NCBI GenBank assembly: GCA_964016885.1
Contig: OZ024740.1
Location: 163,866,001 to 163,930,000 of the forward strand
DNA length: 64,000 bases
DNA from: Eledone cirrhosa
Lineage: Eukaryota
Reading direction: 5' to 3'
How positions within the stretch are numbered: position 1 is the stretch's first letter; each line of letters starts with the position of its first letter. Below the pieces are notes generated by a model. The model was not told the DNA's origin and made no database searches. It saw nothing but the letters and a program-made list of their open reading frames with translations. This document shows, in pieces, positions 1 to 64,000 of this stretch. Made by a program: the position numbers and the translations under genes.

Positions 1-249
1 CTGGTATACTCAGCTGTCTTTTACTCTCAGTTGCTTCATGCCAGGGATAAGCTCTGGCTCAATGAGCCCCAGTCTGGAGACAGACTTTATACATTTTTAG
101 ACAATAATATACATTACTAACAAAGGCAGAAAGGTGTATTTTATTACACTGACATCATAGTTGCTATTTATGTTACTGGTGGGACTTGAAATGAGAGCGT
201 AAAGGGATGTAAAAAAAGACTAGAATGTATTTTACTAACAATTTAAAAT

Positions 250-420
250 ATTGGTTTCTATTTGAGGGGCGGAGAAAGTTGATTAAATCAACTCCAGTAC
301 TTGACTGGTATTTTTACTTTATGAACCCCGGAATAGTGAAAGGTAAATTTGACCATGGTGAGATTTGAACTGAGAATGTAAATATCTGGAAGTAAATACC
401 ACGAAGAATTTTATCCACCT
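250..420 (-). mobile_element. Degenerate tRNA-derived SINE (SINE-A family of this window)
   Basis: Diverged match to the ACTGGTACTTTATTTTATCGACCCCG..GAAAGGCAAAGT..GATTTGAACTCAGA core found many times in the window; B-box-like motif on the minus strand. Confidence 0.7.
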
Positions 421-510
421 ACATGGTATTTAGTTCTGTTTTCATTCTGATTTCAAATCCTACCATGTTAAAGTTTGAGGTTTACTGACTATCAACGATT
501 TAAATTAATA

Positions 511-655
511 GGCGCAGCTATGGCTGTGTAGTTAAGGAGCTTGGTTCGCAATAACCTGGTTCTGGGTTCAGTCCTGTTTGCAGCACCTTGGATATGTGCT
601 CTCTACTATAGCCTTTGGTTGACAAATATCTTCTGGGTGAAATCTGGTGAACAGT
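511..655 (+). mobile_element. tRNA-derived SINE, second family (degenerate)
   Basis: A box-like TGGCTGTGTAGTTAAG and B box-like GGTTCAGTCC, followed by GCACCTTGG..CTACTATAGCC; related pieces near 63280. Confidence 0.65.
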
Positions 656-783
656 CACTTACTTACACACACACATATATATATATACACACACACACAT
701 ATATACATATATATACATATAGAGGTAGAACACTGGAAGGTAATATCCGTAGTGGTAGAGCACTCAGTCCATGGTACTGAGTA

Positions 784-821
784 CGAGCTGAAGATCCGCT
801 AAGGTGAAACAATTGTTCTCG
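784..821 (+). ncRNA. Type I minimal hammerhead ribozyme
   Basis: CGAG-CTGAAGA-tCCgctaaGGt-GAAA-CAATTGT-T-CTCG; stem I CGAG/CTCG, palindromic stem III ACAATTGT, GUU cleavage triplet. Confidence 0.8.
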
Positions 822-875
822 GTATGGTGAACTAACTGTTGTGTTACCACTTCTATATATATATATATATATATC

Positions 876-1705
876 AACTAGAAATAGATTGACACATATA
901 TATATAAAATAAACACATGAAACAATCTCGGGGAATAATTTGTAAAGTGTGTAAGCACACATAGCTAGGTAGGTAATTATTTAAAGTTTAACTAGAACTT
1001 CAAATATAGATACCTTTTAAAATGATTAATCTCTTTTGTATATATTTCTTTAAATAAAAAGTATATTTCACCAATTAATCAGTAAATCACAGCGGTTAAA
1101 TCCTGGTTGGTCACCAAAGGAGAAAATCCAACCATCTGTATTTACACAGCAAATGCAAATCTGTGAATGACTCGAACCACGTTGTATTTTATAAAAAATA
1201 CAGACATTGCACCGTGTCATCCCAGTGGCGTGAATAGGATTATCGACAGCTAGAAATAGCAGCCGAGTCCATTCAACTGAATTAGCTCTACAATCAAGGA
1301 GCCGTATATATATCCAAAATTAAATTAAGGTTGTCATGTCTGAGAGACATGCGCCATATTCCCTGCAGAATAAGCTCAAAGATTCCAATGAATAGATCCG
1401 AGCATTTTATATAAATTGATTTACTGATTAATTGGTGAAATATATTTTTTATTTAAAGAAATAATTGAAGTTCTAGTTAAACTTCAATTAGTTACCTACC
1501 TAGCTATGTGTGCTTACACACTTTACAAATTATTCCCTGAGATTGTTTCATGTGTTTATTTTATATATATATATATATGTGTCAATCTATTTCTAGTTGA
1601 TATAAAATGCTCGGATCTATTCATTGGAATCTTTGAGCTTATTCTGCAGTGAATATGGCGCATGTCTCTCAGACATGACAACCTTAATTTAATTTTGGAT
1701 ATATA
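876..1705. repeat. Interleaved inverted repeats A..B-A'-B'
   Basis: 876-1089 is the reverse complement of about 1417-1600, with an internal deletion; about 1306-1412 is the reverse complement of about 1600-1705. Confidence 0.9.
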
Positions 1706-2954
1706 TATATATATATAATGTCCATTTATGTCACTTAACTTAAAGGTTCGACAAAACGAGATTAATAAAATAAGTACCAGACTTGAAAAAATAAGTATTC
1801 TGGTCGATATGATCAACTAAATCAAGACGGTGTCCTAGCCTGACCGCATTCTAATGACTGAAACTTGTTAATAAGAAATAAAAAAATAAGCAATTGTTTC
1901 TTCTGAGTAAAATTATCTCCCCTGTAAATTTCTAACACGTGTAAAGACGTCGAGGGGCTGTACCGACCAAAATAGAGTAGAGATTACAAAAATATATTAT
2001 TCATCACTAGAATTTCATTATCTTAAACCCTTGTACGAGAGAACCTACCTCTTATATACAGAAAACACTTTCTAACTATTTAAAAAAAAAACAATATATA
2101 ATCAAAGAATCATATTAACATGTTCAAGGGAGGTTACTCTATACAAATATTTGTGTATTATCTTTCTTGAAGTAAAAATGTTACTACCCAAATAAAAGCC
2201 ATTTTTTTTATTGCTCAATCAAGTAGCGCCTATGTTCTCGTTTGCAAGGCAATTGAGACTGTTGTGAAAGAGGAAAACGGAAACCTCAATTCATGGGTTG
2301 CTGCAGTTGCAAACGGTCCATTAAAACAATGATTTAATCCTCAGATAGAGGTCCTAATCTGAATGCTTGCAATTGAGTTGATTCGTTAAAAGCACCCAAG
2401 GACCAGGGTTGTGTTAAACTGAGCAACACATTAATTCTAAATATGAGTAAACATATCATAGTTGAATATAATTTCATGCAACATTTCCTTAACATTCTGT
2501 ATATCAGTTTTGAATTTTGAAAAGAAAAGAAGCCGTGTTTACTGCTAATATTCACTACCGGAGCGGACTAGAATGAAAACTTGTTGACGAAGTAAATTCC
2601 ACTGTTCTATCTTCCAAAACCAATAACTTGCAGGCCGCTGCAAGTGGATTTTGTTGATTTCAGATTTACAGAAACCTAGCGGAGATATATAATATCAACG
2701 CGATGGTCCAGGTTTGTCTTTTTTTCCTGAGTCAGTTTTTTTGGTTGCTTTGGTCACTGCGGCTCGCTTATCGGTCGCTGTCTTCAATTTGCAAAGCTGT
2801 CTAAACGTAATGTTATAACTCTAAGGTAATATACCTTATTGAGTGCTTAGCTGCACACCCCGATTGCATTCGTTAGCTTAGCTGCAGCCAGAGCTTCGAT
2901 TATGCTGTACGAACTTTTGTATATATGTATATATATCTTCTTCTTCTTCTTCTA

Positions 2955-5900
2955 ACAGCTGCATTTATCTTGCTTTATGTTCATACGAGTTATCACCAAG
3001 TCACAACAAGTGACTTCAAGAGACAACACGGTCCGCCATGTTCAAGGAAGAACATACATACTCACACATGCATCTTTAGGTGTTTTGACTTGTGATGTAC
3101 TTATATTGACAGAATCTTCCTTAGTATATGGGCAGTTCCCATTAGTACTATCTTTTGTATTTCTCCTATACGCGGGTTTCCTGGGATTTGCGATAAGTAA
3201 TCATTATACCCCTTAGGTATCATTCCTAGAGCGCCTACAACCACTGGTATTGTTTTAGTTCTCAATTTCCACATTTTTCCAATTTCTATCTCCAGGTCTT
3301 TATACTTGCTCAATTTTTCAAATGTTTTAATAGATACAGTCTTGTCTATTGGAACAGACATATCAATTAGCAGGCATACCCTCTTTTTAAAGTCCTTTAG
3401 TATTATATCAGGTCTATTTGCATCTATTTTTCGGTCTGTTTGGATGCTAAAGTTCCACAAGATTGAGATGTGATCTTTTTCAAGTATGGGAGGTGGTTGA
3501 TGCTCCCACCAATTCTTTTGATGGGGCAGGTCAAAATTCTTACACATTATCCAATGTATGTATTGTGCAGCTCTGTCATGCCTGTTTAGGTATTCGGTTG
3601 GAGCTATAGGACTGCACATTGAAATTATATGGTCAATGGTCTCTGGTTGTTTTTTTATATACACGGCATAATGGGCTGCATCCATTTTTTATTATGTTGG
3701 TTTGGTAATTTTTTGTTGGCAGACACTGATCTTGTGCGGATATAATCAGTCCTTCAGTCTGCGATTTCAGTCCAGAGGATGCCAACCACTGATGGGTTAA
3801 AGTTTTGTCAACATCAGGATTGTTAGCTCGTTCTGGGTATTTTCCATACAGAGGCTTTTCTTGCCATTTCTTAGCCAGTTTCTGTAGCAGTTCTTTCTTT
3901 GCAGTTACTTTTACCTGCTTTGCTTTTTCTGTGTTTTCCATTTCAGCAGTAAATGGGACTTCTGAAATTTGTAGTCCATTACTGTATCTTTGTGCATCTT
4001 TTGTAATGGAGTATGATCTTTTGATGCTTTCGTGTTTCAAAACGAGTTTGATCATCCAATCATGTGATTCCCTTAGATATGTAGATAATCCAATTGTTGC
4101 AGTTTTCAACGCAATGTCTAACTGCATTAACCCACGTCCTCCTTCTTTCCTAGGGAGATATATTCTATCTGTATCTGCCTTAGGGTGATGCATTCTGTGC
4201 ATTCTGTGCATGGTTAAGAATTTTCGAATTTTTGTATCGAGCCTACGGATCTCTGTGTTTGACCAGTTGATGACGTTGTAACTGTAGGTTACTACTGGTA
4301 TGGCAAACGTGTTTATGGCATCGATCCTATTCCTTGCATTCAATTCCGTTCTTAAGATTGCTCTTACTCTGCGGTAACATTCCTTCCTTATCCTTTCCCT
4401 CATTGTCGAGTGCTTGATTCCGTCTCCTTCACAAAGACCTAGATATTTGTAAGTTTCCTCTTGATCAAGTTCTCTTATCACATTCCCCCGATCAAGATTA
4501 ATGTCTGAACTTTTCAGCAGCTTTCCTCTGGTGAACGTTGCTTTGGCGCATTTATCTAGTCCAAACTCCATTTTAATGTCATCACTGAACTGCTCCACAG
4601 TCGATAATAGCCCTTGCAATTGTTCATCATTTTTTGCAAATAGTTTCAGGTCATCCACGTAGAACAAGTGATTAATGGTTTTGTCATAGACTTTATATCC
4701 ATGTTTTGTTTCATTGAGCATTTTACTTAATGGTATAAGTGCGATGCAGAATAAAAGCGGTGATAAAGAGTCACCCTGAAAAATTCCACAATTAATATTA
4801 ACTTCTCCAGCTTCCAGTGATTTGTTTCATTATTCAAAAGGAGTGTCGTTTTCCATGTCTTCATACTGAATGACAACGGGAGATATTTTGAAAATCTCTA
4901 AACATTTTTCAATTCAACTGTGTGGCAAACTATCGAATGCTTTTTTTAATCTATCCAAGCAATTGATAGATTTTTGTGTCTATTATGACAATCTTCCAGT
5001 ATCCTTTTGTTAACCAAAAGCTGATCCTTACAGCCATATAAGCCACGTTTACACCCTTTCTGCTCAATGGGAAATAGGTCATTTGTTATCAGGTGGTCAT
5101 ATGTATATTCAGTTAGGACTGATGTTAACATTTTATACATTGTGGTCAAGCAAGTTATCGGTCTGTAATTTTTGGGATTGTTTGTCTCATCATTCTTCGG
5201 AAGCAGGAATGTAATGCCGTTAACTAGCCATGATGCTATCTTTTCTGGCTCCTTAACTATTTCATTGTAAAGTTGGGCTAACAGCTCATGAGACTCTGTG
5301 AAGGCATTTATCCAAAAATTTTGTATTTTGTCTTTTCCTGGGGATTTCCATTTGCTGGTTTTTCTAAGAGCCAAACGCAACTGTTCAACTGTTATATTTT
5401 CCCATATTTGTTCCTCAAGGTGAGCTGTATCTTTCATTTGTCTATCTATCCATGGGGCATGTATATTATGACCTTTTTCTTCGGCCCAGATACTTTCCCA
5501 GAATTCTTGCACTTCCTCCTTGGGTGGTATTGATTTAGCAGTTATTGTTGACTTTCCAATTTTTCTGTAGAAGTTTCTTTGGTTGTTTTTGAACATATTA
5601 TTGTCCTTATAGAATCTAGATCGTTTTTCAAAGCGCCTTATACGAGCAGCTTTGGCCGACACTTTTTGCTTGATTATTTCTATCAGCATGTCTATGTCAC
5701 TTGTTGATTTTATACTGTACTTTCTTTTCAATTTTCTAAGTTTAGTTTGTTTAACATGTTCACCTACTTTATAGTTTGTTAAAATTTCTATGTCAGATCG
5801 GAGAATGTTTATTTGGCGATTGATGTTCTCTTGCCAAGTAGATTTCTTGTGGGAATTCCTTTGTTTTTTCATTTTCACTCCACATATGTGAGTGGTGACT

Positions 5901-6808
5901 TTAGCCGATGCATAATAGAGATGATTTAAATCAGTAATGTTTAGTTTGTTTGTGATGATAATGTTTTTGAGAATTATGTTAGTCTTGTGTATTATCTTTT
6001 GGTTCTGTTTGGAGTTCTGGATCTTAGGGATGGTGTCTCGTTCCTCCATGTCAGATTCTTTCATTTTCATCCATTCGATCATAATTTCATCCTTCAAGTT
6101 GGCAAGTTCATTCTCATTCATTTCTTTATCATTTACAATCTCATTGTTTTCATTTTGAGTTTCATCTTGAGCATGCACTCCCTCCACTTTTTCGATCCTT
6201 TCTTTAATTTGTTCTGTTGTCAGTGATTCCGCCCCAACTCTGGGATTCGAAGTGTTACAGTTTACCTCGTTTTCACTGACACATATTTCATTTTCCCTTC
6301 GCTGACTTTGTGCTACTAGCTTGATCTGATCAATTTCTATATCAGTTAGTAACTTTTTTTTTACAATATTTCTTCGTATATTGGCTAGTTTGTTACTGTC
6401 AATATAGCCTCTGTTTTCGGGATGTTTCTTTTTCTAATTGATATATGTCTGTTCTGTATTCGATGTATTTGATGGGTAGTACATGGCAGTGTAGAAAGCC
6501 TCAAGAACTTCTTAATTATCTTCCCTTGACCATTTTTCTCTTTTTATCTTTGGATTTCTTGGTGGTGAGCATGGAGGGCCAACAGTAGGAGTATTCCGGT
6601 TATGGGAGGTCTCCAGCTCCGAAGTGATGGGAAGGTTTGAACCATTAGCTGATTTTTCGACCCCAGTCTGGTTCCTCTCTGAGGGACGCGGCCCTTTTTG
6701 ACCCGGGTGACGGCCGATCCGGTATGAGATTTTATCATTTGACATTTACTTTATTTTGTCGCGTTTTATCCTTATCCGCCAAGGGGTAATCATTTCGTGT
6801 TACCACTT
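2955..6808 (-). mobile_element. Near full-length R4/Dong-type non-LTR retrotransposon (family Dong-A); single ORF broken by stops and frameshifts
   Basis: ORF pieces 6745-6512, 6187-4946, 4721-3633 and 3685-3101. RT motifs [23 protein letters not shown] and GGRGL; CCHC-like zinc motif; RLE motif RPDII..KYKDL; flanked by (TAA)n and (GAA)n. Confidence 0.92.
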
Positions 6809-7049
6809 TATTATTATTATTATTATTATTATTATTGAATGCCATGGTTGACGGAGGCTCGGCTCTGTAAGGTATTGAACATTTTGACCGCTATAACAAT
6901 TGTAAATTGTTTAAAACTTTAACCAAATTGTAGACAAAAACACACTCCGCCTCGTGAGAGGGCTCTTTCTGCCCGCTATTTGGCCCTACGGGGTTAAATA
7001 ACCGCTTATTGGGGTTTTGTGCCCAATATTTATTTTAAACCAAAAAAAC

Positions 7050-9117
7050 ATGGCTACGAAAAAGAATTTTCATAGGTCACTCCCACTCATTCCATCTTCT
7101 TCCTCAATCGTCACTACAGCAGAGAGAAGATTGTCTCTCTCCCTCCCTTCTCTAAATGTGTCTCTCTCCCTCCCTTCTCTTTCGCAAGCGACGCCAGTAA
7201 AGAAAATTAGTTTACAAAATCACGTGAAAAACATGGAACATTTCTCCACGACGACGACAACGACGAAAAAGGTGTGCGGTAAATACGAAAACTCTTTTCA
7301 TTCGTCTGACGTCATGAATAATAGCAGTAGCAGCCGTAATAACAGCAGCAGCAGCAGCAACAGTGACAAGGAAAACAACAGTAGCAGCCGCAACAGCATT
7401 AGCAGCAGCATAAATAACAACAGCATTAGCAGCAACAGCAACAACAACAGCAGCAGCAGCAACAACAACAACAACAACCACAGCAACAGCGGCGGCGGCA
7501 GTAGTCGTAGTACCTGCAGCAACAACAAAAGTAACAGCAGCTCTGACGACAACAACAACAACAGCAGCAAAGAAAAACCAATCTCGTTTGCAGGTATCGC
7601 AAAGAACCTGGAAACCATCCTCATAACAAATGAGGAATTACAGGAAGCGAAGAAGATGGTGACGAAAACTGGACACAGCAATCCGCAAGGCAGCCGAAAA
7701 TTTTTTCGAAACCCAACAGCACTGTACGGTCACGTACCGTACAGTAAGCACAAAATCCCGTAGGGTTGAAAGAGCCACAGAGGCTCAAATACAAAAAGCC
7801 TTAGGGTCTGTGTGGCAGCGGAAAATGCATATCACTCGAGACAAGAAATATGCCACCGTAGACGTGCTTTTTGCCACACCCCAGGAGGCAAAGGCTCAAT
7901 CCTTAGTGACCCTAAGGAGCGAGGAAATGGTGTTGGTGCCCTCCTACTGCGGGCAAAAAATTGTGAGGGTCAAACTGAACCCCCCCCCCCCCCCCCCAGG
8001 ATGGCCCCTTCCTGGCTGGCCGCGTCTGTCCTAGTCGGAATCGAGGACAAAACAACTGTACTGCAAGTACAGAAAAAAGTAAGAGAAGATTGGGTCGGCA
8101 CCTCCATTGAGATGTTAATCCAAACCAACCAGGAGTGCATCGAAGCTAACCCGGATGTGATAGACTTCGATAATGGCACTCAACTGCCCATAAGTGCTGA
8201 GGGCAAACGCCCGAAATGCTTTCGCTGTGGATCGAAGACTCACCTCAGGGCCTTCTGCAACGAGAAGACACCGAGAAAGGAGAAAAGCCCCCTCCTTCCG
8301 AAACCGGCTTCACGGCTACCAGCAACAGGACAAGCGGCAACCAGGAACGATAGGTCCGTGGCACTCATACCCACGCCACGGAAATCAAGAACAGCAGTAG
8401 CAGTGGAAGTATTAACAACAACAACAGTAATACCAAATGCAGCTGCAATATAGACTCCACTGCAAACATCATCAACAACAACAAGTGAAAGAGTGGAGCT
8501 GGTACCCCTCTCCGACCTCACAGAATCAGACATGGAGTGTGAGGTGGGAGAGGGATGGCAAAAGGTCGCAAGAAGGCACAAACGCAGAAGCAGCGCATCG
8601 TCGCCTTCGAAAAGGGAGGAAAGAAATGAAAAAAGGGTAAAGGCTACTGCAAAGAGACTCACAGCAGCAACACCACCAACACCATCACCACCCACACTAA
8701 CACCACCATAACCACCGGCGACAACCCCACCGCCAACAACAACAACACCTTCAACACCACCACCACAAGCACCAACATCGCAAACACAACAACAAAACAC
8801 ACACACCCAGCAACAACGACAAGAAAATAGCAGAACCACACCCCACCTCCAGAAAAACAAATGCACGGCAATAAATACACACAACAAGAGACTAATGACT
8901 TACATAATTGAACACAGACATTTCACAGCACGACTACATAATACCAGCACCAATCAAAACGCCAACGAACATAAGACTGGTAAAAATAGCACAGAAACAA
9001 TACACAAACATTAAAACGAAATTCCACAACGCAGTTGGTGATTTCAGAGACCTAGGAAGGACTCTCAACCGGAGAGTATATTCGGACATACTCATAGAAG
9101 AGCCGACGTCCAGCTGA
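7050..9117 (+). pseudogene. Tx1 ORF1 (gag-like): poly-Ser/Asn tract, zinc knuckle CFRCGSKTHLRAFC, Thr/Pro-rich tail; frameshifted
   Basis: ORF pieces 7017-7763, 7810-8034, 7812-8453 and 8908-9117; frameshift at the poly-C run near 7980-7997. Confidence 0.75.
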
Positions 9118-9194
9118 AGGGACGATTCAACGGTCCCTTCACCAGAGGATCAAGTGAAAAGGGATGGAGAAACCATCCTTCCTCTACGAAAAGT

Positions 9195-12119
9195 ATGGTA
9201 AGTGGTCTTTCCCATCTTTTCCACTCCATTTTAAACAGGACCTCACTCAGAATAGGCAGCATAAGTGCGCGTGGCTTGGGGTCGTCATGGAAGCAGAGTC
9301 ACCTGCTCAACGACCTCAGGTCACTAAACATAGATGTAGTGGCCATCAGCGAGACCAGAATCTCCGAAGCACGGGTCTTCGCACCGATCTTCGGCGGCTA
9401 CGATGTGTACGCATCTCCCAGCCGTCCTGGATCGGGGGGAGGAGTTGCTGTGCTTTTTCGGAGAGGTTTGGATCTCGCCATACGGGCCATCTTCCTGGAC
9501 CCAGAGGGTAAGTTGGTGGTGCTGGACGTGACCAGCGGAGACGGGCAAGCTTTCAGGCTAGTGGCCGTCTATGCCCCGACAGGAGCAGGGCGGCCTGATT
9601 TCTTCCGGCGTCTGGAGATCTTTCTTATAACGTCCCGCTCTTTAGTGTTAGTGGGCGACTGGAACGGGATCTTAGATGCACGCTGGGACTGTGTGGGATT
9701 AGCGGATAGGGGTGGAGGGTGCAAGAGCCTCACCAACCTGCTCAGACGTTTTGAACTGTCTGACAGGTACCGATTGGATTTCCCGAATGTGCCAATGTGG
9801 ACTTGGACAAATCGCATAGGGTCATCCAGATCATATCTAGATAGAGTATTTTGTAGGGAAATAGATAGGTCTAGCATAGGCTGTCCACAATTCAAGATAG
9901 TCAGCTACACGGACCACAAATTCGTGATCTGTGTGCTTGACTTAGATAGGCTTCATAGACGAGGACCCGGCTACTGGAAGCTAAACGCGTCCTTACCAGC
10001 GCGCAAGGCCTACAGAGACCGGATTAGCGAACTAGTTAAGCGGGCGTTGACGGGGACCATCGTCAACAACAAGTGGTGGTTTGCTCTGAAAAGAGCGATT
10101 AGAATAGAATCGATTAGGTTTAGTAAGGCTTTAGCAATAGAGAAAAATAGAGCAGAGGGAGAACTAGTTAGAAAATTAGACGAGGCGCTTAGCAAAGGCA
10201 TTGCGACCGACGTGCTTGCGGCGAAATTGGCCCTTGACCAATTCTTCAATGCAAAGCACGAAGGCTGCGTTGTCAGAGCAAGGGTGCGTGCTCCCAGACA
10301 CGAGGGGACGAAAGCCGTTCAATGGGCCCGAGTGGCGGAGGCGCGTCGTGGCAACAAAGCCACGATCCGGTCTTTGGTGGACCACGACGGGCGCATGCTA
10401 CTCGATCCCGGGCAAATGTGTGAAGCTTTTCAGCGACACTTCGCTCAGCTGTTCGGGGGCAGCGGTGGGCCGGGTCGAGGGATGGACTTTAGTGTCTACC
10501 TCGACGGACTGCCGCGGCTCTCGGCCACTGAGGCGAGATGTTGCGAAAAGCCGATAACAGCCGCTGAAGAAAGGGAGGCAATGACTGGCTGCACAAGGGG
10601 TAAATCGCCTGGTTTGGATGGTCTGCCCTATGAACTTTACGTACAGATGCCAGACTTGTTCGGAGGCCTCTTGGCGGACGTCTACTGCAACTGGCAACAG
10701 AACGGGAGAATTCCCAATTCTGTGAGCCGAGGAGCGGTGGCACTGCCGAGAAAGGATCCGAACAAGGGGGATAACATAGAAAATTTCCGGCCCATAACCC
10801 TGCTAAACACAGAGTTCAAGATTTTGGCCAAGGTGCTAGCAAAGAGGTTGGCGCTTGTCGTTGGTGGTCTGGTGGGAGAGGCGCAGACATGCGCCATTCC
10901 CGACAGATCCATCCACGACAACCTCCACCTCATGCGATACATCGTAGAGAGGGTAGCTAGGGAACCTGGCACGGGTGGGTCCTTGATCAATTTAGATCAG
11001 TCGAAAGCCTTCGATAGGGTCGACCATCGTTACCTAGCGGCAGTCCTGAGGGCGGCTGGCTTTGGGCCCGTCTTCAGAGGCTGGATCGCTGCCATGCACA
11101 GCGACATCTGCTCTGTGGTGAGAGTGAACGGTCACCTGTCGGAACCGTTCAACATCATGCGCTCGGTCCGCCAAGGGTGTCCTCTCTCGTCCTTCTTGTA
11201 CGTATTGACTCTAGAGCCATTACTGCACAAACTGGAGACGTTGAGGGGCATCCCGCGCGAACTAGGATGCGGAAGATCCGTGTCAGCATACGACATCTCC
11301 ACCTCTTCCTCGACGGTGATCAGGTGTGGTCGCCGTTTGCTAGACACGTATTTCCCCAGCTCGTTTCCTTGACGGAGCTGCAGTCCTGGGTCAAGCGAAG
11401 ACCGAGAGGGAGCGCCTGGAGACTGGAATGTCTTCAGGCGCTCACAGCCCTCGACCAATCGGTTAATGTGATCGGTGGAAACTCCACCTCGGCGTTCTAT
11501 AGAGGATTAGTGGAGGGGAAGAGCGACGACGTACTTGCGGAAACTCTAGGCGTCGACGAAAATCAACTAGCCAATCTCTTCGGAAGAACTTTCGGGCCAG
11601 GGCCTATGGACAACTTCCAGAAATCTCTGGCCTGGCAGTGCTACCGAGGAGCCTTGCAAGTTCGGGATAAACTCTACAGGCATGGAGGTGCCGTCAGCCG
11701 GGCATGTCCGAGATGCGCGCAGGGCGACGAAACTGTCCTGCACGCACTCGTCCAGTGTCCGAAAATTGCTGACTTGTGGATTTGTCGAACACCTGCTGTC
11801 GCGTTTAGGACGGATCCGGCTATCATCTGAGTCTATCGTGAGGATTGCCCCGCCCTCCTCCTTTAGCCGGGAAGGGCAGGCAGTTTTTATCTGTCTGGTG
11901 GCCATGGCGAAAGAGATAGTATGGTGGACACGTTTGAAAGGGCTGAAGACGAGCACTTACCTCTTCGGTGATGCTCTGATTGACTTTTTCAAATTTCATT
12001 TGAAAAGGAAAATCAGAGTAGAGAGGGAAGTGCTCTCTTCCCAGCATTTTGTTGAAAGATGGGTGAGAGAAGCAAGAATGGCCCGAGTGAATGGGCGTAC
12101 TCTGAGTATATATCTGTAA
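9195..12119 (+). pseudogene. Tx1 ORF2: APE endonuclease, reverse transcriptase and C-terminal zf-RVT-like region
   Basis: VYAP, GDWN, SYLDRVF, TDH, YWKLNAS, KSPGLDG, NFRPITLLN, DQSKAFDRV, RQGCPLS; C-terminal CPRC..ETVLHALVQC. Confidence 0.9.
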
Positions 12120-12366
12120 ATTAAAGGTGGAAAACTGGGAGAGGGCACTTGCCTTGGTGGTCAGGGTCATTGTGGACTTTTACTGGGCTTTCTCCACAAA
12201 TGTCCCTCCGAAGTCTCCCCCCTATTGGGGAATTTTTCATTGTTATTTTTTGTTACATCCTCTGTTTTTGTTTTTTACACGCAGAAATACCCATTTGTAC
12301 CGTCCTGTATTGTCCTGCACTGTCCTTAATGTCTACTTTATGTAAACCCTTGTGGTTAATAAAGAA

Positions 12367-12407
<41 letters not shown>

Positions 12408-12408
<1 letters not shown>

Positions 12409-12582
12409 GGATTGGCAGTATCGGTAGGACGCCATGCTTTGACGCTTCGTTACGGCCCTTGCCATTCTGAGTTCAAAACCCGCCGAGGTTAACTTTGCCT
12501 TTCATCCTTACGGGGACGATAAAATAAAGTACCAGTAATACACTGGGTAATTGGTGGCCTTGTGCCAAAAGTAGAAGCAATT
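12408..12582 (+). mobile_element. tRNA-derived SINE-A
   Basis: GGATTGGCAGTATCGG head, B box GAGTTCAAAACC, (TTA)n tail. Confidence 0.85.
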
Positions 12583-13260
12583 ATTATTATTATTATTATT
12601 ATTATAAGGTTAGCATTTCTTTGTTTATTTTTTATATATGAATATTGATTGTTCCTTATATCTCATTCTGTTATTTTGCCCGAGAAAATATCTGTGTGTC
12701 ATCAAATGTTGTACACACATAGATATTTTTTCAATTTCCAATTGAGTTCTTAGCACGTGGCCTGAATTCCTTTCAGAGTTCATTGTCACGCGCATGTATT
12801 GTTTTTTTTTGGCGGTAATTCACTTCCTCATTTTTTTAATCAGTTCGAGCACTTCTTTCAGAATTGCTGGACTGGCAACCCGACAGATACCTCAGGCACA
12901 GAAAGTGATTATCGCCAAATGCTGATGTTGGTTAGATTATCAATATTAGTATTATTGGGGCACCGACTGATGAATTATAGGAGCCCACTTGAATATATAT
13001 CTATTGATGGTATACAAGCTCCTACATAAATTGGTAAAATTTCACCCAAATTGTAGGAATCCTATAATGAAACGAGACGTCCGTCTGGGAAGAGATATAT
13101 TAAATATGTCTCATTTGAAATAATACAGCCAATTTTCCACGCAATACTTTTAGTTAGCACCCTGAACACATAATTGGGAATATAATCACTTATTTCCTAA
13201 TGTTTGTTGAGTGAGTTGGAATTTGGCCGGAGTATCGCTAAAAAGCTTTCTCCGATATTG

Positions 13261-13311
<51 letters not shown>

Positions 13312-13314
<3 letters not shown>

Positions 13315-13465
13315 AACCAGTAAGGCCCCAACGGCTGAGCTCAAGCCGTTTCGACGGCTAATTCTGTCGGGGTCTTACTGGTTCCTATTACCCACTCTAC
13401 TACCCTAAGTATTGAGTACTTTGGTGCGTTATGGTCCACCTGGTTCCTTACCACATTTCCTTCGT

Positions 13466-13467
<2 letters not shown>
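13312..13467. mobile_element. Short (TA)n-embedded fold-back element with a partial hammerhead; same family as 32786-32941 and 45880-45935
   Basis: Hairpin AGGAACCAGTAAG..CTTACTGGTTCCT; GAAACGGC..GCCGT stem III on the minus strand; shared tail CCCACTCTACTACCCTAAGTATTGAGTACT. Confidence 0.7.
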
Positions 13468-13547
<80 letters not shown>

Positions 13548-13551
<4 letters not shown>

Positions 13552-13745
13552 TGTTTCTACTTTTGGCACAAGGCCAGCAATTACCCAGTACATTACTGGT
13601 ACTTTATTTTATCGACCCCGTAAGGATGAAAGGCAAAGTTAACCTAGACGGGGTTTGAACTCAGACCGTAAAGGAACGTAACTATGCTAGAAAGCATGGC
13701 GTCCAACCCTATACCGAGATACTGCCAATTCATCGCTCACTGCCA
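13548..13745 (-). mobile_element. tRNA-derived SINE-A
   Basis: Reverse complement of the 12408 and 45452 copies; adjoins (TAA)n. Confidence 0.85.
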
Positions 13746-13859
13746 ATAATAACAATATATAAGGGAACAAAGAATCAGTGTTGCATCATATACATAATTA
13801 ATATATATATATATATAATATACACTTAATGTTTTGTGGTAGATAAATATATACATGTG

Positions 13860-14170
13860 CACCAGGTCCGAACACATTTGAACCAAACATCCATTGTCAC
13901 TGCTTCCGTCTCTCCCCATCTCTCAATCTCTCACTATTGTGAGCAAATGGGGACTCACGCGCTTGCCGCCCCGCGGCCCCAGCGGACAGAATAGAGAAGG
14001 CGTTTCCCCGAGGGATGGCGAGGGAGACACGCTGGAAGAGCCATTCGAGCTCGCGCGGATCACACCTTCGGGTTGCCAACTCTGTGCCGATGGTGGTGAG
14101 TAGGGAGGTGGTCCTAGGGCTAAGGACACCTGAAGTCTCCACTGCTACGAGCTCGACCGCAAATATGTCG
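13860..14170 (-). mobile_element. 3' fragment of a CRE-type RLE non-LTR retrotransposon
   Basis: Translates as [38 protein letters not shown], the QRxSxAIxRGNA terminal motif. Confidence 0.75.
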
Positions 14171-14359
14171 GATGTTTGGAGAGTTTACCCTCCTACACCC
14201 GAAGTGCAGCAGATTCAATATGATGTCTTCTTTGCTTGGTGCATATTACACGCAGAGTGGAGTTCATACATACATACTTACATATACACACCCACATATA
14301 TCCATACATATAGGCATACACACATACCTAGACACATATATGTACTCACACGCACACAC

Positions 14360-14478
<119 letters not shown>

Positions 14479-14747
14479 TACAGTTATATGTGCAACTATA
14501 TACAGACGTTTACATACGTACACTGACATCCTCTCAGACATCCATATTCCCTGCACACAGAACGTTTGGTTAATAGTAATAATATATTTTCAACGAGAAT
14601 AGAATCTGTTGAGCGATGAATGAACGCAGCTGCAATTAGTGGTGTCCGAAGATGAACAGATAAATTGGGAGTAATTGGAGGGGATGATTGTTGTTAAAAA
14701 TATTTAAATGTTCAATCATGAAACATTGTAGACTATATATATATATA

Positions 14748-14803
<56 letters not shown>

Positions 14804-14806
<3 letters not shown>

Positions 14807-14901
14807 GGTGTCCCAAAAAATGTATACACACTTCAACACCATTCTAATAAATATTGTCTGTACAGGTAATCAAAGTGTGTATACATTTACTTTTGGACAC
14901 C

Positions 14902-14904
<3 letters not shown>
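14804..14904. mobile_element. Tc1/mariner-type MITE
   Basis: TIR CAGGGTGTCC..GGACACCCTG with TA on both sides; further copies at 33691-33791 and, partially, 37170-37245. Confidence 0.85.
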
Positions 14905-14954
<50 letters not shown>

Positions 14955-15064
14955 AGTACTCCGTATTGTGGGTAGTTTTAACGTACAGCGTTGTTTGACT
15001 CAACAAGGTTTCCTTAGTTATGTGGCGAGTTCTCGGGAATTCCTATGCAATCTTGAAGTAATAA

Positions 15065-15334
15065 TAGTGAAAGAGTGAAGAATAACATGGTCAACACTAC
15101 AAAATGGTTTTATTTACAGTATTAACAATTTTTTGAATTCTCCTAGTATATTACAAACGCCGTGTGTAATTTTTGTCAGTTATTCCGATGATTTGATTAG
15201 GCATACATGTATTTAAGATTGAGTGACACAACTTCAAGTGATTATCAATTTTAGACACCCTAACCAATGAAACAATCTTTAATACTGTAAATAAAACCCT
15301 TTTTGTACTGTTGACCATGTTATTCTTCACTCTT

Positions 15335-15340
<6 letters not shown>
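15065..15340. repeat. Inverted repeat (about 60-bp arms) enclosing a degenerate hammerhead (15177-15288, +)
   Basis: TAGTGAAAGAGTGAAGAATAAC.. paired with ..GTTATTCTTCACTCTTTCACTA; internal CAGTTATT-CCGATGA..GAAACAATC..AATACTG. Confidence 0.75.
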
Positions 15341-15369
<29 letters not shown>

Positions 15370-15370
<1 letters not shown>

Positions 15371-15420
15371 TGAGATTCTACAGGACTAGAACTGTTTCAT
15401 TATTTAGAAATCATCAGGAA

Positions 15421-15426
<6 letters not shown>
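15370..15426 (-). ncRNA. Type I minimal hammerhead ribozyme making up an entire (TA)n insert
   Basis: Minus strand reads ATGAGATTC-CTGATGA-tttctaaataat-GAAA-CAG-ttctagtc-CTG-TA-GAATCTCAT; 9-bp stem I, GUA site. Confidence 0.82.
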
Positions 15427-15465
<39 letters not shown>

Positions 15466-15631
15466 TAAACGGAAAAGAAAATGCTGAAAAATTGTTCACA
15501 GTGAAAAATAGTTTAATTAGGAATAAGTGAGAATTAGTAATAGTATTGGTTAGTATTCAGTTTTGGTTTTAATTTTTACCGGTTGCGCATTTCTAATGCT
15601 TTTCAAAAATAATTTTGAGATAGAGCGTCCG

Positions 15632-15678
<47 letters not shown>

Positions 15679-15686
15679 TATATATA

Positions 15687-16002
15687 GGAAAAAAAGATGA
15701 AATCGAAAATGCAACTAGAGTCTTTTTAAGAATATTTATTTGGTTCCTTTACCGGTTTCACAGTTCTTATGCTTTTCAAAAGTAGAGTTGAGATGGAGGG
15801 CTTGTGTTTTTTTCTCGCAAAAACCACAAACCCTCCATCTCAATTCTACTTTTGAAAAACACAAGAACTGTGAAACCGGTAAAGGAACCAAATAAATATT
15901 CTTAAAAAGATTCCAGTTGCATTTTCGATTTCATCTTCTTTCCTTATACTCTTTCACTCGTGTAGGACATCTCGTTTTTTTTCATTTTGGAAAAAAACGC
16001 TC

Positions 16003-16012
<10 letters not shown>
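15687..16012. mobile_element. Solo fold-back pseudo-LTR of the Penelope element at 47423-53516
   Basis: Arms about 15687-15817 and 15822-15943; sequence matches 47423-47620; contains TTGAAAA..GAAACCGGTA at 15849-15884. Confidence 0.85.
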
Positions 16013-16074
<62 letters not shown>

Positions 16075-16158
16075 ATAAATTAACGGAGGCATAGGCCCTC
16101 GCTATTCCCTGTAAATAATGTGCTCAAAGGAGAAGAGATGCTGAGCTCTTTAAAATAC

Positions 16159-16352
16159 AATATGTTGAAAAGGTAACACACAAGAGAGAGATATACAGTG
16201 CGTTATCAATAATACAGGGAAAAAACCCACCAGTGTATGGAATCTATTGTCTGCCTTTCATAGGTTATAGATTCCATACACTGGTGGTTTTTTTCCCTCT
16301 GTATTATTGATAACGCACTGTATATCTCTCTCTGGTGTGTTACCTTTTCAAC

Positions 16353-16357
<5 letters not shown>
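16159..16357. repeat. Fold-back inverted repeat (about 89-bp arms, about 19-nt loop)
   Basis: AATATGTTGAAAAGGTAACAC..GGAATCTAT paired with ATAGATTCC..GTTACCTTTTCAACATATT. Confidence 0.9.
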
Positions 16358-16388
<31 letters not shown>

Positions 16389-16463
16389 GTTGAAAAGGTA
16401 ACACATATATATTGTTTTTGGCAGAATGACTCTCCCAACGTATAACGATATATATATATATAT

Positions 16464-16877
16464 ATGTAAAATAAAGTTAAATAAAAAGTCAAATGTTTAA
16501 AATTTAGCTTCGTTTATTACTGCTATATATATTTCAGTGACAGCCATCTTTGGCTGTGACCTCTTCAGGCAGTCCGAATTAGTGTGGTATAGACAAGTAC
16601 ATATGTTGTTGAGGTGTATAATTTTGTCAATACTCTGATATGTCCAGTTCCTGGTTAGGTTGTTATTTCTCTGAGGAACTGGAATCATATGATTCCAGTT
16701 CCTCAGAGTATTGACAAAATTATACACCTCAACAACATATGTACTTGTCTATACCACACTAATTCGGACTGCCTGAAGAGGTCACAGCCAAAGATGGCTG
16801 TCACTGAAATATATATAGCAGTAATAAACGAAGCTAAATTTTAAACATTTGACTTTTTATTTAACTTTATTTTACAT
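16464..16877. mobile_element. Fold-back Penelope-type insert with 175-bp inverted arms, each carrying a hammerhead
   Basis: Arms 16464-16638 and 16703-16877; internal perfect palindrome 16669-16708. Confidence 0.88.
16768..16822 (+). ncRNA. Type I hammerhead ribozyme (mirror copy 16519-16573, -)
   Basis: ACTGC-CTGAAGA-ggtcACAGCCaaagatGGCTGTcact-GAAA-TATATAT-A-GCAGT. Confidence 0.82.
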
Positions 16878-16964
16878 TACTCCGGAGTAACCAAACCAAC
16901 CTGCGCACTTCGTCGACTGCTCCAGCCTGCATACTGAGGTGTTGGTATACAACCAACATATACT

Positions 16965-17029
<65 letters not shown>

Positions 17030-17277
17030 TGAAACAAAACACAGAAAGCAAAATTACACAATTATATTAGGTTCATGCTTGGAGGAAGTGGAGGAGGAAT
17101 TAACGTTTCGGATAGCATTCCTTCTTCAGGAAAGTTCGTCAAGGAGAGAACAGATAGACTTATGAGCAGTGTTGGAAGGTTAAGAAAGGAAGTTAAAAAA
17201 AAGAGTGTGTGCATATCTATATAAAATTATAAATTTGAAGAATAGACAGACAAAATGTATCCAATGTTTTTCCTCCC

Positions 17278-17481
17278 TAGTCCGTAGAAATCAACCAGAT
17301 AAATAATCAATTAAACGGGGCTAAGTTTAAAATGTAACTTTGAAGAAATAACAGATACATTTTATCTATTTTCCTCTGTGAGGAACACAAAATTTAGCTA
17401 CTCTTTACTCTTAGTCCGTAGAAATTAACTAGACAAATAATCAATTAAACGGAGCTAAGTCTAAAATGTAAGTTTGAAGAA
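17278..17481. repeat. Direct duplication of about 70 bp
   Basis: TAGTCCGTAGAAAT..AAATAATCAATTAAACGG..TTTGAAGAA at 17278 and 17412. Confidence 0.8.
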
Positions 17482-17754
17482 GAAAAAAAAAAATGCACAC
17501 ACTCGTTTTAAAATCTTTTTAATATGGTGACTGCTCTCCCTATTTCCTGCGCACTTATGAGCTTTGAGCTAACGAATTAGTCTGAATGGAGCCGCTTGGC
17601 CTTCAAGAAAGAGCACCCAAATCTCGATCAAAGCACGCTCTACAGTTCTAGATAAAAAGGATACATATAGGATTGAGCTTAATTAAACGAGATAGTCACA
17701 GTTAGAACGCTTCTTATCATAGATATGCCCAATCAGTGTTGATTTGGGGCTCAG

Positions 17755-17905
<151 letters not shown>

Positions 17906-20143
17906 GAAATTATATTCTCTCAAAATACAACAGCCAACAACCATTGATACCTTGGTATTCTCTCTCTCGCCACCCTCTCCCACTCTCTCACTTCTACCGA
18001 TCTCCTCTACAATGTAATCTCCTTTGTATTTTCAATTTCTACTCTTCTTCAACTTAATGCCCTTCAATACACCTCCTCCTCCTCACCACCACCACCATCA
18101 CCACCACTCCTTTTATTATCTTCCAAGCCCCTTGCCGTTTAAGTGAAGTTACGGGAACATTCTCATTACCGTTTTGTGCAGTGCCTTAATCGGATCCTGC
18201 ACTTCTAGCTTCAAAGTATGGATATGAAGTGCTTGCACGAGATTGGATTCAAGAGTGCTTGAGTGGTTTGTGGAATTTAAATTTAAGTATGAGAATAATT
18301 TTTAATAGGAATTCTGATATGGTAAGATGTTTATAAATCTTTCTTTTAATCCCTATCATGTAACATCATGTAACTTAGAGCTTTTATTCATTGATTATTG
18401 ACTGTTTTCTCCCTGGTTCCTGTATGTATGGCGTGTCAGGTACCTCATTAGAGTTACTGGTAGCATGTAATCTAATACAAATCGTTGCAGCTTTGAGTCG
18501 TCGGCGATTAAAACGGAAACCTCACAACCCTGTTTGGCGAGGAGGTTGAATTTTGGACACCTTGTGCGAAAAACAAACAAAACCTGTCTAAGGGCAGATG
18601 AACACATGGAAGTAAGCAGTCATCCAATAGCGTGTACATATGTCTGTGTGTGTGTGTAAATATGTGTGCGTGTGTACATTTGTGTGTGTACATATGTGTG
18701 TGCGTGTGTACATATGTGTGTGTGTGTACATATGTGTGTGCATATCTATATGTATTTTCATATGCATGTAAATGCATATGGGAGAAGAACACCCATACTA
18801 AGATCGTGTGGGTGTTTGTAATCTTTTGTCGTCTTGTTAACCTATTTATTGGTTGGTCTGCATCCATGTTGTTCTATGTTGTAAACAAAACGTGTTATGT
18901 CAGTTCCACCACGAAAAAAAACAAAAACAAAAAAAACAAAAACAAAAAAACAAAAAAACAAAAAAACAAAAAAAAAACAAAAAAAAAACAAAATAAATAA
19001 AACAAAACCAGAAAAACAAAACAAAGCAAAAACAAAACAGAAACCGGTAGTGTTGATGTGAAGGCAGCGGAATAAACAGTTATTGGAGAATTCAATAAAT
19101 ATATCATTGAATTTCTGAGAAAGTACCAGACTTTTTACATATTGTGTCAAAGGCATGTTAGTGTAAGGATATCCAGCCCTCTCCAGACAGACAATGTGAG
19201 AAGTAAACGAAGTGAAATAAATCAATCAAGATCGAACGCAAATTGTTTTGGGGGAAGAATTCTACCATTATTCTACAGCGTTCATACTGCGCAACGTTTA
19301 GCCACATTCCAAATAACCGTCGCTTTAAAAAGATTACTATTATGTTGTCGACAAGATGCTATTATAATCATTACTACACGTCCTGTTTATAACAGAATTA
19401 ACATGGGTTTTCACCGGAAACAATATCAACCATGCCAGATGCTTTGGCATCCAACAGCGGTCGCAAGATTGTCATATCGATCCGATAACACCAAATAACC
19501 TGTTTACAACTGACTTCTGAAAGTTTCCTGTCGATCTCAAGGTTTTTTGTTTCACGTTCATATAATTAGCCAGAGAGGTTAGACATCTAACAAAGGGCGT
19601 AGAAACTATCATATCAAACGGACAGTGTATATTAGCGAACCCAAGCTCTAGGTATCCAACAGCGACTAGAATGTTGTTAAATTAAGTTCAGTAGCAATAG
19701 CAACTCGTAGTTTTAACCGCAAGAAAGCAATTAAAATTCGTTAAATAAATTATTTGTTAGTTTAACTTGGTTTCATTATTTACTCAATATCGAATGTAAT
19801 ACTTTCAGTTGGACGTAGTTTTATTTAATTGACTTTCTTACACAGCAATCTGCTAGCAGAACACACAGACTTCTCTGGTTTCTATTGAAATACCAATTTT
19901 AATCGTATTGGCGACGTGGAAGAAGAAAGAAAGAAAGATAGTAAGAATTAATGAACTACAGAATTACAGAACTCTAGAAGATGTACTCCAAGACTTCATT
20001 CTTACTTTATACATGTGGTTTTCTCTCGGGAAAAAAAACTACACTTCAATAAGATTTTCGAAATATATAAATAGGCAATGAAAAAAAAAAAAAAAAAAAA
20101 AAAAAGGCGTAAATAGCTTTCAAAATAAAGTTGCAGAAACTGC

Positions 20144-20688
20144 ACAAATAATTGTTTCTACTTTAGGCACAAGGCCAGCAATTACCCAGTGCATTACTGG
20201 TACTTTATTTTATCGACCCCGTAAGGATGAAAGGCAAAGTCAACCTCGGCGGGATTTGAACTCAGATCGTAAAGGGACGTAACTATGCTGGAAAGCATGA
20301 CAAATAATTATTTCTACTTTAGGCACAAGGCCAGCAATTACCCAGTGCATTACTGGTACTTTATTTTATCGACCCCGTGAGGATGAAAGGCAAAGTCAAC
20401 CTCGGCGGGATTTGAACTCAGATCGTAAAGGGACGTAACTATGCTGGAAAGCATGGCGTCCGACCCTCTACTGATACTGCCAATCCACGACAAATAATTG
20501 TTTCTACTTTAGGCACAAGGCCAGCAATTACCCAGTGCATTACTGGTACTTTATTTTATCGACCCCGTAAGGATGAAAGGCAAAGTCAACCTCGGCGGGA
20601 TTTGAACTCAGATCATAAAGGGACGTAACTATGCTGGAAAGCATGGCGTCCGACCCTCTACCGATACTGCCAATCCACGACAAATAAT
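20144..20688 (-). mobile_element. Three tandem SINE-A copies
   Basis: Near-identical units starting about 20145, 20301 and 20491, each bounded by ACAAATAAT. Confidence 0.9.
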
Positions 20689-21049
20689 GACAGTTTTTCA
20701 TTACTGCAGTTATTTATTTATGAATTCATGTACTTATTTACATTTTGGGCGGTTTCAATTCCTAGCTGGAGCAATTTCTTAATGTGTTAATTAAAAAAAT
20801 TATTTACTTAAAAGAAAGAGACTCCACCCATGAACTTAATGAAGACCTCCGAAATATGGTAAATTGATGCAGTTGATGTTCAGCTTAAATATGTTTAAGT
20901 CAACGACTACATGGAAAGTATGGGTGGGAAGGAAATTCCAGAGATGACGTTTTGGGGAGAAAGGATTGGTGAGTGCGGGGCTTAGGAAAGGAAATCAAAT
21001 TATGGGTGATAAGAGGAGAATGGACATGTGATGTGGGATGAACCATGGG

Positions 21050-21153
<104 letters not shown>

Positions 21154-21329
21154 TATAAAACTAGCTTGTGCTGGGGAACAGAGAGAAAAGGAAGAGTAAA
21201 GCGACAGCATATCTGGAGACCACAGGGTGAGGTTAGTTGGTGAGTCTATGGTCCTAAAAAATATGATCGAGAACAACGTATGAGGGGTCAGCTCAACTGA
21301 AGACCATCGGATGCATCTTTAACTTAGTT

Positions 21330-21490
21330 TTCAAGGAGATTCAACGTGACACAATGTGTGACAAGGCTGGCCCTTTGAATTAAAGGTACACATCATTTTC
21401 ACTCCCTGAGTGGACTGGAGCAACGTGGAATAAAGTGTCTGGCTCAAGGACATAACATGCCACCGGGAATCGAACAGCCTAACCACAAAT
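21330..21490 (-). mobile_element. tRNA-derived SINE, third family
   Basis: GTGACAAGGCTGGCCCTTTGAA..GTGGACTGGAGCAACGTG..GCTCAAGGACA..GGAATCGAAC; relatives at 23720-24000, 24495-24580 and 42139-42260. Confidence 0.7.
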
Positions 21491-21709
21491 CCACATGCCG
21501 CCACGGAACGAAATATATACCATACAAGATTAACAAAAAGAGAATGTAGAGCCAACAAGTGAGCCTCTACGTGGTCACTTGACCTGTCAGAAACAGCCGC
21601 CAAATCTCCTTCAAATTTCATACAACAATGTTAAAAAAGAAAAGATACATTGGATAACTTTAATCCCAGGTCAATTTAATTAGATCTGATCTCGGCGCAA
21701 TAACAACAT

Positions 21710-21990
21710 CTGCTTCCTTAGCCGAACGGAATAAAATCCTAAAGCACCGGGAATTATCAAATAACTATTTTTTCCAGCTTATGGCGTTCCAGACGTTTGG
21801 TGGAGCTGGGCCCGCTGACAGTAAAGTTCTTGAAAACGTTAGCAGCTCGCCTTGTCGAGATGTTAGGTGATGCTCTAAGGATGCTTAGTTGTTTCAGTGC
21901 CTTAGCCTCGCCACCACCTGCGGTAATGCTGAGAGCGTGTTAACTTGCCTCAAACATTTCCGATGATCCTTGTGGTGTGTGGCCATTTTG
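21710..21990 (+). mobile_element. Degenerate 3' fragment of a CRE-type RLE retrotransposon (second family)
   Basis: Manual translation AERNKILKHRELSNNYFFQLMAFQTFGGAGP..LFQCLSLATTCGNAESVL. Confidence 0.6.
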
Positions 21991-22280
21991 TGTTGAATTG
22001 TCTTTTTTCTCTCACTTTGATTATATATTTCTGTGTATTATATTTATAAAGTTCCTAGCAATAATTCATTGATTACTTATATGTACTTCTATTTAATCTT
22101 ATAAATTTGTTATATGATAATAAATATTTAATATATAAAAAAAATAACAATAACAATAACAAGAAAATGAGTAAAGACTGACTTTTACTTAACGAAATAG
22201 AAAAGGAGTAGTCTAATATGTAAAGGAAAGAGCACAAAAACACGAAAGATATGAAAATGCAATAATAAAAAAAAATCTCA

Positions 22281-22605
22281 AAATATCCGTCGCACTCCGA
22301 CAGGTTTGCAGTCGAGCCTGTAGCAGTAGAGACTTCTGGTGTCCTTGACCCTAGGGCCACCTCCCTACTCACTACCATCGGCACAGAACTGGCTAACTGT
22401 TGAAGTGAACCTCGCGAACTGGAATGGCTTTTCCAGCGCATCTCCTTCACCATCCTCCGGGTACTCCTTCTCTATTCTCTCTGCTGGGGCCGTGAGTGGC
22501 CAGCGCGTGGGCCTCCATTTGCTCATAATGGTGAGAGATGGGGAGAGTGGGAGAGACGGAGGCGATGACAGTGGGAGTTTGGTTCGTCTGTGTTCGGACC
22601 TTGTG
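22281..22605 (+). mobile_element. 3' fragment of a CRE-type RLE retrotransposon (same family as 13860-14170)
   Basis: Nucleotide similarity to the reverse complement of 13860-14170, including the 3' UTR. Confidence 0.75.
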
Positions 22606-23329
22606 TATATGTGTGTGTGTGACTGATTTATTTGTCTGATTTTACTATCCCAATATGTACACAAATACACCACAATTTGTAATGTTATTTATACAACTGT
22701 GAATAATTAGAAAATATATTCAAGGTGTTAATAAACACTTCAGTAAGGATGTTTATGGGTATATTTACTCAGGGTCGAGGACCTTGTAAAAGAAAGAGCG
22801 AAACGTTGCCGTGGACTATAAAATCACATTGAGCTTCAATATACACTATTGAAACGTAAAAGAAATTAAAATATCAGATCATAGCAAAAACTTGGATAAG
22901 AAAATTAAGAAATAAAATGTAAGCGATTCTTTCAACAGAATTAAAAGTTTGATAAAAAAAAAAAAATCAAATAAATTCTGCTGGGAGATTAATTAAAAAC
23001 ATGAAAATAACTTTACAGTGGAATACAAACCAACAACAAAAGACATACAATCCTATCGGGAGAACACTTTGAGGCGAAGTAGGAGACGATATATGAACAA
23101 CAGATTAGGAAAAATATAGAAATGTTCCAGCGAAGGTAATCATTACATACTCATTCGACTTGCTAAAAAATGCAGCCTAATCTGTCTGAGATCATATTCT
23201 AATTTCTTAAATTACGAAGGAATCATTGGATAATATAGTACTGTTCATAAAAAGCGATGTGATGGTAAAAACTAGAACATATTTGGTTAAAGATCTGCTC
23301 GGCCAAAACTGATCTGGATTAAACAACGA

Positions 23330-23524
23330 CAGACCTGTCAACTCTCCCCCATCCGATTGGGAGATCTCCCACCTACTTTGGGGTGGGTGAGAGATGTCTT
23401 CTATTGCAAAAATGAGTATAACTTTCATTATGTAAAATCTCCCCATTTTGCCTAATTTCTCCCGTTTTGGGGCACTTTTTTTCATGGTACTCCCCATTTG
23501 GGTTTTTAGAAGTTGGCAGGTCTG
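23330..23524. mobile_element. MITE with 14-bp TIR
   Basis: CAGACCTGTCAACT..AGTTGGCAGGTCTG (13/14 match); CAACGA directly on both flanks. Confidence 0.8.
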
Positions 23525-24104
23525 CAACGACAACAACCCACCCCCACCCTTAAAACATACCAGTTCAAGTATGGCGTAGCATAACAAGTGGAGAATTTAC
23601 CAGTACTTTAAAGTTTAATAACTGAGAAGTTCATAAAATTGATAAAGTCTGGATAAATTATTAAATAGCACATATGTAATTGCAGTAATAGTATTCAATG
23701 AATTATTTCATAGACCATCTCACGACCATAAGCTCTTGAGTTCGATTCGCGGCAGTGCATTGTGTTCTTGAGCCTGAAACGCTATTTCACGTTCCGCCAC
23801 TCCACACACCTGCTAAAAAGTGAGTCCTAGTTGTAATTCAAAAATCCGAATTAATCTTCCCACCCCACCCCCACGTCCAAAGCTACGTTAAGGATGTCCG
23901 TGTCTGCGGAATGCTCAGTCACTTAAATATTAATTTCCTGAGCAGCTATTCCGTAATTCGAACAACTAGAACACTCATCAACGGAACCAACGGAGCTTGA
24001 ATACCCCATCCCCCACACATACATAAGTACTCACTGGAATGAGGACCTGACAGTTTTTTAAAGAGGAAAATAATATTAATTTTCCCTAACAACTGATTAA
24101 TAAG

Positions 24105-24362
24105 TGGAGGTGTGTGGCCTAGTGGTAAGGATCATAATGCCGTGAGTTCGATTCCTGCGCTGGGTTGTGTGTTGTGTTCTTGAGCAAAACATTTCATTTG
24201 TTATTGTTCCATTTCATTTCATATAGCTCCAGTATACACAGCTAAAATGAGTGCCAGCAATAACTGGGGTTTTAACCCTGCGATGGACTGGCATCCTGTC
24301 CAGGAGGGAGTTTTGTACTCTCAGTCGCTTCACGCCATGAAACCAGGATAAGCACTGGCCTA
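24105..24362 (+). mobile_element. tRNA-derived SINE with a CCTGCGATGGACTGGCATCCTGTCCAGG body
   Basis: A box TGGCCTAGTGG and B box GAGTTCGATTCC; its 3' part resembles positions 20-70. Confidence 0.75.
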
Positions 24363-25159
24363 ACGAAACTTTAGACTTAAACTGATTAATAAGCTGTTAA
24401 ATAAAAATATATAAAGTCCTAACTTTGTATTCTCGAGTGGACGCAGCATGGCCGAATGCCTAAGAAATTTGGGTATGTGGTTGGGCTTTTCACAAACACG
24501 TGCACTATTAACGTAATCCTCAGTGAGATTCAGCGTGACAGTGTGCGACAAGGCCGGTCCTTTGAATTAAAGGTACAGTCCACTCGATGGTCTTCCGTAT
24601 AGTTTCCGTCTACCCAATTTCACTCACAAAGGCAATCTAATGTTTTAAAAAAGAAAGTGACATTGTATAATGAGGTGCTAGATACATTAAGGTCGAATAA
24701 ACGACAGAATGGATACGACTGGAATGCCTTTGATCATACGTTTGTCGTATCAGGGCTAAACAGCCAGTCCACGAAATTTTCTCAATTATGAGCATACCCG
24801 TGGTTAGCTCGACGATACAAAGAATAAAGAAAATTACGAAATTAAGCTATGTGGTAAAGAAGTATTGTGGAAACGGTCTTCGAGTTGGGAGAAGGATTTA
24901 GTTGAGGGAAATCATGTGGATTTTTTTCTCCTAAATGGCGGACTGAATACACACGTGCTTTTTGTCAAAAATGTTTTTCCGTTCCTTCCTCTTGTCACTC
25001 TCTATCTTTCTATTTCATATTTTATTTCTCATTCTGACGAAAAACAAGTGTCCAAACATAAAGATTCTTTTCCTACTAAATCAAGCGTTAAACTACTATA
25101 TTGCTTCATTGTACTGTGTTGTTTGCTTTGTTTTTTCCGTTTCCATTTTGCACGCACGT

Positions 25160-25255
<96 letters not shown>

Positions 25256-25294
25256 CACACAAGAATAAAAGAATATATTTATTCAAAATAAAGA

Positions 25295-25424
25295 AATATA
25301 TATTTGTGCGATTGTCTCAAATCATGAAACTGAGAATAAAAGATTCCAAGAACTAAAAGAAATTCTACTCGAAAGACAGTATCCATTGTTATTAATAGAC
25401 AACGGAATATAACGTGCCAAAGCA
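25295..25424 (+). mobile_element. Small internal fragment of a Neptune-like Penelope element
   Basis: Similar to 51590-51715 (CAAGAA.TAAA.GAAATTCTACTCGAA.GACAGTA). Confidence 0.7.
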
Positions 25425-25785
25425 ACCTGACCTGGTGGTTTTGGACAAGGAAAAAAGATCGTGCCTGATTGTGGATGTGGCCTGACCATTCGACACGATA
25501 GCATGACTTAAAGTGGGAGGTAAAAAGGATTTGGAACTGCCATGAAGTCAAAGTGGTCCCGATTGTCATAGGCGCACTAGGTACTATCTCAAAAAGTTTC
25601 CAGGGATGGTTAAAGAAAATTGGCCCCGCCCCGCTTTTTGGAACACTTCAAAAGGCATGCTTGCTGGGAACAGCAAGAACCCTTCGATACGTCCTGAATA
25701 TCTGAGGCCGCAGGTAGTGGCTTGATATTCATTTCAACAAACTTTCCAGTTAAATAACATCAATGACTGAGACTCAAAGAAAAAT
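25424..25785 (+). mobile_element. Dong-B 3' fragment
   Basis: Matches the RLE region and 3' UTR of 30184-30577; (TAA)n tail. Confidence 0.88.
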
Positions 25786-25814
25786 AATAATAATAATAAT
25801 AATAATAAAATATA

Positions 25815-27591
25815 TAAAATGTATAAAATTTTAACATCAGTCCTAACTGGATATACATATGACCACCTGATAACAAATGACCTATTTCCCAATGAGTAGA
25901 AAGGGTGTAAACGAGGCTCATATGGCTGTAAGGATCAGCTTTTGGTTAACAAAATGATACTGGAAGATTGTCATAATAGACACAAAAATCTATCAATTGC
26001 TTGGATAGATTATAAAAAAGCATTCGATAGTTTGCCACACAGTTGGATTGAAAAATGTTTAGAGATTTTCAAAATATCTCCCGTTGTCAAGAGGTTCTTG
26101 TCATTCAGTATGAAGACATGGAAAACGACACTCCTTTTGAATAGTGAAACAAAATCACTGGAAGCTGGAGAAGTTAATATTAATTGTGGAATTTTTCAGG
26201 GTGACTCTTTATCACCGCTTTTATTCTGCATCGCACTTATACCATTAAGTAAAATGCTCAATGAAACAAAACATGGATATAAAGTATATGACAAAACCAT
26301 TAATCACTTGTTCTACATGGATGACCTGAAACTATTTGCAAAAAATGATGAACAATTGCAAGGGCTATTATCCACTGTGGAGCAGTTCAGTGATGACATT
26401 AAAATGGAGTTTGGACTAGATAAATGCGCCAAAGCAACGTTCACCAGAGGAAAGCTGCTGAAAAGTTCAGACATTAATCTTGATCGGGGGAATGTGATAA
26501 GAGAACTTGATCAAGAGGAAACTTACAAACATATAGGTGTTTGTGAAGGAGACGGAATCAAGCACTCGACAATGAGGGAAAGGATAAGGAAGGAATGTTA
26601 CCGCAGAGTAAGAGCAATCTTAAGAACGGAATTGAATGCAAGGAATAGGATCGATGCCATAAACACGCTTACCATACCAGTAGTAACCTACAGTTACAAT
26701 GTCATCAACTGGTCAAGCACAGAGATCCGTAGGCTCGATACAAAAATTAGAATATTCTTAACCATGCACAGAATGCATCACCCTAAGGCAGATACAGATA
26801 GAATATCTGGACTGAAATCGGAGACTGAAGGACTGATTATATCAGCACAAGATCAGTGTCTGCCTACAAAAAGTTACCAACCCAACATAATAAAAAGTGG
26901 ATGCAGCCCATTATGCTGTGTATGTAAAAAACAACCAGAGACCATTGATCATATAATTTCAATGTGCAGTCCTATAGCTCCAACCGAATACCTAAACAGG
27001 CATGACAGAGCTGCACAATACATACATTGGATGATGTGTAAGCATTTTGACCTGCCCCATCAAAAGAAAATATCACATCTCAATCTTGTGGAACTTTAGC
27101 ATTCAAACAGACCGAAAAATAGATGCAAATAGACCTGATATAATACTGAAGGACTTTAAAAAGAGGGTATGCCTACGAATTGATATGTCCGTTCTAATAG
27201 ACAAGAATGTATCTATAAAAACATTTGAAAAATTGAGCAAGTATAAGGACCTGGAGATAGAAATTGGAAAAATGTGGAAATTGAGAACTAAAACAATACC
27301 AGTGGTTGTAGGCGCTCTGGGAATGATACCTAAGGGGTCTAATGATTACATATCGCAAATCCCAGGAAACCCGCGTATAGGAGAAATACAAAAGATAGTA
27401 CTAATGGGAACTGCCCATATACTAAGGAAGATTCTGTCAATATAAGTACATCACAAGTCTAAACACCTAAAGATGCATGTGTGTGTATGTATGTTCTTTC
27501 TTGAACATGGCGGACCTTGTTGTCTCTTGAGGTCACTGGTTGTGACTTGGTGATAACTCGTATGAACATAAAGCAAGATAAATGCAGCTGT
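25815..27591 (+). mobile_element. 5'-truncated Dong-A copy with internal deletions
   Basis: ORFs 25942-27099 and 27047-27445 are nearly identical to 2955-5130; [17 protein letters not shown]. Confidence 0.92.
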
Positions 27592-27606
27592 AATAATAAT
27601 AATAAT

Positions 27607-28216
27607 AAACTGGAACACAATAGACCTGACCTGGTGGTTTTGGACAAGGAAAAAAGATCGTGCCTGATTGTGGATGTGGCCTGCCCATTCGACTAGAGAG
27701 TGCAAGAGAAGGAGAGGGAGAAAATTAACCGATTCCAGGACTTAAAGTGGGAGGTAAAATAGGATTTGGAACTGCCATGAAGTCAAAGTTGTCCCGATTG
27801 TCATAGGCGCACTAGGTACTATCTCAAGGAATTTCCCGGGATGGTTAAAGAAGATTAGTCCAGCCCCGCTTTTTGGAACACTTCAAAAGGCATGCTTGCT
27901 GGGAACAGCAAGAACCCTCCGATACGTCCTGAATATCGGAGACTGCAGGTAGCAGCTTGATATTCATTTCAACAAACTTTCCAGTTAAATAACTGTTTCT
28001 ACTTTAGGCACAAGGCCAGCAATTACCCAGTGCATTACTGGTACTTTATTTTATCGACCCCGTAAGGATGAAAGGCAAAGTCAACCTCGGCGGGATTTGA
28101 ACTCAGATCGTAAAGGGACGTAACTATGCTGGAAAGCATGGCGTCCGACCCTCTACCGATACTGCCAATCCACCACCCTTCCAGTTTAATAACATCAATG
28201 ACTGAGACTCAAAGAA
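27607..28216 (+). mobile_element. Dong-B 3' fragment interrupted by a SINE-A (27993-28177, -)
   Basis: CTTTCCAGTTAAATAAC and CTTCCAGTTTAATAAC form a target duplication around the SINE. Confidence 0.85.
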
Positions 28217-28217
28217 C

Positions 28218-28283
<66 letters not shown>

Positions 28284-28286
<3 letters not shown>

Positions 28287-28437
28287 GCTTTTTGGAACGC
28301 TTCAAAAGGCATGCTTGCTTGGAACGGCAAGAACCCTCCGATACGTCCTGAATATCTGAGGCTGCAGGTAGTGGCTTGATATTCAATCCAACGGACTTTC
28401 CAGTTAACCAACATCAATGACTGAGATTCAAGGAATA
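28284..28437 (+). mobile_element. Very short Dong-B 3' end
   Basis: Near identical to 30425-30577; lies between (TAA)n tracts. Confidence 0.88.
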
Positions 28438-28439
28438 AC

Positions 28440-28493
<54 letters not shown>

Positions 28494-28507
28494 CCACAGT
28501 TCTGATA

Positions 28508-30499
28508 ATGAAAGACCGAATCAAGGGTAATGATGTTACCAACTATAGACCTATCACATGTCTGCCCGTAATGTGGAAACTGTTGACGAGCATTGTGTCT
28601 GAGGAAATCTACCATCACCTCCACACAAACAACTTGTTACCGGACGAACAGAAAGGATGCCGAAAGAAGTCACGTGGTACAAAGGACCAGTTGCTTATTG
28701 ATAAGATGGTAATGGGGAATTGCAGGAGGAGACACACTGATCTTGCCATGGGATGGATAGACTACAGAAAGGCATTTGACATGGTGCCTCATTCCTGGAT
28801 CACCAAAAGCCTGGAGATCTTCAGGGTGGCAGATAACATCAGACAGTTGCTAGGCAGGAGTATGGGGTCCTGGGAGACAGAGCTGACATCAACTGGAGTA
28901 TCCTTGGGAAGCGTGAAGATCAAGAGAGGTATCTTCCAGGGAGATAGCCTGTCCCCTCTGTTGTTTGTCCTTGCCCTGATGCCCTTGACCATTATGCTGC
29001 GAAAAGTGAGAGCAGGATACAAGTTGGGAAGGGGAGAGCTTACCATCAATCACCTCCTCTTCATGGACGATCTTAAGCTCTTCGGGAAAAGTGAGAAGGA
29101 GTTGGATGTGCTTGTTGACACTGTCCGTATTTTCAGCAGTGATATATGTATGCAGTTTGGTATTGGTAAATGTGGAGTCATTGTGATGAAGAGGGGTAGG
29201 TTGAGCAGAAGTAACGGGATCCAGATACCAACAGGTGAGATGATAAAGGAAATTGACTCTGAGGAAGGATACAAGTATTTGGGCGTTCTGGAGGCTGATG
29301 GCATAAAGAACAAAAAAATGAAGGAATTGTTAAGAACTGAATACATTCGGAGAGTAAGGAGCGTATTGAAGTCACATCTGAACAGCAGAAATGCCATAAG
29401 CGCAGTAAATTCCCGAGCTGTGTCTATTATTAGGTACAGTGCGGGAATTCTGAGATGGAATGTTGCTGAACAAAAAGAAATGGATAGGAAGACTAGGAAG
29501 CTATTGACTATCTACAACATGTTCCACAAGAGGAGTGATGTCGATAGACTCTACCTAAGGAGATCTGAGGGTGGAAGAGGTCTTATCAGCATAGAGGACT
29601 GTGTTCAGATGGAGAAAAACAACCTATACAAATACGTGACCTATAGTAAGGAGCCAATGCTCAGAACTGTACTGAAGGAGGGGACAGTAGGCCAGGGGAT
29701 GTCCAAGGAGGAAATAACATCAAGGAGGAAGAGCAACCTTCATGAAAAATCCCTTCATAGTACCTTCTTTGAGAAAACTGAATTTAGAGATCCACAGACA
29801 TGGAACTGGTTGAGAAGAGGAGACCTCAAAAAGGCTACAGAAGGAATGCTAATGGCTGCGCAGGAGCAGGCCCTCAAAACGAAGTGGTTGAAGCACCATA
29901 TCTACAAGGAGGAGGCTAGCCCACTGTGCAGGATCTGTGGAGAGAGAGAGGAGACTGTGGCTCACATTGTGTCCGAGTGTAAACACCTAGCCCAGACCCA
30001 CTATAAGGGCTGGAGACACGATGTGATGGGCAGGGTGATCCACTGGCACCTGTGCAAAGTAAACAATCTACCACATTCTGAGAAATGGTATGAGCATAGG
30101 CCAGAGGCGGTGATGGAGAACAATCAGGTGAAGGTGCTGTGGGATTTTAGGATACAGACGGACAAAAAACTGGAACACAATAGACCTGACCTGGTGGTTG
30201 TGGACAAAGAAAAAAGATCGTGCCTGATTGTGGATGTGGCCTGCCCGTTCGACACGAGAGTGCAAGAGAAGGAGAGGGAGAAAATTAACCGATACCAGGA
30301 CCTAAAGTGGGAGGTGAAAAGGATTTGGAACTGCCATGAAGTCAAAGTGATCCCGATTGTCATAGGCGCACTGGGGACTATCTCCAAAAGTTTCCAGGGA
30401 TGGTTAAAGAAAATCGGCCCCTTCACGCTTTTTGGAACGCTTCAAAAGGCATGCTTGCTTGGAACAGCAAGAACCCTCCGATACGTCCTGAATATCTGA
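28508..30499 (+). CDS. R4/Dong-type RT, CCHC zinc motif and restriction-like endonuclease (Dong-B); 5'-truncated but uninterrupted, 663 aa
   Basis: [42 protein letters not shown]...C, RPDL..D; element spans about 28491-30577. Confidence 0.9.
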
Positions 30500-30585
30500 G
30501 GCTGCAGGTAGTGGCTTGATATTCAATCCAACGGACTTTCCAGTTAACCAACATCAATGACTGAGATTCAAGGAATAACAATAAC

Positions 30586-30616
<31 letters not shown>

Positions 30617-30618
<2 letters not shown>

Positions 30619-32430
30619 TCGACATGGTACCTCATTCTTGGATAACTAAAAGCCTAGACATCTTCAAGGTGGCAGATAACATTAGACAGTTGTTGAGCAA
30701 AAGTATGAAGTCATGGGAAACAGAGTTAACATCGAGTGGAGAATCCTTGGGAGGCAAGAAGATCAAGAGAGGTATTTTCCAGGGAGATAGTTTGTCTCCT
30801 CTGTTGTTTGTCCTTGCCCTGATACCCCTGACCATTATACTACGAAAAGTGAGAGCAGGATACAAGTTGGGAAAAGGAGAGCTTACCATCAACCACCTCC
30901 TCTTCATGGACGATCTTAAACTCTTTGGGAAGAGTGAGAAGGAGTTGGATGTACTTGTTGACACTGTCCGTATTTTCAGCAGTGATATATGTATGCAATT
31001 TGGTATTAATAAGTGTGGAGTCCTAGTGAAGAAGAGGGGTAAATTGAGCATAAGCAACGGAATCCAGGTACCAACAGGTGAGATGATAAAGGAAATTGAC
31101 ACTGAAGAAGAATACAAATATTTAGGTGTTCTGGAGGCTGATGACATCAAGAACAAAAAAATGAAGGAATTGATAAGATCTGAGTACATTAGGAGAGTAA
31201 GGAGCGTATTAAAATCACAGCTAAATAGTAGGAATGTCATAAGTGCAGTGAATTCCCGAGCTGTGTCTATTATTAGGTACAGTGCGGGAATTCTGAGATG
31301 GAATGTTGCTGAACAAAAGAAATGGATAGGAAGACTAGGAAGCTATTGACTATCTACAACATGTTCCACAAAAGGAGTGATGTCGATAGACTCTACTTAA
31401 AGAGATCTGAAGGTGGAAGAGGTCTTATCAGCATAGAAGGCTGTGTTCAGATGGAGAAAAACAACCTGCACAAATACGTGACTGACAGTAGGGAGCCAAT
31501 GCTCTGAATTGTACTGAAGGAGAGGACAATAGACCAGGGGATGTCCAAGGAGGAAATAACAACAAGGAGGAAGAGCAACCTTCATGAAAAATCCCTTCAT
31601 AGTACCTTCTTTCAGAAAACTGAATTTAGAGATCCACAGACATGGAACTGGTTAAAAAGAGGAGACCTTAAAAAAGCTACAGAAAGAATGCTAATGGCTG
31701 CGCAAGAGCAGGCTCTCATAACAAAGTGGGTGAAACACCATATTTACAAGGGGGAGGCTAGCCCACTGTGTAGGATCTGTGGGGAGAGAGAGAGAGAGAG
31801 AGGAGACTGTGGCTCACATTGTATCCGAGTGTAAACACCTAGCCCAGACTCACTATAAAAGGCTGGAGACATGATGTGATGGGCAGGGTGATCCACTGGC
31901 ACCTATGCAAAGTAAACAATTTACCACATTCTGAGAAGTGGTATGAGCATAAGCCAGAGTCGGTGATAGAAAACAATCAGGTGAAGGTGCTATGGGATTT
32001 TAGGATACAGACGGACAAGAAACTGGAACACAATAGGCCTGAGCTGGTGGTTTTGGACAAGGAAAAAAAATCGTGCCTGATTGTAGATATAGCCTTCCCA
32101 TTTGACACGAGAGTGCAAGAAAAGGAGAGGGAGAAAATTAACCGATACCAAGACTTAAAGTGGGAGGTAAAAAGGATTTGGAACTGCCATGAAGTCAGAG
32201 TCGTCCCGATTGTCATAGGCGCACTAAGTACTATCTCAAAGAGTTTCCAGGGATGGTTAAAGAAAATTAGTCAAGCCCCGCTATTTGGAACACTTAAAAA
32301 GGCATGCTTGCTGGGAACAGCAAGAACCCTCCGATACGTCCTGAATATCTGAAGCTGCATGTAGCGGCTTGATATTAATTTCAACAAACTTTCCAGTTAA
32401 ATAACATCAATGACTGAGACTCAAAGAATA
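30617..32430 (+). mobile_element. Second 5'-truncated Dong-B copy, frameshifted
   Basis: ORF pieces 30624-31349, 31322-31507, 31541-31834 and 31876-32352 parallel the 663-aa ORF. Confidence 0.9.
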
Positions 32431-32437
32431 TTAATAA

Positions 32438-32620
32438 TAATTGTTTCTACTTTAGGCACAAGGCCAGCAATTACCCAGTGCATTACTGGTACTTTATTTT
32501 ATCGACCCCGTAAGGATGAAAGGCAAAGTCAACCTCGGCGGGATTTGAACTCAGATCATAAAGGGACGTAACTATGCTGGAAAGCATGGCGTCCGACTCT
32601 CTACCGATACTGCCAATCCA
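32438..32620 (-). mobile_element. tRNA-derived SINE-A
   Basis: Near identical to the 20491-20680 unit. Confidence 0.88.
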
Positions 32621-32656
32621 CAATAATAATAATGATAATAATAATGATAATGATGA

Positions 32657-32941
<285 letters not shown>

Positions 32942-33516
32942 ATATATATATGTATATGTACATATACATCCACACAATTTCCGTGTGGGTGTATATATAG
33001 ATAATAGAATTGAAACAATGTAAATGTTGTGAAGTAGGTGAGAGCTAATTCTACGACTACCGTGAAATTGGAAAACTATGGGAACACTTACTACTATAAT
33101 AAAAGCCAAGATGTACAGACAGCAACATTTGTTAATCTGCCAAATACGTAAAAATACAAAAGAAACTGTAATATGAAATTCAATTTAGTTGGTCACACCG
33201 ATATAAATATGAAAATATGGCATAGTAAGACAAACCATAGGAAAGACAAAATAAAAATAAAACCAAACATTATCAGATTAGCAACTAAAAGACATCACAA
33301 AGCACCCAGCGACACCTTTTAAGATAACAAAAGAAACAACATTGTACTTACACCACGATATAGACATATTTGTATAAACAAACAAATGTAGCTTACAAGA
33401 ATACAGTAATATATCAGACAAAACAACATTCTTCGAAGAAGTAGAAAATCACAAGAGAATTAACTAAAATAAATAACAAATATCGTAACCACAGCAATAC
33501 CATATATGTAGAAGAG

Positions 33517-33584
<68 letters not shown>

Positions 33585-33690
33585 GAGAGTGTTGTAATTT
33601 GCTTGAATCATTGTGGGAAGGATAAGTAACGGTGTCTTGAAAGTCGGTACAATTGTAGCGACTTCTAGGACACAACCACACACACATATA

Positions 33691-33791
33691 CAGGGTGTCC
33701 CCTAAAAATATTTACTCACTTTGATTGCCTGTACAGGCAATAGTTATTAGAATGCTGTTGTAGTGTGTATAAATGTTTTTGGGACACTCTG
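33691..33791. mobile_element. Tc1/mariner-type MITE
   Basis: TA-CAGGGTGTCC..GGACACTCTG-TA; reverse-complement relative of 14804-14904. Confidence 0.82.
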
Positions 33792-34635
33792 TATATGAGG
33801 TGGTGGGAAACTGAATCGATTGAGCGTCGGAGGATCATAATTCTGACGCAAATCAGTTTACATTCTGACTTCATTTTCTGCCCAGATCATCCTTGCAAGT
33901 TTGATACAATAAGTACCAGGCATGCATAAAGGCCAATATAATAGACTGTACCATTGAAGACTTTGACACATTATGGCCACAGTCTAATGAGTGAAACCAG
34001 TACCGTTGCGTAAGAATACGATCGCGAAAATAAGCGACCGAAATGGAGTTACTCCTAAGGGTCCTTGGTTGGGCGTGGAAGGCTGGGAAGATGGTCGGTG
34101 GTGATAGTGGAATTAGATACCATCTCTGGTTCAAGCTGGTTGTTCTTGTTAAAATCCCGGAGGTGTATATTATTTAACCCTATAATGAAGCAGGAAATAA
34201 TGTTTATTGCAGACATGCGGTACCTACAACTAGGAGTATAACCAATTTTTCTTCTTCCCTGTTAAACATTTTTCTTGTCTCCTTTCTGATGAAGTGCAAT
34301 CACAGACATGTAATGCATACGAATGAACATTGTACAATGTAGTCAGCGGGCGTAGAGTGTTCCGTAATTGTATATAAACATATGTAAAAAATTGAACACA
34401 ATAAATTTCTCCTTCTATCTACATCTTCCGGCCTAGCTGTTCCCGATTTTTTACTGGTACCATATCTCTATACTTATATAAGTATCTGTTAGAACACGAA
34501 AAGTATGAAACAACAGAATGTTCACTTTTCGTGTTCTAACATATATGCCTAACTTCTTCATAAATTTTCCGGGGATAGCCGTGGTGGTGGTGATCGTATG
34601 TCATTGGCTAATTTTCAACCAATCAGAGTAAGTGT

Positions 34636-34705
<70 letters not shown>

Positions 34706-34715
34706 ATCTATCTAT

Positions 34716-36593
34716 CTAAGGCGGGTAAAATTCCCGAGATCCATGGACGAGTTCTCTCCAGCGGTCTCTGTCCCTCATTATCGCTGCCATGTCCTGCGTC
34801 TCCAACAGACCAGTGTCTGTCCTTAGGGCATCAACATATGTTAACCTTGGTCTTCCTCTTCCAGTGTGTCCATGTAGGGGCTCCCAAAGGAGCACGGAGT
34901 GCAATGTCAACTCTGGATGTCGGTGAGCATGTCCAGCCAACCTCAGTCTCCTCTGTGTCACTTTTGAGCTGACTTTTGGGAGGCTCCCATACAGCTCTGA
35001 GTTTTTCATCCTCAGTGTATACTGATTAATGTTCAGAGCCATCCTCAGCATTCTCGTGTAGCACCCATCCACCATCTGAGTGAGTCTCTTGGTCAGTGTC
35101 CAAGTCTCAGACCCACACAGCAGCACAGACTCCACTACAGCAATGAAGAGGCGGATTTTCAGGTCTCTACGAAGGTCCGACTTCCACACCGATCTCAAGC
35201 TGTGGCACGCCGCCCAGGCCTTGCTCTTCCTCTCAACCACATCATCTTCCGTATTCCCAATCTTTGCTCCCAAATACAGGAAGTCCTCAACCAATTCCAG
35301 CGGCTTCCCGCCTACATTAGTGATCCCCTCTGGCTTCTCAACATTCTCTACCAGATATTTTGTTTTAGTCTCATTCATTCTCAGCCCCACACTCATCGAC
35401 ACAGTCTCAACCTCCCGCATCAAATCCTCTGCCTCCTTCACTGTATTTGTCACCAAAACTATGTCGTCGGCAAATTCAGCATCCGATACCTTTTTCGCCC
35501 CAACTCTCCTGCTCTGAGCCGGTGCTACAGTAAAGCCAGAGTCCTGGTGTTTCTCCAGTGCAAGGCGCATACAATAGTCCACTACGATGATAAAAAGGTA
35601 GGGAGCCAATGTATCTCCCTGGAGCACTCCAGCCAGTATCTCAAAGAACTCTGTCATCCCATCAGGTGTAATGACTTGGGCTTTGGTGTTGGTGTAGAGC
35701 AGTGATATCAGGTCCACTATCCTCTTGGGGATTCCATAAGCCTGTAAGATCTTCATCAGGCAGTAACGGTCCACAGAATCAAAGGCCTTCCTAAAGTCAA
35801 TGAAAATCATGACCGCAGGAAGGCACTTTGCTCTAGCTCCCTCTAATATCCTCCTCAGCATCAGGATGTGACTGGTGGTTGATCTACCCTCTCTGAAGCC
35901 GTTCTGGTTGTCCCTGAGCTTCTTCTCCATCTCAGGCTGGATCCTGTTAAGAATCATCCTGTTGAGGGTCTTTGCCACAAGTGACGTCAGTGAGATCCCT
36001 CGGTAGTTGTTGGTGTTAGAGAGATCTCCCTTCTTTGGCACTGGGACGATGTTACTGATCCTCCACTGATTCGGGGCAACTCCTTTCTCCAGTGCCCCGT
36101 TACAGAACCCCAGGATGATATCATCAAAATCACACCACTTCATCACCTCTGATGCTACTCCATCTTCTCCATGAGCCTTGCCCTCCTTGATCTTCTTCTT
36201 GGCTCTCTGAAGCTCCTCTCTGGTGAAGGGCTCTGTCTCAACATCCAGTTCCTCAAACAGCCGCCTGATCTCCCCAGTGCTCTGGGCTGTGGAGGGTGGC
36301 TCTCCTAGTAGGGTCCTAAAATGGTCTAGCCATTTCCTCTTCCTATCCTCGGGCCCCGTTCCCTGGATCTGACTCGAACACCTTTTCTTCCTCCCTGTGA
36401 TCTCGTTGATGATCATCCAGCTCTCCTTACATCCAGATCTGTCAACCGCTCTCTCCACACTTCTGATCTTCTCTATCAGTGCCTCCTCTCTGACCTCAGT
36501 GTAAGCGGTACAGAGCTCTTCCCTCATCACCTCCACAGTCTCCATCCTCTCCTCCGTAGGATCAGCATAGAATTGGTCCCTGGCAGCTTTCAG
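34716..36593 (-). mobile_element. RTE-clade LINE, 3' part (RT domain; open 609-aa ORF 36545-34716)
   Basis: KAHGEDG, NYRGISL, QNGFR, DFRKAFDS, GVLQGDTLAP, FADD, RLRLAGH, GRPR; the ORF ends at the (TAGA)n/(TA)n tail. Confidence 0.92.
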
Positions 36594-36637
<44 letters not shown>

Positions 36638-37010
36638 TATTCCCCCTCTCTCTATATATATCTTACGCTTTCGCTTTACACTCCTCCCCTTCAATAACAC
36701 ATTTCCCCCTCTCTATATATCTCTTATACTGTTACACTTATATTTCCATTTATTTATTACCCCCTCTCTCTATATCTCTTCCACTGTTACTTACGCCTGT
36801 TTCTCTCTATCTGTTCCGTCTCTATATATATCTCTCTTACTCTTTCGCTTTGCACTCCTCCCCTTCGATACCATCTCTCCCCCTCTCTATATATTTGTTA
36901 CTCTATCGCTGCACGCTCCTCTCCTTCAATATATCAATTACACACTTACGCTTTACACTCCTTTATCCCCAGCGCCCCTATATATACCCCCCCCGCATCT
37001 ATATTTTAAT
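36638..37010. repeat. Degenerate pyrimidine-rich minisatellite (units containing CCCCTCTCTATATATCT)
   Basis: Motif recurs roughly every 55-65 bp. Confidence 0.65.
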
Positions 37011-38022
37011 GTTCCGTTGCACCGTGAATATATGTGTCTATATATATATACATATATATTGTATATACACATTCATGTATGTGTATACACACTCATGTAT
37101 GTATATACACTGGTTTTATGTGTGTATTGTAAATTTGTACTGTTAAAACACGAAACTAACATTCGATTGACACTTTGATTACCTGTACAGGCAATAGTTA
37201 TTAGAATGCTGTTGAAGTGTGTATATATTTTTGGGGGACATCCTGTATATACACACATTATATATAATACAATAAACAGATAAATACACACATATATATA
37301 TGAGCTTATTTAATTATAAATATTGTGAATTTTTAACTCAGTTCAATTATATATATAAATGGCTTCTACAGGACTAGAACTGTTTCATTCGAAAGAAATC
37401 ATCATAATATTGAGAGGGAGGACTAGATAAAATATTTCAAATCAAATGTGTATAAGTTATAAGTTAAAATGTATAAATAGAGACGATAGTGGAAGTATAT
37501 CTGTTTAGTGGAACAGTAGACGATAGAATTAAATACAGACGAGAATCTCCCTTTAATGAAACAGCAGACGATAGAATTAAGGCAATTTAAATTTTAAGCA
37601 TTTGCATTTTTGCCTTTCATCGTTACGGGGTCGATAAAATAAAGTACCAGTAATACACTGTCACTATAAGTAGACGACTTTCAAATTGAATTGTTGGTTC
37701 CATTTCTTTAGTATTTTCAATTGTAGTTATCTACTTAAAAAGCGTTACACGGTTAGAGACATAATTGGTAAGTTATATCTTCCCTATTAAACCATTGCAT
37801 TATTTCGCCTACAATAGAACAAAATTGAAATGTTCTTTAAAGAAACAGGAATATAACTTTATAAAAAAAAAAGTTGCATCCGCTTCTTTTATCATTGATA
37901 ATTTTTTCGTTTTAATATTAATTGTTTTTTGTAGTTGTTTATATTAAAAATCTTACTGTAATATTTACTTAAACGAAGGCAGACATCTAAACTTATAGAT
38001 TAATCTTGAGCGAAGGACTAGA

Positions 38023-38111
<89 letters not shown>

Positions 38112-38113
<2 letters not shown>

Positions 38114-38312
38114 GAAGAATGATAAAATTTCAAGCAAAGAGTTTAATTAGGTAATGACTTACAAATTTGTTTCAGTATATATTTAATATAATATTAATAT
38201 ATTTTGTAATATTATTATAATTAGCGCTTCAGGCTTTGTCTATATACTGAAACAAATTTGTAAGTCATTACCTAATTAAACTCTTTGCTTGAAATTTTAT
38301 CACTCTTCGTTT
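38112..38312. repeat. Fold-back inverted repeat (about 70-bp arms) with a GAAACAAATTTGTA half-hammerhead
   Basis: 38112-38181 versus 38241-38312. Confidence 0.85.
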
Positions 38313-38396
38313 TGAATTTCTCCTAAGTATTCAATACTCTGTTGAGAAATACATTTTACATAAACAGTCTTTGTACCATTTATACGGTATTAATTA

Positions 38397-38453
<57 letters not shown>

Positions 38454-38514
38454 CGTATGATTAGAACTGTGTTTATTATTAATATTTTAATGGATTTAAT
38501 GAAAAATTTTAGGT

Positions 38515-38592
38515 GTTCATATATATATTCTAAAAATGCGCGAAATCGTGAATCCGCGATAGTTGAACCGCCAAGTAGCGAGGTATCACTGT
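38515..38592 (-). mobile_element. Probable Tc1/pogo-type transposon end
   Basis: Minus strand reads TA-CAGTGATACCTCGCTAC..ATCGCGGATTCACG; the partner end was not found. Confidence 0.45.
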
Positions 38593-39284
38593 ATATATGT
38601 TTAAATATATAGTGTAGCTGTGATGTATCTCGCGAATGAATCAAGACCTGTCACTGATTTTGGTGTCCCCACTGCCGATGTGAATGAGCAACGCTGCACT
38701 TGTGAATTGGGTCTTGATGTTGCAGGCAGTTCATATACTTACAATGATGCGGTCCCACAAGCTTGTTCACATTCCTGTGCTAATAATCTAGATGGGCGTA
38801 TTAAATTGGATGTGAAAGCAGCTTACCGGATGCGGAATCGGGAGAAGTTGAGACAAAAACAGGCCGATTATAGAGCTGTGAATTTTGCTAAATTAACACA
38901 AAAACAGGCCAAGTATAGATGTTCAAAACGGTATGAGTTGGCAAACAAGCAGGCCAAGTATAGATCTGCAAATTCAGCTATTATATCTCAAAAGCAAGCC
39001 GAGCGTAGAGCTTCTAAACGTACCGAGTTGGCTAAAGAGCAGACCAAGTACAGATCTGCAAATATCTTATTGCACAAACAATAATTCTGCACAAATGTTG
39101 CTCCATTATTAGATCTAATGTTGCAACGATACAGTTAAATGTTGTCTGTGTATTTTAAAAAAGATTTGCTTATAATCTTTTCAAATTTCATTACGCCAAT
39201 GATTCAAGCTCAAATTGACATTATCTAAAAAATTGTACAAACAGCGGTGGATTAGCAGTAGTGAACAGATAAATCAGTCAATTT

Positions 39285-39950
39285 ATTAAGATTGACTTGG
39301 CATCAATCAGCAAGACCTTCATTAGCTGCTCTCCAGCCATCTATTTAAAGCTGTATACATCTATGGTACGAATACACTTGGAGTTCGCGTCATCAGTCTG
39401 GAACCCCTATCTTGCTCAGAACATTGACCTCCTGGAAACTGTTCAGAGACATGCAACCAAGCGCATACCCTCCATCAGACACCTACCATACCCTGAATAG
39501 TTTGCTTCCCTCTGGCAATGGACTTGGTAAACACCCACAAAATTATTAACCATCCGACCAACAACAACCCCGAACACCTTTTTGATCTCCATGTGTCTAA
39601 CACGTGGACATGCCTACAAAGTCAGAAAACAACACAGCTCCCATGACTTTAGGAAATATTTCTTCATGCTCAGAGTTGCTGAAGGATGGAACAAACTTCC
39701 TGCATCAGTTGTTAGCTGATGACACACTGCATCCTTTAAAACCATCATACATTCCGAAATACACCAAAACTACACCTGATGTCCCCCTTCCATACACATG
39801 CACATATGTGTATATCATGACTCATGCACTGTTCTTTTTTCCTGACGTTTTTATATTACCCTATGTATTATATATGCACTTTTGATGAGTTGTAGTGCAC
39901 CTCAGCATTGTACACAATATTTTCATTATTATTATCATTATTATTATTAC
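39285..39950 (+). mobile_element. CR1-type LINE 3' fragment
   Basis: LYTSMVRIHLEFASSVWNPY..LETVQRHATKRIP, then RGHAYK and WNKLP in other frames; (ATT)n tail. Confidence 0.85.
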
Positions 39951-41140
39951 ACTCATTGATCCATTTTGCACTAACTCTGCATCAAGCACCCTCACCTAAA
40001 TATTAACCAATCAAGGATCCAATACAGCTATCTGTTGGATGAGTATTGTATAGTGCCAAAAACGAAACCAATCAGTTTAGCAGAAAGTTTCCAGACAAGA
40101 AACACGCATATTTTGCTATCCTCAAACACGTTTACACATGGCATGAAATATAACTAATCCGAGATGGCTAGGTTTCATCTTCTAACTGGATATACGAAAT
40201 CCATTATGTCTTGACAACAACATGAGGTAACATTATGTTATTCACAGACACACTTTGTACACTGTTCCATATCAGAATGTATTTCCTTCGTCACATTCAC
40301 AAACAGTATTGAAAATATGTTCTTCGGCAAATAAAAATGTTTTGTTCATAATATTTCAACTAGCGATTGCTCTACTCCACGCACGACCACCATAAATTAA
40401 TGACCAGCTCAACACAAGTATTGGTAGAGCGTCAGACACCATGCTTTGCAGTATTGTTATGGTCCTTTGCATTCTAAGTTCAAATCCTGCCGAGGTTAAC
40501 TTCGACTTTCATACTTACTAATTCGATAAAATAAAGTACCAGTAATGGACTGCCGTAATGGATTTGTGCCGAAAAATAGAAACACTATTAATGTGCAATA
40601 AGAGCAAAATATAACGACATTGCTCAATTATTTTATCTAATGTTGTAATAACACAAGGAAATGTTGTTTGTGTATTTTTTTTAATATTTGCTCATAGGCT
40701 TTTACAATTTCGCTCAGCCAACAACTATTAAAAAGTGAGTTGCTTAAGATAACAATTTAATCACAAATTGTTGCTATCTTTTAATACACTCCAACAAGTC
40801 ATCAAATTATGTACAATAAAAACAAATCTTATTAATTTGCTCAGGGAATATAAAGAAAATGTATATACACTGATAATTGCAATTGTATGTAAATATTTTG
40901 TTTTTGTATTGTTTATTTTATGTTTTCTATTATGTATAATATATTGATTTAATATTGATTGTTTTTTGTAGTTGTTTATATTAAAAGTCTGAAAATATTT
41001 TTATACATCTTACACTAATATTTATAAGATAATTTATAATAACAATTACATAATCTAATTACATTACAACGATAATTTATTATTAATATATATCCTCTTT
41101 AACTAGAGTTATTACAAGCGTTGCCTTAAAAAAATATTAA

Positions 41141-42097
41141 ACTAGACATGAAAAATGCGCAAGCTCAAAAGTGCCACAGAATGTTATAATAAACCTTCAA
41201 AAGTGTGGGACTAGAGTTGTTGCTAAAAAATATTGTAATCATTATATATCGTACATTCTGTGGCATCCTTTATAAAAATAGCTTAAACCAACGAAGCCTT
41301 TATTTTTACGCTATTTCACTTAGTTAATTCTTAGAGTGTAACATATAAAAATAAATACATCTATGTTTAATGTAATAACAGCTATAAATAATTACGTAAT
41401 ATTATTATCATATACTCATAGTAACAAAATAATTGTGTTGAAAATTAATATGATGCTTATATGAACGATCAAATCTATAATGATAATTTCTTAAATATAC
41501 TAATAGTAAAATAATTTAGTTATCTATTGTTACATTTTCATAGAACTATAATATTAACAATAGTATTGCATTATCAAATTTTTATCACTACAAACTTTCA
41601 TATTGGAATTACCTTAAGCCACTTATTATTACTTCGCTTTCGTACTTTTACAGCTGTAGATATTGCGCTGTATCTTATATCTAATATCAATATCTCATGG
41701 TAATTTGCATGCAGTGTAAAATAGGTTTATTAATAACTTTAATATGAAATGTATTATACAGGGCTGCGGAGTCGGCCAAAAATTAACTGGCTCCAACTCA
41801 GGATCCGATACTCCATTATTTCCTAAATTTCAGCTCCGCAGCTCTGTTATTATATTAATTAATTTATTTTATAGTTGTAAATCATATTTTTATATGTTAC
41901 ACTCTAAGAATTAACTAAGTGAAATAGCGTAAAAATAAAGGCTTCGTTGGTTTAAGCTATTTTTATAAAGGATGCCACAGAATGTACGATATATAATGAT
42001 TACAATATTTTTTAGCAACAACTCTAGTCCCACACTTTTGAAGGTTTATTATAACATTCTGTGGCACTTTTGAGCTTGCGCATTTTTCATGTCTAGT
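41141..42097. repeat. Long inverted repeat with 213-bp arms and a spacer of about 530 bp
   Basis: 41141-41353 is the reverse complement of 41885-42097. Confidence 0.92.
41759..41846. mobile_element. hAT-like MITE remnant
   Basis: CAGGGCTGCGGAG..CTCCGCAGCTCTG; flanks GTATTATA and TTATTATA (7/8 TSD match). Confidence 0.65.
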
Positions 42098-42356
42098 ATA
42101 TATATGTATATATGTATATATATATATATATATGTGTGAAGGCGTGTGGCTGAGTGGTTAGAGAATTGGATTCGCAATCGTAAGGTTGTGAGTTCGATTC
42201 CTGGACCAGGCGATGCGTTATGTCCTTGAGCAAGACACTTTATTTCACGTTGCTCCTTCTACCTGGAGTTGCGACCGATAGATAGTATTAGCAATTGGAA
42301 AGACCGACGGAAACATTGTTCCCTCGGTCCGATTTGACGAAAGTCGATCGTTCCTA

Positions 42357-42439
<83 letters not shown>

Positions 42440-43219
42440 TTTTATCAATATGATTGTACACGTCCCAGGGTATCGTTATTCCATTATTTTCAAACACTCT
42501 TTCTTCCTGGCGTTACTTCTTATCCCATTTATTCGCGGTTAGAGTGAATAGATATTTAGAGATTTTACTCATTAAACAAGGCGGCGAATTGATGGAATCG
42601 TTAGTGCGTCGAGTATAATCTTTTGTGGTAATCGTTCCAGCTTTAGGTGCTCTGACTTCAAATCCCGCCGAAGTCAACTTTCCTGTCATCCTTTCGAGAT
42701 CGATAAAAACGATACCAGTCCAGTATTGGGATCGATTCTTTTTCTATATCTTTCTTCTCCCTTTCTCTCCTTGTATGGAAGAAATCGTCTGTGTTTAGAG
42801 ATGGCGAGAGATGGACACTCGTATGTCACCACTGCACCACTACGACTCCACCAGGAATTACGGGTCCATACACATTTATTCAACAACAAGCTGCTCTATT
42901 ATGCATGTATAGTTAGTTATTTGATGCCAGTTCATAATTGTCCACATGCTAACAGTCATTCAATCTTGTCCTTAAACTATTCGCACAAGTTGCATGTCGG
43001 TTTTACTTCGTAAATATAGTTTCATATTACACTACATTTTTCTTTTTATACTAGATTGGACTTTATATGCGGTATTTTTTTAAAATTTCTATGTACGTAG
43101 AGGGATTTGTTGCGCTGTATTTGATTATCTAAACTAGTATATAACCTGCTGCTTTACAGAAGGAGTAATTTACATTGAATTTCTTTAACAAATGGTAACA
43201 AAATTATGTTTGTGAAATA

Positions 43220-43289
<70 letters not shown>

Positions 43290-44393
43290 TACGTATGTAT
43301 ATTTCTGCATTTATACTTACAACGCATGCTTAACAACTGGATCTGTTTCTGTATGTGCCGTAACTGTCTTCAATTATGTATATATGTGTGTGTATGTATA
43401 TATATACGAGTCTTTATTAAAGTAAACATGGTTTTAATAAAGATAATGCTTTCAATTATTAAGAAAAAAGGAGGGGAGGGGGGAAAATGAATGGATGGAG
43501 GGAATGAGTAAAAGGAAAGCCATTTGATTCCCTTCTTGAACAGAGAGGGCGCCAAAATTACACACATACACACATACACACATACACACACAAACACGCA
43601 CACACATATATGAAATAAGGGCATCCAACCAACAAGGTCCCTGCATGTGGTTTGCTCAACTTGCTAGAAACAGCAACCAAACTCCAATCAGCTTGATCAA
43701 GGTTAGCTTGAAACTAATTAACAATAACCAAACTCAGATAAGCTTGATCAAGATCAGCTTGGAGCTAACTAACAATAACACGTCATCTCTGAACAACTTC
43801 AAACTCTACAAAGCTCATGTGTGACACTCAAAGGAACACTGATCTAACAACTAGAATAATTCTGCTGCAACACATACATATATCCTAGACTAGAACCTAA
43901 GAAAGGCTACTTGACTGATGAACGTGAAGTCGCATGCCAACATATTTCTACTTGCTGTCTCCTTTCTATGCCTTTTTTACAGCTACTACAGTGGCCTCTT
44001 TTCCTAAGATCTTGCTGGTTTGTGTCACTATTATTCAGTTAAGTTCTCTTGGCTTACTCGTCTCTCATCCTCTCTTGGCTTACTCGTCACCAATATCTAT
44101 CCTCTCTCAAGCCGCCTTGCACTAACCATTACGCCATAACGTTGGCCCTCTGGAATGCACATCTGGAATGCACATTATTTTGCAGTCGTTGATTAACAAC
44201 TGCTAAAAAGAGACGTTACCATCATTGATCTCATCGGTATTGGAAGAAATATGAACACTATTGATACAGATCTTTCATACAAGCCAAACTAATCATAAAG
44301 AGAAATCTTTATTCATCTATGTTGCATATAAACTAGGAGAAACATCAACCCACAAGTTTATCAAATATAAATATAAATACCATCTTGTCTTTT

Positions 44394-44471
<78 letters not shown>

Positions 44472-45307
44472 ATACATTATGAAGAGAGAAGAAACATTAG
44501 ATATAATTAATAATAAGATATATCATACCTAAACTCCTTCTTTACTCCCCGACTACGTAGTTTCGTGGCATATTATACAAAAACACTACATCACAGAGAT
44601 ATAGAATTTTTGTGAGGTCTGCCGACTTATCAAGAGGATACTTCATTAAGAGTTTCAAAACACGTCTGTAGGACGTGAGATAGCATCCTGAAAGGCGGAG
44701 GGGGAGTCAATCACGTGATACAGCGGTCAAGAAACAGAGCTAAGCCTCTTATAAACCATGAAAAAATACCACAGAGGCGGAGGGGGTACTTATATCAAAG
44801 CAGTAGAAGAGGTGGCTAAGGTGGCGAGAAGTATGAGTAATGGTAGCTTTCCAGCAGTCACTACACTTCAAAGGTTACTCGACCAAAGGGAGTTATAAAC
44901 AATATATAGAAACACACAGATACATGCGGACACATACATATACATGAATATATCCACATATATCTTTGAATTAGTGGTGCCAACCTCAAGCGATGTTGCT
45001 CTATGAATAACTGGGACAAAATAATCCGAATGGATTAGATTGATTCAGTATCATACATTATGAAGAGAGAAGAAACATTAGATATAATTAATAATAAGAT
45101 ATATCATACCTAAACTCCTTCTTTACTCCCCGACTACGTAGTTTCGTGGCATATTAGTAACCCCTCCGCCTCCGTGGTATTTCTTTCATGGTTATAAGAG
45201 GCTTAGCTCTGTTTCTTGACCGCTGTATCACGTGATTGATTCCTCCTCCGCCTTTCGGGATTCTATCTCACGTCCTACGGACGTGTTTTGAAACTCTTAA
45301 TGGGGTA

Positions 45308-45400
45308 TCCTCTTGATAACTCGGCAGATCTCACAAACATTCTATATATCTGTGATGTAGTGTTTTTGTATAATATGCCACGAAACTACGTAGTCGGGGA
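45308..45400 (+). ncRNA. Type I hammerhead with U3-A8 core (mirror copy 44546-44638, -)
   Basis: TCCTC-TTGATAA-..GGCA..TGCCAC-GAAA-CTACGTAGT-C-GGGGA; palindromic stem III, GUC site. Confidence 0.75.
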
Positions 45401-45451
45401 GTAAAGAAGGAGTTTAGGTATGATATATCTTATTATTAATTATATCTAATG

Positions 45452-45640
45452 GGTGGTGGATTGGCAGTATCGGTAGAGGCGTCGGACGCCATGCTTTGAC
45501 GCATAGAGTTACGACCCTTACCATTCTGAGTTCAAATCCCGCCGAGGTTAACTTTGCCTTTCATCCTTACGGGGTCGATAAAATAAAGTACCAGTAATGT
45601 ACTGGGTAATTACTGGCCTTGTGCCAAAAGTCGAAACAAT
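45452..45640 (+). mobile_element. Complete SINE-A with a 15-bp TSD
   Basis: TAATTATATCTAATG on both sides; B box GAGTTCAAATCC. Confidence 0.9.
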
Positions 45641-45842
45641 TAATTATATCTAATGTTTCTTCTCTCTTCATAATGTATTATATAGCTCTGATACTGAATC
45701 AATCTAATCCATTCGGATTATTTTGTCCCAGTTATTCATAGAGCAACATCGGTTGAGGTTGGCACCACTAATTCAAAAATATATGTGGATATATTCATGT
45801 ATATGTATGTGTCCGCATGTATCTCTGTGTTTCTATATATTG

Positions 45843-45881
<39 letters not shown>

Positions 45882-46126
45882 CAGAAATAGCCATCGAAAC
45901 GGCTTGAGCTCTGCCGTCGGGGTCATACTTTTCCTATATATATATATATATAGATAGATAGATATACACATACATATATATATATATACATATATATATA
46001 CATACACATACATATATATATATATATATATAGATGTAGAAGGTGAGTAATATTGTAGAACAATAAAACTAGGCATATATCAGATAAGTAGCACTCAACA
46101 GTTGGTAGAACTGGAGTATATATAAT

Positions 46127-46199
46127 AAAGAGGAATTAAAAGATGGTTAAAAGAGTTCCATATATGGAACTCTTTTAAGCATCTTTTAATTCCTCTTTA
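46127..46199. repeat. Near-perfect palindrome of about 73 bp
   Basis: TAAAGAGGAATTAAAAGATGGTTAAAAGAGTTCCATA paired with TATGGAACTCTTTTAAGCATCTTTTAATTCCTCTTTA. Confidence 0.9.
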
Positions 46200-46200
46200 C

Positions 46201-46361
<161 letters not shown>

Positions 46362-46457
46362 AATGAAGAATTTCCGTAGGAAAGTTAAAGGAAAAGAGTG
46401 TACTCTATGTAGGCTACAGAGCTTTTTAGTTATGTAATAAACAACATAAGATAATTA

Positions 46458-46521
46458 ATTCATTTACCAGTGGTTTCTTGAAGAGAGATATTTATATCTG
46501 TCTTCAGTCGTCAGAAAGAAT
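46458..46521 (-). ncRNA. Type I hammerhead ribozyme
   Basis: Minus strand reads ATTCTTT-CTGACGA-cTGAAGAcAGATAtaaaTATCTcTCTTCAa-GAAA-CCACTGGT-A-AATGAAT. Confidence 0.8.
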
Positions 46522-46628
46522 AAAATGGAATGTTTATTAAATATGATCTTATTTATTTATATCTGTCCCCGAACTACTTCCTAATGGTTTGTACATATTA
46601 ATATACCTATGCACATATATATATATAT

Positions 46629-46949
46629 AATACGATATTTATAAATGGAAACTATATTTATAAAACCATATTTATTTCATTATACATATTTCAAGGACAC
46701 CAAGTTAAATTATGGTGTACTTTCATCAGACAAAATATAATATAGATCAGTTTTATAAATAAATATTGACATACCCTTAAATAATGCAACCATTACTGTT
46801 GGAAGCTCCCGGGAGCTTCCAACAGTAATGATCTATATTATATTTTGTCTGATGAAAGCACACCATAATTTAACTTGGTGTCCTTGAAATATGTATAATG
46901 AAATAAATATGGTTTTATAAATATAGTTTCCATTTGTTAATATCGTATT
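46629..46949. mobile_element. Fold-back Penelope-type insert with arms of about 121 bp carrying hammerheads
   Basis: Arms 46629-46749 and 46829-46949; perfect palindrome 46791-46830. Confidence 0.87.
46841..46905 (+). ncRNA. Type I hammerhead ribozyme (mirror copy 46673-46737, -)
   Basis: TATTTTGT-CTGATGA-AAGcACACCA..TGGTGTcCTT-GAAA-TATGTAT-A-ATGAAATA. Confidence 0.78.
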
Positions 46950-47032
46950 TTTACTCCAAATATTTGTTGAGTGCTTTATATCAGTTATAAAAATATTTGC
47001 TTGTTGTATCCCAACAATTTAAAAAGAACTTT

Positions 47033-47119
<87 letters not shown>

Positions 47120-47120
47120 G

Positions 47121-47155
<35 letters not shown>

Positions 47156-47332
47156 GTATGCATATGTATGTGTATACATTTATGTATGTATATGTGTTTG
47201 TGTATATATACGTGCGTGTATGTATAGATACTTTTGTGTATGTATGTATGTGTATGTGTATGTATACATATTTATATATGTGTGCGTTTGTGTGTATATA
47301 TATGGGTGCGTATATATATGTCTATATGTGTG

Positions 47333-47429
<97 letters not shown>

Positions 47430-47559
47430 GTGAGGTTTTTTACAAAATGAAAAATAACCGAGGTGTCCTACACGAGTGAAAGTATAAAGAGAAAAAAATG
47501 AAATCGAAAATGCAACTGGAGTCTTATTTAAAAAAAATATATATATATTTATTGGGTTC

Positions 47560-47592
47560 CTTTACCGGTTTCGCAGCTCTGCTTTTCAAAAG
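47560..47592 (-). ncRNA. Minimal hammerhead with U3-A8 core in the Penelope pseudo-LTR
   Basis: Minus strand reads CTT-TTGAAAA-GCAGagCTGC-GAAA-CCGGT-A-AAG; the right-arm copy near 53409-53444 has GAAC in place of GAAA. Confidence 0.65.
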
Positions 47593-47834
47593 TAGAGATG
47601 AGATGGCGGGTCTGTAGTTTTTCTCACATCTGGTTGGTCTTTGAATGTTACTTGTTTTATATAGAAAAAAGTGGCTCGAAACGCCAGGTTTTTAGAGAAG
47701 TAATTTGATTGGTTGGTCAATAAGTATAATAAATTTCGCGCCAGTTACAAAAGTTCTTCAAATAAGGGGGGGTGGGTGGGTGGTGGTATCAGGTTGTTTT
47801 TTCATATATGAGTGTTTGAATTTCTTTTTACTTA

Positions 47835-48270
47835 AAAAAAGGGGCTCACGAAGGCTTTTTTAAAAATGTAATTTGATTGATTATAAATGAAATTAAGGTT
47901 GTCACGTGACCATGTTCATTAAATTTCGTGCCCGTATTTGGGAATTTATTTTGTAGCCTTTTAGAGAATTTTATGACAATAAAAAAAGTGGCTCACGAAA
48001 GCTTTTTCTTAAAAATGTAATTTGATTGGTTATAAATGAAATTATGGCTGTCACGTGAACAAGTTCATTAAATTTCGCGCCCGTATTTGGGAATTTATTT
48101 TGTAGCCGTTTAGAGAATTTTATGACAATAAAAATAGTGGCTCACGAAGGTTTTTTAAAAAAAAATGCAATTTGATTGGTTATAAATGGAATTATGACTG
48201 TCACTTGAACAAGTTCCGCGCCCGTATTTGGGAATTTATTTTGTAGCCTTTTAGAGAATTTTATGACAAG
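47835..48270. repeat. Tandem repeat of about 147 bp, three units, in the Penelope 3' UTR
   Basis: GGCTCACGAA..ATTTGATTG.TTATAAATG..CCCGTATTTGGGAATTTATTTTGTAGCC..TTTATGACAA occurs three times. Confidence 0.88.
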
Positions 48271-48951
48271 CAAAAGATAATGGTTAAGAGAAATGGGATG
48301 GGAGAATTGTTCTGGTTCAGTGAATATGGCTAGTTCGCTGGGGTGTCAGAGTTCAGATTTTCTATTGAAATAAAGAAAGTAGACATATGTATGTTTATTT
48401 GTGTGTTTGTGTGTGTGTGTAGGAAGATAATACTATTGGTAGAAATGGGGGAGGGAGTTATGTGTGTGTGGGGGGAGTATGTTAAGATGGAGAGAATATA
48501 TATATTTTATGTGTGTGTGTGTAGGAAAGTGATTCTATTAGTAGAAATGGGGGGGGGGAGTTGTGTGTGTGGGGTGGGTGGTGGGGGTGGGTGGTGTTAT
48601 GTGTGTGTGGGAGTATGGTTAGCATGTTAAGATGAAGAGAATATATATTTTGTGTGTGTGTGTGTGTGTGTAGGAAAATGATTCCGTTAGTAGGAATATT
48701 TTTGAATGAACATATTTTCCTTACCTATTCGTATTTGTTCTGTTGTATTGTCAGCGCAAACGTATGTTATGGTTTATTTAGTTCGGGTTTTTATTTTCTA
48801 AAGTAGGTGTTATGTGTGTGTGTATGTGTCTGTTTGGATGGTTAGCATGTTATGGTGTTGACGTAATGTATATTAAACCATATTTAATGCTGGTCTATAT
48901 TTTTGAATAAACATATTTTCCTTATTTATTCGTATTTGTTCTGTTCTATTG

Positions 48952-51430
48952 TCAGCGCAAAGGTAAACATGGGAAGACTTGGAATTTGGGTGTCTTATTA
49001 CTTGCGCAAATGTCTAGATGTGCGCTTAGTGGTATCTGTCTCGTGGTTGGATCTCGTAATTGTTGGCGATGAACTGTCATTCTATTTCTGAGTGTGAGTT
49101 TAGTTTGTCCTATATAATCTTCATTGCATCCTTTACATTTAATGGCATAAATTAGATTTTTTGATGAGCAAGTGAAGTGATTTTTTACAGCAAAATTTTG
49201 TCCTGATTTAAATGTATACGTGTTCCCTTCAATGAGGTGAGTGCAGGTTCCACAATTAGAGGGGCCACATATTTTGACAGTTGGTTGTGGGTTTGTGGTA
49301 GGTAATTTGGCATTGGTGAGTAATGTTTTCAGTGATTTCGGTTGTCTTTTGCTTTTGATTAATTTGTGTTTCAAGGGCTTTTTTCATTCTTGAGTCTTGT
49401 TTCAGTAGTGGGATGTTCTTGTGAATAGTGTTGTAAGCTTCCGCATTTCTTGGGTTGTGTGTTGAGATATATGATAGAATATTGGACGTACCTTGAATTT
49501 GTTTCTGTTTTCGTAATTCATCAATGCCTATTACTTTAGCCCTTTCTATTCCATTATTTATTTGTAACGGTGGGTACTGTCTTTCGAGTAGAATTTCCTT
49601 TAATTCTTGAAGTCTTTTATTTCGCGTTTCATAATTGGAGACAATTGTGCAAATTCTTCTTTCTAGGTTAAAAGGAATGTTCGTCTTCGTGTGCTTTGGG
49701 TGGTTGGAGGTGAATAGCAGGTATTGTTTGTAATCTGTTGGTTTGTAGTATATGTCAGTTTCAATATTTGTGTCTTTTTTAAAGATTAAGATGTCCAGAA
49801 ATGGGAATTGATCTTGGCTGTATTCCATTGTGAATTGGATGTGGTTATTGATGCCGTTTATTAAATTTTTGAAATCATTCAGTTGGTCGAGTGTGTGGGG
49901 CCAAAGAATGAGACAATCATCCAAGTAGCGTTTCCAATTCTCTGATAAATATTTGTGGAAGTTCAATCCGTATTTTGATTTGGACTGTTCATAAATCTGG
50001 ACTTCTGAGTATGCCATGACTAAGTTGGCATAAGTCGGAGCGGCTTTTGTACCCATCGCAGTCCCCGATATTTGTTTGTAATTACTGTCATCGAAATCAA
50101 AAAAGTTGTTCCGTAAGATAAATTTTAATCCCTCGGTGATGAAGCTTTTTTCTATTCTGTCAGGTATCTCATTGGGATATTTCTCTAGCCAGAATCCTAT
50201 TGCTTGTAGTCCGTATTGGTGTGGGATCGTTGTGCAGAGATTCACTACATCGAAAGACACAATAATAGTATCGTTGTTGACATGTTTGGGGAGGTGGTTT
50301 AAGAGGTCTAGATCGTCTCTTACAAGGCTTGGTATGTGTTTGAGAATTGCTTTTAGTAGTATGTCTATAAAGTTGCTCAGTCTGTGTGTTTCACCTTGTG
50401 GGCCCGCTACAATTGGTCTTAATTTAAGGTCTGTGGGGTATTGTGTGTTCACGCAGGCTGAAGTGGATTGTTTACAGGCATCGTTAATTATTTTACACTT
50501 GTGGATCTTCGGAAGTCCGTAAAGGTTGCTGGTTTTGTATTCAAAATATGTTAAATAATCGCGTTTCTTTTTAGTTAAGTCTTCCTGGTATGCACAAATC
50601 AGTGTGTTTATTCTGGTCATTGTTTTTGATTGCTGGTAGTTTTTTTACTCTTTCATAGTAATTAGTATTTTGTAAGAGAGAGAGCATAGAATTTTTATAT
50701 TTTTCAGCATCCATAATGACAACATTACTTCTCTTGTCCGCTTCCTTAATTATAATGTCCGTATTGTTTTTTAGTTCATGGATAATCTCCCATTCCCTTC
50801 GACTCGTGTTGGGTTTGGGTTTAGGTTGCGGTAGTTCATGGCATGGGAATGTGGCTATGTGGTCACAAAATTTGTCCAGAACTCTGTTTCTACCTTTTGT
50901 TGGGTTGTAGCTGCTTTTATTCCGTACAATTGATTGGTCGTTATTCTCCTTGTCAAAGAATTCCTCTGTGAGACGTAATTTTCTACAGAAGTGTGAGATA
51001 TCGTTATTTATCTCATTGAGGTTAGAGTATTGTGGTGTTGGTGTGAATTTCAGTCCTTTGGAGAGAATTTTTACTTGTTGGGCTGAGAGGTTTGTATTTG
51101 AAAGGTTGATTATTTTCGGTTTTTCAAAATCGATTTGTGCCACCGGGTGTCGTGGGTCCTGTAGTCTTGGTCTAAAAAATGATTTTTCTGGAATGTTTTT
51201 TCAATGGTATTATTATATCTAATGGCATTTCCCCTGTTGTTGTGTGGTCTTGTATAGAAGTTTCGGACGTATTGAGGTTCGGTTTGTTGATATTCCGGGT
51301 TGTAGATTTTGTTCCTTTGTGTGGGTTGGGATCTATGATTTTGGAACATGCTCTGTGTGGGCAGGAGTCTACGGTTTGGGAATAGGTTTTGTGTGGGTTG
51401 AGATCTGCGGATCGGGTCCTGTCTTGTGAT
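48952..51430 (-). pseudogene. Penelope RT, Cys-rich linker and GIY-YIG endonuclease; frameshifted
   Basis: LSKGLKFTPT, IKEADK, LYGLPKIHK, RPIV, SFDV, GTAMGT, RYLDD, FLD, SNHP; CGPSNCGTC; LIYAIKC..C..YIGQT..RM..H. Confidence 0.92.
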
Positions 51431-52573
51431 CACAACACACACAAAACCTATTCCAAAACCGTAGAAAAAAGACACAAATATTGAAACTGACATACACTAC
51501 AAACCAACAGATTCCAAACAATACCTGCTATTCACCTCCAACCACCCAAAGCACACGAAGACGAACATTCCTTTTAACCTAGCAAGAAGAATTTGCACAA
51601 TTGTCTCCAGTTATGAAACGCGAAATAAAAGACTTCAAGAATTAAAGGAAATTCTACTCGAACGACAGTACCCACCGTTACTAATAAATAATGGAATAGA
51701 AAGGGCTAAAGTAATAGGCATTGATGAATTACGAAAACAGAAACAAATTCAAGGTACGTCCAATATTCTATCATATATCTCAACACACAACCCAAGAAAT
51801 GCGAAAGCTTACAACACTATTCACAAGATCATCCCACTACTGAAACAAGACCCAAGAATGAAAAAAGCCCCTGAAACACACAAAATAATCAAAAGCAAAA
51901 GACAACCGAAATCACTGAAAACATTACTCACCAATGCCAAATTACCTACCACAAACCCACAACCAACTGTCAAAATATGTGGCCCCTCTAATTGTGGAAC
52001 CTGCACTCACCTCATTGAAGGCAACACGTATACATTTAAATCAGGACAAAATTTTGCTGTAAAAAATCACTTCACTTGCTCATCAAAAAATCTAATTTAT
52101 GCCATTAAATGTAAAGGATGCAATGAAGATTATATAGGACAAACTAAACTCACACTCAGAAATAGAATGAGTTCATCGCCAACAATTACGAGATCCAACT
52201 ACGAGACAGATACCACTAAGCGCACATCTAGAGATTTGCGCAAGTAATAAGACACCCAAATTCCAAGTCTTCCCATTTTACCTTTGCGCTGACGATACAA
52301 CAGAATAAATACGAATAAATAAGGAAAATATGTTTATTCAAAAATATAGACCAGCATTAAATATGGTTTAATATACATTATGTCAACACCATAACATGCT
52401 AACCATCCAAACAGACACATACACACACACATAACACCTTCTACTTTAAAAAATAAAAACCCGAACTAAATAAACCTTAACATACGTTTGCGCTGACAAT
52501 ACAACAGAACAAATACGAATAAGTAAGGAAAATATGTTCATTCAAAAATATTCCTACTAACGGAATCATTTTC

Positions 52574-52670
<97 letters not shown>

Positions 52671-53888
52671 ATATATTCTCTTCATCTTAACATACTAACC
52701 ATACACCCCCACACACATAACACCCATAACACCCCCCACACAACTCCCTCTCCCATTTCTACTAATAGAATCACTTTCCTACACACACACACATAAAATA
52801 TATATATTCTCTCCATCTTAACATACTCCCCCCACACACACATAACTCCCTCCCCTATTTCTACCAATAGTATTATCTTCCTACACACACACACAAACAC
52901 ACAAATAAACATACATATGTCTACTTTCTTTATTTCAATAGAAAATCTGAACTCTGACACCCCAGCGAACTAGCCATATTCACTGAACCAGAACAATTCT
53001 CCCATCCCATTTCTCTTGACCATTCCTTTGCTTGTCATAAAATTCTCTAAAAGGCTACACAATAAATTCCCAAATACGGGCGCGAAATTTAATGAACTTG
53101 TTCACGTGACAGCCTTAATTTAATTTATAATCAATCAAATTACATTTAAAAAGAAGCCTTCGTGAGCCCCCTTTTTTAAGTAAAAAGAAATTAAAACACT
53201 CATATATGAAAAAACAATCTGATCCCCCACCCCTTATTTGAAGAACTTTTGTAACGCGAACTGGCGCGAAACTTATACTTATTGACCAACCAATCAAATT
53301 ACTTCTCTAAAAACCTGGCGTTTCGAGCCACTTTTTCCATATAAAACAAGTAACATTCAAAGACCAACCAGATGTGAGAAAAACCACGGACCCTCCATCT
53401 CAACTCTACTTTTGAAAAGCAGAAGAACTGCGAACCCGGTAAAGGAACCCAATAAATATATATATTTTTTAAAAATAAGACTCCAGTTGAATTTTCGATT
53501 TCATCTTTTTTTCTTTCTCCTCCCCCCTCTCTCTCTCTCTCTTTATATATATATATATATTTGTGTATATGAGTATGGAGAGATATGCATGTGTGTATAT
53601 ATAGATTTAACGTTATTATTGAGTACCTGTGTGTGTGCGCATATGTGAGCAAAAGATCACACCTTTATATATGCGTGTGTTCGTATTTCCATGTAGACAC
53701 ACATACACTTATGTGAGAATGTATACGTTTACGTACTATGACGTATATGCGTGTGTGTATGTTTATGTTCTTGATATTTATTTATATATTTTTTCCCCTC
53801 AATTTTTTGCCCGTTATTTGATTTCAGCCTCACTTTTATATTTCCTAAATTTTGTTTTCAAATTCATATTTAATAAACATTCCATTTT

Positions 53889-53954
53889 ATTCTTTCTGAC
53901 ACGACTGAAGACAGATATTGATATCTGTCTTCAAGAAACCATTGGTAAATGAAT
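53889..53954 (+). ncRNA. Hammerhead of the 46458 family with a 2-nt core insertion, probably inactive
   Basis: ATTCTTT-CTGACACGA-cTGAAGACAGATAttgaTATCTGTCTTCAa-GAAACCATTGGTA-AATGAAT. Confidence 0.65.
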
Positions 53955-54257
53955 TAATTATCTCATGTTGTTTATTACATAACTATATTATATATATATA
54001 TGTAATTTTACATACTAGCGCTTTGCGACGAAGTGGTCAGGTTGTTGGTCTCGCTATCATAAGATGGATGTTCGAGTCTCAGCACAAACGATCCTTAGCA
54101 CCCATGAAACTAGGACAAGCTCCGAGTATCGTCGAACCCATGCAAACATAAAAAGAAAAAAAAAACGAAAAAAAAAAAAGCGAACATAAAACGATAACTT
54201 ACTGTAACTAGTACAATAGAGTCAGCTGCGTTAAGTTTGTGGTCAGAGGTAAGTGAC

Positions 54258-54260
<3 letters not shown>

Positions 54261-54333
<73 letters not shown>
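54261..54333. repeat. (GA)n microsatellite
   Basis: Direct reading; another tract at 62703-62801. Confidence 0.97.
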
Positions 54334-54337
<4 letters not shown>

Positions 54338-55780
54338 CTGTTTTTCGTATAAAGTAAGATAGAGAAGGGAAAGAGTTACGACAAGCAATTGAAACCAGAC
54401 CGCAGACTTTATCTATCGGAAGATTAAGAAAGTGCAAACGTTTACACACGCCCTCTCCCTTTCTTCCACTTCGTTTTTCTTCCTCTTTTCGCCCACTTCT
54501 TTCTTTCTTTCTTTCCCTCCTCTCTCTCTCACACATACATAGAGGAACATACATACAAGTATACACAAACATGTTTCAAGTGTTAAATTATTCCTGACTG
54601 TTTGAATTTTAATTATTCGATTTCTGATCTTATTTACTAATTAAAATTTGCTCTCATTTACATAAATAATTTATTTGCCAATGTGAAACAAAATGCTTAT
54701 ATCATTTTACATATTATCATGAAAAGTGTAAACTAATACTATCTCTTAGAGTGTAAGGTTAGATGTAGGTCAAAATTCGATTAGTCAGCCATGACTGGAA
54801 TTTATAAATGATTTAGTTTTAGACAGCTCATTTAATATAAGAAGTATTTGATATAATACAATACTTAACCGTCCCTACATCTTCAAGGACCATATATAAT
54901 ATACACAAGAAATTTAATAATTGGATAACTTTCAAGGTTTTAATAACATCATTGATTGTATTCCAAGTTTCATTATGTAATTTCCCTCAAGTTGTCTAAT
55001 TAAAATATATTTTCCAATATAATCCAAACGAAACATATATCGTAGCAACAAAGCCAACGAAAACTGATTCATTTTGAGGTATGAAAAACAGGAGAAGAGA
55101 TTCCTCAAAGAAATCATTTATGATCTTTCTTTATCCTCCCATTTATTTAAGCGACTATAAAATTCCGCCTCTGAGACGGGCTTCGTGATCCAATTCTGTC
55201 TATAGGGTTAAGAGAGTGCAACATTCTAATATGGTTAAGGCAAAATTTATTGGTGATAAAACAGATAAATGTTCGACTGGTAATAGCAGTTTGCCTGGAT
55301 GGGAATGGTTTTTGACGTATCAGATCATCTAGATTTTCTCATCCGCCATTCGGTTTTTCACGAAGTTTTCTTTCAGGCGGGGATGACGCATACGTCAACG
55401 AATTTAATAACCAAATCCCTATATTCGCTATATTCTCCCGCCTTGGGTATTTCGTTAGTTTTTCTAAATCATCATGACTGCCAGATACAGATCTATAACT
55501 CTCAAAATGTCTTCAAACCCCATACACACTGTCTATCTGTTTGTCAGTCAGTCTGTTTTTTATTTGCAGTTGAAACCGCGTCATTAATATTAGCTAAAAA
55601 ATGAGCAAAAAGAAAATAAGTAAAAAATGAACGCCAATAAATAAGAGAAGAGATTAAGGAAAAAAAAACGATATATTTAAAAAAATTTATTTAAAGTTAT
55701 TTTTTTATGTGTAATAAATTATTTTTTTCATGAAAGAAATTTTTTTTGCATATTTCAATATATATATATTTATATCAAGT

Positions 55781-55861
<81 letters not shown>

Positions 55862-56186
55862 GTTATTGCATGTATATACGAATACATGTATGTATGTATG
55901 TATAGATTTATTACACTATTTTTTTCATAATCCTCTAGTTCACACTCCGGCTCTTTTTCTCACATAAGCATATCATAAATATTGATATTTCCAAGGGAGA
56001 TTCAATTGTGGAAGAAAACATCTAGATATATGTTTGCTTAGTGGTATCACATTTTGTGATTAACAGTTTTGAGTTCAACCTATCTGTGTGGTGTTTTAGC
56101 ATTTCATTTCTCATTACATATTCATGTCTATTGTTATATATATATATATAGATTACATAAGTATCAAAGTTATGTTTAAATCATTT

Positions 56187-56238
56187 AATCGCTGACAATT
56201 GTTTCTTCCAAACTTAAGCTTGAAGTCCTCGGAGCATT
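56187..56238 (-). ncRNA. Degenerate hammerhead (CCGAGGA core)
   Basis: Minus strand reads GCT-CCGAGGA-cTTCAAGCttaaGTTTGGAA-GAAA-CAATTGT-C-AGC. Confidence 0.55.
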
Positions 56239-56992
56239 ATCAATGTTTGTACATATAATTAACCCCCTATCCAACTGAAGAATCATATAGATACATATAT
56301 ATTGATGTTGTGAACAACAATTTAGTATATATAGGGTGTAATGAATGCGACATATATTATACGAGAATTGTACAATAATTAAAATTAAAATTAAAATTAA
56401 AATTACAATTAAAGTTAAAATTAAAACCACAGAGTGGAATACATGTGACATATAATACAAGAGAATAGTCTAATAATTAGCGCGGCATTGAGAAAGAAGT
56501 ATTCAAGCGTGTAGAGATTGTACATGCGTTAGTCATATATATGGGAAGGAAACAAGCAAATATATTAGGCATATATTAGAACTGTATGGCAAGGTATTAC
56601 ATAAAATTCAAGCTCTTAAGCGTGTTATGGAGGATGTAATGCGATGATAGTTTCTGTATAGTTCAAACTTGTATGTGTGTAGAATATGAAAGTTACAGAT
56701 TTCATATCCATTACATATGTTAACTTATATTTGTATTGAATGTTTGTATTGAATGTTTTTAGTTAGCTATTGTAATGGATTGTAACTTGGTGTTATTGTA
56801 TTCATATTCATGGATTAGAGTTGTTCGACTGCGAGATTTTTCAACGGTTTAATATCCGGTTTAATTTCTCTTACTGGTAATGAGGTAGTAATAAATTACT
56901 GACCTTCCCTGCTTATAGTTGTTTATAGTATAGTATATACATAACTATAAATAGTATCTTTAATATTACATATATATATATATGTATGTATG

Positions 56993-57088
<96 letters not shown>

Positions 57089-57228
57089 GGTTTATTGGTT
57101 CACCACTGGATAGAACTGGTCGTTCCGTATGGTCAATCTCGATGTAATATTAGGAACAGCACTCGATGTAATGCAACTCACCCGTCTTCGTTTGTGTTGT
57201 TGGTGGTGGGAGTACGGAGTTAATTATT

Positions 57229-57633
57229 ATAAAATAACAGGAGGCTGGACTTATGTAAGTCCTTAAAGGTTTATTATACTATAAACATTTCAATGACCGG
57301 GTTCAGTATGAATCCGGTGACATCATCAGGTATTCGAAATTTAACAAAGGAATATAATCCATGGGGCTGAAAAGGCAGAGAGAGAAGAAGGCGGCCACAC
57401 ATTTAGCTCTTTCTAGTTCGGTCGGCCGCCTTCAAGCCGACCGAACTAGAAAGAGCTAAATGTGTGGCCGCCTTCTTCTCTCTCTGCCTTTTCAGCCCCA
57501 TGGATTATATTCCTTTGTTAAATTTCGAATACCTGATGATGTCACCGGATTCATACTGAACCCGGTCATTGAAATGTTTATAGTATAATAAACCTTTAAG
57601 GAATTACACCAGTCCAACCTCCTGTTATTTTAT
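57229..57633. mobile_element. Fold-back palindrome (arms of about 198 bp, 9-nt loop) with a hammerhead in each arm (57529-57586, +)
   Basis: Centre TTCGGTCGGC-cgccttcaa-GCCGACCGAA; ATAC-CTGATGA-..ACCGG..CCGGT..-GAAA-TGTTTAT-A-GTAT. Confidence 0.85.
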
Positions 57634-58135
57634 TATATATATATATATATCGTTATACTTGGGGAGGGTCATATTTGTGTAATATTGCCAGAATTAATAA
57701 CAGAACACACTCACTGTTTGGTTGGTTTTCGCTTCTCGCTGTCTTTTATATCGGTAATCTAACTTACTCGGTCTTCAATGTTGCCATTGACTGACCGACG
57801 GTCAAAAATAATACAGATACAATATAGACACACACACATATATATAGTTTATCATAAATATTTCGTTGCACATCTGCAATATCGTCAGTGGTGTTATATT
57901 TTCCTCCTGTTGTGTTGTATGTCTACGCCATTTTTATTCAGTCTGTCTATATATTTATTTATTTATTTGCTTGTTTGTTTATTTTATTTCGTCTTCTTTG
58001 CGCATGCGTTTGCGTGTGAGTATAGTGTTATGTTTGCTGTGTGATGGGTGACTAGTGTGTGTTTATGTGCTTGTTGTTATTGTGCTTGTGTATGTATTTA
58101 TTTATTTATTTATTTATCTTATTTTATTTACTTAT

Positions 58136-59587
58136 TTATACTTCTCTTAGGTCAGTGTAGTTTGTTTGGGTGTTGTTGTTATTCCATTCATTCTTTCTGT
58201 TTAGCTTTGGTCTTCTAATTTCTATTTCACTGGCCTCTCTGATTTGCCTATCTGCTGGGTCATTTCTATGTTTAGATATTATTCTAATTTCTATGTTGTC
58301 TATGTTACCGTCATGTTGTTGTCTAGCATGTTCGTATAGTACTGACCCGTTTTTTCGTCCTTTTAGTTCCCCCCAGTGTTGGTCTATCCTTTCACCTATG
58401 CTACGAGCTGTCTCACCTATGTATGTTGTTGTCATGTTTCTGCAAGTACCCTCTGTACATCTTATGCTATAGACTACGTTTCTAGTTTTACAGTTTATCC
58501 GGGGGTTCACCTTACATATGATACATTTCCTATTGGTACAGTGGGTTTTCTTAAAAGGGTAGGTTTTGCTGATCAGGGATTTTATGGTGGTTCCTGGCTT
58601 TTCTACCACCTTTATTTTTAAATGGGTCTTTCTCAGGGCCTTTCTACACTGGTTAGCTAATTTCCCCCCAGGGGTGGCGTCCACAAACATGACACTCTGG
58701 TATCTCTGGTTGTCGTACCATGAGGTGGTTTTCCCTATCTTATGTCTAGCCCTATCTAAGCTATTCCATGATTTGCTCCTGTATAATGGGCAAATTCCTT
58801 TCATGTCCAGTTCTATGAGGGTCTTATACTTTTCCATGGCTCCTTCGTATACTCTGACTCTGGCTCTTTGGTTGTAGCCAGAGAACTGCATGCGGTTGAT
58901 GAAGTGTTGGATGTGTCTTTCCATTTCTTTTGGGTCGCACATGCGGGACACATTCTTCATCACTCGTACCAAATCTGCGATCAGAATATTAAACCCAGCA
59001 CTACTGGACATTGCTGAGTTTTTGAGTATCAGGTATTTGGAGGCCATGGGTTTAGCATAGTGTGAGTGGAGAATTTGGGCTCTCTCGTCTATAGTGTTAA
59101 TCCAGAGTTCTGTGTCTAATACAGGTAGTCTATTGTTAGGGTGTTTGGAAGGGAAGTCGATAGTTACAGTTATACTCTGGTGTATGGAATTAGCTATCTG
59201 CTGGATGCTTTCCATCGTGCTACGTTCTAAATCAAACTTGTTAGTGCTCTCTAGTGGGGGTGTTCTTATAACTATATTGATATCGTCTACATAACGAGAG
59301 TACATGATGAGGTCTATGGAGCTCTCATTAAGGAGATCTTTAAGTCTCCTTTCCCACCATACCATGAAAAGGTTGGCACCATCACCAGCTATGCTGACGC
59401 CGATGGCTGCTCCCTCATTTTGGGTGTAGATTTTCTCGTTGAACTTAAATATGTGGCCCTTTAGGGTAGTTTTGATACTAGCCCCTATTGCATGTGCGAC
59501 CATTTTTCTTACTTGATCATTGTTTTGGGGGGTCCGTATAGCTTTGGTCCACCCAATCCACCTTCCCATGGGAGTCGTTTTTGCCAT
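58136..59587 (-). CDS. 5'-truncated Penelope-like RT and GIY-YIG ORF (Nematis-like); 483 aa open
   Basis: GAAIGVS..ANLFM, RYVDD, PVLD, HYAKPM, CxxxxCxxC linker, VVYSIRC..YIGETAR..R..H, R.I.E..I....P.LN.K.E. Confidence 0.88.
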
Positions 59588-59604
59588 TGAGGTTATATAT
59601 ATAT

Positions 59605-59745
<141 letters not shown>

Positions 59746-59771
59746 TGTATATATATATATGTATATGTATG

Positions 59772-59819
<48 letters not shown>

Positions 59820-59966
59820 TGTATATATATATATATATGTGTATAGTGGTAGCTATGGTGCTTCCGTAGGCGGTATGCCAAAATTAGCACTCGATATTCA
59901 TCAGAGTAGAGTGTAGATATTATAAAGAAAACGAAAAATCAGTGATGCATCTGGACTTAGTTTATT

Positions 59967-60059
59967 TCGTGTTACAAATGTTTCGCTGGCATGTAGCTCG
60001 AGTCATGGTCGTTGTATGGATCTAGCTGATTCTACTTCTGCGGGTTCTTTCAGACACGA
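59967..60059 (-). ncRNA. Degenerate hammerhead with one extra core nucleotide
   Basis: Minus strand reads TCGTGT-CTGAAAGA-...-GAAA-CATTTGT-A-ACACGA. Confidence 0.5.
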
Positions 60060-60147
60060 GTGTTATGTCCGAAGCAAATTTTATCACACATATATATATA
60101 TATATGTGTACATATATATATGTGTGATAAAATTTGCTTCGGACAAA

Positions 60148-61023
60148 TTCAGGTGTTCTCTGGCTGCACACACTTTTGGGTTTGCAGAGCTGGCGTGCTT
60201 CCCTTTGTTCTTTTTCCTCGGCACCAGGGTTTCACTTGCTTCCGCCACTGCATTGGTAAAGTGCCCGTACCTCCTCGTTACACTCTCCTTGGTCCATCCA
60301 ATCTCTCTCTCCCCTGACTCTCCACACAGAGCACTAAACCTGTTTCTCACTTCCACTGTGAACCTCTCCTGTAGCCTATCATCTTCCTTGAAATCTCCCC
60401 AGTCATAGATTGTTCTCCGGGGCTGAGCCTTGCTCTTTCTTAAGCTCACGCGGACCTCACTCATAACAAGCCGGTGGTCACTACCCAGTGTACTGAAATA
60501 GCTGTATGGTTCCGTGTTCAGAACACTATTCCGCCACTTTTCCCTCACCAGAATGAAATCAATGTGGGACTTGGACAGGTGCATATCTGAGATGTAGGTC
60601 CACATCTTCCCCATATTCTTCCTAAACCCTAGGTTGGTCGCCATCAAGTTCGCCTCCAGCAGGGTGTCTCTCAGTAGTCTTCCATTTCGGTTGGTGTTGT
60701 TATGGAAGTACCAGCAAGGATCTTCACTGCCCTCCTTACTCAGATGTGCATTGAAGTCCCCCAAAACAAGCAGGATATTGTGTGCCTGAGTAGTGTTGAC
60801 AGCTCTACACACCTCCTTATGGAACTCTTCCGCACTCACATCACTGTCCCCCTCGGTTGGACTATAGGCTGAGATGACTGTCAGTCTTGGGTTTCCATTG
60901 AAGGTCACTCTCAACACTTGCGGGGAGATAGGTATTATTTCCCTCACCAACAGATTGATTTTTGTACTGAACACAAAACCCACTCCTTCTACTGCAGCAT
61001 TTGTTGTGTTCTTCACTGCCAAT

Positions 61024-61025
<2 letters not shown>
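60148..61025 (-). mobile_element. RTE LINE APE endonuclease segment
   Basis: GVGF, SAYSPT, LGDFNA, NRNG, HIDFIL, GSDHRLV. Confidence 0.9.
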
Positions 61026-61645
<620 letters not shown>

Positions 61646-62702
61646 GATATACATACATAGATGTATGTATATCTTCATATCGTTGGTTTTAGTCGTATGC
61701 CAACTCTGATTAGGTAGACTTATAGTCAAAAGCATTCCAACCGTCTCATATCCACAAACAATGTATCCATGTAGCTAACCTCTTCAATGTATCCTTCTTT
61801 TTTCTAAACGGTATAGTTTGATTTGAAAGTGTTTTGGTTGCTATTTCCAACAGGTTTAGTTTAAGATCATTTTCTTGAGGACCTACAGTTTCTATGTTCA
61901 GATTCAAAGTTTAAACCTGTAATTTTGATCTTTGGTTTCATTTGACAAGACAGAAGGTCTTTTCTTTTAGGAAGAGTGAAGGGTAGGTGATGCAAAATGG
62001 TTTTAATTGAGGAGAGAAACTATGTCATGATCATAGTTGGTTGTGAACTTTTTCCTTTTCATTACATTTTTATCTCCAGCACTTTATTTTTATTTATTCA
62101 CTCAGTTACATTGTGAAATGCTTAAAGTTCGCGTTCTTTACCAATGTATAAAATATTTTATGCAAATATTTCGAATTTTGTAAGTAAGAACACATGCATG
62201 CGTATAAATAAATATAAGCTCTTCTCATGTATTTCCACACGATAATTCAAATATATAAGCATGTAACTAAAATAATTAGCGAAATAGAACCGGTATTTCT
62301 ATCTGCAGGTCTTACAAGAAAATAAGGGCATTTAAAACTGTCAGTATATTCTAATTGACCAACCAAAATTTTGACATGTAGAACTCTGATATGATATAAG
62401 CATGATGTTTCTTTGATTTCATCACGGTGTCAGCCATGTTGTTATCACAGCTATGTTAGAATCAATTAACTTACTTTAAAACCAGCAATGAGTCGCTTGA
62501 CCCACTAGAAAGAGCAGTCAAACGTCTTTAAATTCGCACTCTATCGTCTTAAAAAGGAAAGAAGAAATGTTGGATAATGCAAAGGTAAAGAGAAGAGAGG
62601 TGGTTTTGGCTGGAAGATTCAATTAACAACAACAACAGCAAAATCAACATCTAGCTATGAGGTATCGGCGAAATAATCGAATTACAAAGGTAGTATTGCT
62701 TC

Positions 62703-62806
<104 letters not shown>

Positions 62807-63279
62807 GGGCTAATTGATAAAGTGTGTTGCTAAGTTGCTAGGTATTATAAAGACCAATGTATTCATTAATGTATTTAATCAAATATAAATGAAGATGAAG
62901 CTAACTAGACAGTAATACGATATAAGTTGTTGATGAACCACGTTTTTGCTCTGATTGAGCAGATCTATAATGAAAGGCCTTTCAGCTATGAACATTCTGA
63001 ATCTTTTCTAACAGTAGCGTGTGATTTCAGGGAGATTTGGCTTCTATGAATAGTGATTCGAGTAAATACGTAAATACTTTGTCAAGATACTTTAGGAGTG
63101 ATATAGAAAGAACGAAAGAGGAAGAATGCTCACAATGAAATATGTAATTAAATCGAAACAAAACAAATCAATAATTGCTCTATGGACGCAGCATGTGGCA
63201 GGTGTTTTTGTTTTTGGTGGGAATTAGTAACCTCCTTCACTTCATTCTCTATGCTTTTAGACGACCAATGTAGACACAG

Positions 63280-63520
63280 AATGGCTGAATGGTTAAGAAG
63301 TTCGCATCGCAATCATTAAGTCCCGGGTTCGATCAACTGTGAGGCATCTTGGGCAAATGTCGTTTGCCATAACTTCAGGTTGTGAGTGAAATTGGGCAAA
63401 TGGGAACTGTTTGGAAGTCTGCCGGATGGATTGTACGTGTAATTCAAAGGGACACCCTTGTCACATTGAGTCTCACGCTAAATCTCCTTGGAACACCCGT
63501 CGTTGGAACTGACGGAAGTA
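63280..63520 (+). mobile_element. Degenerate tRNA-derived SINE
   Basis: TGGCTGAATGGTTAAG, GGTTCGATC and CAAAGGG..CCTTGTCACA. Confidence 0.6.
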
Positions 63521-64000
63521 CAACACACACACAGAGGCGGATGAAGCAATTAAAAAAGGGATGAAATAAAGATGTGTTGGTTTGTCAGTGAGAAATAAAG
63601 TTTTTTGGGGCATAAAAATTATGTTTCATTTACATATAAAAAATTTATATAATGATTATATTTGACAAAAGAAATAAATTAATATAAACTAATCAGAGAA
63701 AAGCGCAAAGAAAAACGTGAGAAGATAAATACACACTGAACTACAGGCCTTAAAAGGGAATGATGCTGTTTTCCTTTAAATTTACTTGAGACAAGGAAAG
63801 TTATACAATACATTGTCGCAGGTGATAGTATGGTTAAGGCAGTGAAATAGTCTAACACCCTCATGAGTATCACAATAAACATTGTTTTTGGAAACGGTCA
63901 TAGTCAGAGATTAAAACAACATAAAAATTAAAGTACTATGTGCTGGGCTTGCGTGGTGGTTCTGTGGTGTGTTTGAGAGTAAAGAAATTTAGGGCGGGTA

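Follow-up and report, generated by a model that had tools for sequence, protein, structure and literature searches.

How does a perfect palindrome of 40 bp, with no loop at its centre, come to lie between the inverted arms of a short insert? The question is posed by positions 16,464 to 16,877 of a 64,000-nucleotide stretch of the Eledone cirrhosa genome (hereafter the window, to which all coordinates refer), and posed again by a second insert within it. The original prediction was that the 3' end of a cDNA primes on itself, copies back about 20 nt and then skips along its own strand.

Two palindromes and the inserts that contain them

A palindrome search of the 64-kb window recovered perfect, loop-less 20+20 palindromes at 16669-16708 and 46791-46830, exactly at the positions given beforehand. 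They are two of just four non-simple perfect palindromes in the window with arms of at least 10+10; base composition would yield about 2e-7 centres per 64 kb with arms this long or longer. The first insert, of a family here called F1, has inverted arms at 16464-16638 and 16703-16877 that are 175 nt long and 100% identical; those of the second, of family F2, lie at 46612-46749 and 46829-46966 and are 92% identical over 138 nt. In each case the palindrome overlaps the start of the second arm, by TCAGAG (16703-16708) in F1 and by TG (46829-46830) in F2, overlaps that had been pointed out beforehand and are visible in both sequences. The features of the two inserts are listed below; r and f number natural copies of F1 and F2, which served as family references in place of a consensus.

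16440..16466, no strand: left (TA)n target microsatellite of the F1 insertion, from the sequence
16464..16688, plus strand: untailed F1 arm, r527-751 of the natural reference copy, complete to the fold-back point, in cDNA polarity; contiguous 98-100% matches elsewhere in the genome
16639..16668, plus strand: F1 'spacer', absent from the other arm; belongs to the family and forms the distal half-stem plus loop of the natural hairpin
16669..16708, no strand: perfect 20+20 F1 palindrome, centre between CAT and ATG, within the natural 8-nt palindrome TCATATGA
16703..16708, no strand: 6-nt F1 microhomology CTCTGA / TCAGAG at the 31-nt skip
16709..16966, minus strand: tailed F1 arm, r701 down to about r407, tail at about 16878-16966
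16967..17027, no strand: right (TA)n flank of the F1 insertion, from the sequence
46629..46810, plus strand: untailed F2 arm, f390-571, complete to the fold-back point
46750..46790, plus strand: F2 'spacer', 41 nt of family sequence absent from the other arm, with 2-nt microhomology CA/TG
46791..46830, no strand: perfect 20+20 F2 palindrome, centre between CCC and GGG; the read-through family sequence is CCCGGATAG, in which the natural palindrome is only CCGG
46829..47038, minus strand: tailed F2 arm, f510 down to f301, tail at about 46955-47038, then (TA)n

In both inserts the tailed arm is the arm with the skip. Each arm thus has what the other lacks (a tail of about 90-120 nt on one side, the 31 or 41 nt on the other), and it follows that neither is a pure copy of its partner.

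The palindromes join copies of abundant short repeats

The segment between arm and palindrome had been taken for a unique spacer. Instead, the 225-nt F1 stretch made up of arm, 'spacer' and half palindrome has contiguous matches in the genome that are 98-100% identical (at least 1163 candidates), and the equivalent 171-nt F2 stretch also matches contiguously (at least 728 candidates). Both supposed spacers thus belong to their families, and the opposite arm is merely missing 31 nt (F1) or 41 nt (F2). The families span about 583 nt (F1) and 410 nt (F2), and neither holds a reading frame. Read-through copies run on past the palindrome centre (...GGAATCATATGAATTC... in F1, ...CTCCCGGATAGTGG... 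in F2), which shows that the centres sit on natural palindromes, TCATATGA and CCGG, respectively.

The outer ends of F1 and F2 adjoin (TA)n, and each family has two alternative ends, untailed and tailed, about 90-120 nt apart. (TA)n adjoins both window insertions and most sampled loci, and in such flanks target duplications are unreadable. F1 also flanks a 3.3-kb internal region in which one frame matches GIY-YIG and another, with YxDD, resembles the reverse transcriptase of the window: in the F1 partner L088 the GIY-YIG match scores 22.7 bits and the YxDD frame matches the window reverse transcriptase with an E value of 0.001, while the remaining frames of partner elements mostly found no match in Pfam. 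Both palindromes are head-to-head joints between inverted copies of abundant short Penelope-like repeats in (TA)n.

A part of the F1 words is also present in two sequencing runs labelled as other organisms (X1 and X2, share 0.22 and 0.10), and the family may be shared with relatives. Near one F1 copy (locus L021, 1828-4497, minus strand) an 889-aa frame with endonuclease/exonuclease/phosphatase, RVT_1 and PHD matches belongs to an unrelated LINE-type element.

A looser arrangement, a hairpin followed by a jump, had been described for a large Penelope in the same window, and it is indeed present.

47778..51464, minus strand: large Penelope-like element with RT-like (49256-50644) and GIY-YIG (48952-49383) frames
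51368..51465, no strand: 38-nt inverted stub at the 5' end of the large element (51368-51405 / 51428-51465), 22-nt loop, 92% complementary
51466..53233, plus strand: inverted 5'-truncated copy of the large element, equivalent to about 49785 down to 47778

The inverted copy resumes about 1.6 kb inward of the stub. The GIY-YIG match at 48952-49383 reaches 25.3 bits (cutoff 22.6), and that of 49256-50644 to RVT_1 is weak and below the cutoff.

At least six further inverted-repeat structures occur in the window (57225-57637, 15683-15948, 16160-16405, 46125-46200, 41138-42100 and 44495-45451), most of them adjoining (TA)n and with arms separated by 0-19 nt or by a few hundred. Among them are two perfect palindromes, one of 35+35 around a TA core (16336-16405) and one of 16+16 (46147-46178). 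Fold-back inserts seem to be common in the E. cirrhosa genome.

Hammerhead and microRNA models

The two inserts had also been labelled hammerheads. A search with the Rfam hammerhead models returned no match, either at the gathering score or at E values up to 10, and what remains of the label is a hammerhead-like motif recognised by eye: CUGA(A/U)GA, a helix of about 9 bp, GAAA and the palindromic UAUAUAUA / UAUGUAUA, with an extra U before GAAA. The minimal hammerhead motifs described in such repeats are themselves atypical, according to the parts of Cervera and de la Pena 2014 (PMC4209133) on which we draw. The idea that the fold-back point is the hammerhead cleavage site was rejected on inspection: the motif lies some 80-115 nt downstream of that point and the cut site further downstream still.

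Rfam plant and animal microRNA-precursor models score up to 140 bits at 16495-16846, below their thresholds. Such scores on a palindrome are a likely source of false hairpin-RNA calls.

Each family folds back at a fixed point

A genome-wide census had been proposed as a check. Conducted for F1 and F2, it found the exact 28-nt fold-back joint at 164 places in F1 and 66 in F2, with none for reversed-pattern controls; read-through joints number 618 and 1138, respectively. In F1 a single end point is common to four types of junction: 618 read-through, 225 directly before (TA)n, 164 loop-less and 25 hairpin-primed (discussed below). The 225 copies that stop there directly against (TA)n indicate that the point behaves as a discrete DNA end of a new strand. 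Neighbouring copies in the match lists, counted by eye, stand head to head in 13 cases against 1 (F1) and 14 against 0 (F2).

Forty-five F1 fold-back loci were sampled: 40 of 50 listed loci, the window copy and four found earlier. Both flanks are common to only one pair among the 45, so these are separate sites. The median likeness of arms is about 0.98 within a locus compared to 0.92 between loci. Two loci about 4.2 Mb apart on contig C2 (L056 and L057) are the same fold-back locus, with both flanks in common (99.8% and 94%); this is a segmental duplication carrying the palindrome.

Chimeric fold-back reads, arising in sequencing or assembly, might mimic such a joint, and no bridging read has been demonstrated at the window locus. 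This explanation must nonetheless contend with 164 and 66 loci whose arms have diverged down to about 80% identity, with a duplicated locus pair that carries the joint, and with opposite-strand joints within the F1 stretch in raw reduced-representation reads from other samples under the same species label (29 reads with 8 starts in X8, 23 reads with 6 starts in X9). We find an artefact scarcely credible. Raw reads, which had been put forward as a further check, thus provide strand-switch joints at the level of the family, and among these reduced-representation reads none proves the skip specific to the window. Short-read contigs at the F1 locus likewise give family-level cover, with no piece across the centre; a perfect palindrome is presumably uncrossable for contigs of this kind.

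Four things are observed directly: how the inserts are built, that each family folds back repeatedly at one point, how often each class occurs, and that a pair has its tail on one side (described below). From these we infer a sequence of events at insertion, and we hold this reading to be probable, though well short of assured. The fixed point would be the discrete end of a first-strand cDNA, set by the 5' end of the RNA or by a strong stop. The 3' end of the cDNA would fold back and prime on the short natural palindrome at its terminus, pairing either with its own strand or with a sister cDNA of the same sequence. About 20 nt would be copied back, and in both window copies the template would then slip, guided by microhomology, past the hairpin of the element. 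The tail would end up on one arm only through a further event, for instance a second priming or cleavage of the hairpin intermediate by an endonuclease at the tail boundary.

Stubs and skips

What follows the joint varies from locus to locus. The 45 sampled F1 loci fall into these classes:

Two complete arms: 16/45 loci
Stub plus skip: 8/45 loci
Stub plus restart: 2/45 loci
Stub only, 16-53 nt and then flank: 18/45 loci
Both arms short: 1/45 loci

Five additional F1 loci comprise one complete, two stub-only, one restart and one stub joined to a tail alone. Among 33 F2 loci, 18 have two complete arms, six are stub-only and nine show a stub plus skip or are complex. The perfect arm, or inverted stub, is anything from 14 to 222 nt long. 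The original prediction had looked for a recurrent 20-nt length and had named the want of one as evidence against itself; on this count it is partly contradicted. What the census upholds in each family is the fixed place of folding, and not a fixed length of palindrome.

An identical joint at many loci, followed by stubs of variable length, could also be inherited: a palindromic master copy would be transcribed and re-inserted, and the stubs would be its 5' truncations. Stub lengths are, however, bimodal, at most 53 nt or complete, with nothing between among 19 stub-only loci. Furthermore, such a master copy should yield pairs with two untailed ends at about 40% of loci, and just one is seen in 29. 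We judge inheritance of the fold-back to be very improbable.

To gauge how often copies lose internal sequence in the absence of a fold-back, 20 read-through copies per family served as controls; internal deletions were found in 0/20 (F1) and 1/20 (F2). Skips near the centre occur in 18 of 83 fold-back loci, compared to 1 of the 40 read-through copies (Fisher p = 0.006). The short inverted stub followed by a microhomology skip, inferred in the prediction from the window alone, is therefore a recurring class. The microhomology at skips measures 1-6 nt, which is compatible with a rival account in which insertion produced complete palindromes that later lost 31 nt and 41 nt through palindrome instability, for example when replication slips from one short direct repeat to another. 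In its favour, some pairs are complete, with arms that are perfect over up to 222 nt. Several observations oppose it: the F1 window arms, 100% identical over 175 nt, mark a young copy; the near ends of skips lie 15-36 nt from the centre in 7/8 loci, and the centre is always retained; and the 31-nt skip of the window has exactly one other occurrence, again in a fold-back insert, whose flanks differ and whose identity is 92%, thus an independent one. Later loss strikes us as improbable, and we return to copy-back and slippage at insertion as the preferred reading.

A joint predicted from the natural hairpin

The F1 sense RNA is predicted to form a natural hairpin (z = -2.3) with the fold-back point at its 5' base. 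The F1 window stub corresponds to the near half of the stem and stops within the loop, and the far base is where the skip lands; in F2, the predicted fold has a natural stem of 7 bp, and the window stub stops at the junction of this stem with its loop. From the F1 fold, and before any search, we derived the joint that hairpin self-priming should leave, ...CTGGAATCATAT running directly into CAGAGTATTGACA.... Genome-wide there are 25 occurrences, 10 of them exact and 15 one mismatch away. Of 18 such loci retrieved, 16 show the geometry foreseen, an arm up to the point and then an inverted arm from the base of the hairpin. Self-priming gains accordingly from these 25 joints and from the fixed fold-back point; in its simplest form it falls short at the window itself, where neither arm is purely templated by the other.

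One tail in each pair

If one arm were simply copied from the other, their 3' ends should match. Among loci with two arms, one end is tailed and the other untailed in 28/29 cases in F1 (P about 2e-8 under independence of the two ends) and in 17/18 in F2; stub-only F1 loci are mixed (10 tailed, 7 untailed and 1 other). That the pairing of a tailed with an untailed end is nearly universal means that pure self-copying is insufficient.

The same pairing is what one would expect if both cut strands of the target primed a cDNA, one at the tailed and one at the untailed start site, and the 3' ends of the two cDNAs, of like polarity, were then joined by pairing of the natural palindrome or by a template jump, a skip being the end of the shorter cDNA. 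To this account also belong the inability of either window arm to template the other, the far ends of skips (r581-r701), all of which lie before the natural hairpin, and the loci in which a stub is followed by a restart (L003, L032 and L111) or by a tail alone (L112, L149, L154 and L156), which are easier to explain if a second cDNA is joined on. In the portions of PMC11167929 used here, a Penelope-like protein was purified and found to cut both strands and to extend them, starting at two sites; those same portions report no difference in start site between the strands. The account further faces a tail of about 90-120 nt where those of published Penelope-like units, in the sources at hand, measure 30-40 bp. 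The hairpin-primed loci follow the tail rule too (14/16, the hairpin arm being either tailed or untailed), so two cDNAs are not required. Two separate first strands are thus conceivable, and we give the proposal only limited credence. Given that hairpin-primed loci obey it, the tail rule is no proof of two cDNAs.

The four tail-only loci, one in F1 (L112) and three in F2, consist of a stub or a whole inverted copy joined to a piece of tail. At three of these loci the two pieces meet at the tail boundary, a hint that the boundary is a point of breakage or stopping.

Within the preferred reading, fold-back priming at the cDNA end, the partner in pairing may be the same strand or a second molecule. 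Loop-less fold-backs are 6.5 times commoner than hairpin-primed ones even though the hairpin is the more stable 3' fold, which counts against the explanation in its same-strand form and favours priming between two molecules. The F2 centre points the same way: at CCGG, folding of a single strand would leave a loop of only 2 nt, and pairing between two molecules is favoured. Restart and tail-only loci lend further weight to the two-molecule version, as does the extension of both target strands in vitro in the sections of PMC11167929 cited above. Same-strand priming is favoured, on the other hand, by the hairpin-primed class and by the landing of the skip at the hairpin base.

It is tempting to bring all this into a single scheme, in which a discrete cDNA end self-primes on the hairpin or terminal palindrome of the element and the endonuclease opens the intermediate at the tail boundary. 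We offer this tentatively and would not wager on it. Were it true, one scheme would account for inverted pseudo-LTRs, junction palindromes and the one-sided tail, and the second-strand step of Penelope would be resolved.

Comparison with known systems

LINE-1 elements acquire 5' inversions by twin priming, in which the 5' part is inverted and joined through microhomology during target-primed reverse transcription. There the parts derive from different stretches of one RNA, whereas the arms of F1 and F2 represent the same stretch and meet at the same joining point. A second parallel comes from reverse transcriptases in vitro, which can begin second-strand cDNA by hairpin self-priming, a folded 3' end being extended along its own strand. 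This geometry is common to the 25 hairpin-primed F1 loci, and for the F1 enzyme such priming is a candidate activity; the loop-less centres differ, requiring a loop of 4 nt or less, or the pairing of two molecules.

Two other classes of element were considered and set aside. A DNA transposon of Foldback or MITE type, which would have symmetrical terminal inverted repeats, target duplications of fixed size and a partner encoding a transposase, is at odds with the asymmetrical ends (tailed and untailed), with the majority of single, non-inverted copies (618 and 1138) and with a partner that encodes RT and GIY-YIG. Animal non-LTR retrozymes are short non-autonomous derivatives of Penelope terminal repeats with hammerhead-like motifs, described as tandem arrays in the portion of the preprint consulted (bioRxiv 10.64898/2026.07.22.740005). 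A retrozyme locus would consist of hammerhead-bearing units in tandem that give rise to circular RNAs; sampled F1 and F2 copies are dispersed, single or inverted, and by genomic arrangement we do not class them as such.

The closest likeness is to endonuclease-bearing Penelope-like insertion units, which carry pseudo-LTRs. In the sections relevant here, Craig et al. 2021 (PMC8557442) report inverted 5'-truncated copies, a one-sided tail and a bias to (TA)n, and Arkhipova et al. 2013 (PMC3846280) consider the junction palindromes of inverted Penelope copies best interpreted as self-priming, so that the mechanism put forward in the original prediction as a candidate was already in print. F1 and F2 share with these units, as far as the same sections describe them, the head-to-head inverted copies, the junction palindromes, the tail on one end, the (TA)n targets and a partner with RT and GIY-YIG. 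They differ in being short families devoid of reading frames and of any Rfam hammerhead match, and in the longer tail given above. The structure is real, its architecture and the idea of self-priming are already published, and what this genome adds is a sizeable set of joints that can be counted. For annotation, palindromes of this kind should be read as ordinary scars of Penelope insertion, not as new hairpin genes or microRNA precursors. The cycle by which Penelope-like elements form tandem and inverted repeats is called still undefined in the cited part of PMC8557442; to this problem the young and abundant families F1 and F2 bring hundreds of independent joints whose place is known and whose classes can be counted (read-through, TA-joined, loop-less fold-back, hairpin-primed, and stub plus skip), and which can be compared with the products of purified enzymes in vitro. 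To the published picture of Penelope-like units the census adds two elements, a fixed fold-back point and the stub-plus-skip class.
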